Below are positions 1 through 34,920 of a stretch of DNA of 34,920 nucleotides, one piece after another (positions within the stretch are counted from its first letter, which is position 1; every line of letters begins with the position of its first letter). The DNA is from a bacterium (GTDB lineage Bacteria > Patescibacteriota > Minisyncoccia > Phycocordibacterales > GCA-002787175). The notes under the pieces were generated by a model. The model was not told where the DNA came from. It saw only the letters and a program-made list of their open reading frames with translations, and did not search any database. A program made the translations under genes and the position numbers. The stretch spans positions 1 through 34,920 of the forward strand of contig JAUYJM010000009.1 in NCBI GenBank assembly GCA_030689285.1. The letters run 5' to 3'.

Positions 1-86
1 TTGCCTGACTGCTTCATAAGAGCGTCCACAAGAGTGGTTTTGCCGTGGTCAACGTGAGCGATAATTGCTATATTGCGAATTTCCAT
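1..86 (-). CDS. typA: GTP-binding translation factor TypA/BipA, first 28 codons only (gene runs off the left edge)
   Basis: The reverse complement of 1-86 translates to [28 protein letters not shown]. This is the P-loop N-terminus typical of TypA/BipA (AHVDHGKTT, versus AHIDHGKST in LepA). It is too short to appear in the ORF track. Confidence 0.75.
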
Positions 87-98
87 AAAATAAAAGAA

Positions 99-114
99 AA
101 GCCCATCCGGGCTT
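99..114 (-). promoter_or_regulatory. Terminator-like hairpin in the typA 5' leader (possible attenuator)
   Basis: On the minus strand the sequence reads AAGCCCggatGGGCTT followed by TTCTTTTATTTT, then the typA ATG 12 nt later. Confidence 0.35.
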
Positions 115-125
115 GTTTCTCTTCC

Positions 126-154
126 ATTTAATCATTAAAACTGTTATTTGGCAA
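126..154 (-). promoter_or_regulatory. Sigma70-like promoter for typA
   Basis: Minus strand has TTGCCA (149-154), a 17-nt spacer and TTAAAT (126-131), about 40 nt upstream of the typA ATG. Confidence 0.35.
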
Positions 155-185
155 GCACAACGTAAATAAGCACCCCAATTTAAAG

Positions 186-300
186 GAAGTATCGCCTCTT
201 GGGCGGGGAGGGCTTTTTTCTCCCTTTCGTAAAGGGAGTACCCGAGTCGGCGAGGGGGAGGGATTTCTAAATCCTCCGTCATCAGAATCTCTCAATTCCA
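186..300. repeat. Mosaic intergenic repeat block (modules shared with 1475-1760, 6494-6587, 29795-30240)
   Basis: 234-256 (gggagtacccgagtcggcgag) is the reverse complement of 30150-30170. 257-289 (ggagggatttctaaatcctccgtca) recurs at 6551-6587 and, inverted, at 29858-29893. The ttctccctttcgtaaaggg word recurs at 1509 and 1591. Confidence 0.65.
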
Positions 301-348
301 TTCGAGATAAATAACCACCCCTCTCCCATTTCTATATATATTTAATCA

Positions 349-384
349 TAAAAAAACCCGCCGCAACTCTCGTTGCTAAGCGGG
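349..384 (-). terminator. Rho-independent terminator of the 404-919 gene
   Basis: Minus strand reads CCCGCTTAGCAACgagaGTTGCGGCGGG followed by TTTTTTT, 20 nt after the stop codon. Confidence 0.7.
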
Positions 385-403
385 TTTGGGGTTGCGACAC
401 CCT

Positions 404-919
404 CTACTCTTCGTACTGACACTGACAGAACTCTGGCAAAAGTCCGCAGTTCGGACATTCTTCGTTGGCATGCTCCAGCCATAAGGGAATTTCTTCTTCC
501 TCGTGACATGGTAGTCCCATTTGTGGAACTTCAAGTGTGTGGTCGTCATCGTCCGGAGTGCAGGTGCACTTTGAACCAAACTCCCCACAATCTTGGCACG
601 GCCATTCGTTCGCTAACTCCTCGTAATAGAGCTCTTCTGCTCTTTCATTTTCGAGGGCTTCTGCTTCGGACTTTTTCTCGATCCATGCTTTAGCTAATGC
701 TTGGCTTTCTTCGCATTTGCGCAGCTCTTCTTCGAGATCGATCGGCTGGCGATGCTCTTTCTCTGGCAGTTGATCATCGGTCGCTGGATTAATCCATTGA
801 CGCAACTCTTCATCTGTAAGAGTGGAGTACCACTTTTCAATCTGCCTGTCTGATCTGTAGTTTTTGCAAACTTGAACTAATTTTTGTACTTTTTCAACGA
901 GCCATTTGGTGATAGACAT
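404..919 (-). CDS. Hypothetical acidic protein with a duplicated C-terminal CxxCG-x5-CxC motif
   Basis: 171-aa ORF with AAAGGA 8 nt upstream of the ATG, its own consensus promoter and its own terminator. The C-terminus carries CQDCGEFGSKCTC and CPNCGLLPEFCQC. No family was recognised. Confidence 0.6.
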   Translation of the reverse strand: MSITKWLVEKVQKLVQVCKNYRSDRQIEKWYSTLTDEELRQWINPATDDQLPEKEHRQPIDLEEELRKCEESQALAKAWIEKKSEAEALENERAEELYYEELANEWPCQDCGEFGSKCTCTPDDDDHTLEVPQMGLPCHEEEEIPLWLEHANEECPNCGLLPEFCQCQYEE

Positions 920-1096
920 AATATTCCTTTGTTTTTACCAACGTGATTGTCGGTAATTTAAGAAATACCCATTCTTTCTTGCACCCTTTATGGGGTGTGG
1001 GAGAATGCTATCTCGGTTGCCGCCGTACCCAGTAATGGCAACTTTGTCTTCCTCAAACCCGGGAAGTAGGATAGATACTTAATAACACCTTTCTTT

Positions 1097-1125
1097 ATTA
1101 TACACCTTCTGTGCAAATTTGTCAA
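1097..1125 (-). promoter_or_regulatory. Consensus sigma70 promoter driving the 404-919 gene through a ~170-nt leader
   Basis: Minus strand has TTGACA (1120-1125), a 17-nt spacer and TATAAT (1097-1102). Both hexamers match the consensus perfectly. Confidence 0.6.
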
Positions 1126-1148
1126 TGATTAGTGAAGTGCGGAGAATT

Positions 1149-1189
1149 AAAAAAATGGCTCTGTTCTGTTGCAGGCAGAAGCAGAGCCA
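1149..1189 (-). terminator. Rho-independent terminator ending the candidate ncRNA
   Basis: Minus strand reads TGGCTCTGcTTCTGcctgcaaCAGAACAGAGCCA followed by TTTTTTT. No T-run follows in the plus orientation. Confidence 0.7.
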
Positions 1190-1431
1190 CATAACCATCC
1201 CGAGATGGTTGTTTCCGTCCACATAACCGGAAGAGCGCCCCGAATCATTGGGAATCTTGCTTGGTTATTGGACGGCAATCAAAGCTGGGGACATCCGCGA
1301 ACTCAACTCAACCTTGAGGTCTTGTCTTCGCGTTTTGTCGGCCGTGTGGGGCTGGCCTAACCTTCACAGACATTTCCTCTTCAACCAGAAAAAAGGTTGA
1401 GGAGCTCAGTCGCGGAGGCCCCAGCTAAATC
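1149..1431 (-). ncRNA. Candidate independent structured RNA (~283 nt), class unknown
   Basis: Its own promoter (1439-1466) and intrinsic terminator (1149-1189) bracket a region with no credible ORF. A long-range helix pairs 1283-1300 with 1410-1426 (AGCTGGGG/CCCCAGCT plus TCCGCGA/TCGCGGA). Further helices are 1263-1275 with 1215-1228, and hairpins at 1194-1210 and 1376-1403. Confidence 0.4.
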
Positions 1432-1438
1432 TTTTAAG

Positions 1439-1466
1439 ATAATAAACCTTCCTGTTTTTTTGTCAA
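1439..1466 (-). promoter_or_regulatory. Sigma70-like promoter of the candidate ncRNA
   Basis: Minus strand has TTGACA (1461-1466), a 16-nt spacer and TATTAT (1439-1444). The predicted transcription start lies just 5' of the first helix strand. Confidence 0.45.
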
Positions 1467-1474
1467 CTTATATG

Positions 1475-1760
1475 TCAGTAACCCCTCACACCTGCCGAAG
1501 AACGGCTTTTATTCTCCCTTTCGTAAATCCTCCGTCTCGCAGACTCGCCACCTCCTTTAACAAAGGAGGAATAAAGAAGAGCCGAGGAATTTATTCTCCC
1601 TTTCGTAAAGGGTGAGGAAGCGAACACTTGGAGCTTCCGCAAGGATGGAGCGCGACGGCGCGAGTCAGGCCCGAAAGATTTTTCCAGCCAGAAAAATACT
1701 TTTGGGTACCCGAAGGGGGAGGGATTTTTAAATCCTATTCGCCCCCAAATCAATCCACAT
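1475..1760. repeat. Mosaic intergenic repeat block
   Basis: 1611-1704 is about 94% identical (88 of 94) to the reverse complement of 29986-30079. The ttattctccctttcgtaaa word occurs twice (1509, 1591). The gggagggatttttaaatcc hairpin module is at 1725-1745. Confidence 0.75.
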
Positions 1761-1915
1761 TTTTGTTTGCCGATTTTGGGGCGGGGGTGGTACAATAGTT
1801 GGTATCGGGGGGTACCGGCTTATAAACCCATGTCCTACCTTCCAAAGAAGGCAAAACCTTACAAAAAACGAAAACTTCAGTTAATTTTATGACACAAGTC
1901 CTGACGTTACAATAC

Positions 1916-1936
1916 GAGAGAGAGAGAGAGAGAGAG
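1916..1936. repeat. (GA)10 dinucleotide microsatellite
   Basis: The run gagagagagagagagagagag is read directly, about 195 nt upstream of the start of the large surface-protein gene. Confidence 0.95.
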
Positions 1937-2129
1937 TAAAAAATACCCCGAAGAACACCATCCCAGTAGTAAAGTGGAACTTACTACGGGACGAGAAGCT
2001 GTCTACGAGGCCGGTTCACAGGGTCTTTGCTTACCCGAAAGCGAATGTAGCGCACTCCGCTACTTCGGTGTTTTCAAATGTCTCCGTTAAGTCACCGTTT
2101 TTGCGGTGCTTTTTGTTACATATTGGTGT

Positions 2130-5100
2130 ATGAAATACAACCACTCTATTAAAATTACTCTCTCCATTCTTGTCACGATTCTCGGTGTTGCATTTTTTCT
2201 GCCAGAAACTACGTATGCCGCGACGGGGGATATCACAGCGGTGCGAATTACTCCTCATAGTGGAATCACAGACGGCTGGATGGCAGAGATAGACATAGAG
2301 GGCTTTGTGACGGGAGGGTCTGCGAACTACGGACTGGAAGAAGATGCTGATGCCAATACCATAGACAGCGACCCGGCGAACGCTAAAGTCATTTTGACGG
2401 GAACTTCTCCCGGATATAATACATCCGGAGTACTTGGGACAATCAGTCGCACGGTATATGGTACGAAAACAATCCGCAAACCGTATCCCGACAATACTTC
2501 AAGTGATCATTCCGCCATGGAAGAAGCCGAATCCGGAGGCACTCTCACTATCAAAGTCGCTCTCTCTGAATTCATCTATGACGAGGACACAGTTACCATC
2601 TCAATCTCCAATGGTTGGTACACAGACAGTGGAGCCGGAGGCACGAGTGGCACAAGTAACGCGGTGACCAATCTGGCAGTCACAAACAGCTCCGCGCTTT
2701 CATATCCCAAAACCATCGGCCGTTGGGCATGGCCCGGCTATGACCGAGTAACTGATGATTTTCTTGTTGAGGCCGTGATATTTCACAAATTTGCTCAAAA
2801 TGGCAAACCAGTGGCAGCAGTTGCTTTTGAAGCAAGTGACCAAAGTGGCAACACGGTTTATGCCACTACTACAGCCATGACAATAACCACGAGGACAGGC
2901 GATGCCAATGTCGTCCTTGTCTACGCCGCCACCATGGACATTGACGCTCTTACTCAAGGTGATGTTATTGATGTCAATTTCAAAGCGTATCCCTGGGTAG
3001 GAAATGCTGACTCAACTTTGGATTCACGCACAACTGCCGATGGTTTTGCACAGCCAGACGAACGCCTTGGTCCTTTACACTTTTTGAATGACAAAAGTGG
3101 AACATATGGCATTGGTTATGCTTTGGTATCAACTAACGGAGATGACAGCACCGGCACGGTCTATTCATCTCAAGTTGCCGCAGAAGCAGGAAACGCTTTT
3201 TTAACCATAGGGGGAGCAGGGGCGGCATTAAAGACATATCACAATACTAACCACAGCAGAAACAATGCCGGCGGAGGCATCATACTTCTCGCAGAAGGAG
3301 ACCATGCGTATCCCGGAACGCTCCCGGCTTCAGACCTTGGAACCGCTATGGATACATGGCTTATCATCAAGCCAGCTTCAACAGCAGAAAGACCCAATAC
3401 AAAAATCAGTCAAGGTGCCGGTCTTTCAGACACGCTAAAAGCGCTCCGAGTGAAAGTTGAGGGTATGACTTTGAGTCCGAGTGTTTCTTCAGGCAGTCAC
3501 AGCGGTTTTCGTGGGCGTCCAACAACAGATTCTTTATGGCTTCATAACAATACAATCAACGCGACTTCAAGCAATCCACTTCGCGGATGGATGACACTAT
3601 ATGCTACACAAAATGCCGTTACGGCTCTGACGAATGGTTTTATCGCTAATGTCGGAACTGTCAGGGGACCATTTGCGCTGGTGCGTGGCAATGATTCTAC
3701 CCCGCTTGTTACAAGTCATTTATACACGGTGCTGGGTAACAAGAATGTAACAAGCACGTTTCTTGAAGGATTTACATCACAAGCAGTAACCGTTTTAGGT
3801 ATGGCGACAAGTACCAATGCCATTTTCGCTTTCAATAGCATATATAACATGACTGGTTATGTGATCTGGTCGCAAGAGGACTCCACAGGGTTGGCCATAG
3901 TACAAAATGTCTTTGAGCGTGTTGCGGGTAATGATACTGGTGTCATGAATTTAAGTACTGGTACGGCCACGACTTCAAATGTTGTTGTCTGGCATAATAC
4001 CTTTACCGGAGACCGTCATCAGTGGGGGTACAATGACGAAGGTACTAAAAGCACCGCTAAATTGAATTGGGGGGAAAAGTTTAACATTTTTACTGAAAAA
4101 GGACAAAAAACCGACACATATGGACTTGAACCCAATGGGGTTCGTGTAGGTAATTGGCCGCTGGTGAATGGAGTTGGTTACATTGGAAATAAGAGTTTAA
4201 CAAGCTCTTTTGAGTGTGATTTTTGCGGACTTTTCGCTCAATGGGGGCCGACAGGTTCGTATTTAACATCTGGATTTACTAATGATAAGTCCAAAAATAC
4301 CGGATCAAATGACGGAGATGGGGATTATACGCTTACGGCGACTTCCAATTCAATTGACTCGGCCACAACAACATCTTCTTTTTACCAACTCCTCCCCTAC
4401 GACTTCCTCGGCAACCCCATCTACGGCTCTCCCGACTCCGGCGCCTACGAATACCAGCCACCCTACACCATGGGCACGCACAATGTTGCCACCTCATCTG
4501 TTGTTCGTATGTATGGCGATGAAAAATGGAGAGTGAAAACTGCCACAACCACAAGCGGCACGGCAGACCTTTCCATCACCATCCCCGGAAGCGACACCTC
4601 CGAATGGCTGGATGTAGAGGTCTCCCTTTGGAACACAAGTGGCACATATCAAAAAACCTGGACGGAGATGAGCAGTACGACGGGACTGACCAATACCGTC
4701 CATGTAGTTGGAGACCTACAAGCCAACAATTACTACACTGTCTCTGTTGATGGTGTTGCCGGCTCAAACATCACCGGAGACGACTGTACATCAGGCGTCT
4801 GTCTTTCCAACGGCTCCGGAGAGATTACTTTTACCTACACAGGCACCTACTCCGAACACGAGTTTGATATCACTGACGAAACCGCTCCCACCATCACCAA
4901 CGTCTCCTCCGACAAAGCCAACGGCACCTACACCACAGACGAGGTCATAGACATTGATATCACATTCTCCGAAACCGTAACCTCCACCGGAAACGTAACA
5001 GTAACATTAGATACAGGGCAAACCTGCACCTTTACTGTTACAGACAGCGCAACTGGCACCTGTAACTACACCGTGGTAGCAGACGACTCATCTTCTGATT

Positions 5101-6284
5101 TAACCGTCTCCACCATAACGGGAACAATAGAAGACAGCGCGGGAAACGCTATGACTAATTTTGTACCTACGACGAACCTTGCCGCAAACAAAGCCATTGT
5201 CATTGACACTGGCACTCCCGTCCTCTCCGCCGGCTCCCCATCGGGAGAGCAATCGGCAGGCACCACCTCGGTAACTCTCTCCCTCACCACCAATGAATCA
5301 GCCCTCTGTAAATACGGCACAACCGCAAGCACCGCCTATGCTTCCATCGCCAACACATTCTCCGCCACCTCCACTTCACATTCAACCACCATCTCGGGCC
5401 TCACAAACGCCACTTCCTACTCCTACTACATCCGCTGTCAGGACGCCGGAGGAAACACCAACAGTAGCGACTACACCATTTCATTCTCGGTAGCTGCCGC
5501 GGCTTCAAGCGCCGCTTCCGGTAACTCCGCGCCGGGGAGTGTAGGTATAGGTAAGTCCAACCTGCCTCCACCTCGTCTCCAGATAATCTACCCCGACGGC
5601 ACCGTCGTCTATTTGGACGAAGATGCTCCAAGTCCTGAAACAGACACAGGAGCTGCACCCAGAGATACCTCGCCGTCTACAGGGGACTCTGCGATTCCTG
5701 TAATCTCTCCCTCCTTTACTAAAGCCATGAGCTTCGGAGATGAGAATGATGATGTGCGCCGTCTCCAAACCCTCCTTGCAGAAGACCCCGACATATACCC
5801 AAGAGGACTCATCACCGGCTACTTTGGGTCGCTCACTGAAGCGGCGGTCCAACGCTTTCAAGTGAAGTACGGCATCACCGACCAAGGCACTCCTCTGACC
5901 ACCGGATACGGCCTTGTGGGACCAAAGACCAGAGAAAAGTTGGAAGAGGTCTTTGGAAACTTAACAGTCGCCCCTCTAACGGGAGCTTCCCCCGTTCTCA
6001 CTGCATCTTCCTTCACCCGCGACCTCAAACTCGGCGATTCAGGCGATGATGTCAAGGCCCTCCAGCAGTACTTAAACTGCGTTGGCTTTACTATTTCAAG
6101 TGAAGGACCCGGCTCTTCCGGAAATGAGACAAACTATTTCGGTTCCCTGACTAAAGCGGCTCTTGTGGCATTCCAAAACGCTTTTGCTGATGAGATTCTC
6201 GCTCCACTCAATCTTTCAGAAGGCACGGGATACTTTGGAGAAAGAACGAGGAAGGGGATGGAAGGGTATCGGTGTAGTCGGTAG
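2130..6284 (+). CDS. Large secreted cell-surface protein with signal peptide, right-handed beta-helix-like region, Ig/Fn3-like domains and two C-terminal peptidoglycan-binding (PG_binding_1-like) repeats
   Basis: The ATG at 2130 gives MKYNHSIKITLSILVTILGVAFFLPETTYA, a signal peptide. The motif DFLGNPIYGSPDSGAYEY is the D-x-x-G-x-x-R/x...GAYE ending common to beta-helix domains. Ig-like segments include TAPTITNVSSDKANGTYTTDEVIDIDITFSE and a 'CKYGTT...YYIRCQDAGGN' module. Two GD-x-x-DDV-x-x-LQ...YFGSLT-x-AA repeats match PG_binding_1. Confidence 0.85.
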   Translation: MKYNHSIKITLSILVTILGVAFFLPETTYAATGDITAVRITPHSGITDGWMAEIDIEGFVTGGSANYGLEEDADANTIDSDPANAKVILTGTSPGYNTSGVLGTISRTVYGTKTIRKPYPDNTSSDHSAMEEAESGGTLTIKVALSEFIYDEDTVTISISNGWYTDSGAGGTSGTSNAVTNLAVTNSSALSYPKTIGRWAWPGYDRVTDDFLVEAVIFHKFAQNGKPVAAVAFEASDQSGNTVYATTTAMTITTRTGDANVVLVYAATMDIDALTQGDVIDVNFKAYPWVGNADSTLDSRTTADGFAQPDERLGPLHFLNDKSGTYGIGYALVSTNGDDSTGTVYSSQVAAEAGNAFLTIGGAGAALKTYHNTNHSRNNAGGGIILLAEGDHAYPGTLPASDLGTAMDTWLIIKPASTAERPNTKISQGAGLSDTLKALRVKVEGMTLSPSVSSGSHSGFRGRPTTDSLWLHNNTINATSSNPLRGWMTLYATQNAVTALTNGFIANVGTVRGPFALVRGNDSTPLVTSHLYTVLGNKNVTSTFLEGFTSQAVTVLGMATSTNAIFAFNSIYNMTGYVIWSQEDSTGLAIVQNVFERVAGNDTGVMNLSTGTATTSNVVVWHNTFTGDRHQWGYNDEGTKSTAKLNWGEKFNIFTEKGQKTDTYGLEPNGVRVGNWPLVNGVGYIGNKSLTSSFECDFCGLFAQWGPTGSYLTSGFTNDKSKNTGSNDGDGDYTLTATSNSIDSATTTSSFYQLLPYDFLGNPIYGSPDSGAYEYQPPYTMGTHNVATSSVVRMYGDEKWRVKTATTTSGTADLSITIPGSDTSEWLDVEVSLWNTSGTYQKTWTEMSSTTGLTNTVHVVGDLQANNYYTVSVDGVAGSNITGDDCTSGVCLSNGSGEITFTYTGTYSEHEFDITDETAPTITNVSSDKANGTYTTDEVIDIDITFSETVTSTGNVTVTLDTGQTCTFTVTDSATGTCNYTVVADDSSSDLTVSTITGTIEDSAGNAMTNFVPTTNLAANKAIVIDTGTPVLSAGSPSGEQSAGTTSVTLSLTTNESALCKYGTTASTAYASIANTFSATSTSHSTTISGLTNATSYSYYIRCQDAGGNTNSSDYTISFSVAAAASSAASGNSAPGSVGIGKSNLPPPRLQIIYPDGTVVYLDEDAPSPETDTGAAPRDTSPSTGDSAIPVISPSFTKAMSFGDENDDVRRLQTLLAEDPDIYPRGLITGYFGSLTEAAVQRFQVKYGITDQGTPLTTGYGLVGPKTREKLEEVFGNLTVAPLTGASPVLTASSFTRDLKLGDSGDDVKALQQYLNCVGFTISSEGPGSSGNETNYFGSLTKAALVAFQNAFADEILAPLNLSEGTGYFGERTRKGMEGYRCSR

Positions 6285-6309
6285 GTAAACGCGTTAATAC
6301 GGAGGCGTA

Positions 6310-6332
6310 ATACGGAGGCGTTGCCTCCGTAT
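6310..6332 (+). terminator. Perfect 10-bp hairpin after the surface-protein gene (no U-tract)
   Basis: ATACGGAGGCgttGCCTCCGTAT, preceded by a direct duplicate of taatacggaggcg. Confidence 0.35.
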
Positions 6333-6408
6333 GACAATCAAATCTCGAAATTTTCAATGCCACAAACTCGTGAGCAGTGTTCGCCCCTCCTTGCTTGCTT
6401 TCTTGTTT

Positions 6409-6463
6409 GAAAATTGACTCATTGTAAATTGATTGAAAATTGTAAATTGTAAAATTGAAAATT
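6409..6463. repeat. AAAATTG(T/A)AAA word array
   Basis: The sequence is gaaaattgactcattgtaaattgattgaaaattgtaaattgtaaaattgaaaatt. The same words occur at 20586-20612 (inverted) and 20951-20975. Confidence 0.6.
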
Positions 6464-6493
6464 CCCTCGCCTCTTTCCATACATCCCCCCAAG

Positions 6494-6587
6494 GCACCCC
6501 CTTTGCTCCACCGCTAAGCTTGGGCGACATGCGGTATGAAAGGGGGAATAGGAGGAAAAAATCCTCCGTCACATAAGAGTATGACAC
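6494..6587. repeat. Mosaic repeat modules X+Y immediately upstream of lepA
   Basis: 6494-6550 matches the reverse complement of 29801-29857. 6551-6587 matches the reverse complement of 29858-29893. The two modules sit in swapped order at the two loci. Confidence 0.65.
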
Positions 6588-6631
6588 GAGAGGAGTTTTT
6601 TAAAGACGGATTTTCTGGTATTGTGTGTCGT

Positions 6632-8506
6632 ATGAGAAACATTAGAAACTTCTGCATTATCGCTCACATAGACCACGGCAAATCCACGCTTGCCGACAGA
6701 ATGCTTCAGGTTACCGGCACGATTCCGGAACGCAAGATGCGCGAGCAGGTTTTGGATGATATGGAGCTTGAGCGCGAGAGGGGTATTACCATAAAAATGA
6801 CCCCAGTCCGTATGATTTGGAGGCCAAATCATACGGACAAAATTCGCAATCCTTCATCTTTAATCCGTAACGAAGAAAGTCAAGGATTAAGGGTTAAAGA
6901 TGAAGGATTATCAGATTCAGAATGCTTCATTCTGAATCTGATTGACACTCCGGGTCACATTGACTTTGCTTACGAAGTTTCGCGTGCCCTAAAAGCGGTG
7001 GAAGGGGCGATTCTTCTCGTGGACTCCACTCAAGGCGTGCAGGCGCAAACGCTTTCGGTTTTAAGTATGGCAAAAAGCGCCGGACTGACTATAATCCCAG
7101 TCGTGTCAAAGGTGGATTCTCCCTACGCTCGCATAAGCGAATCAAAAGAAGAAATAGCAAAAATTTTAGAGTGTGACACAAAAGACATTTTGGAAGTATC
7201 GGGAAAGACCGGACAAGGCGTGACGGAGCTTTTGGACGTAATCGTACAAAAAGTGCCACCCCCGAGTTTTTTACCTGCAAGAGAAGACAACCAACTGCAA
7301 GCATTGGTATTTGACTTTGAATATTCCACTCATACGGGGGTAATAGTATATGTGAGAATTTTCAGCGGCAACGTAACGGGCAAAGAAAAACTTAGTTTCG
7401 CGGTCGCAAAGCGTGATTTTTCTCCAATTGAAATAGGAATATTTTCGCCTGACAGGGTTTTGTCAAAGCAGATTGCTTCCGGGGAAATAGGTTATATTGT
7501 GACGGGAATAAAAGAGCCCGGCGTGGCTTCAGTCGGAGACACGGTTGTTTTGTCAAAAGGGTTGCTTAAAGCTCTACCCGGATACGAGAGGCCGTCTCCG
7601 GTGGTTTGGGCCAGTGTGTATCCTGAAGATGCGGACGATTTCAACAGCTTAAGGCAGGCATTGGGGAAACTCCGTCTTTCAGATTCATCTTTTTCTTTTG
7701 AAGAAGAGTCATCGGGACTTTTGGGCAGGGGTTTTAGGTGCGGATTCTTGGGAATGCTCCACTTGGAGATTGTTACAGAACGGCTTCGCAGAGAATTTAA
7801 TCTGGAACTTGTGGTTACGACTCCGAGTATTACATACGAAATTACCACAAAAAGGGGCGAAAAAATAACTGCGTATTCGCCAATTCAGTTTCCCAGTTAT
7901 GGTGATATATCAGGTATAAAAGAGCCTTGGGTCAAGATACGCGTAATCACTCCGGCGGACTATCTTGGAGATATAACCCAGCTTTTATATAAGCATGAAG
8001 CGGTTTTGGGTGATACTTCAGATTTTGGAGATAACCGTTCGGAGATTTACGCCGAAATGCCTTTGAGAGAGCTTATGCGAGGTTTTTTTGACGAACTCAA
8101 AAGCGTTTCATCTGGTTTCGCCTCTCTTTCTTACGAGATGGCGGAGCTTAAGGACGCGGATGTTCTTCGTATGGATATACTTGTGGCGGACGAAATCGTA
8201 CCGGCTTTTTCAAGAGTTGTGTCAAAAAGAAAGGCGGAGGAAGAATCGGAATCGGCGGTTGAGAAGCTTTTTTCCATACTGCCCCGCCAAATGTTTGTGA
8301 CAAAAATTCAGGCTACCGCGATGGGCAGAATAATATCGTCAAAAACCTTGTCGGCTCTCAAAAAAGACGTTACAGGTTATCTTTACGGAGGAGATATTAC
8401 AAGAAAGAAAAAATTGTGGGAAAAACAAAAAAAGGGAAAAAAGAAGATGAAGGAAAGAGGAAAAGTCAACATCCCTCACGATGTGTTTGTGAAGATGATG
8501 AAATAG
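6632..8506 (+). CDS. lepA: Elongation factor 4 (LepA)
   Basis: MRNIRNFCIIAHIDHGKSTLADR, DTPGHIDF, GFRCGFLGMLHLEI and the C-terminal YGGDITRKKKLWEKQKKGKKKMK are LepA hallmarks. The start was chosen at the conserved MRNIRNF; an alternative ATG is at 6581. The upstream part of the ORF lies in repeat modules. Confidence 0.9.
   Translation: MRNIRNFCIIAHIDHGKSTLADRMLQVTGTIPERKMREQVLDDMELERERGITIKMTPVRMIWRPNHTDKIRNPSSLIRNEESQGLRVKDEGLSDSECFILNLIDTPGHIDFAYEVSRALKAVEGAILLVDSTQGVQAQTLSVLSMAKSAGLTIIPVVSKVDSPYARISESKEEIAKILECDTKDILEVSGKTGQGVTELLDVIVQKVPPPSFLPAREDNQLQALVFDFEYSTHTGVIVYVRIFSGNVTGKEKLSFAVAKRDFSPIEIGIFSPDRVLSKQIASGEIGYIVTGIKEPGVASVGDTVVLSKGLLKALPGYERPSPVVWASVYPEDADDFNSLRQALGKLRLSDSSFSFEEESSGLLGRGFRCGFLGMLHLEIVTERLRREFNLELVVTTPSITYEITTKRGEKITAYSPIQFPSYGDISGIKEPWVKIRVITPADYLGDITQLLYKHEAVLGDTSDFGDNRSEIYAEMPLRELMRGFFDELKSVSSGFASLSYEMAELKDADVLRMDILVADEIVPAFSRVVSKRKAEEESESAVEKLFSILPRQMFVTKIQATAMGRIISSKTLSALKKDVTGYLYGGDITRKKKLWEKQKKGKKKMKERGKVNIPHDVFVKMMK
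6808..6940 (+). repeat. Three consecutive palindromes embedded in-frame in the lepA G domain
   Basis: 6808-6836 has a perfect 11-bp stem (ccgtatgattt/aaatcatacgg). 6848-6909 is an imperfect long stem (aatccttcatctttaa.../...ttaaagatgaaggatt). 6912-6940 has a perfect 13-bp stem (cagattcagaatg/cattctgaatctg). The RGITIK to DTPGH segment is about 27 aa longer than in E. coli or B. subtilis LepA. Confidence 0.7.
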
Positions 8507-8509
8507 CGG

Positions 8510-8546
8510 CACTAATATACGAATACACGCGAATGGCACGAATAAA
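8510..8546 (+). repeat. ACGAAT-word unit (copy 1)
   Basis: cactaatatacgaatacacgcgaatggcacgaataa starts 4 nt after the lepA stop. It is similar to 22724-22762, 22777-22815 and the reverse complement of 15377-15415. Confidence 0.65.
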
Positions 8547-8603
8547 ATTTTTTCGTCCTACCCCCGCAGCAAGGCTCGCGGGATATTAGGCGAAAAATTT
8601 TTT
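8544..8603. terminator. Long hairpin with flanking A/T runs (bidirectional terminator candidate) after lepA
   Basis: aaaattttttcg ... cccgc..gcggg ... cgaaaaatttttt. Confidence 0.5.
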
Positions 8604-8755
8604 GAGAACTCTTCCGTTCTCAACGTTCGCTCCGCTCACTGCTCTCCGCCACGGGGAAACTCCCGTTTCCCCGACCCCCTTCCCACTATTCCTCGTCACC
8701 CCGAAGCAGAGCTTCGGGGTATCTCTCAGAATAAACTCGCGCTTTCGTATGGGAG

Positions 8756-8833
8756 CTATAGGAATATCGGCATATACAGCATAACCATACTTATGATTAT
8801 AAGTATGGAGAGGATGGTCCAGACAATCTTCAT
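8756..8833 (-). CDS. Possible 25-aa hydrophobic micro-ORF
   Basis: Minus strand ATG at 8833 gives MKIVWTILSILIIISMVMLYMPIFL then a stop. The upstream AAAAGAAG is weak. There is no homology evidence. Confidence 0.15.
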   Translation of the reverse strand: MKIVWTILSILIIISMVMLYMPIFL

Positions 8834-9095
8834 GAACTTCTTTTGTTTTTTGTTAAATTGCATTAAATTAAAGCTGAAAAAATATCTATTGTAATGTAAT
8901 ATAATATCTGTGAATTACGAAATGTCTTTTTCGGCGAGGTTTTCGTGGCGCACGGAGATTTTTTACTAAAAATCTTCCTCTCTCCGGCGCCGGCCGCGCC
9001 TCAGAAGGCGCCTCTCAAACCTCGCCTCAACACCATTTCGTAATTCAAGGATAATATATAAAAAGCGTTGAAGCAATGCCTTTGAGCCAAAATTT

Positions 9096-9491
9096 ATGAG
9101 AGTTTTATACAGACTTATACGCAAAACAAGGGAAAAACTTTCGTCAAAAATCTTGCGTTTCGCTGCGCTTGTGTTCATTGCGCTTATGATACCGGCCGTA
9201 AATGGCGTTTTTCACAAAGAGAGGAACAGTATGGCAAATCTGAATGAAGCAAGGACAGAGCTCGCATCGCTTGAAAAAAGAAAGGAAGGGCTCTCTCAGT
9301 CAATTGAAAATTTGTCCAGTGAGAGCGGTTTTGATATTGAAATTCGAAAAAAATTTCCTTTGGCTAAAGAAGGGGAGCACGCTATAATTTTTATTGAGGG
9401 AAAAGACCGCAAGCAGAGCGACATAGATGAAATTTCCGATGCCGATACGGCAAACTGGTTTAGCAAATGGTTCGGCGGATGGTTTAAGTGA
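9096..9491 (+). CDS. Septum formation initiator family protein (FtsB/DivIC-like)
   Basis: 131 aa with an N-terminal TM segment (ILRFAALVFIALMIPAV), then a coiled coil (ARTELASLEKRKEGLSQSIENL), then ESGFDIEIRKKFPLAKEGEHAIIF. This matches the DivIC/FtsB architecture. Confidence 0.55.
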   Translation: MRVLYRLIRKTREKLSSKILRFAALVFIALMIPAVNGVFHKERNSMANLNEARTELASLEKRKEGLSQSIENLSSESGFDIEIRKKFPLAKEGEHAIIFIEGKDRKQSDIDEISDADTANWFSKWFGGWFK

Positions 9492-9494
9492 TTT

Positions 9495-9565
9495 GCGGGT
9501 ATGGTTTAGTGGCAGAATGCGACCTTCCCAAGGTTGAGACGCGGGTTCGATTCCCGCTACCCGCA
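9495..9565 (+). tRNA. tRNA-Gly (anticodon CCC), CCA not encoded
   Basis: Manual cloverleaf: acceptor GCGGGTA/TACCCGC, D arm GTTTAGTGGCAGAAT region, anticodon stem CGACC/GGTTG with loop TTCCCAA, T arm GCGGG-TTCGATT-CCCGC. Confidence 0.9.
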
Positions 9566-9805
9566 AAAATAACGAGCGAAGCGAGTATATTTTTCGGGTA
9601 TAAAAAGCTCCCTAAGGAGCTTTTTAAGGGAAGCGAAGCCTTATTGAGCATAAAATTGAGTCCGTATTCGGACGAAAATTTTATCCAATAAGGGGACTGA
9701 ACATGTAATGTTCGATTCCCGCTACCCGCAAAAATAACGAGCGAAGCGAGTATATTTTTCGGGTATAAAAAGCTCCCTAAGGAGCTTTTTAAGGGAAGCG
9801 AAGCC
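9546..9805 (+). repeat. Direct duplication of the tRNA-Gly 3' end plus downstream flank (two identical-looking 95-nt copies, 9546-9640 and 9711-9805) around a 70-nt hairpin spacer
   Basis: Both copies read ttcgattcccgctacccgcaaaaataacgagcgaagcgagtatatttttcgggtataaaaagctccctaaggagctttttaagggaagcgaagcc. The spacer 9641-9710 folds as ttattg..ataaaatt..gtccgtattcggac..aaattttat..caataa. Confidence 0.9.
9767..9790. terminator. Bidirectional hairpin terminator (a copy also at 9602-9625)
   Basis: AAAAAGCTCCctaaGGAGCTTTTT lies 36 nt beyond the stop of the minus-strand PfkB gene. The first copy follows tRNA-Gly. Confidence 0.6.
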
Positions 9806-9825
9806 TCGTGAAGTGCGTTTCAGGG

Positions 9826-10818
9826 CTACAATTTTTTAGGCTTATAATCCTCAGGAGCGTTTTTGAGATATTCTTCCAGTTTTTGCCGCGAAAGCAGGCC
9901 TTTTTGGGCTCCAATTTCTTGCACCACCGACATAGAATTTATGGGACCCCACGAAAGGGCGGTTGGAATATCAAACCCTAAGGCAAGCGCGGAGGTAAAA
10001 GTCGCCGAGAAGGAATCGCCGGCTCCCGTTCTATCCACCGGAGGCGCGGGGTCTCTGTACATAGGGATAAACCATGTTTCTTTTTCATCCGAAGCGTAAG
10101 CTCCATGGGGCCCGTCAGTTATAACCGCGATTTTTGGACCAAGTTCTCTCATCTTTTGCAGAAGTATCTTAATGTCGTACTCTTTTGTCTCAAGAATTTT
10201 TTTGGCTTCTTCCTTGTTGCAGAAGAAAATTTCAGATGCTTCGTAAAGAGCCCTCAATTTTTCAAAACCGAGTTTTATCTGAAATGTTCCCGGCTGAAAA
10301 GCCATTTTTATACCGCTGTTTTTTACTCGGTCTGCCAGGACGAGTTGGTAGGACAGAGAATTTTCCGCAAGAGACGACAGGTATATCCACTTTGGCGCGG
10401 TGTCAAATTGCGGCAGTTTATATTCATATTTCTGATGCTTTACCAAGATGGTGCGTTCCTCCTTGAATCGCAGGACGAAATGATAATTTGACTTACGGCC
10501 AGCATGGACACTTACAAGGTCTGCCGCCACGCCTTCTTTTTGCAGAGCGGCGAGCTGTTCTTTGCCATACAAATCATCGCCCAAGTTGGAAATGAGAGCA
10601 GACGACAAGCCAAGACGGTGCGCCGCGACAGCCGCGTTCGGTGAATTGCCGACTGCCGGTACGACCACGATATCCCGATAGGGAATCTTGTCGCCAAATC
10701 GCATACAGAGCTCCTCGGTTTTTTCGGGGTTGTCTGTTTCAATCCAAGCGTCTTCCAATTCTATAAAAGCATCTGTTACAATATCACCAACGGCTACAAA
10801 ATCGTATTGGTTTTTCAT
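9826..10818 (-). CDS. PfkB-family carbohydrate kinase (ribokinase-like)
   Basis: 330 aa with N-terminal VAVGDIVTD and the C-terminal DRTGAGDSFSATFTSAL signature of the PfkB family. Confidence 0.85.
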   Translation of the reverse strand: MKNQYDFVAVGDIVTDAFIELEDAWIETDNPEKTEELCMRFGDKIPYRDIVVVPAVGNSPNAAVAAHRLGLSSALISNLGDDLYGKEQLAALQKEGVAADLVSVHAGRKSNYHFVLRFKEERTILVKHQKYEYKLPQFDTAPKWIYLSSLAENSLSYQLVLADRVKNSGIKMAFQPGTFQIKLGFEKLRALYEASEIFFCNKEEAKKILETKEYDIKILLQKMRELGPKIAVITDGPHGAYASDEKETWFIPMYRDPAPPVDRTGAGDSFSATFTSALALGFDIPTALSWGPINSMSVVQEIGAQKGLLSRQKLEEYLKNAPEDYKPKKL

Positions 10819-10850
10819 ATCAAAAGTCCTATTTAACTACTAATATAAAA

Positions 10851-10859
10851 TGTTATACT
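10851..10859 (+). promoter_or_regulatory. Extended -10 (TGtTATACT) in the 60-nt divergent intergenic region
   Basis: TGTTATACT lies 20 nt upstream of the aldolase ATG. No good -35 is present. Confidence 0.35.
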
Positions 10860-10878
10860 ATAATCGTAACATAATTAT

Positions 10879-11745
10879 ATGGAACTGAAAGAATTTATAA
10901 AAGAAGCCGAGAACAATAAAACTGCTATAGGACATTTTAACATTTCCAATCTGGAAACGCTCTGGGGCATTTTCAGAGCCGCCAAGGGCTTGAATGTGCC
11001 GGTGATTATCGGTCTGTCTGAAGGCGAGGGGGCGTTTGTGGGAGTGCGCCAAGCCGCCGCGCTAGTGAAAAGTTTGAGACAGGAATATGATTTTCCGATT
11101 TTTATAAACGCAGACCACTTTTACTCGTTTGAAAAAGTAAAAGAAGCCGTTGACGCGGATTTTGACGCGGCTATCTTTGACGGCAGTCACGTGAGTTCGG
11201 AAGAAAACGAAAATATAGCAAAAATGTGCGCGCAATACGCTGAAAAAGCGGGGAAAAATGTTTTGATTGAGGGTGAGCTCGGGCATATCGGCCAGTCTTC
11301 CAAACTTTTGGAAAAGATACCGGAGGACGCCGATGTGGAGGAGTCGGTTTTGACTTCGGCGGATGATGCTAGAAATTTTGTGGAAAAAACCGGAGTTGAC
11401 CTGCTTGCGCCGGCTGTGGGAAATCTTCATGGTATGTTAAAAACCGGCCACAATCCTAGGATAAACATCGGACGAATAAAAGAAATACGCGAGGCGGCCG
11501 GTGTGCCACTCGTCCTTCACGGCGGTTCGGGTATATCGGATGAGGATTTCCGAAACGCCATAAAAGCGGGTGTTTCAATAATCCACATAAATACAGAAAT
11601 AAGACTCTCTTACCGAAAAGCCCTTGCAAAAGCATTGTCTGACAATCCCGATGAAATTGCGCCGTATAAGTACGGGAAAGAAGCGGTTCTGGCCGTAGAG
11701 GAGGTTGTTACCAAAAGGTTAAAACTCTTCAACGGTATTGAGTAA
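10879..11745 (+). CDS. fba: Class II fructose/ketose-bisphosphate aldolase
   Basis: 288 aa with AIGHFNISNLE, INADH, EGELGHIG, APAVGNLHG and LVLHGGSGI, the class II aldolase motifs. Confidence 0.85.
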   Translation: MELKEFIKEAENNKTAIGHFNISNLETLWGIFRAAKGLNVPVIIGLSEGEGAFVGVRQAAALVKSLRQEYDFPIFINADHFYSFEKVKEAVDADFDAAIFDGSHVSSEENENIAKMCAQYAEKAGKNVLIEGELGHIGQSSKLLEKIPEDADVEESVLTSADDARNFVEKTGVDLLAPAVGNLHGMLKTGHNPRINIGRIKEIREAAGVPLVLHGGSGISDEDFRNAIKAGVSIIHINTEIRLSYRKALAKALSDNPDEIAPYKYGKEAVLAVEEVVTKRLKLFNGIE

Positions 11746-11772
11746 ATTATAAATTTAAGAATAATTTTAACA

Positions 11773-12738
11773 ATGGCAAAAATATATGTAACAAGAAATA
11801 TTCCCGGGACAGGACTGCCTTCTCTTCGCGAAAAAGGGCATACTATCGTAGTAAGTGAAAAAGACGGAGTTTTGACGAAGGAAGAGTTGATTGCCGACCT
11901 GAAAAAAGATTCATACGACGGAGTGCTGTCGCTTTTGACCGATAAAATTGACGCTGAAATTTTTGACGCCGCTCCTGACGCCAAGATCTTCGCAAACTAC
12001 GCGGTGGGATTCAACAATTTTGATTTGGATGAGGCAAAAAAAAGAGGGGTCGTGGTAACAAACACTCCGGGAGATTTGACCGACTCTGTGGCCGAGCACA
12101 CTTTTGGGCTTATAATAGCTCTTTCACACAGAATCGCGGAAGGCGACAGGTTTGTAAGGGCGGGAAAGTACGAAGGGTGGAATCCCAATCTTTTGATAGG
12201 TTCTGAAATAAAAGGTAAAACTTTGGGACTTCTGGGGGCGGGAAGAATCGGAGCCCGCGTGATTTACTGCGCTCGGGCTTTTGATATGAATGTTTTGTAT
12301 TACGATGTAGTGAGAAACAAAGAAGTGGAAAAAAACTATGGAGCAAAGTTTTTTGAAACTCCGGAAGAGGTTTTGACAACATCAGATTTTGTTTCTGTAC
12401 ACGTGCCTCTTTTGGACTCAACACACCATCTCATAAACAGAGAGCGGCTGGTTCTTATGAAAAAAACCGCCTACCTTATAAACACATCTCGCGGCCCTGT
12501 TGTGGACGAGGCCGCCCTTGTTGAGGCGCTAAAGAAAGGAATAATCGCCGGCGCCGGTCTTGATGTGTATGAAAATGAACCAAAACTTGCCGAAGGCCTT
12601 TCCGAATTACAGAATGTCATTTTAACTCCTCATATAGCTTCGGCTACTGAATACGCCCGAGAAGAAATGTCGCGCCTAGCGGCGGACAATCTTATCGCTT
12701 TTTTTGAAGGTAAGGAACCGCCTAATGCGGTAAAATAA
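11773..12738 (+). CDS. D-isomer-specific 2-hydroxyacid dehydrogenase (glycerate dehydrogenase / glyoxylate reductase-like)
   Basis: 321 aa with the Rossmann motif GLLGAGRIGARV, then SVHVPL..T.HLI and the LTPHIASAT catalytic His region. Confidence 0.85.
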   Translation: MAKIYVTRNIPGTGLPSLREKGHTIVVSEKDGVLTKEELIADLKKDSYDGVLSLLTDKIDAEIFDAAPDAKIFANYAVGFNNFDLDEAKKRGVVVTNTPGDLTDSVAEHTFGLIIALSHRIAEGDRFVRAGKYEGWNPNLLIGSEIKGKTLGLLGAGRIGARVIYCARAFDMNVLYYDVVRNKEVEKNYGAKFFETPEEVLTTSDFVSVHVPLLDSTHHLINRERLVLMKKTAYLINTSRGPVVDEAALVEALKKGIIAGAGLDVYENEPKLAEGLSELQNVILTPHIASATEYAREEMSRLAADNLIAFFEGKEPPNAVK

Positions 12739-12938
12739 GCACGGTTTACGTTCACTTGAGAGCTAAGCTCCCAAGTGAAGCTTCCAAAAAACATTGCGTC
12801 TACACCTGCCGATTATCGGCCGCAAAGAATCTAAAATGTGACGTCCCCGCTTTCCAATGCTTCTTCAAAGCATTCCAGGGGGAGGTATTTCGTTGTTAAC
12901 AACGAAATAATCGCGCAAGTTTGATTACATTCAGAATT

Positions 12939-12975
12939 AAAACGGCTAATACTGCAGTATTAGCCGTTTCTTGTT
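12939..12975 (+). terminator. Rho-independent terminator closing a hairpin-dense 3' region
   Basis: AACGGCTAATACtgcaGTATTAGCCGTT followed by TCTTGTT. Confidence 0.6.
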
Positions 12976-13038
12976 GGCAGTGAGGGGTTACAAAACGGAG
13001 ACTTGCGTTTTTTCGATAATTGTATTAAATTATTTATT

Positions 13039-13734
13039 ATGTTGACCCTAAATATTACAAAAAGAGACCCGGAGGTTTCCGCTGGAGTCTTGAGGCGGAC
13101 CGGTAGAATGCCAGCGGTGTTTTACGGTAAAAAAACAAAATCAACACCGATTTCAGTGGATGAAATTGAGTTTCTAAAGATATGGAGAGAGGCGGGTGAA
13201 TCCACGGTGGTAAACTTGAAGGAAGGCAAGGAAGAAGGGCTCGGCGCTCTTATCTACGGTTATCAAAGAGATGCCATTACGCAAAAACTTTTGCATACCG
13301 ATTTTTACGTTTTTGAGAAAGGTCAAAAGATGAAAATAAGCGTACCTTTGGAATTTATCGGGGAGGCGCCTGCGGTAAAGGCGGGTGGTGTGATTGTAAA
13401 AGTTATGCATGAAGTTGAGGTGGAAGCGGAGCCAAAAAATCTTCCGCACTCTCTTTCAGTGAATATATCAGTGCTTGAAAATTTTACCAGCGTAGCTTTG
13501 GCCAAAGACATTGTATTGCCTGAAGGCGTTATCTTGACCATAAACCCGGAGGACGTCGTGGCCTCTGTTTACGAACCAAAAGATGAGCCTAAAGAGGAAC
13601 CGGCTCAAGAATTTGACCCAACCAAGGTAGAAGTGGAAAAGAAGGGCAAGGAAGCAAAGGAAGGAGAGGAGACGGGCGCGCCAGAAGAAAGCGAAAAGAA
13701 AAAAGAAGAGGAACAAAAGCAGGTGAAAAAATAA
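13039..13734 (+). CDS. rplY: 50S ribosomal protein L25 / general stress protein Ctc form
   Basis: MLTLNITKRDPEVSAGVLRRTGRMPAVFYGKK, then HTDFY, then a long acidic/lysine-rich tail. The start is set at the ATG at 13039 rather than the TTG at 13003. Confidence 0.85.
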   Translation: MLTLNITKRDPEVSAGVLRRTGRMPAVFYGKKTKSTPISVDEIEFLKIWREAGESTVVNLKEGKEEGLGALIYGYQRDAITQKLLHTDFYVFEKGQKMKISVPLEFIGEAPAVKAGGVIVKVMHEVEVEAEPKNLPHSLSVNISVLENFTSVALAKDIVLPEGVILTINPEDVVASVYEPKDEPKEEPAQEFDPTKVEVEKKGKEAKEGEETGAPEESEKKKEEEQKQVKK

Positions 13735-13767
13735 TCTTTACGTTTGATTTGTTAAGATAACGACTTT

Positions 13768-13800
13768 GAAAACACGCCAATATATTTGCGTGTTTTTGTT
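13768..13800 (+). terminator. Rho-independent terminator of rplY
   Basis: AAAACACGCcaatatatttGCGTGTTTTTGTT. Confidence 0.65.
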
Positions 13801-13842
13801 GTAAACTATTCGTTTCCTCGATTTTTATGATAAAATGTGGTT

Positions 13843-15195
13843 ATGGGGTTTACCAAAATTTTTAGACGCAAAATCGCTTTTTTCGCGCTTGTCGCTGTTA
13901 TCGTGGGAGTTTCTCCTGTCCTTATTTCTGCTCAGACAACCGTAAGCGCGGTGGCAGAAAGAGAAGCGGAACTTAGGAGGGAGTTGGCGGAATTGGAAGC
14001 GGAAATAGAAAAACAGCAGGAAATTTTGAGAAGCAAACAAAGAGAATCTGTTTCTCTGGAAAGGGACATAGCAATACTCAATGCCCGTATAGAGGAGGCG
14101 AAGCTTACTATTCGCGCCAAAACGATACGCATAAACGGACTGACATCCGATATCGGCGTCAAAACTGAAATCATCGGCGATTTGGAAGAAAAAATAGAAA
14201 AAAATAAAAGCTCTTTGTCGGAGCTTATTAGGCGCACAAATGAGTATGACGATTATTCTCTATTGGAGCTTCTGCTTAGCCAGGAAGAAATGTCTGAATT
14301 TTTTGCCGATGCCGATTCTTATTTCACACTCCAGAGCTCCTTGTATTCTTTGGTGCAGAACGTAAAGAATAATAAAAACGCGAACGAAAACGAACGAAAT
14401 AAGCTTGACCAGACCAGAAAAGCGGAGATAGATGCCCGCGTAGACGTGGAGGCGGAAAAAAGGATTATTGAAAAAAGTGAGGTTGAAAAGAAAAAACTGC
14501 TTGCGATAAGCAAACAGGAAGAATCGGCCTATGAGAAGGTTTTGGAGGAGAGGCAAAAAAAGGCCGCGTCAATAAGGAGCGCGCTTTTCGCACTGCGGGA
14601 TACAGCGGCAATCCCGTTTGGAGAAGCGCTTGAGTACGCGACCAAGGCGTCCGGTAAAACCGGAGTCAGACCGGCTTTTATATTAGCCATACTTACGCAA
14701 GAGTCAAATTTGGGTGAAAATGTCGGTACTTGTAATAGGCCGCAAGACACAAAAAAGTGGCGGGATATTATGCCCGGTCCAGACGATAATTCTTGGAGAG
14801 ACGACCAGACGGTTTTCCAGTCTCTTATGGATGAACTAGGTTTTGACCCCGATGTGATGCCGCTTTCTTGTCCGTACGGAGGGGGGTGGGGAGGAGCGAT
14901 GGGACCTTCGCAATTTATACCTACCACATGGCAGGCCTATAAATCTCGTGTAGCCAAGGTTACCGGTCATAACCCACCAAATCCGTGGAATCCGGAAGAT
15001 GCCATTACCGCGACTTCTTTGTATCTTATGGACCTGGGCGCGGACAAGGGAGGATATAGCGCCGAGCTTGAGGCGGCGCTTCGCTACTACGCCGGTAGCA
15101 ACTGGAACAAGCCTCAAAACGCATTTTACGGGCGACAAGTCCTCGCTCACGCAGAGGATATACAAGAGAATATGATTGACCCGCTCAACTTCTAA
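13843..15195 (+). CDS. Secreted or membrane-anchored coiled-coil protein with C-terminal lytic transglycosylase (MltB/SLT_2-like) domain
   Basis: N-terminal hydrophobic segment, about 230 aa of heptad-rich coiled coil, then AFILAILTQESNLG (catalytic Glu) and GAMGPSQFIPTTWQAY. Confidence 0.75.
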   Translation: MGFTKIFRRKIAFFALVAVIVGVSPVLISAQTTVSAVAEREAELRRELAELEAEIEKQQEILRSKQRESVSLERDIAILNARIEEAKLTIRAKTIRINGLTSDIGVKTEIIGDLEEKIEKNKSSLSELIRRTNEYDDYSLLELLLSQEEMSEFFADADSYFTLQSSLYSLVQNVKNNKNANENERNKLDQTRKAEIDARVDVEAEKRIIEKSEVEKKKLLAISKQEESAYEKVLEERQKKAASIRSALFALRDTAAIPFGEALEYATKASGKTGVRPAFILAILTQESNLGENVGTCNRPQDTKKWRDIMPGPDDNSWRDDQTVFQSLMDELGFDPDVMPLSCPYGGGWGGAMGPSQFIPTTWQAYKSRVAKVTGHNPPNPWNPEDAITATSLYLMDLGADKGGYSAELEAALRYYAGSNWNKPQNAFYGRQVLAHAEDIQENMIDPLNF

Positions 15196-15376
15196 GTGTT
15201 TATTTAGGTGTCCAACCTCCAGAAATTTTGCAAAAAGTGTGGTGTAATGCGTATTGAGTCATTTTAAACAAGTCCAAATATGCCGGCGAGGCGAGTAAAA
15301 ATGGAGAATTAAAGCCGTTTTTCTGGAGGTGTTGAGAGTTACAGTGGTAAGAGTTGCAATACGACAATGTTTCTGG

Positions 15377-15415
15377 TATATTCGTGTCATTCGTTTATAT
15401 TCGTAATTAGTGCTG
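15377..15415 (-). repeat. ACGAAT-word unit (inverted copy) abutting the rpmE start
   Basis: The reverse complement reads cagcactaattacgaatataaacgaatgacacgaatata. Compare 22724-22762, cactaattacgaattagcgcgaatgacacgaata. Confidence 0.65.
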
Positions 15416-15420
15416 TGTTT

Positions 15421-15657
15421 ATGAAAAAAGACATCCATCCAAAGTATTTCACGGACGCAAAAGTTGCCTGCGCTTGCGGCAACCGTTTTTCCGTTGGTTC
15501 TACGGTGGAAAAAATTGAGGTGGAAATCTGCAGCAAATGCCATCCGTTTTTTACGGGAACTGACAAGGTTGTGGACACTGCTGGCCGAGTGGAAAGATTC
15601 AAACAAAAGCAGGCTAAAGCCGGCAAAACAGACAAGAAAAAGCTTAAAACTAAGTGA
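15421..15657 (+). CDS. rpmE: 50S ribosomal protein L31
   Basis: [10 protein letters not shown]...CACGN...[10 protein letters not shown], the canonical zinc-binding L31. The gene ends with TGA. Confidence 0.9.
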
Positions 15658-15754
15658 AATATTATATATCAATAAACGGCCATTTTACTCAGGCAGTATT
15701 GATTAACGAGTATCAACGCCAAACGGGCACTCAATATTCTTGCCTTTGGTAACT

Positions 15755-16711
15755 ATGGATATAGATATAAAAAAGTACAAAAACAACCCACGAACCGCCT
15801 ATTTGGCTGAAGGACTTGAAAAATTGCTTCGCGAAGAGGATGAGTTGAAAGGACTTTTAAATGAAAGCCCTGAACTTTCCGAACTTTCAAAAAAAGAACT
15901 TGAAACAATCGCCGAGCAGAAAGAAACACTGGTCTCCCAGATGGACGGTATTTTAAAGGAAGAAGAAACCGAAACGGAATTTCCTAAGAATCTTATTTTG
16001 GAAGTCAGGGCGGGGGCGGGCGGCGAAGAGGCGGCGCTTTTCGCTAAAAAACTCGCCTTAATGTATCAAAAATACGCTTTGTCGGTGGGTTGGAGATTTA
16101 AAGTGATTGACGAATCATTGAGTTCTCTTTCGGGATATAAGGAGGCGGTGTTTGAAATATCCGGAAAGGACTCGTTTAAAAAACTTAGATTTGAGACTGG
16201 CGTGCACCGCATACAAAGAGTGCCGGAAACCGAAAAATCCGGACGAATACATACTTCCACCGCTTCGGTTGCGATTTTACCCATAAGGGTAAAAGTGTCA
16301 GTCAGCATAAATCCGGTCGATTTGGAAATAGAATTTTCCCGTTCCGGCGGCGCGGGAGGCCAGAATGTAAACAAAGTGGAAACCGCGGTGCGTATTATCC
16401 ACAAACCCACCGGTATTGACGCCAAATCAACAGCCGAGAGAAGCCAGCTTAAGAACCGCGAAAAAGCCATGGCGGTCCTTTCGGCAAAACTTCAGGCCAA
16501 GAAAGAAGAAGAAGAGGCGAAAAAATTTTCTTTGCAGAGAAAGAATCAGATAGGTACGGGAGACAGGTCGGAGAAAATACGGACTTATAATATTCTTCAG
16601 GATAGGGTGACAGACCATCGCATAAAGGAATCGTGGCATGGAATAGACAAAATCTTTGAGGGCGGGATAGAGCAGATAATGGAAGCGTTGGAGGAAAAAG
16701 CGGGAGAATAA
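15755..16711 (+). CDS. prfA: Peptide chain release factor 1
   Basis: P-E-T tripeptide ([14 protein letters not shown], the PxT type of RF1) and GGQ ([20 protein letters not shown]). The rpmE-prfA neighbourhood is common. Confidence 0.9.
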
Positions 16712-16775
16712 GAAGCGTGTTAGCCACTGTCGTCAGGTTGTATTTCCCTTGCCTTTATGATATATTTTATTCTCT

Positions 16776-17492
16776 ATGGATATAGAATTACAAAAAGAAA
16801 ACGAGCTTATAGACCAAATGTTTAAGGTAGGCGCGCATTACGGCTTCGGTAAAAGTAGGCGACATCCATCGGCTTCCTCTTTTATATTCGGAATTAAAAA
16901 CCGAGTGGAGATTTTTGATTTGGAAAAAACCAGTATTTTGCTTGAACGAGCGAAGATTTTCGCCAAAGAGCTCGGAAAAGGCGGTAAAACTCTGCTTTTT
17001 GTCGGCAGTAAGCATGAGGCGCAGGATGCTATAGAAAAGGCGGCCAAGCGGTTATCAATGCCTTTCGTCTTTAACCGTTGGATAGGAGGAACTCTTACAA
17101 ATTTTTCCGTAATACGCGGAAGAGTGGAAAAACTTCACAAACTTTTGTCAGAAAAAGAAAAAGGAGAACATTCAAAGTACACGAAAAAGGAGAGGATACT
17201 TATAGACAGGGAAGTGGAAAGACTGGAGAAACTTTTCGGGGGCATTTCAAACATGGCGGCAAAGCCGCATGCCCTTTTTGTCGTCGACCCTAAGCATGAA
17301 TCCACCGCTATTGCTGAAGCAAAAAAAACAGGAATTCCGGTGATTTCCCTCTTGGGCTCCGATTGCGATAAGGGGAGTATAGAGTATCCGATATTTGGCA
17401 ACGACTCGTCTAAATCCAGCATCAGCTTTTTTGCTGAACAGGTAGCTGAAAGCTACGAAAGTGGGAAAACCGCGACGACAAATAACTCATAA
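16776..17492 (+). CDS. rpsB: 30S ribosomal protein S2
   Basis: MFKVGAHYGFGKSRRHPSASSFIFG and the canonical rpsB-tsf gene pair. Confidence 0.9.
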   Translation: MDIELQKENELIDQMFKVGAHYGFGKSRRHPSASSFIFGIKNRVEIFDLEKTSILLERAKIFAKELGKGGKTLLFVGSKHEAQDAIEKAAKRLSMPFVFNRWIGGTLTNFSVIRGRVEKLHKLLSEKEKGEHSKYTKKERILIDREVERLEKLFGGISNMAAKPHALFVVDPKHESTAIAEAKKTGIPVISLLGSDCDKGSIEYPIFGNDSSKSSISFFAEQVAESYESGKTATTNNS

Positions 17493-17562
17493 TAAGGAAG
17501 AAAGTTCTCTTTAATTTAAATTGAAGTTCATTTAGTTTTTAGCTGCTAGCGATAGGTTTTCT

Positions 17563-18150
17563 ATGACAACTACCGAACAAATAAAACAACTCCGCGACCA
17601 GACCGGCATATCCATTATGCAATGCAAAAAGGCGTTGGAAGAGGCCGGCGACGATATGGAAAAGGCCGTGATTCTGCTTCGTAAAAAAGGAGCGGGAGCG
17701 GCGGCCAAAAAAAGCGGCAGAGTCTTGGGTTCGGGAGTGGTTGCCGCGTATATCCACGGAGAAGGTTCGGTGGGAGCGATGGTAGAGTTGGCCTGCGAGA
17801 CGGATTTTGTTTCAAGGAATAGTGAATTTCGCTCTCTTGCGTATGATGTGGCTATGCAGGTGGCGGCTATGAATCCGATATACCTGAAACCTGAAGATAT
17901 TTCCGAAGAGGACAAGAATAGGGCCAAAGAGGTTTTCGCGGAGGAGGTAAAGAACAAGCCGGAAAATATGAGAGAAAAAATTTTGGAAGGCAAACTGGCC
18001 GCCCACTTTAGAGAACAGGTTTTACTTGAGCAGGCGTTTATCAAGGACCAAGATAAAAAAATTCTTGACATTATAGAAGCAGCCGTTCATAAATTTGGAG
18101 AGAAGGTGGAAGTCATAAGATTCTCCAGATTTGAAGTCGGCAAACTATAA
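17563..18150 (+). CDS. tsf: Elongation factor Ts (short form, 195 aa)
   Basis: The UBA-like N-terminus IKQLRDQTGISIMQCKKALEEAGDDMEKAVILLRKKG, plus ELACETDFVSRN. Confidence 0.9.
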   Translation: MTTTEQIKQLRDQTGISIMQCKKALEEAGDDMEKAVILLRKKGAGAAAKKSGRVLGSGVVAAYIHGEGSVGAMVELACETDFVSRNSEFRSLAYDVAMQVAAMNPIYLKPEDISEEDKNRAKEVFAEEVKNKPENMREKILEGKLAAHFREQVLLEQAFIKDQDKKILDIIEAAVHKFGEKVEVIRFSRFEVGKL

Positions 18151-18157
18151 AACCATT

Positions 18158-18535
18158 ATGAATACCGACCTTTGGCTTCTTTTAATTTCAATCGCGGGCA
18201 TTTCGCTTCTCATCTTCTTAAAACATCGGGAAGTTGAAAAAGATATTTCGTACCGTCCGTTTAGACAGGCGCGCCGCTCTCTTGACCGCGCGATTGTAAA
18301 CCTACTTGCATGGGCGGGAATGATATTAAGAGAAATTTTCCATCTTAAGAGGGTTTTCTTGGCAAGCTTCAGCCATAGATACGGGAAACTAGTGTCTCTT
18401 GTGTCTGACAAAATATCCGGGTTTTTAGAGAAATTGCACGAACGATTCAGAAAACGCAAAATGAAGGATAACCAAAATCATCACGGCTCTTTCTTTCTAA
18501 AGCACATTTTGGATCACAAGAAAAACTTGGAGTGA
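18158..18535 (+). CDS. Hypothetical small membrane protein
   Basis: MNTDLWLLLISIAGISLLIFL is a TM segment, followed by a basic tail. No family was recognised. The start at ATG 18158 avoids overlap with tsf. Confidence 0.45.
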   Translation: MNTDLWLLLISIAGISLLIFLKHREVEKDISYRPFRQARRSLDRAIVNLLAWAGMILREIFHLKRVFLASFSHRYGKLVSLVSDKISGFLEKLHERFRKRKMKDNQNHHGSFFLKHILDHKKNLE

Positions 18536-18551
18536 TAACGACTCCAATTGA

Positions 18552-18714
18552 GGGACTGTTGGCGAATAGGCTTTTGAGGTGATTTTTTCAAAATTCGTGC
18601 GAGGCGAAGTTTCAAATTTATGGCTTAATGCTGGAAGTATTGGCCATAAATTTGAAACAAGCCGCAGCCGAATTTTGGGGAAATCAGCCAAAATGGATAT
18701 TCGGCAACAGTCCC
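18552..18714. repeat. 163-bp imperfect palindrome with a perfect 16-bp inner inverted repeat
   Basis: Outer arms are gggactgttggcgaata / tattcggcaacagtccc. Middle arms are caaaattcg / cgaattttg. Inner arms are gtttcaaatttatggc (18609-18624) / gccataaatttgaaac (18643-18658). Confidence 0.8.
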
Positions 18715-18860
18715 ATTAAGCTTCACCGCAATCCCGTGCCTCGTGACGGATTTTGGACTGCCTGCGGAAGCACACAAAATTCGCTATGAGTTTGCTGAAA
18801 AAAGCATAGGTTTGTGGTAAACTCTGGCTGTTAATCGCAGTCAATTTCGTAGCGTTAAAT

Positions 18861-18936
18861 GCCGCCTTAGCTCAGTTGGTAGAGCAACACTTTTGTAAAG
18901 TGAAGGTCCTCGGTTCAAGTCCGAGAGGCGGCTCCA
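18861..18936 (+). tRNA. tRNA-Thr (anticodon UGU), CCA encoded
   Basis: GCCGCCT/AGGCGGC acceptor, GCTCAGTTGGTAGAGC D arm, anticodon loop TTTGTAA, T arm CTCGG-TTCAAGT-CCGAG, then TCCA. Confidence 0.9.
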
Positions 18937-19025
18937 GAATATGATTTTCATACAAAAGACCGACTTTTTAATGGGACGCGCGGAATGTTGGCTTTCACCG
19001 CCTGTTTGTCATAGTATTATGCTGT

Positions 19026-20564
19026 ATGGGAAATTTTCAAAGGACATCATACTTTCACGCTGGCCGGGCTAGCGAACTCCAGTCTGGCGACCGAATCCTC
19101 TATAGGATGCTCGAAATACTTCCCGGAACGCTGTCTTGGGGTACGCTTATTCTGGCTGTTTTACTTTCGTATTTCACGCCTGTATTGGCGGCTATTTTTA
19201 TAATAGCTTTTGATTTGTACTGGCTTTTGAAGACGATTTATCTTTCCGCTCACTTGAGAAGCAGTTGGAGAAGAATGCGCCACCATATGAATTTGGACTG
19301 GGAGAAAATGCTGGAACCCTTTACATATGGGCGCATTTTTCATCTTGTCATTCTGCCTTTTTACGACGAATCGGAAGATGTGGTTGACAAAAGCATACAC
19401 TCACTCCTTTCCTCAAAATACGACACCAAGAAGATAATAGTGGTTTTGGCGAGCGAAGAAAGGGCCGGAGAGGCGGCTAGGCAGACAGGCCGAAAAATGG
19501 CTATAAAATACGGCCAATCTTTTTACAGATTTGCCTTGACTGTCCATCCGAAAAATCTTCCTGGGGAGATGGCCGGCAAGGGTTCAAATATCTCTTTCGC
19601 GGCCAGATATGCCAAAGAGAATATCCTAGACAAAGAAAAAATTCGTTACGAAGACGTACTGGTTTCTGCTTTTGACATTGACACGGCGCCATACCCGCAA
19701 TATTTTTTGTGTCTGACGTGGCACTACTTGACTGCCGAAAGACCTTCTCGTTCTTCATTTCAACCAGTGCCTCTTTATAATAATAATATCTGGGATGCTC
19801 CCGCGATTTCCCGCGTAGCCGCCTTGTCCGCCACTTTTTGGCAGATGATACAGCAGGAAAGGCCTGAAAAGTTGGCGACTTTTTCCTCTCACGCGCTTTC
19901 TTTCCGTGCCCTTTATGACATCGGCTTTTGGCAGAAGAATATTGTATCGGAGGACTCCAGAATTTTCTGGAACGCCCTTCTTGCTTTTGACGGCGATTAT
20001 CGCGTGGTGCCGATTTCCTACCCTGTGTCCATGGATGCCAATCTGGCGCCGACTTTATGGCAAACCGTAAAAAATATTTACAAACAGCAACGCAGGTGGA
20101 CTTGGGGAGTAGAAAATGTGCCGTATTTGCTGTTTGGATTTTTGAAAAACAAAAAAATTCCCAAACTTCTGCGTTTTCGCCTGGGCTTCGTCCAACTTGA
20201 AGGGTTCTGGTCTTTAGCCACAAACCCGCTCATCATTTTTCTTTTAGGCTGGATGCCCCTTATTTTAGGAGGAGAAGAATTTAACGCCACCGTGCTTTCT
20301 TATAATCTGCCTCTTATAACGAGAAACATAATGACTCTGGCTATGGTAGGACTTGTGGTATCGGCTCTCATCTCATGGAGTTTTCTACCCAAGAGGCCGG
20401 CTCATTATGGCAAGAAACGGGTTGTCTATATGGCTCTGCAGTGGGTTTTGGTGCCGATAATGCTTGTGTTCTTCGGATCCATACCCGGACTTGATTCGCA
20501 AACACGGCTTATGTTCGGCAAGTATATGGGATTTTGGGTGACGCCTAAACACCGTAAGTCTTGA
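19026..20564 (+). CDS. Integral-membrane processive family-2 glycosyltransferase (cellulose/chitin-synthase-like)
   Basis: 512 aa with multiple TM segments. GT-A core features are ILPFYDES, AGKGSNISF and the SAFDID D-x-D region, plus the Q-x-x-R-W motif (QQRRWTWG). Confidence 0.7.
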   Translation: MGNFQRTSYFHAGRASELQSGDRILYRMLEILPGTLSWGTLILAVLLSYFTPVLAAIFIIAFDLYWLLKTIYLSAHLRSSWRRMRHHMNLDWEKMLEPFTYGRIFHLVILPFYDESEDVVDKSIHSLLSSKYDTKKIIVVLASEERAGEAARQTGRKMAIKYGQSFYRFALTVHPKNLPGEMAGKGSNISFAARYAKENILDKEKIRYEDVLVSAFDIDTAPYPQYFLCLTWHYLTAERPSRSSFQPVPLYNNNIWDAPAISRVAALSATFWQMIQQERPEKLATFSSHALSFRALYDIGFWQKNIVSEDSRIFWNALLAFDGDYRVVPISYPVSMDANLAPTLWQTVKNIYKQQRRWTWGVENVPYLLFGFLKNKKIPKLLRFRLGFVQLEGFWSLATNPLIIFLLGWMPLILGGEEFNATVLSYNLPLITRNIMTLAMVGLVVSALISWSFLPKRPAHYGKKRVVYMALQWVLVPIMLVFFGSIPGLDSQTRLMFGKYMGFWVTPKHRKS

Positions 20565-20585
20565 AGGAAGGAAAAAAGGATGAGA

Positions 20586-20975
20586 GAATTTACAATTTTC
20601 AATTTTGCAATCCCAGTACCAAAGAAATATGAATTTCTTGCTACGGGACAGGTTTTCAATGAATTTTATTGTCTTAATGACGAATTTCCAATGACAAATG
20701 ACAAATCAATGACCAATGAGATTTAATGACAAATGATTGGTTTCCAACTCTAATCGTATTTACGTTTAGCTATGGCTGAAAATATCAGCTTTACAAAAAA
20801 TAATTATTTCCACGCCACATTTTCCCGTTCTTTCTGATAAGTCGTAATTCATTTTGTCATTTTGATTTTGACATTGATTTGTCATTGGAAATTTGTCATT
20901 TGAAATTGACTCGTCATTGCCTGCCCCGTGAGAGCGAATCGATTTTACGGGGAAAATTGTAAAATTGAAATTTTT
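20586..20975. repeat. ~390-bp nested imperfect inverted repeat (MITE-like) filling the GT2 / PEGA intergenic region
   Basis: Outer arms are the aaaattg words at 20586-20612 (inverted) and 20951-20975. Next arms are ctacgggacagg (20641) versus cctgccccgtgag (20919). Inner arms are the TGACAAAT words at 20676-20735 versus 20851-20925 (aatttccaatgacaaat...caatgac). Confidence 0.65.
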
Positions 20976-21005
20976 TTGCCGTCCATTCCACCTTTTCCGG
21001 ATTTG

Positions 21006-21899
21006 ATGTATGATTTGTTTATGAAGCCCTTGTCTCGCCGCAAACGCTACGCATATCTGGTCTTTTGTTACGCGCTTTTTTTGATTCTTATACCGGTAAT
21101 AGTCCTTTACGCGGAAGGATATAGGATTGTCCCGGGGCCTTCGCTTGTAAAAACAGGAGGCATTTACATTTACGAAACGACAAACGGCGCCTCTATATTT
21201 ATAGACAATAAAAAAACGGCCAGACTTTCGGCTTTGTCTGACAACTTCTTCATTCAACGGCTTATTCCGGGAATTTACAATGTTAGAGTGCAAAAAGACG
21301 GATTTTTCCCCTGGGAAAAGGAAATAGCGGTTTATGACGGCAGAGTGTCCGAGAACGCTTCCTTTCTTCTTCCTGAAAAGATTTATTTTACAAACATTTC
21401 GGCTACATCAACACTGCGAGCGGAAGAATCTATAAAACTGGTGCAGGAAGCCGAGGTTCTTTTTTCTGAAAAAGACACAACCAATCTCTTGACGAACGGC
21501 CAAGTCCTGTTGCTTGAAAACTTAAGTCGGAAAGTGTTTACTGTAGTCTATTCTGAAAAGAACGACATATTTTTAGTGGGAGGGAAAGAAAAAACTCTTG
21601 AGGTGCTTTGGAGAGGTTCCGGCAGATTGCCTTATTTTTTCTGCTTATACGATATGTGCTCCGATAGTTTTAGCGCTTTTTATCTGGACCAAAAAATTCT
21701 TGACGCGGATTTTTATCCAAAAAGGGAAGATGTGTCAGTTATCCGATTGACGGATGGTATTTATGTGGCAGAATTGGACAGAACTCCGCTTCAACATATA
21801 AGAATGATTTACGAGGGCGAGAATTTGGATTTTCGTCTCTCTGATAATAGAATATATGTAAAGGATGGCAAATACATATACACGGCGCCATTGCCTTAA
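21006..21899 (+). CDS. PEGA-domain membrane protein
   Basis: TM segment (YAYLVFCYALFLILIPVIVLY), then ASIFIDNKKT...LIPGIYNVRVQKDGFFPWEKEIAVYDG, which resembles a PEGA domain. The start was chosen outside the repeat. Confidence 0.6.
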   Translation: MYDLFMKPLSRRKRYAYLVFCYALFLILIPVIVLYAEGYRIVPGPSLVKTGGIYIYETTNGASIFIDNKKTARLSALSDNFFIQRLIPGIYNVRVQKDGFFPWEKEIAVYDGRVSENASFLLPEKIYFTNISATSTLRAEESIKLVQEAEVLFSEKDTTNLLTNGQVLLLENLSRKVFTVVYSEKNDIFLVGGKEKTLEVLWRGSGRLPYFFCLYDMCSDSFSAFYLDQKILDADFYPKREDVSVIRLTDGIYVAELDRTPLQHIRMIYEGENLDFRLSDNRIYVKDGKYIYTAPLP

Positions 21900-21902
21900 G
21901 TT

Positions 21903-22718
21903 ATGGTTGATTTTCAATCAAAAGGAAAGATACATCCTATAGAGAGGGCTATATATGATAGTCGAGCTATCTTTAAACGACTCGGCTTTGATGTTGCAAT
22001 CGGACCGGAAATGGAAGATGAGTGGCATAACTTTGACGCGCTTAACATTCCAAAAGAGCATCCGGCTAGAGATATGCAGGACACTTTTTGGCTGAAACAG
22101 CCAAAAAGTGAATCCTTAATCGTCAATCCTTCATCCTTAAATGAAGAACCAAAAAGTGAACCAGAGGTAGATTCTTTGAGTAAAGGATTAAAGATTAAGG
22201 ATAAAGGATTATTATTAAGAACTCATACAAGTCCTGTTCAGATACGTTATATTGAACAGAAATTGAAAGAAGGCATAGATCCGCCATATAAAATAATAGC
22301 GCCGGGAAAAATTTTTAGAAACGAGGCTACTGACGCGACTCATGAGGCGCAGTTTTTTCAGATTGAAGGGCTTTACGTAAATAAAAAAGTCAATATGGCA
22401 GAGCTTAAGGGCACACTGCTTTACTTTTTGAAGGAATTTTTCGGTGATGAAGAAATTGAGGTCAGGTTTCGGCCAAGCTTTTTTGCTTTTACGGAACCGT
22501 CCGCGGAAGTGGATATGCACTCTAAGGATAAGTGGCTTGAAATGGGGGGAGCCGGACTGGTCCACCCCAATGTTTTGAAAAACGCCGGACTCGGCGGCGA
22601 TAAGTACCAAGGATTCGCCTTCGGTATGGGGCTTGACCGGCTGGTGATGCTCAAGTACGGCATACCGGATGTCAGGATGTTTTATAACGGCGACTTGAGG
22701 CTGGTGAATCAGTTTTAA
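21903..22718 (+). CDS. pheS: Phenylalanine--tRNA ligase alpha subunit (minimal form lacking the N-terminal coiled coil)
   Basis: HPIERAI, HNFDALNIPKEHPARDMQDTFW, LLRTHTSPVQIRY, FRNEATDATHEAQFFQIEG and GFAFGMGLDRLVML. Confidence 0.9.
   Translation: MVDFQSKGKIHPIERAIYDSRAIFKRLGFDVAIGPEMEDEWHNFDALNIPKEHPARDMQDTFWLKQPKSESLIVNPSSLNEEPKSEPEVDSLSKGLKIKDKGLLLRTHTSPVQIRYIEQKLKEGIDPPYKIIAPGKIFRNEATDATHEAQFFQIEGLYVNKKVNMAELKGTLLYFLKEFFGDEEIEVRFRPSFFAFTEPSAEVDMHSKDKWLEMGGAGLVHPNVLKNAGLGGDKYQGFAFGMGLDRLVMLKYGIPDVRMFYNGDLRLVNQF
22084..22210 (+). repeat. Palindromic element embedded in-frame in pheS, homologous to the lepA element
   Basis: 22084-22108 has a perfect 11-bp stem (ctttttggctg/cagccaaaaag). 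The stretches caatccttcatccttaa and aaggattaaagattaaggataaaggatta are near-identical to lepA 6847-6863 and 6882-6910. They are read in the same frame (NPSSL ... GLKIKDKGL). The DTFW to LLRTHTS spacing is 39 aa versus 4 aa in E. coli PheS. Confidence 0.7.
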
Positions 22719-22830
22719 TACACGACACTAATTACGAATTAGCGCGAATGACACGAATACGGCTTTGCCTGAACACGACACTAATACACGAATGGTAACG
22801 AATAACACGAATTGTTGGCTACTAATATAA
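22719..22830 (+). repeat. Two tandem ACGAAT-word units directly after the pheS stop
   Basis: acacgacactaattacgaattagcgcgaatgacacgaatacgg, then ctttgcctga, then acacgacactaatacacgaatggtaacgaataacacgaattg. Confidence 0.75.
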
Positions 22831-22831
22831 T

Positions 22832-23341
22832 ATGGCGCCAATTCAACACATGTCTACGGGTAATATAAAAAATATGAAAAACCATATTGACCGCATGCAA
22901 ACAAAACGAATATCAAATTTGGATTTAACCAAAAAATGTCCGCGTAGTCCGAAGGCGCGGTTGGCTAATTTTGTAATTCTCGCGCGAATGATAGACAAGT
23001 GCGGGGCATCTTTGGCCGGTACAATAGGTGAATATGAGTTTGGTTGCGAACTGGATAGATTTCTTTTGGACTGGAAAGGTATTTCTGTTTCCGCGTTTGA
23101 AGAATACGTCAGAGAAGGACACACAGAGGATGATGTCGTAAAGTGGGTGAAGAGTACCGGAATTCCAAAGGCCGATGGCGAAATAGCGGAGTGGTCTAAC
23201 AAAATGGAAACGTATAAGTACGACAATGACGAGGAAGGAAGAGAGTGGCTAAATGGCGGAATAGCAGAGCTTGGCCTTAGCCCAAAGGCCACACTTTTTG
23301 ACTATCTTGAAGCCGATGACGCGTCAAGTTTCAGTAAATAG
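22832..23341 (+). CDS. DUF5069-like protein
   Basis: LDLTKKCPRSPKARLANFVILARMIDKCGASLAGTIGEYEFGC resembles the DUF5069 signature as recalled (PRSP...L.G...L.RMIDK.RA...G..GEY). Several in-frame ATGs (22832, 22850, 22874, 22895) are possible starts. Confidence 0.55.
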   Translation: MAPIQHMSTGNIKNMKNHIDRMQTKRISNLDLTKKCPRSPKARLANFVILARMIDKCGASLAGTIGEYEFGCELDRFLLDWKGISVSAFEEYVREGHTEDDVVKWVKSTGIPKADGEIAEWSNKMETYKYDNDEEGREWLNGGIAELGLSPKATLFDYLEADDASSFSK

Positions 23342-23449
23342 ATAACAAGGGAAACTGGAGGCATTACGGACGATGATTTCGGAGGTACCGCAATTTTCTG
23401 CACCGATCCGGATGGCATGAAAGTGGAAGTTCGCTTAAAAAGAGAATGA
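23342..23449 (+). pseudogene. Start-less remnant of a VOC/glyoxalase-family C-terminus
   Basis: An open frame with no start codon reads ITRETGGITDDDFGGTAIFCTDPDGMKVEVRLKRE*. The F-x-DPDG-x-x-x-E ending is typical of VOC proteins. Its TGA overlaps the next gene's start as ATGA. Confidence 0.3.
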
Positions 23450-23988
23450 CAAAATCCGACAACAACTTTGCATATATTGACGGAGCCAATCTGCACAACG
23501 GCATGAGGTCTTTTGATTTGGATCTTGATTATGCTCGGTTTCGCGTATGGTTGAAAGATAAGTACAGTATACAAAAAGCGTATATATTCATAGGGCTTAT
23601 ACCAAAATATAAAGTTCTTTATAAATATCTGCAAGAAGCAGGATTTACTTTAATATTTAAGGAGGTTGTATATGATGGAGAAGGAAAACCAAAAGGTAAT
23701 TGCGACGCGGATTTGGTGCTTCAGACCGTATGTGATACTTACGAGAATAAATTTGAAAAATGTGTAATAGTATCCAGCGAAGGGGATTATGCGGGTCTTA
23801 TTGCGTTTCTTGTAAAGCGTAATAAGTGTTTAGCGGTACTTTCCCCTCACATAGAAAAGAAATGTTCTGTTTTGATAAAAAGAACCGGAGTTTGTATCGC
23901 TTATATAAAAGACAAGGAAGGTGTTTTAAAAGTGCAAAAAGAAAAAGCCCCCGGTGAGGACAAAACCTCACAAGGGTCTTTTTCGTAG
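23446..23988 (+). CDS. NYN-domain (LabA/DUF88-like, PIN-related) putative ribonuclease
   Basis: NFAYIDGANLHNG, then GNCDADLVLQTV, then VIVSSEGDYAGLIAFL. This is the acidic-residue pattern of the NYN domain. Confidence 0.7.
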   Translation: MTKSDNNFAYIDGANLHNGMRSFDLDLDYARFRVWLKDKYSIQKAYIFIGLIPKYKVLYKYLQEAGFTLIFKEVVYDGEGKPKGNCDADLVLQTVCDTYENKFEKCVIVSSEGDYAGLIAFLVKRNKCLAVLSPHIEKKCSVLIKRTGVCIAYIKDKEGVLKVQKEKAPGEDKTSQGSFS

Positions 23989-24038
23989 GAATGATAATAT
24001 AATATCAGAAGAAGAGTGAAAGTCAAATGAAGGTGGAT

Positions 24039-24105
24039 ACGCTTAACGAATAGCGCACACGAATTAGGGACAATTAGAGTTCTTAAATTAGGGATTGATT
24101 AGAGA
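24039..24105 (+). repeat. ACGAAT words plus a direct repeat of aattaggga-N-attagag, ending at the pheT ATG
   Basis: The first part is acgcttaacgaatagcgcacacgaatt. The direct repeat is aattagggacaattagag (24062-24079) and aattagggattgattagag (24086-24104). Confidence 0.6.
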
Positions 24106-24107
24106 CC

Positions 24108-26042
24108 ATGCTTATATCTTACAATTGGCTACAAAATTATTTTGACGAAAAATTGCCGGAGCCCCAAAAGCTCGCGGAGCTTCTTACTTTTTCATTTGCG
24201 GAAGTCGAGTCGATTGAGACAATCGACCATGCGGACTTGACGCAGACAAAACGCGGAAATGACGCGGAAGAAAGAAAAGATACGATTTTGGATATAAAGG
24301 TATTGCCGGATAGGGCGTGCTACGCGCTATCTCACAGAGGCGTCGCGTACGAAGTTGCGGCAATTACAGGACTCAAGCAAAAAGAGATGAGATGGCCACA
24401 GCCCAAAGCTGTTGAAGTCAGGCCGCTTGAGGTGAAGGTGGAAGAGCCGGAATTATGTGTTCGCTATATGGCTCGAGTGGTTGAAAATGTAAATCAAAAA
24501 GCTCTACCGTGGGTCAAAAAACATCTGGAAGCGATAGGACAGCGTTCCATAAATCCAATAGTGGACGGGGCGAATATCGTGATGTTTGATATGGGACAGC
24601 CACTTCATGTTTTTGACGCGGATAAGGTGGAAGGCAAAATTTCCGTGCGCTTCGCTAGAGCGGGCGAGAAAATTATAACTTTGGACGACAAGGAAATAGA
24701 GCTGGACAAAAATGTTTTAGTCATCGCGGATGAACGCGCGCCTTTGGCTATTGCCGGTATCAAAGGGGGCAGAAAGGCGGAAGTTACAGAGAAGACAAAA
24801 AACCTGATTTTGGAGTCGGCAAACTTTGACGCCGTTTCTATACGCAAAACTTCAGGACGCATCGGCATAAAAACAGACGCCTCAAAAAGATTTGAGAATC
24901 GAATTTCGCCAGAAATGGCAGAGGTCGGTATGATGGATTTTTCGGCGTACTTATTTGAGATGGATAAGAATATAAGGGCGGGAGAAGTTGTGGATGTTTA
25001 CGGCAAAAGGCAGAGACCGCTTGAGGTTGCGATTTTGCCGAGCGAGATCACAGATAGGCTCGGAACAGAAATTTCGGAAGAAAAAATAACGGATATCTTA
25101 AAGCGACTTTCAATACGATTAGAGAAACGCGAAGAGGAGTTAATATTGACGCCTCCCGCTTTTCGTCTGGACCTGAACATTAAAGAAGATTTTATTGAAG
25201 AAGTAGGACGAATATACGGATACGAAAAAATTGAAACTAAACTTCCAAAAAATGACCAAGGTAAAATATCCACACCCGCGTTGTTTCGCCTGGAGTGGAA
25301 AATACGCGAACTGCTCTCCAACAACGGTTTTTCAGAAATAATGACATCTTCTTTTTTTGAAAAAGGAGAAATGGAAATAGAAAAACCGCTTGCTGAAGAT
25401 AAAAAATACGCCAGAGAAAACCTTCGCGGCGGTTTTTCACAAGCTCTAAAAACAAATACTTTAAACACGCCTCTTTTGGGATTTTCGCAGGTTCGGATTT
25501 TTGAGATTGGCAGAGTCTTCACGCACGACCGCGGGGAGAGAACTCATTTGGCTGTCGGGATTCAAGGAGGGGGAAAAACAAAACAGAGAGAAGCGGAAAA
25601 GTCAGCTCACCTTCTGGTCAGCGAGTTTTTCAAGGACGATTTAAAAGAAGAGTTTTCGGAAGGAGTAATGGAGGTTGACATAAGCAAGATGCAAATGAAA
25701 TCGGAAGTCTCGGACGCATGGAACATTTCCATACAAGAAGTTGAGGGACGTAAATTTAAACCTTTCTCACCTTACCCATTCATATCGCGCGATGTCGCCC
25801 TTTTCGTTCCGAAAGACGCGGAGGTGGAAGATGTGGCCGCTGCACTTCGGACCGGAGCCGATACGAATCTTTTGGTGAAAGGCCCGGATTTGTTTGACGA
25901 TTTTATGAAAAATGGCAGGCGCTCGTTGGCTTTCAGAATGGTTTTCCAATCATTTGAAAGAACGCTTTCGGATGCGGAAGTAAACGAGATAATGGAGAAA
26001 GTTTACCTTTTGCTTAGAAAAAAGGGGTGGGAGGTGAGATGA
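24108..26042 (+). CDS. pheT: Phenylalanine--tRNA ligase beta subunit (short form without the N-terminal OB tRNA-binding domain)
   Basis: MLISYNWLQNYF, the B3/4 region (INPIVDGANIVMFDMGQPLHVFD), B5, and the C-terminal FDDF...SLAFRMVFQS anticodon-binding-like end. The stop is TGA. Confidence 0.9.
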   Translation: MLISYNWLQNYFDEKLPEPQKLAELLTFSFAEVESIETIDHADLTQTKRGNDAEERKDTILDIKVLPDRACYALSHRGVAYEVAAITGLKQKEMRWPQPKAVEVRPLEVKVEEPELCVRYMARVVENVNQKALPWVKKHLEAIGQRSINPIVDGANIVMFDMGQPLHVFDADKVEGKISVRFARAGEKIITLDDKEIELDKNVLVIADERAPLAIAGIKGGRKAEVTEKTKNLILESANFDAVSIRKTSGRIGIKTDASKRFENRISPEMAEVGMMDFSAYLFEMDKNIRAGEVVDVYGKRQRPLEVAILPSEITDRLGTEISEEKITDILKRLSIRLEKREEELILTPPAFRLDLNIKEDFIEEVGRIYGYEKIETKLPKNDQGKISTPALFRLEWKIRELLSNNGFSEIMTSSFFEKGEMEIEKPLAEDKKYARENLRGGFSQALKTNTLNTPLLGFSQVRIFEIGRVFTHDRGERTHLAVGIQGGGKTKQREAEKSAHLLVSEFFKDDLKEEFSEGVMEVDISKMQMKSEVSDAWNISIQEVEGRKFKPFSPYPFISRDVALFVPKDAEVEDVAAALRTGADTNLLVKGPDLFDDFMKNGRRSLAFRMVFQSFERTLSDAEVNEIMEKVYLLLRKKGWEVR

Positions 26043-26060
26043 TGCTCTTGTAACGCAAAA

Positions 26061-26088
26061 CGTGAAGCGTGTAGCGTGAAGCGTGTAG
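26061..26088 (+). repeat. 2 x 14-nt tandem repeat (cgtgaagcgtgtag)
   Basis: Read directly, between the pheT stop and its terminator. Confidence 0.9.
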
Positions 26089-26096
26089 CGGAACGG

Positions 26097-26127
26097 AAAA
26101 CGGCTAAATTAAATTTAGCCGTTTTTT
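26097..26127 (+). terminator. Rho-independent terminator of pheT
   Basis: AAAACGGCTAAATTaaATTTAGCCGTTTTTT. Confidence 0.75.
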
Positions 26128-26193
26128 AGGGCTTTATGAAGCGGTTTTAAGAGACAGAGTCATCCCCAATAGAGCTTTCTTTTATAGCCGGTA

Positions 26194-26202
26194 TTTGCTA
26201 TA
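26194..26202 (+). promoter_or_regulatory. Extended -10 (TGcTATAAT) upstream of gyrB
   Basis: TGCTATAAT lies about 105 nt upstream of the gyrB ATG. The -35 (TTTCTT, 17-nt spacing) is weak. Confidence 0.35.
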
Positions 26203-26305
26203 ATACAGTTCATGAAAGAGGGCATAATGGCTTTCTCTGTGTTTGAATTTGTGATTTGAATATTGTCTGGAGCTTGTTTCTTGGAGATTGAAATTTATAA
26301 AAGTT

Positions 26306-29300
26306 ATGGTTAAACCAACAGAAAAGGACAAAAAATCGAACGGACCCTCCTCCGCTAAAGCTACAGCGGGCAAGGCGGGTCATCATTACAGCGCGCAGGA
26401 CATTCAGGTTTTGGAGGGGCTTGAGCCGGTACGGAAGCGTCCGGGTATGTATATAGGCACTACCGGTCCAGACGGACTCCACCATCTCGTAACCGAGATT
26501 TTTGACAATTCCCGCGATGAAGCTATGGGCGGTTTTGCCAATGATGTGGAAATCGTTCTTTTGCCGGATAACCGCGTGAGGGTTGCGGACAACGGTCGCG
26601 GTATTCCCGTAGATACTCACAAACAGACAAAAGTTTCCGCTTTGGAGACGATTATGACTACTCTCCATGCCGGAGGTAAATTTGGAGGAGAAGGATACAA
26701 GGTTTCAGGAGGACTTCACGGAGTCGGCGCTTCTGTCGTAAACGCTCTATCCGTCCATATGAAAGTCACGGTGCACCGAGATGGCGGTGTGTACACGCAA
26801 GAGTACACGCGTGGCAAGAAAGACGCGACGGTTAAAAAAGTCGGCAAAAGCGACAAACAAGGAACCATCGTCACGTTTCAGCCAGACGAACAGATTTTTA
26901 AAGAGATAGGATTCAATTTTGACAGAATTGTCTCTCATATGAGAGAGCAAGCATATCTTGTAAAAGGTCTCCGTATTTCAGTAATTGATGCTCGGGAACT
27001 GCAGCTTGAAGACGGAGGAACAGACAGTATTTTTTATTTCCGAGAGCTCGGCCTAGACGCTAAATCGCAATCCTTCTGTTTTGAAGGAGGGCTTTTATCA
27101 TTGGTTAAATTTTACAATCAGCTGTGGAAACCTGTCCATAAGAAAATTTTTTATATTGAAAAAGCGGGCGAAGGAGTGGAATCTGTGGAAGTGGCTTTGC
27201 AATATGTAGACGACATATCCTCGCGGATTATGGCGTTTGCAAACAACATCGCAAATCCTGAAGGGGGAACGCACTTGACAGGTTTTAAAACCGCTCTTAC
27301 TCGGACATTGAACAACTACGCTCGTAAAAATAACGTAGTAAGGGAAAGCGAGGAAAACTTTACTGGAGATGACGTGCTTGAGGGACTTACTGCCGTTATA
27401 TCCGTAAAACTTAGGGAGATTCAATTTGAAGGGCAGACAAAAGCAAAGCTAGGCAGTGTAGAGGCGCAAGGAGCCGTGACTGCCGTTTTTGGTGACGCTT
27501 TCTCCGGATTTCTTGAAGAGAATCCTGAAGACGCGCGGGCCATTATAGGAAAAGCCCTCCTTGCTCTCAAAGCTAGAAAAGCGGCCAAGGCGGCAAAAGA
27601 CAGCGTCCTTAGAAAAGGGGCGCTTGAAGGAATGACACTGCCCGGCAAACTGGCCGACTGTGAGACGAAAAATGCATCGGAGTCCGAACTCTTTATAGTG
27701 GAGGGAGATTCGGCCGGTGGATGTTTTGACGGTGATACAAAAGTCGCTCTTGTTGATGGGAGAAATCTTTCATTTAAGGAGTTAATTGAAGAGCATAAAG
27801 AGGGTAAACAGAATTTTTGCTATACGATTGATTCTCAAGATATAAAGATAGCACCCATTATGCATCCGAGGGTTACCAAACAAAATGCTGAAGTTGTAAA
27901 AGTCATTCTGGATAACAGAGAAGAGATTATATGTACTCCGGAACATAGATTTATGATTAGAGACGGTTCATACAAACAGGCGATAAACTTAACGGAAGAT
28001 GACTCTCTTATGCCTCTCGTTCGTAAACTTTCCGAAATTCGCGGAAGGATTACAATAAAGGGCTATGAAATGGTTCTAAACCCAGAAAATTCTCATTGGA
28101 AATTTACTCATGTCCTTTCTGATGATTACAATTTGGGACGGGAAACATACGTCAAGGAAAAGAATACTGTCATCCACCATAAAGATTTCAATAAATTAAA
28201 CAATCATCCCGATAATCTGGTTCGTATGGATCACTGGGCTCATTTTTGGTATCACACGACATGCCTTGAAGAGACAATCCATCGTGCTGATGTGAAGGAA
28301 AAATGCCGAAAAATCAGACAGACCTCTGAATATCGCGAAAAAATAAGCAAAGTGATGCTAAAACCGGAAGTGCGTGAGCTCTTGAGCGAGCGAGCGAAAA
28401 AGCAGTGGGAAAATCCGAAATATAAAAAATTCATGACCGCTAAATTCCTTGAATTTTACGAAAACAACGAGCAATATCGTGAAGAGAACAACAAGCGTCT
28501 AAATAAAGAACAGAAAAAATACTGGTCCTTGGGTGAAAATAAAGTCAAACAGTCAAAACGCGTGACTAAATTCTTTGAGGATCATCCCGAACATAAAAAA
28601 TTCTTGAAGGACTTATCGGAAACGCAATGGAAAGACGAGTCTTTAATTAGATGGCGAAGAGAGGAAACTAAAAAACAGTGGACTCCGGAGTTTAGGGCAA
28701 AAAGAAAAATTGCATATGCTCGCACGTATCTTAATAAGGCGCTTGCCTCCTTGTATGAAATATATAAAAGAAAAGGAGCTGTTGATGAGGTTTCTTATAA
28801 TGAGCTTCGCAGGGAGAAAAACGATAAGTCCTTAATCCGTTTTGAAACTATTTGCAATAGGTTCTTTGAAGGAAACGAGAACGCTTTTAAGGAGGCAATC
28901 ATGAATTTTAACCATAGGATTAAAAAGGTTGAAGTTCTTTCTAAGAAAATAGATGTGTACGACATTGAGGTCCCACAAACTCACAATTTCGCCCTTGCGA
29001 GCGGGGTATTTGTTCATAATTCCGGAAAAATGGGAAGGGACAGAAGAACTCAAGCCGTACTGCCTCTTAAAGGTAAAATCTTAAACGTGGAAAGAGCGCG
29101 GCTGGACAAAATTCTCGGCTTTGCGGAAATAAAATCTCTGGTTATCGCGCTCGGAACCGCCATAGGAGACACGTTTGACGTATCAAAACTTCGCTATCAC
29201 AAAATTATAATCGCCACGGATGCCGATACGGACGGCGGGCATATACGCACTTTGCTTCTAACTCTGTTTTACAGGTACTTCAAGCCGCTTATTGAGGGGG

Positions 29301-29740
29301 GCTTTATATATATAGCTCAACCGCCGCTTTATAAAATAAAAAGAGGCAAAGAAGTCTTTTACTTTTTTACCGAAGAGGAAAAAAGTTCTTTCTATGAGAG
29401 AGAAGGAATTGAAGTAAAGGAGGAGGAAGAAACGGAAGGAACCGACGACCGAGAACCTTCAAATGGCACAGAGGAAATGGCAGAAGGGGAAGAAGACGCA
29501 TCGGCGGCAAAAGGAAAAACGCAGAAAATACAGGTGCAAAGATACAAAGGTCTGGGCGAAATGAATCCTGAAGAGCTTTGGGAGACAACGATGGATCCCG
29601 AAAAAAGAATTTTAAAACAGGTAACCATAGAGGATGCTAACGAAGCAGACAAGGTATTTGACATCTTGATGGGTACGGATGTACCGTCAAGAAAGTCTTT
29701 CATTCAGTCAAACGCCACGAAAGCGACATTGGATATATAA
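26306..29740 (+). CDS. gyrB: DNA gyrase subunit B precursor, interrupted by an intein
   Basis: YSAQDIQVLEGLEPVRKRPGMYIG and GGLHGVGASVVNALS are present. ELFIVEGDSAGG is followed by the intein, then SGKMGRDRRTQAVLPLKGKILNVE. Further on are IIIATDADTDGGHI, RYKGLGEM and the C-terminal LDI. Confidence 0.9.
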   Translation: MVKPTEKDKKSNGPSSAKATAGKAGHHYSAQDIQVLEGLEPVRKRPGMYIGTTGPDGLHHLVTEIFDNSRDEAMGGFANDVEIVLLPDNRVRVADNGRGIPVDTHKQTKVSALETIMTTLHAGGKFGGEGYKVSGGLHGVGASVVNALSVHMKVTVHRDGGVYTQEYTRGKKDATVKKVGKSDKQGTIVTFQPDEQIFKEIGFNFDRIVSHMREQAYLVKGLRISVIDARELQLEDGGTDSIFYFRELGLDAKSQSFCFEGGLLSLVKFYNQLWKPVHKKIFYIEKAGEGVESVEVALQYVDDISSRIMAFANNIANPEGGTHLTGFKTALTRTLNNYARKNNVVRESEENFTGDDVLEGLTAVISVKLREIQFEGQTKAKLGSVEAQGAVTAVFGDAFSGFLEENPEDARAIIGKALLALKARKAAKAAKDSVLRKGALEGMTLPGKLADCETKNASESELFIVEGDSAGGCFDGDTKVALVDGRNLSFKELIEEHKEGKQNFCYTIDSQDIKIAPIMHPRVTKQNAEVVKVILDNREEIICTPEHRFMIRDGSYKQAINLTEDDSLMPLVRKLSEIRGRITIKGYEMVLNPENSHWKFTHVLSDDYNLGRETYVKEKNTVIHHKDFNKLNNHPDNLVRMDHWAHFWYHTTCLEETIHRADVKEKCRKIRQTSEYREKISKVMLKPEVRELLSERAKKQWENPKYKKFMTAKFLEFYENNEQYREENNKRLNKEQKKYWSLGENKVKQSKRVTKFFEDHPEHKKFLKDLSETQWKDESLIRWRREETKKQWTPEFRAKRKIAYARTYLNKALASLYEIYKRKGAVDEVSYNELRREKNDKSLIRFETICNRFFEGNENAFKEAIMNFNHRIKKVEVLSKKIDVYDIEVPQTHNFALASGVFVHNSGKMGRDRRTQAVLPLKGKILNVERARLDKILGFAEIKSLVIALGTAIGDTFDVSKLRYHKIIIATDADTDGGHIRTLLLTLFYRYFKPLIEGGFIYIAQPPLYKIKRGKEVFYFFTEEEKSSFYEREGIEVKEEEETEGTDDREPSNGTEEMAEGEEDASAAKGKTQKIQVQRYKGLGEMNPEELWETTMDPEKRILKQVTIEDANEADKVFDILMGTDVPSRKSFIQSNATKATLDI
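27722..29020 (+). mobile_element. 433-aa intein with HNH homing-endonuclease module in the GyrB Toprim motif (EGDSAGG / S)
   Basis: It starts CFDGDTKVALVDGR (block A, Cys1) and ends NFALASGVFVHN followed by Ser (+1). The internal HHKDFNKLNNHPDNLVRMDHWAH is an HNH motif (about 28168-28260). The terminal blocks closely resemble the Synechocystis GyrB intein as recalled. Confidence 0.9.
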
Positions 29741-29794
29741 AAAATAACACCAGAAGAAAATAATCAAGAGTTATCTTGGAATAGTAACTGTCCA

Positions 29795-30240
29795 CACCTC
29801 TTATTCCCCCTTTCCTACCGCGTGCCGCCAGAGCTTTAGCGGTGGCGCAAAGGGGTGTCACATTCTTATGTGACGGAGGATGAAAATCCCTCCTGCATAA
29901 GAATGCAGTGCTCCCTTTACTCCCACCCCTCACCCTCGCCCCGTTAGAAACTTTGTTTCTAACGGGGCTCGCTGACTCGGGAGGTCAAAAGTATTTTTCT
30001 GGCTGGAAAAATCTTTCAACCCTGCCTCGCGCCGTCGCGCTCCGGCCTTGCGGAAGCTCCAAGTGTTCGCTTCCTCACCCCTCTGGCAGGGGAGCATGGG
30101 AGAATAAATCCCTCCCCCTAGCCCCGTTAGAAGCGAAGTTTCTAACGGGGCTCGCCGACTCGGGTACTCCCTTCCCGCGCTACGCCGTAGGATTCGGCGA
30201 GGCGAGTACAAAAGGGAGAATTAAAACCATTCATCGGGGG
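29795..30240. repeat. ~445-bp intergenic region built entirely of mosaic hairpin modules
   Basis: Modules X (29801-29857) and Y (29858-29893) match 6494-6587 inverted. Two copies of the hairpin CCCCGTTAGAA..TTCTAACGGGG are at 29939-29967 and 30122-30150. 29986-30079 matches 1611-1704 inverted. 30196-30228 (ggcgaggcgagtacaaaagggagaatta) recurs at 15286-15312 and 34131-34165. Confidence 0.8.
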
Positions 30241-30339
30241 GTGTGGAGAGTTACCTGGAATAAGTTTGCGCGTTTTTGATTTTTGTGTTATTCTGGCCAG
30301 CGGAAATTCAACGAAAGGAAACTTGTGGAAGAAGACAAA

Positions 30340-30627
30340 ATGTTGATTGACTTGTCCTTCAACAACGACAAGTTGTATAAGGGTTGTCGGTTCGGGAGCC
30401 GTCATAAAAAGAAGGTCCTTGAAACTCCGCTAAATGAAGCGGTGGCGCTGTTTCGCAAAAACTTTCAAGCGGAATACCTAAATGACGGGTACGTTAGGCG
30501 ATGCATTCATCACTTTGAACTTTCGGGCCAAGTTCCAACCGTGTTTTTTATGGTCGCAACCAGATTGCTTGCCGATATGGCCCGCAGACTTACCTTTAAT
30601 AGCCGAAATGGACGGCTTGAAATCTGA
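30340..30627 (+). CDS. Hypothetical protein (95 aa)
   Basis: ATG at 30340 is preceded by GGAAGA, and a strong terminator follows immediately. No family was recognised. The longer TTG-initiated version begins inside repeat sequence. Confidence 0.4.
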   Translation: MLIDLSFNNDKLYKGCRFGSRHKKKVLETPLNEAVALFRKNFQAEYLNDGYVRRCIHHFELSGQVPTVFFMVATRLLADMARRLTFNSRNGRLEI

Positions 30628-30650
30628 CGATTGACCTCTAATAATGAGCG

Positions 30651-30679
30651 CCGGCGAGATTTATTCTCGCCGGTTTTTT
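30651..30679 (+). terminator. Rho-independent terminator
   Basis: CCGGCGAGatttattCTCGCCGG followed by TTTTTT. Confidence 0.8.
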
Positions 30680-30687
30680 GTTATACT
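30679..30687 (+). promoter_or_regulatory. Extended -10 (TGtTATACT) placing the predicted TSS on the dnaE ATG (leaderless candidate)
   Basis: TGTTATACT ends 6 nt before the ATG at 30694. No Shine-Dalgarno sequence is present. Confidence 0.35.
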
Positions 30688-30693
30688 GATGCA

Positions 30694-33600
30694 ATGTCCG
30701 GATTTGCGCATCTCCATACTCATAGCCATTATTCGCTTCTCTCCGGCCTTCCGAAAATTCCGGAGCTTGTCAAGGCGGCTAGAGATGACGGACAGACCGC
30801 TCTTGCTCTTACGGATAACGGAAACCTCTATGGCGCCATAGAATTCTACAAAGAATGCGGAAAACAAGGCATAAAACCGCTCATAGGCATTGATGCTTAC
30901 GTTGCGGCGCGCACTCGGCATGATAAGCAGGCGGGAATAGACAATCGCCGCACGCGTCTTATACTTCTCGCGAAAAATCAGCAAGGTTATAAAAATCTCA
31001 TAAAACTCGTCACCGACTCGCATTTGGAGGGCTTTTACTACAAGCCGCGCGTTGACCGCGAGCTTTTGGAAAAGTACTCTGAAGGTCTTATCGCTATCTC
31101 TCCTTCATTCAGTTCTGAAATCGTAAAAAGCTTGCAAATTGACGATTTTGAAAAGGCGGTCCAAATCGCGAATTGGTACAGACAGATATTCGGCAAAGAA
31201 AATTTTTTCCTTGAAATTACGCGGCATCCGGAAATAGACGGTCACGAAAAAACGATGGAGAAACTCGTCTCTTTCGCCAAAGACAATGTTTTGCCTCTTG
31301 TGGCCTCTCAAGACGTATATTACCTATCTCCCGAAGACAGGAAAGCCAGAAACACTCTGACTTTGGTTATGAGCAACCGTGAGCTTTCCGACATAAGCGA
31401 GGGAGGAGAGGCCGCTGACTTTTCGTTTATAAGCCAAAAACAGGCAATAAATCTTTTTCAAGATATTCCAGACGCGCTCAAAAATACGATAAAGATAGCG
31501 GAGATGTGCGACTTGAATCTGGAACTCGGTAATTGGCTTTTTCCAAATTATGTAGTAGAAAGCAAGCTTTCTTATGACGATGAACTTAGGAAAGTCGTTT
31601 TTGAGGGTTTTGATTCGCGCGGCGTTGAGAGAAGCAAAGAGACACTGGAGAGGGTTGAGTATGAACTGTCGGTTATAAAAGCGAAGGGTTACGCGCCATA
31701 TTTTCTGGTGGTTGGAGACTTGATACGAGAAGCGCATAAAAGAGGAATCCTAACCACGATCAGAGGGTCGGTTGCCGGTTCTTTGGTTACTTATCTTGCC
31801 AAAATTACGAATGTAAACCCGATAGTATACAAACTTCCATTTGAAAGGTTTTTAAATCCCGAGAGGCCTTCGGCGCCGGATATAGATATGGACTATGCCG
31901 ATAACAGGAGGGACGAAATGATTGAATATGCCAAGGAAAAATACGGCAGAACTTTTGTGGCGCAGATCGGGACTTTCGGCACTATGATGGCGCGTGGCAG
32001 TGTGCGTGATGTGGCTCGCGCTCTCGGATTTGAGTACGGCGTGGGAGACAGAATCGCAAAGCTCATACCGATGGGCTCCCAAGGGTTTCCAATGTCCATA
32101 GACAGGGCGCTCGAAATTGTCGGCGAACTTAAGGAGATTTACAAAAAGGAAAAAGACGCACGGGAGATAATAGACACGGCCAGAAAAATTGAAGGTTGTG
32201 CCAGACATATTTCAGTCCATGCCGCCGGAGTAGTCATTTCTCCCGTTCCTCTTACAGAAGTTACTCCGCTTCAGCTTGACCCCAAGGGCGAAGGCAAAGT
32301 CATCACCCAGTACGATATGTACTCCATAGACGAAAACAACGCGGGACTTTTAAAGTTTGATTTTTTGGGAATAAAAAATCTGTCAATTCTGGCTGAAGCA
32401 GTGGCTTTGACGGAAAAAATGGAAGGAGTAAAAATAGACATTGAAAACGTGCCCGTGGATGACAAGAAAACTTTTGAAATGCTTGCTCTGGGCGAGACCG
32501 GCGGACTTTTTCAGCTAAACGGAAGCGGTATGACGCGGTTTCTAAAGGACCTAAAACCAAACAACATCCACGATATAAACGCTATGGTGGCGCTTTATCG
32601 TCCGGGACCCATGGAGTCTATTCCCGAATACATTCAAAGAAAGCACAATCCTCGGCTTGTGAAATATCTTGATTCAAGAATGTCAGACATTCTTAGCGAA
32701 TCGTACGGTGTTATAACCTATCAGGATGATGTGCTTATGCTCGCCATCAAGCTCGCTGGATACTCGTGGCTTGAGGTAGATAAACTGCGAAAAGCTATGG
32801 GTAAAAAAATTCCCAAAGAAATGGAGGCGCAGAAAAGAAAGCTCATTGACGGGTTTATGGGTTTTGGGAAACTGTCTAAAGAAAAAGGGGATAAACTTTG
32901 GAGTCTTATAGAGCCATTTGCCGCCTATGGTTTCAATAAAGCCCATGCCGCAAGCTATGGCAAAGTAGCGTATCAGACGGCGTATATGAAAGCAAACTTT
33001 CCAGCTATTTATATGTCAGCGGTTTTAACGGCTGATTCCGGAGACATTGATAAAATCGGAGAAATCATCGCCGAATGCGACAGAATGGGAATACCGGTGT
33101 TGCCGCCAGATATCAATGAAAGTTACTCCGGCTTTACCGTAGTAAAACTGGAAAATTCCAAGCTCCAAGAAACAAGTTCCAAACAAATTCCAAATCCCAA
33201 ACATAATACATTAAACCCCGAACATCTTTCTGAACGCTATACGCTAAACGCTGACTCTTCTGACCGTATCCGCTTTGGACTGACGACTATTAAAAACTTT
33301 GGGGAAGGAATCGCAAACGCGATAATTAAAGAACGCGAAGAAAATGGAAAGTTTAAGTCGCTGGGCGATTTTTTGTCGCGCATTAAAGACAAAAATCTAA
33401 ACAAGAAGTCCGTTGAAGCTCTTATAAAAGCCGGCGCGGTGGACGCCTTCGCGGACAGAGGAGTTATGTTTGCAAATTTGGAACAAATTCTGGAATTCCA
33501 CAAAGAAAAAGCTCAAGCGGATGGAAGCCAAGACTCGCTTTTCGGTTCTTTGCCTGAAGGCCAGAGCGACGATATTGTCCTTAAGGACTCTCCGATGGCC

Positions 33601-33984
33601 TCGCAGTCTGAGAAACTCTCATGGGAAAAGGAGCTTTTAGGACTTTATATTTCCGGCCATCCGCTTGATAAATACCGCGCCGTTTTGGGAAAACGTGAAG
33701 ACAACATAAAAAAAATAAAGGAAGAAGCCAAAGAAGGAATGACAACCGTTATAGGAGGGATTATAGAAGAAATGAAGCCGATACTTACCAAGAAAAACGA
33801 GCAAATGGCCTTTGCGCGGCTTGCCGATTTTACCGGAGCCATAGAGGTTGTGATTTTTCCGAGGGTGCTCGCGGAGTTTAAGAATATATTGAAGGCGGAC
33901 AAATGTGTGGCAATAAAAGGACGCGTTTCAAATAGAAACGGCGAGGTGAGCATTATTGCCGAGAAAGCGAAAGAACTTGCGTAG
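30694..33984 (+). CDS. dnaE: DNA polymerase III alpha subunit
   Basis: The PHP N-terminus is MSGFAHLHTHSHYSLLSG. Also present are PDIDMDY, GLLKFDFLGIKNLS, FNKAHAASYG and a C-terminal OB fold. The start is at the conserved FAHLH region. Confidence 0.9.
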   Translation: MSGFAHLHTHSHYSLLSGLPKIPELVKAARDDGQTALALTDNGNLYGAIEFYKECGKQGIKPLIGIDAYVAARTRHDKQAGIDNRRTRLILLAKNQQGYKNLIKLVTDSHLEGFYYKPRVDRELLEKYSEGLIAISPSFSSEIVKSLQIDDFEKAVQIANWYRQIFGKENFFLEITRHPEIDGHEKTMEKLVSFAKDNVLPLVASQDVYYLSPEDRKARNTLTLVMSNRELSDISEGGEAADFSFISQKQAINLFQDIPDALKNTIKIAEMCDLNLELGNWLFPNYVVESKLSYDDELRKVVFEGFDSRGVERSKETLERVEYELSVIKAKGYAPYFLVVGDLIREAHKRGILTTIRGSVAGSLVTYLAKITNVNPIVYKLPFERFLNPERPSAPDIDMDYADNRRDEMIEYAKEKYGRTFVAQIGTFGTMMARGSVRDVARALGFEYGVGDRIAKLIPMGSQGFPMSIDRALEIVGELKEIYKKEKDAREIIDTARKIEGCARHISVHAAGVVISPVPLTEVTPLQLDPKGEGKVITQYDMYSIDENNAGLLKFDFLGIKNLSILAEAVALTEKMEGVKIDIENVPVDDKKTFEMLALGETGGLFQLNGSGMTRFLKDLKPNNIHDINAMVALYRPGPMESIPEYIQRKHNPRLVKYLDSRMSDILSESYGVITYQDDVLMLAIKLAGYSWLEVDKLRKAMGKKIPKEMEAQKRKLIDGFMGFGKLSKEKGDKLWSLIEPFAAYGFNKAHAASYGKVAYQTAYMKANFPAIYMSAVLTADSGDIDKIGEIIAECDRMGIPVLPPDINESYSGFTVVKLENSKLQETSSKQIPNPKHNTLNPEHLSERYTLNADSSDRIRFGLTTIKNFGEGIANAIIKEREENGKFKSLGDFLSRIKDKNLNKKSVEALIKAGAVDAFADRGVMFANLEQILEFHKEKAQADGSQDSLFGSLPEGQSDDIVLKDSPMASQSEKLSWEKELLGLYISGHPLDKYRAVLGKREDNIKKIKEEAKEGMTTVIGGIIEEMKPILTKKNEQMAFARLADFTGAIEVVIFPRVLAEFKNILKADKCVAIKGRVSNRNGEVSIIAEKAKELA

Positions 33985-34017
33985 TCCCTAAAGAGCTTAG
34001 ACCGACATTGACTGACA

Positions 34018-34185
34018 TTTGTAGGACCTTACGCACCTAATCTTATTTCTCCCTCTCGTACTCGCCTCGCTCGTCTTGCGTAACTACGCTTCGGCGTAGC
34101 CACGCCGAAGCCTACGGCGTAGCGCGGGTTGGCGAGGCGAGTAGAAAATGAGGAATAAGAAAAGCAACAAATTGCAGTAAGTCCT
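34018..34185. repeat. ~165-bp imperfect palindrome between convergent dnaE and the pilin gene, sharing modules with 30170-30228
   Basis: Arms are cttatttctccctctcgtactcgcctcgc / ggcgaggcgagtagaaaatgaggaataag. The inner part is gcttcggcgt / acgccgaagc (perfect 10 bp). Confidence 0.65.
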
Positions 34186-34214
34186 GACTTAATGAAAATT
34201 CAGCCACTTTTTGC

Positions 34215-34742
34215 TTATGGAGTAACACTTTTACAAAAAGACCCGCCGGATTCCAGTCTTATAGCGCATAAAGTGTAATATTGCCCGGCTTCTTCTCCTT
34301 GGCCGATTTGGTTGGCATTCCATGGCTCGTAGGTATAATAGAATGAGCTATCATTCAATGGGTCAACGGGGAGAGAAGACATAAATCCGTCCGATACGAT
34401 ATCCTGAAGGTCGCTGTTTGACCCCCAGCCCCCTCCTGAGCCCCCACAAGCGCCGGTGCTGGTGTCGCCGTTGCAATTTTCCGGCTGGGTATAAGAGTCG
34501 TCTTTATCGTAACTTAACTGGAGGGCTATTGCTATCTGCTCTATATCAGACTTTCTCTTAGAGTCTCTGGCCTTTTCTCGCGCGCTGTTTAAGCTGGATA
34601 GCACCACCGAAGAAAGCAAGCCGATAATGGCGATTACGACCAAAAGTTCTATTAAAGTAAACCCCGATACTGAATTAGGAGCTTTTTTTTCGTGGTGCCA
34701 AATTTTTTCCCTTACACTCTTTTGTTTTGCTATGGCATACAT
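34215..34742 (-). CDS. Type IV pilin / pseudopilin with N-terminal prepilin methylation motif
   Basis: SG|FTLIELLVVIAIIGLLSSVVLSSLNSAREKARDSKRKSDI is the canonical class III signal and hydrophobic helix. The leader is unusually long (27 aa). Confidence 0.8.
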   Translation of the reverse strand: MYAIAKQKSVREKIWHHEKKAPNSVSGFTLIELLVVIAIIGLLSSVVLSSLNSAREKARDSKRKSDIEQIAIALQLSYDKDDSYTQPENCNGDTSTGACGGSGGGWGSNSDLQDIVSDGFMSSLPVDPLNDSSFYYTYEPWNANQIGQGEEAGQYYTLCAIRLESGGSFCKSVTP

Positions 34743-34831
34743 TATATATATTCTACACTTTCATCCCATATATGCAATCCTGAGACTTCTCTCATACAAA
34801 ATGATACCGAAATGATGAGGCGTTCTCACGC

Positions 34832-34855
34832 AAAATGAGCCCGAAAGCTCATTTT
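34832..34855 (-). terminator. Hairpin terminator of an upstream minus-strand gene lying beyond the right edge
   Basis: Minus strand reads AAAATGAGCtttcgGGCTCATTTT followed by GCG. One minus frame is open from the window edge to a TGA inside the stem (34849-34851). Confidence 0.4.
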
Positions 34856-34920
34856 GGAGCGGATAGTTCATACTGGCGTTTGTATGGACACCCATATGAA
34901 CGACGACCGCATAGAGAGTA

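Follow-up and report, generated by a model that had tools for sequence, protein, structure and literature searches.

What is encoded by a compact unit of DNA that runs from a strong promoter to a terminator and offers no credible protein product, in a bacterium whose genome has little room for anything dispensable? Genomes of the candidate phyla radiation (CPR), to which Parcubacteria belong, are tiny, at ~0.7 Mb, and hold very little non-coding DNA. In uncultured CPR bacteria and Parcubacteria, RNA-based regulation is, to our knowledge, almost unexplored. The locus considered here occupies positions 1149-1466 on the minus strand of contig JAUYJM010000009.1, in a Parcubacteria-type genome (G000) of 689 kb in 79 contigs that is 95.7% complete and typical of the CPR. 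The window that was analysed is the stretch of 34,920 nucleotides that begins at position 1 of this contig, and all positions below refer to it unless another genome or contig is named. Comparisons were made mainly with two other genomes of the same genus of ultra-small groundwater bacteria, G001 and G002.

A stand-alone transcription unit with no conserved reading frame

A preliminary description of this DNA, made from the sequence alone, had proposed an independent minus-strand unit in which a TTGACA-16-TATTAT promoter is followed by ~283 nt with no credible open reading frame and by a strong intrinsic terminator, with a perfect-consensus promoter for the next gene beginning only afterwards. 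A promoter scan recovered both promoters at the places proposed, and the terminator is present in the minimum free energy (MFE) fold of the transcript as a stem with one bulge followed by a run of seven uridines (Table 1). Sites that match the promoter consensus at 11 or more of 12 positions number 45 in the G000 genome, compared with ~9 expected by chance, and the promoters at 1466..1439 and 1125..1097 are among them. Because such sites are rare in the genome, both promoters are credible. From the first of them, transcription is predicted to start at ~1432, and the intrinsic terminator would stop it at ~1150.

Table 1 Features of the RNA locus and its surroundings in the window
Feature	Position	Strand	Detail and evidence
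Sigma-70-type promoter	1439-1466	minus	-35 box TTGACA 1466-1461, 16-nt spacer, -10 box TATTAT 1444-1439; 11/12 match
Predicted transcript, ~285 nt, two-domain structured non-coding RNA	1149-1432	minus	Fold z-score, homologue, negative Rfam search
P1 5' strand with conserved block UUUAGCUGGG	1410-1431	minus	MFE fold; pairs with 1277-1300
P2 5' strand GCUCCUCAACCUUU	1392-1405	minus	14 nt identical in both species
Domain 1 multi-helix core	1316-1391	minus	U/C-rich strand; invariant junction GGAAAUGUC 1369-1377; short helices 1365-1379 with 1316-1332; apical hairpin 1337-1361
P2 3' strand with tandem GUUGAGUUGAG (1302-1312)	1301-1315	minus	Identical in both species; two pairing registers
P1 3' strand with conserved CGGAUGnnCCCAGC, closing domain 1	1277-1300	minus	MFE fold, comparison with G002
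Domain 2	1215-1275	minus	Helix 1263-1275 with 1215-1228, core GUCCA/UGGAC; encloses a variable hairpin and conserved GGGCGCUCUU 1231-1240
Hairpin with invariant core CCAUCUCGGGAUGG (1195-1208)	1193-1210	minus	Flanking pairs covary, A-U to G-C in G002
Intrinsic terminator	1149-1190	minus	14-bp interrupted G+C-rich stem (one bulge) 1155-1190, then U7 1149-1155
Next promoter, perfect consensus TTGACA-17-TATAAT	1097-1125	minus	Serves the 171-aa gene 919-404; marks the end of the RNA unit

The open reading frames that overlap the unit are short (43 and 47 aa) and have non-ATG starts. Neither is conserved: when the two known copies of the RNA were compared, no small reading frame was found in common, the copy in G002 having an unrelated 103-aa frame, and the insertions and deletions that separate the copies are not multiples of three. 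Among the sequencing runs compared, the RNA is present only in the source groundwater DNA run, and no RNA run covers it; in four other runs the matches are limited to two short, unrelated elements next to it, with positions 1063-1482 uncovered, a result that bears on expression in neither direction. The analysis supports reading the locus as a gene of its own for a structured non-coding RNA of two domains, with transcript ends that are predictions from the sequence. It is very probably a real, functional RNA gene, whose expression we infer.

The same features could belong to a leader that acts in cis, for example a riboswitch or an attenuator, in which read-through of the terminator would add to the expression of the co-oriented gene downstream. 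The next gene does lie on the same strand in both G000 and G002, a terminator closes the RNA, which is also true of expression platforms, and the downstream products could in both cases be metal-related, with a Fur-family regulator and a ZIP transporter in G002 and a Cys-rich acidic protein in G000. However, in G000 and G002 alike the terminator is followed by a consensus promoter before the gene begins, and the downstream genes of the two genomes are unrelated to each other. Inspection revealed no convincing anti-terminator that could pair with the strands of the terminator, no riboswitch or T-box model matches, and the ~250 nt ahead of the terminator far exceed the size of a typical aptamer. 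We consider a leader very doubtful.

The transcript is predicted to fold into two domains

The 284-nt transcript has an MFE of -118.8 kcal/mol, compared with -85.9 ± 5.2 kcal/mol for dinucleotide-shuffled sequences (z = -6.35), with none of 200 shuffles folding as well. In the predicted structure, domain 1 consists of a rod of ~33 bp, formed by helices P1 and P2, that closes a multi-branch core, and it is followed by domain 2, the hairpin at 1193-1210, and the terminator. The main helices had been anticipated in the preliminary description, which had drawn a long-range pairing of 1410-1426 with 1283-1300, a second-domain helix of 1263-1275 with 1215-1228, and a hairpin at 1194-1210. All three reappear in the MFE fold, the first of them extended to 1410-1431 with 1277-1300, and the hairpin one nucleotide longer.

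The tandem GUUGAGUUGAG in the 3' strand of P2 allows this helix to form in two registers. Register A lies at the MFE or within 1.7 kcal/mol of it and register B is 7-11 kcal/mol worse, with A clearly favoured in both species. It had also been proposed that the segment cctcaacc can pair with either of two partners. In G000 this pairing choice exists: GGUUGA at 1381-1386 would give a local hairpin and GGUUGAG at 1306-1312 the long-range P2, in folds that are 1.7 kcal/mol apart, but the proximal partner is missing from G002, where only the distal one is conserved, as the tandem GUUGAGUUGAG. Because the proximal GGUUGA is lacking there, a conserved switch between the two partners is not supported.

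A homologue in the same genus keeps the unit and its helices

When the three genomes of the family were searched by BLAST, a single homologue emerged, in G002, which belongs to the same genus. The block of homology has the -35 box and the terminator as its exact limits, with 74% identity. The G002 copy keeps the -35 box, together with an A-tract, and the -10 box, and a consensus-like promoter again follows directly after the terminator. The boundaries of the unit are therefore kept in the second species, as expected for the independent promoter-to-terminator unit of the preliminary description, which had also pointed to related genomes as a check on the RNA.

Sequence conservation between the two copies is concentrated in invariant blocks, some of them 9-14 nt long (UUUAGCUGGG, GCUCCUCAACCUUU, GGAAAUGUC, GUUGAGUUGAG, CGGAUG..CCCAGC, GGGCGCUCUU, GUGGAC, and CCAUCUCGGGAUGG), with indel-rich hairpins between them, and the core of domain 1 carries an additional 42-nt hairpin in G002. 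The helices are kept through compensatory changes. P1 has a G-C to A-U change, the helix of domain 2 is retained with a C-G to A-U change when the sequences are compared manually, and the terminator is conserved with compensatory changes in its inner stem. The G002 RNA on its own folds with z = -7.88. In a hand-anchored two-sequence alignment, RNAalifold gave 56 consensus pairs, of which eight show double compensatory changes, six show single compatible changes, and two are broken, both of them at gaps; RNAalifold favours compatible pairs by construction and only two sequences are compared, so these counts are suggestive and carry no significance of the kind that R-scape assigns. Differing columns make up 22 of the 108 paired positions (20%), compared with 72 of the 133 unpaired positions (54%). 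The consensus energy is -68.3, compared with -25.4 ± 4.2 in column shuffles (z = -10.1). With two sequences, the compensatory changes are suggestive of helices that are under selection.

The degree of divergence can be read against other genes of the genus. G000 and G002 are far diverged, their orthologous proteins being 37-88% identical, and LepA is 72% identical between G000 and G001. The RNase P RNAs of G000 and G001, taken as a benchmark, are 74% identical and, like the two copies of the orphan RNA, alternate between invariant blocks and peripheral hairpins that vary. Because the 74% identity of the two RNA copies matches that of RNase P RNA between congeners, the RNA evolves as a constrained, functional structured RNA would. 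A non-functional relic, conserved through recent transfer and not through selection, would fit the small number of copies known, which is two, but the 26% divergence between them is placed so that every change in a stem keeps its pairing, and both copies have retained an intact promoter and terminator. We regard this explanation as highly improbable.

The RNA was found in two species and its neighbours differ

The RNA gene is single-copy in G000. A covariance model of domain 1 matched only G000 and G002 among 151 relatives representing 118 families of the order. The third congener, G001, is 93% complete and has no copy detectable by BLAST or by the covariance model with lax filters, and none was found with the covariance model in ~150 genomes of the class. 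BLAST searches of 401 genomes of the order returned only short matches with E ≥ 0.005, which we take as chance. One covariance-model match of 19.7 bits, in the relative G095, was dismissed: it aligns mainly to the insert specific to G002. Viral contigs, phage records, and plasmid records yielded nothing real. Scanning metagenome contigs for a three-block pattern gave three matches, none of which passes the covariance model, and a two-block pattern, which proved too unspecific, matched genome contigs at least 120 times across unrelated phyla, about the number expected by chance. The family is narrow, being seen in two species of one genus and in two of three congeners. No copy turned up in ~300 further genomes of the order and class, which speaks against a core role in the cell.

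In G000 the RNA gene sits 1.1 kb from the end of the contig. Upstream of it are 260 bp of interspersed repeats and a divergent gene for a 1392-aa peptidoglycan-binding surface protein, and downstream is the gene for an orphan, acidic, Cys-rich protein of 171 aa (404-919, minus strand) that is absent from G001 and G002. In G002 the flanking genes are a pilin-like gene upstream and those for the Fur-family regulator and ZIP transporter downstream. Pfam scans of the neighbours found no reverse transcriptase, transposase, Cas, TnpB/IscB, recombinase, or toxin gene beside the RNA in either genome, so the RNA lacks the adjacent partner gene that marks element-associated guide or template RNAs such as retron msr-msd, DRT ncRNA, omega RNA, and bridge RNA.

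Both sides of the G000 locus carry sequence that recurs elsewhere. Just upstream of the RNA promoter, positions 1477-1736 form a mosaic of short repeats with copies of 85-100% identity on more than 25 G000 contigs, and the part at 1483-1587 also occurs, with different flanks, on many contigs from other groundwater and freshwater metagenomes. On the other side, 60 nt at 1000-1059, in the minus-strand leader of the 171-aa gene, are found in three unrelated runs as well (groundwater X2, metagenome X4, and wastewater metatranscriptome X19). The pieces from X4 and X19 differ from the window by one letter, with weaker homology past 1059, and the segment has no Rfam match. The segment has the appearance of a leader or gene module that is widely shared and may be mobile.

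These surroundings raise the question of whether the RNA is itself cargo or an accessory of a mobile or defence-related element. Its patchy distribution at non-syntenic positions would then be explained. Two of three congeners carry it, at different loci; in G000 it lies near a contig end beside the mosaic of genome-wide repeats, and the gene on its other side is strain-specific, with a leader that recurs almost unchanged in unrelated metagenomes. Against this stand the missing reverse transcriptase, transposase, TnpB/IscB, Cas, and toxin genes next to the RNA in both genomes, its single-copy state with no visible terminal repeats, and the lack of matches in viral contigs, phages, and plasmids. 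In addition, its divergence equals that of the vertically inherited RNase P RNA. An RNA carried by a mobile element is, in our judgement, very unlikely.

The RNA matches no catalogued class

No Rfam 15 family reached its gathering threshold at the locus, and searches at E ≤ 10, made with 1.3 kb around the locus and with the RNA alone from both species, returned only noise. The preliminary description had been unable to place the RNA in a known class and had named an Rfam scan as the check; its exclusion of tmRNA, RNase P RNA, SRP RNA, and the T-box was borne out independently for each.

A universal RNA in disguise, whether RNase P RNA, tmRNA, or SRP RNA, would nevertheless be of fitting size. 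The RNA also shows superficial echoes of the CR-I and CR-V elements of RNase P RNA (GAGGAAAUGUC and ACAGAA...GCC), and G000 has no tmRNA or SRP RNA match. However, RNase P RNA is encoded elsewhere in G000, G002 has a separate tmRNA, and the SRP is missing from the lineage, which brings the probability of a disguised universal RNA close to nil.

For RNase P, the true G000 gene lies at G000:C37:1806-2228 (84.8 bits, E = 8.5e-27) and aligns with the RNase P RNA of G001, and the locus studied here has no RF00010 or RF00011 match at E ≤ 10, so a divergent RNase P RNA was rejected. A P4-like pairing of GAGGAAAUGUC with the terminator region was likewise set aside, as inspection of the sequence showed that it is not kept in G002. 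Like bacterial RNase P RNA (RF00010), the orphan RNA is of similar size and combines 74% identity between congeners with invariant blocks and indel-rich peripheral hairpins, but unlike it, the orphan RNA has neither a conserved P4 pseudoknot nor a match to the model. As separate observations on RNase P in this genus, the score of the G000 gene, 84.8 bits, is below the Rfam gathering score of 100, and in G002, although it is 98% complete, neither RF00010 (E ≤ 1e-5) nor a BLAST search with the gene of G000 revealed an RNase P RNA. Either a gap in the assembly or strong divergence of the RNase P RNA could be the reason.

For tmRNA (RF00023), neither Rfam nor ARAGORN gives a match at the locus, and G002 has a canonical tmRNA of 110 bits besides the RNA described here. 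No tmRNA was found in the G000 assembly by either method. It is present in five of the five relatives tested, including G002, where it lies at a contig edge, and its absence from G000 is likely an assembly gap.

For the signal recognition particle, no SRP RNA (RF00169 or RF01854) was found in the RNA locus, in G000, or in five relatives. Pfam searches for the Ffh M domain (PF02978) and the SRP54-type GTPase domain (PF00448; Ffh and FtsY) were negative in G000, G001, G002, G003, G012, and G095, single-contig genomes included. A tblastn search of G000 with Escherichia coli Ffh was negative too, and controls from the same E. coli locus (S16, TrmD, and L19) were positive. Genes ffh and ffs are absent from Parcubacteria (Nelson and Stegen, PMC4508563). 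With Ffh and FtsY both absent from the lineage, SRP RNA was ruled out as the identity of this RNA, and loss of the SRP pathway accounts for the lack of an SRP RNA match. That FtsY is absent too, in addition to the ffh and ffs loss already published, might merit attention.

Two G000 loci that contain GGAAGCA were considered as SRP RNA candidates and rejected as copies of a palindromic repeat. These loci, at G000:C20 ~14270-14400 (L167) and G000:C65 ~6810-6940 (L168), each hold a copy of an imperfect ~120-nt palindrome that has no Rfam match. Its arms, CCUAUCCC.UGACGGCAUAAUUUUCGGA and UUCCGAAAAU.AUGCCGUCA.GGG, would form a long hairpin, and a third look-alike is found on G000 contig C3. A related observation concerns G002:C25:4264-4677 (L161), where the N-terminal part of a 137-aa open reading frame matches several G000 contigs, on both strands, with ~90% identity; this is probably no protein but a palindromic repeat element.

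The RNA could be the 6S- or Ms1-like RNA of its lineage, with domain 1 (~150-175 nt) binding RNA polymerase as a promoter mimic and thereby tuning transcription. Since neither G000 nor 100 relatives yielded an Rfam 6S RNA, the role would be free. Like 6S RNA (SsrS, RF00013), the orphan RNA has a strong promoter of housekeeping type and a domain of suitable size closed by a long, irregular helix. Where 6S RNA has a two-stranded bubble flanked by two long helices, domain 1 has a multi-branch junction at its centre; in G002 just ~4 nt would be left for the 3' side of such a bubble, and on the 3' side of domain 1 a second domain of 130 nt follows. The 6S models have no match at E ≤ 10 in either copy, and a function of the 6S type should be widespread, whereas copies of this RNA were found in one genus only. 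A 6S-like role is decidedly unlikely. In the order-level sample of 101 genomes, no 6S candidate reaches the Rfam threshold, the best scoring 26.9 bits, in G084, so that 6S RNA is either absent from the order or unrecognisable in it.

A possible mode of action

The transcript would fold into the P1-P2 rod bearing a multi-helix core with invariant junction nucleotides, followed by two hairpins and the terminator. It would most likely act in trans, because the neighbouring genes differ between the genomes and a promoter intervenes before the next gene. We propose, tentatively and at somewhat less than even odds, that it binds protein, serving as a ribonucleoprotein scaffold or as a decoy and not as a simple antisense regulator. 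Protein binding is favoured over antisense action through a seed because the P2 strands, the hairpin, and the junction are invariant in sequence, because antisense sites are not enriched, and because of the size and multi-helix fold of the RNA. No candidate protein partner is linked to it. Taken as a whole, a stand-alone orphan RNA gene with a trans-acting, protein-binding product is the best explanation of the locus, with a probability that we estimate at roughly 0.45.

The main competing mechanism is that of a base-pairing regulatory small RNA, in which an invariant block would leave P2 and pair with the ribosome-binding regions of mRNAs encoded elsewhere in the genome; GCUCCUCAACCUUU, which is C/U-rich and has a CUCCU core, and the tandem GUUGAGUUGAG are examples of such blocks. 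Classical small RNAs likewise come from stand-alone units with strong promoters and terminators, blocks of 11-14 nt are invariant, CUCCU in the 5' strand of P2 resembles an anti-Shine-Dalgarno sequence, and the tandem GUUGAG provides alternative registers. In both species, however, the most stable helix ties up the candidate seeds. In a genome-wide search for antisense sites, exact complements of 9 nt or more to the conserved blocks occurred at about the chance frequency and were not concentrated at start codons; a 9-mer complement in tRNA-Gly(CCC) was considered coincidental. At ~285 nt and with several helices, the RNA is also much larger than a typical small RNA made of a seed and a terminator. 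A base-pairing regulator is therefore unlikely.

A further proposal goes beyond a protein-binding RNA of this general kind. The RNA might form the core of a new ribonucleoprotein or ribozyme of a small clade of Parcubacteria, with GGAAAUGUC, the fully invariant P2, and the CCAUCUCGGGAUGG hairpin as a specific protein-binding, ligand-binding, or catalytic core, and not a small regulatory RNA of generic type. We consider this quite unlikely.

Place among orphan RNAs

The RNA founds an orphan family that matches no catalogued RNA family and is so far known from G000 and G002. In its general character it resembles the raiA motif (ModT), OLE, ROOL, and Ms1 (Actinobacteria) RNAs. Each of these is encoded by a stand-alone gene, is a few hundred nucleotides long and non-coding, combines a multi-helix fold supported by compensatory changes with invariant junctions, and has a genomic context that gives little information. 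In contrast to this shared character, the orphan RNA has no similarity to any of them in sequence or by covariance model. The raiA motif/ModT, OLE, ROOL, and Ms1 families span hundreds to thousands of species, whereas the orphan RNA has been seen in two.

The value of the finding is limited by the two known species and by the lack of a functional clue, and the RNA adds to a growing list of orphan CPR RNAs without opening a window on a general mechanism. For the bacterium itself, purifying selection on the RNA, a near-consensus promoter, and a genome with very little non-coding DNA together suggest that this ~285-nt RNA is probably doing something useful.

What the first reader, a model, noticed from the sequence alone, without database searches (positions are those of the whole stretch)
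6808..6940. In-frame triple-palindrome insertion in the LepA GTPase domain, with junction hairpins built from host codons
Between the conserved RGITIK (G2) and DTPGH (G3) motifs, lepA carries about 27 more residues than the E. coli or B. subtilis proteins as recalled. The extra DNA consists almost entirely of three back-to-back palindromes. They are 6808-6836 (perfect 11-bp stem), 6848-6909 (long imperfect stem) and 6912-6940 (perfect 13-bp stem). The outer arm of the right flanking hairpin, cattctgaatctg, encodes the conserved FILNL next to IDTPGH. Its inner arm is an exact inverted copy of that host sequence. The left hairpin has the same arrangement. Coding DNA does not normally tolerate 11-13 bp perfect palindromes, so this looks like a mobile palindromic element that inserted in-frame, as Rickettsia palindromic elements do. 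The inverted copies of flanking host sequence suggest a hairpin or fold-back intermediate at insertion.
Basis: partly seen in the sequence, partly recalled or inferred. Interest (0 to 1): 0.8.

Follow-up and report, generated by a model that had tools for sequence, protein, structure and literature searches.

The report
In-frame palindromic repeat inside lepA
A small palindromic repeat built from 7-base units sits in frame in a surface loop of the essential GTPase LepA of a Parcubacteria bacterium, with a second copy in PheS. Its borders carry perfect hairpins copied from the host's own codons, and these stay perfect as the host codons change, which I did not find described for the Rickettsia palindromic elements or in the literature I searched.

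Summary
lepA carries 29 extra codons between the G2 and G3 motifs. They consist of a 15-bp perfect hairpin, a 62-bp imperfect palindrome and a second 15-bp perfect hairpin. Shuffled sequence gives about 0.03 such hairpins per window.

The centre is a repeat family, (AATCCTT)n-loop-(AAGGATT)n. A second in-frame, same-frame copy lies in pheS at 22111-22211, with its own 13-bp hairpin made from the local DTFWL codons. Intergenic copies occur in other CPR genomes.

In Parcubacteria orthologues, the same LepA loop (57 of 120 clusters) and the same PheS loop (76 of 116) carry inserts from several 7-mer-array families. Uninserted relatives lack both the insert and the hairpins.

Junction stems co-vary with host synonymous codons: 5 of 13 pairs (pheS) and 3 of 15 (lepA right) changed on both sides. 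G·U pairs are rare, and both strands fold equally well. This points to DNA-level reverse-complement copying (template switching) that creates the stems and keeps them matched.

AlphaFold2 models the insert as a low-confidence loop at a beta-hairpin tip.

Verdict: an RPE-like in-frame palindromic element with a new architecture. The mobilisation mechanism is inferred, not shown.

The parts
6632..8506 (+). lepA (elongation factor 4) coding sequence. The ORF opens at 6536, but homologues begin near MRNIRNF at 6632.
   Evidence: (PF00009, PF06421 and related domains; 62-71% identity to Parcubacteria LepA).
6806..6838 (+). Left junction hairpin. The outer arm gtccgtatgatttgg is the host codons VRMIW. 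The loop is agg. The inner arm ccaaatcatacggac is its exact reverse complement and is translated as PNHTD.
   Evidence: Orthologous hairpins with compensatory changes appear.
6839..6847 (+). 9-nt spacer (aaaattcgc) between the left hairpin and the central element.
6848..6909 (+). Central type A element. Three AATCCTT-type heptamers, a 13-16 nt loop and four AAGGATT-type heptamers. Translated as NPSSLIRNEESQGLRVKDEGL.
   Evidence: period 7, 4.1 copies; only 1 of 6 frames is open.
6910..6942 (+). Right junction hairpin. The inner arm atcagattcagaatg is translated as SDSE(C). The loop is ctt. The outer arm cattctgaatctgat is the host codons (F)ILNLI.
   Evidence: Covariation.
21903..22718 (+). 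pheS (phenylalanyl-tRNA synthetase alpha subunit), host of the second copy.
   Evidence: (PF01409). Residues 66-102 have no counterpart in E. coli PheS (3pco).
22082..22110 (+). pheS junction hairpin. The outer arm cactttttggctg is the host codons (D)TFWL. The loop is aaa, the host K codon. The inner arm cagccaaaaagtg is translated as QPKS.
   Evidence: Covariation.
22111..22211 (+). Second type A element. Four AATCCTT-type heptamers, a 44-nt loop and four AAGGATT-type heptamers. It is in the same frame as the lepA copy (SLIVNPSSL...KGLKIKDKGL). There is no right junction hairpin.

Best explanation
The insert is a composite of two parts.

(1) The centre. It is a copy of a dispersed repeat family of Parcubacteria and other CPR bacteria. 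The family consists of two facing arrays of degenerate 7-nt units, (AATCCTT)n - variable loop - (AAGGATT)n.
- The copies I retrieved outside genes lie between genes.
- Copies survive inside essential genes only where they land in the one stop-free frame and in a permissive surface loop. There they are translated as a disordered loop. In lepA this is the tip of the beta-hairpin between G2 and G3; in pheS it is a loop with almost no counterpart in E. coli PheS.

(2) The junction hairpins. They are not part of the element.
- They are reverse-complement copies of the adjacent host codons.
- They are made by DNA-level template switching (snap-back or strand-switch synthesis) at the edge of the structured repeat.
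- The same process keeps re-copying the constrained host arm into the free inner arm. The stems therefore stay perfectly Watson-Crick while host synonymous sites drift.

Shown: composite anatomy; a second copy in the window; family distribution; insertion hot spots; empty sites; compensatory evolution after insertion; a low-confidence loop in the model.

Inferred: template switching as both origin and maintenance; how the centre moves (unknown transposase, templated break repair, or recombination between alleles); translation of the insert.
For: Anatomy and chance.

Second copy in pheS, same orientation and frame.

Open frames: 1 of 6 for the lepA copy, 2 of 6 for the pheS copy.

Intergenic relatives: Saccharibacteria, Parcubacteria GWA2_49_9, Doudnabacteria and JGI metagenome contigs, none with host-derived hairpins.

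Hot spots: 57 of 120 LepA clusters and 76 of 116 PheS clusters carry inserts at these two loops. The same families occur at both loops.

Hairpin tied to insert: the junction-hairpin peptide signature is present in 32 of 57 inserted against 1 of 63 uninserted LepA. For PheS it is 36 of 68 against 0 of 40.

Empty site: DNA without a hairpin in L054.

Same architecture (host-arm hairpin, then a 7-mer array) in ileS, an aminotransferase and tsaD of relatives.

Covariation:
- pheS stem: 98% of cells paired, 5 of 13 pairs changed on both sides.
- lepA right stem: 97% paired, 3 of 15 pairs changed on both sides.
- lepA left stem: host gtc-cgt, gtt-cgg, gtg-cgg and agg are matched by gac-acg, aac-ccg, cac-ccg and cct in the inner arm.
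- The inner-arm peptide (HTD, HPNG, HPHG) follows the host's synonymous codon choice.

DNA level rather than mRNA level: sense and antisense strands fold equally well. I counted about 4 G·U pairs among the junction-stem pairs.

Published mechanism: replication template switching makes perfect hairpins from adjacent sequence and produces multi-base compensatory changes (PMC8794818).

Surface loop: AlphaFold2 gives strands 58-63 and 99-105, with residues 69-93 at pLDDT below 50.
Against: - No enzyme or intermediate is identified.
- No target-site duplication is visible (inspection of the flanks).
- Peptide and profile searches found no further in-frame type A copies in other proteins. Strict DNA patterns found few copies: about 6 true relatives among the 32 loci from species-representative genomes and 4 intergenic copies (plus 2 hits on the known lepA) among the 8 metagenome loci.
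- Selection for a functional hairpin would produce the same covariation.
- Intergenic copies lack junction hairpins, which a purely fork-stalling model does not obviously predict.
- The prevalence figures come from the 120 best hits to insert-bearing queries, so they may be inflated.
- Translation is inferred from frame conservation only.
Confidence: 0.55

Rival explanations
1. One-time insertion scar. The element inserted through a hairpin or fold-back intermediate, such as hairpin-capped break ends opened off-centre or snap-back priming during break repair. The inverted host copies are fossils of that single event.
For: Inner arms are exact reverse complements that start at the host/insert boundary, with minimal 3-nt loops. 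Hairpins are tightly associated with the presence of an insert. Intergenic copies lack them.
Against: Stems are still perfect in lineages whose LepA proteins are only 62-67% identical. Host and inner arms changed together within a clade that shares an orthologous insert. The same hairpin sits next to centres of different families. A fossil would have decayed in its unconstrained inner arm.
Confidence: 0.15
2. Functional structure under selection. The hairpins are kept because a structure is needed, either in the mRNA (pausing, stability, insulating the strong central stem) or in DNA (a protein-binding cruciform). Compensatory changes are then fixed by selection.
For: Strong covariation. The loop centre is conserved at the pheS K codon in four lineages.
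Against: There is no strand asymmetry in folding energy. G·U pairs are almost absent and the stems are 11-16 bp of perfect Watson-Crick pairing, unlike typical functional RNA stems. Many orthologues work without any hairpin. The right-hand hairpin is dispensable in L051 and in pheS. No Rfam family matches.
Confidence: 0.12
3. Homing-like spread between alleles. The whole insert, with its hairpins, moves between lepA (or pheS) alleles of different lineages by homologous recombination in the conserved flanks. For the ORF-bearing relatives this may be promoted by the in-frame PD-(D/E)XK nuclease. This would explain the recurrent presence at exactly one loop.
For: Insert families are interleaved with uninserted sequences on a LepA tree, and the window's LepA groups away from the main type A clade (a crude NJ tree). 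Codon identity in the ~60 conserved flanking codons is raised for window-L044 (0.57 against 0.35 for the rest of the gene) and window-L001 (0.50 against 0.29). Eight LepA clusters carry PF13366 in frame at this loop.
Against: Other pairs show no rise in flank identity. It does not explain copies in unrelated genes or intergenic copies. Nuclease activity is untested. The window element has no ORF.
Confidence: 0.12
4. Local growth without mobility. Permissive loops accumulate junk by 7-nt slippage plus template switching. Similar arrays at different loci arise by convergence or ectopic conversion.
For: The window is rich in period-7 arrays of many different units. Some inserts are direct arrays only, as in tsaD of L003.
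Against: The lepA and pheS copies share 17 of 17 bases (CAATCCTTCATCYTTAA, one Y position) and 19 of 19 bases (three R positions) of arm sequence. By my inspection of the copies, most also share loop-edge motifs (TAAC...AGTCAAGG), including copies in other phyla. A 7-nt unit is disfavoured by frame in coding DNA.
Confidence: 0.05
5. Assembly or amplification artefact, such as chimeric inverted joins.
For: None, apart from the palindromic nature of the sequence.
Against: Orthologous, lineage-specific versions occur in independent ENA, JGI, NCBI and Logan assemblies. All are in frame.
Confidence: 0.01

Closest known systems
Rickettsia palindromic elements (RPEs; Ogata et al. 2000, as summarised in PMC10969869)
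   Same: Short palindromic repeats inserted in frame into unrelated housekeeping genes. They are translated as extra peptide compatible with the fold. Several families exist and each genome has multiple copies.
   Different: The host is a different phylum (CPR/Parcubacteria). The elements are shorter (62-100 bp against about 100-150 bp). The arms are arrays of 7-nt units with a variable loop. The borders carry hairpins copied from host codons that co-evolve with the host arm; the RPE passage I read does not mention such hairpins. The same two loops are hit in a large share of the lineages sampled. Sequence homology to RPEs was not tested.
Template-switch mutations and quasipalindrome correction (Ripley and Lovett models; Monttinen and Loytynoja 2022, PMC8794818)
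   Same: A reverse-complement copy of adjacent sequence creates a perfect stem in one event. Multi-base compensatory changes keep the stem perfect.
   Different: Described there for RNA genes and mutation clusters. Here it occurs systematically at the boundary between constrained codons and an inserted repeat array, inside translated sequence. The inner arm's peptide is dictated by the host's synonymous codons.
Bacterial MITEs and REP/BIME-type intergenic palindromes
   Same: Small, non-coding, hairpin-forming and dispersed. The copies retrieved outside genes are intergenic.
   Different: No target-site duplication is seen. No cognate IS or RAYT is identified. The arms are tandem heptamers rather than a unique terminal inverted repeat. 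The loop sequence is not conserved.
Snap-back templated insertions in break repair, and P nucleotides at V(D)J or hAT excision joints (from my own knowledge)
   Same: Inverted copies of the flank lie directly at a junction.
   Different: Those are usually a few to about 30 nt and decay as neutral scars. Here the stems are 11-16 bp, found on one or both sides, and maintained over long divergence. The enzymes concerned are not known in CPR bacteria.
Inteins and free-standing homing endonuclease insertions
   Same: Selfish insertions at conserved sites of essential genes. The same site is hit recurrently across lineages. Relatives of this insert carry a nuclease ORF in frame.
   Different: The insert is only 29 aa, which is too short for an intein splicing domain, so it would have to remain in the protein.

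Membership tests
Rickettsia palindromic elements (RPE) | Sequence belongs to one of the RPE families defined in Rickettsia. | not tested
The host is Parcubacteria.
Rickettsia palindromic elements (RPE) | Palindromic repeat inserted in frame in protein-coding genes, with multiple copies in unrelated genes. | tested here: met
   Copies in lepA and pheS, same frame.
Rickettsia palindromic elements (RPE) | The inserted peptide lies at the protein surface and is compatible with the fold. | tested here: met
   In the AlphaFold2 model the insert is a loop with pLDDT below 50 between strands 58-63 and 99-105. Gaps against solved LepA and PheS structures fall at loops.
MITE (miniature inverted-repeat transposable element) | Terminal inverted repeats. 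| tested here: met
   23-nt arms at 91% complementarity in lepA and 20-nt arms at 90% in pheS.
MITE (miniature inverted-repeat transposable element) | Target-site duplication flanking the element. | tested here: not met
   No direct repeat flanks the coding or intergenic copies, by inspection of the flanks. Inverted copies of the flank are found instead.
MITE (miniature inverted-repeat transposable element) | A cognate autonomous element with the same ends that encodes a transposase. | tested here: inconclusive
   None was found for type A. A different array family has an ORF-bearing form (PF13366 PD-(D/E)XK) at the same LepA loop. Its function is untested.
Template-switch-generated hairpin | One arm is an exact reverse complement of directly adjacent sequence. 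| tested here: met
   15-, 15- and 13-bp perfect stems whose outer arm is host codons.
Template-switch-generated hairpin | Multi-base compensatory changes that keep the stem perfect. | tested here: met
   (5 of 13 and 3 of 15 pairs changed on both sides; 97-98% of cells paired). Left-stem comparisons.
Template-switch-generated hairpin | Single-event origin shown by ancestral reconstruction (four-point model). | not testable with these tools
   This needs dense sampling of close relatives.
Intein | Splicing domain. | not tested
   No domain search was run on the insert. It is only 29 aa, too short to hold an intein splicing domain, and the AlphaFold2 model shows it as an unstructured loop. By contrast, gyrB in the same window does carry an intein.
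Known structured RNA (Rfam) | Match to a curated covariance model. | tested here: not met
   Only two tRNAs reach the gathering score in the window. Nothing credible matches at 6700-7050.

The most novel reading that the evidence does not exclude
CPR bacteria harbour an undescribed class of selfish elements: facing arrays of 7-nt units, some carrying a PD-(D/E)XK nuclease gene. These colonise the same permissive loops of essential genes such as lepA, pheS, ileS and tsaD. Their insertion or persistence depends on host-templated arms. The reverse-complement copies of host codons would then not be passive by-products. They would be part of the mechanism, for example by pairing with the target flanks to guide integration or homing, or by forming the structure that a nuclease recognises.
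Probability: 0.15. Interest if true: 0.9.

Novelty: new variant of a known kind. Interest (0 to 1): 0.72.

Why it matters
- In-frame selfish palindromes were known to me mainly from Rickettsia. Finding them in CPR bacteria, at the same loops of core translation proteins in about half of the related protein clusters sampled, suggests they contribute to the unexplained extra segments of CPR proteins.
- The junction hairpins are a clear natural case where a reverse-complement copy of constrained codons is kept perfect over long divergence. The amino acids of the inner arm are dictated by the host's synonymous codon choice.
- This gives a direct handle on template switching as an evolutionary force inside genes.
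- It also warns that covariation alone does not prove a functional RNA structure.
- The relatives that carry a PD-(D/E)XK ORF in frame suggest a testable nuclease-driven mobility system.

Tried and rejected
- Peptide searches for further in-frame type A copies. The word-indexed search with an alignment of insert peptides found nothing (some searches were parameter errors). The full HMMER profile search gave 3 weak, uninformative hits.
- Strict DNA patterns in public collections. The genome scan returned 32 loci, of which about 6 are true relatives. The rest are an unrelated Bacteriovoracaceae palindrome, an Aliarcobacter repeat or chance matches. The metagenome scan returned 8 loci: 2 are the known lepA and 4 are intergenic relatives. 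The viral scan gave 1 unrelated hit.
- mRNA-level structure. A hint that non-Watson-Crick pairs in the pheS stems were sense-strand G·T pairs did not hold. Sense and antisense folding energies are equal or favour the antisense strand.
- Rfam: no family matches.
- Translational bypass or RNA excision. I rejected these as unnecessary. The insert is stop-free in the host frame and each family keeps the same frame at different genes. This is inference only.
- Assembly artefact: rejected because of independent assemblies.
- Literature. No paper was found on in-frame palindromic inserts in CPR bacteria. Absence from that library is not proof of novelty.
Full report
**1. What is in the sequence**

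The ORF 6536-8506 (+) is lepA. Its product carries PF00009, PF06421 and related domains, and the closest proteins are elongation factor 4 of Parcubacteria/Paceibacterota at 62-71% identity.

Between GITIK (G2) and DTPGH (G3) the DNA reads as follows:
- gtccgtatgatttgg-AGG-ccaaatcatacggac at 6806-6838, a 15-bp perfect stem;
- a 9-nt spacer;
- a central palindrome at 6848-6909, with 23-nt arms at 91% complementarity;
- atcagattcagaatg-CTT-cattctgaatctgat at 6910-6942, a 15-bp perfect stem.

The outer arm of each flanking hairpin is host coding sequence: VRMIW on the left and (F)ILNLI on the right. The inner arm is its exact reverse complement and is translated as PNHTD and SDSE.

In a census of the whole window, perfect hairpins of >=13 bp number 7 against a mean of 0.03 in dinucleotide shuffles. 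The only ones inside solid genes are these two and one in pheS.

**2. It is an insertion**

- The stretch between the two motifs is 49 aa here. It is 20 aa in 50 of the 120 best LepA clusters, for example MTPVRMSHTLNAVPYTLNLI.
- Against the solved Aquifex LepA, query residues 66-94 have no counterpart.
- The DNA of an uninserted relative (L054, on a 674-kb contig) has 90 nt where the window has 177 nt, and it has no hairpin.
- An AlphaFold2 model built on 72 homologues places the insert between strands 58-63 and 99-105. Residues 69-93 have pLDDT below 50. This is a low-confidence, probably disordered loop at the tip of a beta-hairpin.

**3. The centre is a repeat family built from 7-nt units**

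- The right arm reads AAGGATT AAGGGTT AAAGATG AAGGATT and the left arm reads AATCCTT CATCTTT AATCCGT. Tandem Repeats Finder reports period 7.
- A second copy lies in pheS of the same window at 22111-22211. It has four heptamers, a 44-nt loop and four heptamers.
- The two copies match the patterns CAATCCTTCATCYTTAA and AAGGATTAARGRTTAARGA without mismatch. The shuffle expectation is 0.15-0.31 matches.
- Both copies are read in the same frame (NPSSL ... GL[KR][IV]KD[EK]GL). For the lepA copy this is the only stop-free frame of six. For the pheS copy it is one of two.
- Relative to E. coli PheS (3pco), residues 66-102 are extra.

Scans of public collections with strict patterns found few copies, but they are clear:
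- Saccharibacteria (L005, L014, L020);
- Parcubacteria GWA2_49_9 (L019);
- Doudnabacteria (L032);
- a Pseudobdellovibrionaceae-labelled bin (L024);
- JGI metagenome contigs (L038, L039, L041, L043).

By my inspection of these copies, most share loop-edge motifs (TAAC...AGTCAAGG). All lie between genes and none has host-derived flanking hairpins.

**4. Both loops are insertion hot spots for several such families**

- 57 of the 120 LepA clusters and 76 of the 116 PheS clusters that could be scored carry extra residues at exactly these loops.
- The inserts fall into recurring families seen at both genes:
  - type A (NP[SL]SL..QGLKIKD);
  - a TTCGAA-type family (SEIRNPKSE, EIRNSKF);
  - a CAATTTC-type family (NFQFSIFNFQ);
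  - a family with arms translated as TQTNAD...SASSQR.
- At LepA the last family also exists with an in-frame PF13366 PD-(D/E)XK domain of about 165 aa.
- The DNA of representatives shows that the centres are again facing arrays of short units.
- The window holds further period-7 arrays: two intergenic elements and a probable in-frame one in dnaE.
- On a crude NJ tree of LepA with the loop masked, inserted and uninserted sequences and the different families are interleaved.
- These prevalence figures come from the best hits to insert-bearing queries, so they may be somewhat inflated.

**5. The junction hairpins are host-templated, general and maintained**

The same architecture, host-codon arm then short loop then reverse-complement arm then array, occurs at pheS in the window. 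There it reads cactttttggctg-AAA-cagccaaaaagtg, and the outer arm is DTFWL.

It also occurs in relatives at three other genes:
- ileS (host IPVY);
- a class V aminotransferase (host KIA);
- tsaD (host HIFSA).

In each of these cases the hairpin is on the upstream side in the sense orientation. A second, downstream hairpin was seen only in lepA.

Hairpin peptide signatures track the inserts:
- LepA: 32 of 57 inserted against 1 of 63 uninserted;
- PheS: 36 of 68 inserted against 0 of 40 uninserted.

Across lineages the stems follow the host's codon choice.
- At the left lepA stem, host gtc-cgt (window, L044), gtt-cgg (L001, L003), gtg-cgg (L051) and agg (L050) are matched by gac-acg, aac-ccg, cac-ccg and cct in the inner arm. 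The inner-arm peptide therefore reads HTD, HPNG, HPHG and so on.
- In the pheS stem, 98% of cells pair and 5 of 13 pairs changed on both sides. In the right lepA stem the figures are 97% and 3 of 15. The slid controls collapse to 25-56% paired.
- L001, L003, L051 and L053 share an orthologous type A centre and, for most of them, gene order. They still differ by compensated stem changes. At least part of the covariation therefore arose after the insertion.
- The same hairpins also flank a different centre in L044 and L049.
- A 7-bp version persists in L050, which has no array.

**6. DNA level rather than RNA level**

- Whole inserts fold as well or better on the antisense strand.
- I counted about 4 G·U pairs among the junction-stem pairs.
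- The stems are 11-16 perfect Watson-Crick pairs.
- No Rfam family matches.
- Replication template switching is documented to create perfect stems from adjacent sequence and to produce multi-base compensatory changes in single events (PMC8794818).

I therefore favour the following account. A structured repeat array is inserted in a permissive loop. Template switching at its edge copies the neighbouring host codons in reverse complement. Repeated switching then re-copies the protein-constrained host arm into the unconstrained inner arm.

This account is an inference. Selection for a structure would also give covariation. The absence of such hairpins at intergenic copies remains unexplained.

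**7. How the centre moves is unknown**

- No target-site duplication and no cognate transposase were seen.
- Possible routes are an unidentified transposase, templated break repair that copies an intergenic array, or recombination between alleles.
- The last route has weak support. Codon identity in the conserved flanks is raised between the window and L044 (0.57 against 0.35) and between the window and L001 (0.50 against 0.29), but not in other pairs. The window's LepA also groups away from the main type A clade.
- The PF13366-bearing relatives suggest a nuclease-assisted, homing-like route for at least one family. Nothing is tested.

**8. Comparison and verdict**

Functionally this is the Rickettsia RPE phenomenon, an in-frame palindromic repeat tolerated in surface loops (PMC10969869), in a different phylum. 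It adds three features that I did not find described:
- arms made of 7-nt arrays;
- recurrent occupation of the same loops by several families;
- co-evolving junction hairpins copied from host codons.

Membership in the RPE families was not tested. MITE membership fails on target-site duplication. Searches of the paper library found no description in CPR bacteria.

I rate it a new variant of a known kind, with interest 0.72. The anatomy and the mobile, in-frame nature of the element are well supported. The template-switch mechanism is the best-supported explanation but remains unproven.

Noticed in passing
LepA homologues P0007, P0010, P0012, P0017, P0019, P0058, P0084, P0111; DNA in L046 6157-6741: An in-frame PF13366 (PDDEXK_3) nuclease domain of about 165 aa sits at exactly the same LepA loop. 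It is flanked by facing arrays (CAGACAAACG... / ...CTGCG). Arms-only versions of this family occur in LepA and PheS of other lineages. It may be the autonomous form of one array family.
   Followed up: partly
window 33150-33260 (inside dnaE, 30631-33984): A low-complexity in-frame stretch, ENSKLQETSSKQIPNPKHNTLNPEHLSERYTLNADSS, built on A[AG]NTCCA heptamers, lies just before the conserved IRFGLTTIKN. The Pfam HHH_6 match is stretched (122 residues for 84 profile positions). This is probably a third in-frame array insert, without a perfect hairpin.
   Followed up: partly
window 20676-20907: A large intergenic element: an (AATGACA)n array faces a (TGTCATT)n array across about 130 nt. It lies between a glycosyltransferase ORF and a PEGA-domain ORF. 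It uses a different heptamer family from the lepA element.
   Followed up: partly
window 6295-6463 (upstream of lepA): The intergenic region holds a tandem TAATACGGAGGCG repeat, a 10-bp hairpin and a period-7 array (ATTGTAA/ATTGAAA, 6421-6463) that pairs with 6349-6365.
   Followed up: no
window 26288-29740: gyrB carries an intein (PF14890, residues 487-911). It is a second kind of selfish insertion in an essential gene of the same window.
   Followed up: no
window 9601-9626 and 9766-9791; 29938-29968 and 30120-30152; 12886-12969; 26097-26125: Repeated perfect hairpins lie outside solid genes. The pair taaaaagctcc-CTAA-ggagcttttta occurs twice, 165 nt apart, after tRNA-Gly. The gccccgttagaa hairpin occurs twice in an unannotated 123-aa ORF between gyrB and dnaE. 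There are also zero-loop palindromes of 12 and 15 bp.
   Followed up: no
window 8899-9059 (downstream of lepA): Nested long inverted repeats (26-nt arms at 88% and 19-nt arms at 84%) lie in the lepA / ORF 9096 spacer. There is no Rfam match.
   Followed up: no
L051 2169-2381 (LepA P0100): A GC-rich palindrome (ccgcccgaac...gttcagtcgggcgg) is nested inside the left arm of the type A element. This copy has no right junction hairpin.
   Followed up: partly
L001 12288-12317 and 11705-11726 (ileS); L003 20220-20255 (tsaD); L044 5226-5252 (aminotransferase): More host-arm hairpins are followed by heptamer arrays (AAATCAC, TTAACTT, AATTCGA) in other essential genes of relatives. In tsaD the insert replaces the native loop rather than adding to it, as the comparison with L054 shows.
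   Followed up: partly
L004, L008, L009, L018, L021, L023, L026, L027 (Bacteriovoracaceae and 'delta proteobacterium' MAGs): An unrelated, highly repeated palindromic element (ggtccgttaaAATCCTTTATCTTGCAGCC...GGCTGCAAGATAAAGGATTttaacggacc) was picked up by the pattern scan, with several copies per MAG.
   Followed up: no

Follow-up and report, generated by a model that had tools for sequence, protein, structure and literature searches.

The pheS gene of the window (the whole 34,920-nt stretch of DNA analysed) carries a non-autonomous, in-frame, stop-free palindrome; it occupies the variable PheS loop that is bounded by the motifs DTFW and LLRTHTS. This insert is a variant of the type represented by the RPEs of Rickettsia, with an architecture of junction and central hairpins for which we found no description in the CPR literature. 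A homologous palindrome lies in lepA, a second, unrelated essential gene. We assign a probability of about one half to the reading that the insert originated by template switching during replication combined with slippage, and was tolerated in a disordered surface loop of the protein.

The host gene pheS (21903-22718, on the forward strand like all features below, defined by its open reading frame and translation) encodes a 271-aa PheS of the short CPR form, identified by Pfam PF01409 in its homologues and by matches to PheS chains in the PDB. Its product reads DTFW-LKQPKSESLIVNPSSLNEEPKSEPEVDSLSKGLKIKDKG-LLRTHTS, and translation bears out the 39 residues between the two motifs that had been reported in a preliminary description of this DNA, compared with 6-8 aa, typically about 6, in minimal Parcubacteria PheS. 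The E. coli loop, given there as 4 residues, has 5 in an alignment to 3PCO, where chain residues 162 and 163 are all that corresponds to residues 66-102 of the window PheS. The insert amounts to about 105 extra nt (35 codons), in frame and stop-free, and consists of two hairpin parts. The junction hairpin (22082-22110) has the form CACTTTTTGGCTG aaa CAGCCAAAAAGTG, where the outer arm (22082-22094) is host sequence, the codons of (D)TFWL, the 3-nt loop (22095-22097) is a Lys codon, and the inner arm (22098-22110), which reads QPKS, repeats those host codons in inverted orientation. That it is perfect, with TFWL in its outer arm and an inverted inner arm, had been recognized correctly, but its length is 13 bp and not 11 bp. 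The arms of the central hairpin are tandem 7-nt units, AATCCTT on one side and AAGGATT on the other. Its 5' arm (22111-22140) runs AATCCTT, AATCGTC, AATCCTT, CATCCTT and AA and reads (E)SLIVNPSSL, and its 3' arm (22183-22210) runs AAGGATT, AAAGATT, AAGGATA and AAGGATT and reads GLKIKDKGL. Between them lie the loop and a filler (22141-22182), which duplicates the inner junction arm nearby, at 22149-22160 (CCAAAAAGTGAA, first copy at 22101-22112). As read from the sequence, a C in place of A at 22132 in the 5' arm removes the TAA expected of a pure array. An AlphaFold2 model gives the insert region pLDDT values below or near 50 (10-residue block means of 44-51 over residues 61-110), and the insert peptide is thus predicted to be a disordered surface loop.

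In lepA, a left junction hairpin of 15 bp (6806-6838; outer arm in the VRMIW codons, inner arm reading PNHTD) and a right one of the same length (6910-6942; inner arm reading SDSE, outer arm in the ILNLI codons) flank a central hairpin (6848-6909; arms 6848-6870 and 6887-6909) that is sister to the element in pheS. Two sequence blocks had been described as common to the two inserts, and this claim stood up to comparison with shuffled controls: local alignment of the inserts scores 39, compared with 16.4 +/- 2.7 for dinucleotide shuffles, none of 2000 reaching that score, and the insert scores at most 29 against the remainder of the contig. The sequence AATCCTTCATCYTTAA occurs without mismatch at both 6848 (lepA) and 22125 (pheS); all of its matches with up to 2 mismatches fall within these two loci, as do 9 of the 11 with up to 3 mismatches (1.25 expected), and a 34-nt block (6878-6911 and 22179-22212) is 85% identical. 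The two shared blocks pair with one another as inverted repeats, with 94% complementarity in pheS (22125-22140 and 22195-22210) and 91% in lepA (6848-6870 and 6887-6909), and the consensus structure of the central hairpin has 6 covarying pairs. TAA is escaped by differing substitutions, which yield GATGAA in lepA and GATAAA in pheS; because TAA is avoided in each copy, the insert is read through and translated. Both copies are in frame as first described, but their common frame is not independent evidence, since a 7-nt array visits all frames every 21 nt. The shared reading frame and peptide follow from this period, and SLILNP(S/L)SL and GL(K/R)IKD(E/K/Q)GL result from any reading that is free of stops. 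These data support homology between the palindromic inserts of pheS and lepA, two essential genes that are themselves unrelated and in both of which the insert is translated in frame.

While 0.55 perfect hairpins of at least 10 bp are expected in a 35-kb dinucleotide shuffle, the genes of the window contain three, namely pheS 22082-22110 and lepA 6806-6838 and 6910-6942. Pairing of the pheS junction is found in 7 loci, across which 94.6% of cells are paired and compensatory changes occur at pairs 16-24 and 18-22; the double changes keep Watson-Crick pairing (ctg/cag, ttg/caa, ctc/gag and gtc/gac), and covariation is 0.173 versus 0.075, a value reached by none of 500 shuffles. Among 4 lepA orthologues, compensated changes at host synonymous sites affect 4 positions of the left hairpin and 4 of the right. 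The same pairing leaves a signature at the protein level: Pro, encoded by the complement of the Trp codon, is the fourth residue after Trp in 40 of 61 long PheS loops and in none of the 34 short ones, and the long loops also pair L with Q/E, I with N/D and V with D/N. Perfect stems with host-codon outer arms are likewise present in L128, L212, L148, L207, L209, L210 and L211. In L148 the hairpin axis is displaced by 1 nt, which points to an independent formation of the hairpin. At least four unrelated central sequences are accompanied by a junction hairpin. In L137 the central sequence is almost absent and there is little beyond a weakly pairing inverted copy of the flank (NPKG), possibly a first-step state of hairpin formation. 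The junction hairpin therefore belongs to the site and not to the element. The pairing of copy ends with adjacent host sequence, suggested earlier as a check, is real in pheS and lepA but is a feature of where the insert sits.

The pheS site is also an insertion hot spot among relatives. Loops of 16-42 aa make up 61 of the 95 distinct loops of Parcubacteria PheS homologues and have many unrelated sequences, whereas most PheS sampled from other bacteria have loops of 6-8 aa; the lepA loop is likewise a hot spot with many unrelated sequences. As an outgroup baseline, a profile search of metagenome contigs with the PheS alignment returned 80 loci, mostly from outside Parcubacteria and with loops of 6-8 aa, among which the only long loops (at least 20 aa) from close relatives were the four in L127, L128, L138 and L148. 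Three pheS genes (L001, L005 and L208) carry the insert at the same position as the window and with identical boundaries, and the host parts of their products have 69-75% amino-acid identity to that of the window PheS and 77-83% to each other. Insert-free relatives with 61-66% identity to the window PheS have loops of 6-9 aa (e.g., VKGGK and IKPREDGM). The filler of the central hairpin is longest in the window (12 codons), with 8 codons in L001, 1 in L005 and 0 in L208. The lepA insert is common to the window and L207. Judging from these sequences, the pheS copy appears to have been inherited vertically and not to be recent, and the earlier characterization of the repeat family as active or recently active is not sustained for this copy, given that L001, L005 and L208 share its boundaries. 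A neighbour-joining tree of 119 loop-masked PheS sequences was resolved too poorly for counting gains and losses and was not used.

The 7-nt unit is found well beyond these two genes. In other CPR genomes, the same AATCCTT/AAGGATT hairpin occupies an in-frame position within a LeuRS gene (L099) and within an unidentified ORF of 431 codons (L076); a Parcubacteria genome (L111) has it between genes. On a further Parcubacteria contig (L212), the pheS and dnaE inserts have a different unit in common (33 of 36 nt), and the dnaE insert of the window has sequence in common with intergenic DNA of the window. Such hairpin inserts form a class that occupies indel hot spots next to strongly conserved motifs, in the Parcubacteria housekeeping genes pheS, lepA, dnaE, pheT and leuS. 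Pure (AAGGATT)n arrays occur in more than 120 loci from many phyla, mostly intergenic, and the 7-nt core is not CPR-specific; a CPR-specific transposon was therefore rejected as the primary reading. The sampled DNA has 2 copies in the 35-kb contig of the window and a single copy each in L001 (20.8 kb) and L005 (9.9 kb). The earlier reading, an active or recently active repeat family that invades coding sequence, is partly supported: dispersed, in-frame copies are there, transposon hallmarks are not. A profile built from 8 insert peptides gave one weak match (E = 6.5) against 5.8 billion proteins; at that database size, 30 columns of low complexity are too few for significance.

RPEs are among the closest known systems. 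They too are palindromic, lie in frame in unrelated and often essential genes, add a peptide compatible with function and occupy orthologous sites (PMC10969869), and they have no known transposase (PMC10969869). The likeness to Rickettsia drawn in the preliminary description is apt because homologous in-frame inserts occur in unrelated genes, because L099, L076 and L111 carry the same hairpin and because the pheS and dnaE inserts of L212 share a unit. The likeness is one of description: RPEs measure about 150 bp, fall into ten sequence families with a conserved peptide, and reach dozens of copies per genome in one alphaproteobacterial genus, whereas the inserts studied here have 70-105 nt, arms that are simple 7-nt arrays, a low known copy number and junctions made of inverted host codons, a feature for which we found no report in RPEs. 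Since the host belongs to Parcubacteria/Paceibacterota, membership by descent is unlikely. PARCELs are also translated coding DNA with dyad symmetry that spreads within and between genomes (PMC2996958), but as tandem domains of 25 residues in ORFs without a known function, often for membrane proteins, they differ from single inserts in loops of conserved enzymes. Heptanucleotide repeats such as the cyanobacterial STRR and TAACTGA of Beggiatoa are 7-nt tandem arrays, mostly intergenic, abundant in their lineages and of unknown function (PMC4679880, PMC4692102); those are direct intergenic repeats, whereas the pheS and lepA inserts have arrays of opposite polarity that form a hairpin within a CDS and are translated. 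An intron or intein was rejected as well, as 35 codons are too few, the insert is translated and it has specifically lost its stop codons; Pfam was run on 20 window ORFs, a set outside which pheS and lepA fall, and gyrB alone matched an intein.

Template switching is the proposed source of the junction hairpins. Monttinen and Loytynoja (2022) described hairpins in which a single event places a reverse-complement copy next to its template and creates a perfect stem (PMC8794818), and in which multi-base compensatory changes preserve pairing (PMC8794818); effects of the same process on coding sequence have been described in yeast (PMC8604942). The window shares with these the inverted copy adjacent to its template (13-, 15- and 15-bp stems) and the compensatory changes. 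That work dealt with RNA genes and, for yeast ORFs, with short events; it describes no recurrent in-frame inserts of 30-40 codons at hot spots of bacterial housekeeping enzymes, combined with dispersed hairpins of 7-nt repeats. Under this mechanism, the nascent strand would fold back at replication and copy itself, leaving a perfect junction hairpin that would predispose the site to more slippage and to ectopic template switching, by which 7-nt arrays and inverted copies may be brought in or expanded. Repeated switching from arm to arm would keep the two arms complementary and copy a synonymous host change into the inner arm. Survivors would be the copies with a length divisible by 3 and without TAA codons, translated into a tolerated disordered surface loop, and a fixed insert would then pass on vertically.

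Some observations do not sit easily with this mechanism. Arm-to-arm copying preserves complementarity and not sequence, yet across the 17 insert columns that can be compared in the 4 pheS orthologues (mostly 3' arm, 5' arm and inner junction arm) third codon positions show 90% identity, as opposed to 43%, near saturation, in the host gene. An extra cause is needed for this, be it selection at the nucleotide level, homogenization of the arrays or a spread later than the host genes suggest. Furthermore, template switching alone does not explain the 7-nt period, and a central unit common to hot spots of one genome (lepA and pheS in the window, pheS and dnaE in L212) calls for ectopic rather than local switching, which the mechanism leaves unexplained. 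No enzyme deficiency or activity that predisposes Parcubacteria was identified. A broader and more tentative possibility is that Parcubacteria, perhaps Patescibacteria at large, have an undescribed structure-directed process by which hairpin cassettes are written into essential genes at their hot spots. Host codons copied in inverted orientation, as junction hairpins, would mark or create the site, genome-specific 7-nt hairpins would be copied between sites, and both pairing and sequence would be actively maintained, by a dedicated enzyme or through an action in the mRNA such as programmed pausing or hairpin-triggered processing, for which the ITR-triggered SOS splicing of animals offers a comparison (PMC11870413).

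The strongest competitor, though we consider it rather unlikely, is an RPE- or MITE-like mobile element mobilized in trans by an enzyme encoded elsewhere, with the junction hairpins as a by-product or target of insertion. It fits the homologous copies in unrelated genes of one genome, the genome-specific units common to several hot spots, and the in-frame and intergenic hairpins in other CPR genomes; an insert better conserved than host synonymous sites would agree with spread after divergence of the host genes, and RPEs prove that such a lifestyle exists (PMC10969869). But the central hairpin has no target-site duplication in pheS (flanks AGTG/ATTA) or lepA (flanks TCGC/ATCA), and its termini show no conservation beyond the 7-nt repeat. 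Its arms are inverted repeats, but the ORFs of the 35-kb contig include no transposase, and none of the RAYT, HUH or IS200-type genes, that could represent an autonomous IS with matching ends. MITEs and REP/REPIN sequences resemble the insert in being short, non-autonomous, hairpin-forming, dispersed and sometimes fused in frame to ORFs; MITEs, however, are flanked by target-site duplications, which the two inserts lack, and their terminal inverted repeats match an IS, for which no transposase is seen among the ORFs of the contig. REPs are extragenic, with a GTAG/CGTC tag and a RAYT gene (PMC3733652), whereas the copies here are intragenic and end in AATCC.../...GGATT without that tetranucleotide. 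Low copy number in the sampled DNA also speaks against mobility, as do junction hairpins with little or no element (L137). The identical boundaries in 4 orthologues mean that the insert was inherited or that insertion is extremely site-specific.

Slightly less probable still is a selected nucleic-acid structure, with a role in mRNA or DNA such as ribosome pausing between folding units, mRNA protection, hiding of the SD-like AAGGA or protein binding. RNA folding z-scores of -5.4 for pheS and -10.6 for lepA, covariation in both junction and central hairpins, and the contrast in third codon positions are what such selection would leave, and a AACGAAGARAGTCAA loop is kept in three lepA orthologues, one of which has different arms. 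Relatives of about equal similarity nevertheless do without the insert (those at 61-66% identity), and unrelated sequences of many kinds occupy the site, not all of them hairpins, as shown by the (AATTTCC)4 array in L127 and by L138. Junction stems are nearly all Watson-Crick with few G-U pairs, which fits DNA-templated copying better than selection on RNA. Rfam has no family for the insert (whole window at gathering thresholds, locus at E <= 1), its output being two tRNAs and chance-level matches to plant miRNA hairpins.

It is improbable that the peptide NPSSL...GLKIKDKGL was itself selected, for example as a loop on PheRS and EF4 that serves lineage-specific interactions. The peptide is kept in 4 PheS and 2 LepA orthologues, but so are the synonymous positions (90% in pheS), the peptide is an automatic product of the 7-nt unit in a stop-free reading, it is predicted to be disordered, dozens of unrelated peptides occupy the same site, and the same DNA is intergenic in L111. 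Perfect short inverted duplications are a recognized signature of chimeras, but an assembly or amplification artefact (an inverted chimera) is hardly credible here, because the same architecture recurs in independent assemblies (ENA, JGI, NCBI and Logan), the orthologue P0005 is present on 42 contigs and in 76 assembly-index blocks, and frame and freedom from stops are kept throughout.

If the pattern proves to be genome-wide, palindromic DNA, selfish or mutation-driven, would be entering essential coding sequence systematically outside Rickettsia. Such inserts inflate alignment gaps in markers used for CPR phylogeny (PheS, LepA, DnaE and LeuRS) and may be misread as lineage-specific protein features. 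Protein function constrains the outer arm of each junction hairpin, so that each synonymous host change mirrored in the free arm is visible as a compensatory event, which makes these loci a natural experiment on the creation and upkeep of hairpins. The host lineage has tiny genomes, in which extra bases are usually thought costly. The pheS gene described here comes from a tiny, groundwater-type bacterium of Parcubacteria/Paceibacterota.

The pheS gene (21903-22718, + strand) carries an in-frame, translated, palindromic insert, which is a member of a class of hairpin inserts that occupy hot spots in the housekeeping genes of Parcubacteria; the best homologues of the window's PheS are annotated as Parcubacteria/Paceibacterota, of a Taylorbacteria-like kind. 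Translation confirmed the 39 residues counted in the preliminary description between DTFW and LLRTHTS, and in the alignment with E. coli PheS (3PCO) query residues 66-102 have just two counterparts. The blocks said to be shared with the lepA insert withstood the shuffled control: AATCCTTCATCYTTAA occurs without mismatch at 6848 (lepA) and 22125 (pheS), a 34-nt block (6878-6911 versus 22179-22212) is 85% identical, and the local alignment score of the two inserts is 39, versus 16.4 +/- 2.7 in shuffled sequences, none of 2000 of which reached it, and no more than 29 for any match elsewhere in the contig. In both inserts the two common blocks are mutually complementary, thus forming a central hairpin in each. 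In pheS its 5' arm is AATCCTT AATCGTC AATCCTT CATCCTT and its 3' arm AAGGATT AAAGATT AAGGATA AAGGATT, and its loop, the longest among the copies, holds a second copy of the inner junction arm sequence CCAAAAAGTGAA (22101 and 22149). The perfect hairpin described at the left edge of the pheS insert is present, but it is 13 bp long rather than 11 (22082-22094/22098-22110, loop aaa); lepA has 15-bp junction hairpins on the left (6806-6838) and on the right (6910-6942). No other perfect hairpin of at least 10 bp lies within a gene of the contig (shuffled expectation, 0.55 per contig), and RNA folding gives z-scores of -5.4 (pheS) and -10.6 (lepA). Rfam scans of the window and of the insert locus returned no family match for the insert.

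An uninterrupted 7-nt array reaches a TAA codon in all three frames within 21 nt. This TAA is broken differently in each copy (GAT-GAA in lepA, GAT-AAA in pheS), and the 5' arms read TCA where TAA would stand; such copy-specific loss shows that the ribosome reads through the inserts. Any stop-free reading of the array yields SLILNP(S/L)SL and GL(K/R)IKD(E/K/Q)GL, which explains the identical peptides in PheS and LepA. Because the array dictates the peptide, the common reading frame, pointed out in the preliminary description, is no evidence for a common origin. In an AlphaFold2 model built with 51 homologues, the PheS core is confident, whereas residues 61-110, which include the entire insert, have 10-residue block means of pLDDT of 44-51, the majority of single residues being below 50; most simply, the insert would be a disordered surface loop.

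The hairpin-insert phenomenon is real and wider than could be seen from the one sequence. The PheS and lepA loops are insertion hot spots. Among the 120 closest homologues, the PheS loop ranges from 6 aa in minimal forms (DTFWVKGGKLLRTHTS) to 42 aa and is filled by dozens of unrelated inserts (e.g., NPLSL..GLKIKD, NFQFPISNFQ, SEIRNPKSETN and AERTQNNAE..SQRDSASSQR), while 6 and 8 aa are its commonest lengths among 80 metagenome-contig loci, mainly non-Parcubacteria. The lepA loop, from PVRM to YILNLIDTPGH, follows the same pattern (15-19 aa in minimal forms, up to 64 aa).

The junction hairpin is a property of the site and not of the central element. Pro is residue 4 after Trp in 40 of 61 distinct long PheS loops (cca complements tgg), and the residue after Trp and that two further on pair as L-Q/E, I-N/D and V-D/N, exactly as predicted from reverse-complement codons; the Trp/Pro signature occurs in 0/34 short loops. 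At the DNA level the pheS stem is kept in seven loci with four different central sequences, with 94.6% of cells paired, a covariation score of 0.173 versus 0.075 in shuffles (0/500 as high) and the double changes ctg/cag, ttg/caa, ctc/gag and gtc/gac. Perfect 16-bp stems are found in two of the compared loci, L128 and L212, and in a third, L148, the stem axis is displaced by one base, which argues for a hairpin formed independently. Both lepA stems, left and right, are kept in four orthologues, each with four compensated positions, all of them Watson-Crick and without exception at host synonymous or conservative sites. In L137, pheS has little beyond an inverted copy of the flank, which pairs weakly. 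Other junction hairpins occur in a probable pheT (L148), dnaE (L212) and at a second lepA site (L211). Housekeeping genes of L148, L211 and L128 have perfect hairpins of 13-16 bp: at L148 2756-2792, where a stem on LHAFDL codons precedes an IRNPKSEI insert in a 688-codon ORF beside pheS, probably pheT; at L211 4665-4701, the second lepA site; and at 3221-3256 and 3757-3786 in a 662-codon ORF of L128.

The same pheS insert with the same boundaries is present in three orthologues, L001 (a Taylorbacteria MAG), L005 (Greene0416_79) and L208, so the window copy is old, and the idea of an active or recently active family finds no support. Host amino-acid identity among the four insert-bearing genes is 69-83%. 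At alignment columns with one amino acid in all four, third codon positions are identical in 90% of 17 insert columns versus 43% of 135 host columns. RNAalifold on six copies gave a consensus stem of 19 pairs, six of them covarying, with most of the covariation contributed by L209, whose arms now consist of an AAAAGTT-type unit and whose loop AACGAAGAAAGTCAA is retained. The pairing has been kept up over time. Selection for a structure in the RNA or DNA is a live rival explanation. Against an essential structure, relatives of comparable similarity have no insert at all, and the same site is occupied by unrelated sequences, some of them non-hairpin. The lepA version of the insert is found in lepA of L207, which is called as a 192-aa product and then a separate gene (390-968; 1083-1640); this lepA may be split or frameshifted, or the low-coverage contig misassembled.

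Hot spots of one genome share units, as lepA and pheS do in the window. In L212, pheS (10211-10246) and dnaE (about 19950-19990, - strand) share 33/36 nt built on a 14-nt (2 x 7) unit, AACTTACAACCGAC (score 57 versus 14.9 +/- 2.4 for shuffles); both inserts are in frame and read LTTDNLQ(P/L)TT, and in that dnaE the RIR codons within DRIRFGL also form a junction hairpin, of 10 bp. The window dnaE (30631-33984) has a third in-frame insert, of low complexity (KLENSKLQETSSKQIPNPKHNTLNPEHLSERYTLNADSS), directly before DRIRFGL, 50 nt of which (33152-33201) are the reverse complement of intergenic 26248-26296, upstream of gyrB and 6.9 kb off (local score 61 versus 17.7 +/- 3.0 for shuffles, 0/2000 as high). 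A scan with AAGGATTAARGRTTAARGAT, using one genome per species, found at least 120 loci in many phyla. Among the matches listed, tandem arrays between genes make up the majority. Of 127 array clusters, 14 are accompanied by an inverted partner no more than 140 nt away and 13 fall within long open frames; two loci combine both, a LeuRS gene (L099, ...CRKRVENQKSLILNPSQTKSLKIKDKGLRIQHF...) and a 431-codon ORF (L076). The same hairpin is intergenic in the Parcubacteria genome L111. Arrays of (AAGGATT)n occur in many bacterial phyla (e.g., L043 1273-1327, L081 6378-6397, L028 6182-6201, L013 563-582, L086 5348-5374 and many others) and frequently stop a few bases 5' of ATG, their AAGGA core resembling a Shine-Dalgarno sequence; adjacent arrays are built on GGGATTA, GGACTAA, AATTCGT or AGTGTTT.

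We infer that the inserts originated by replication template switching, which fits best and is documented to turn neighbouring sequence into perfect stems and to fix pairing through multi-base changes (PMC8794818, PMC8604942). Switching would create the junction stems from adjoining sequence; the 7-nt arrays would contribute by slippage, as would an occasional ectopic switch from one hairpin-bearing site to another, and reading frame and stop codons would then filter which inserts survive. Arm sequence conservation, the 7-nt period and between-locus transfer lie outside what template switching accounts for. A trans-mobilised element like the Rickettsia palindromic elements (RPE) or MITEs is also a live rival, against which stand the absence of a target-site duplication, undefined ends, identical boundaries among orthologues and the lack of a transposase among the genes of the 34.9-kb contig. 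RPE (PMC10969869) are the closest analogue, being likewise in frame, palindromic, in essential genes and conserved at orthologous sites, but the pheS insert differs in size, simple-repeat arms, taxon and, mainly, in the junction hairpins made of host codons in pheS and lepA. These correspond to template-switch hairpins, and the central arms to bacterial heptanucleotide repeats (PMC4679880, PMC4692102); literature searches did not turn up an account of this combination for CPR bacteria.

The window is one complete contig of 34.9 kb, and its ordinary housekeeping genes are lepA, pfkB, fba, rplY, prfA, rpsB, tsf, pheS, pheT, gyrB and dnaE. GyrB (26288-29740) contains an intein at residues 487-911 (Pfam Intein_splicing), as does that of L001. 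A perfect 97-nt direct repeat (9545-9641/9710-9806) begins within the 3' end of a tRNA gene (9495-9565), with a terminator-like hairpin in each copy, and looks like a partial tRNA duplication of the kind an integration event leaves. A dispersed intergenic repeat family occupies at least five sites in 35 kb (208-254, 1464-1713, 15285-15356, 29927-30254 and 34043-34161), with common motifs including GGCGAGGCGAGTA...GGGAGAATTAAA and a 121-nt inverted pair (1593-1713/29977-30097) of 86% identity.
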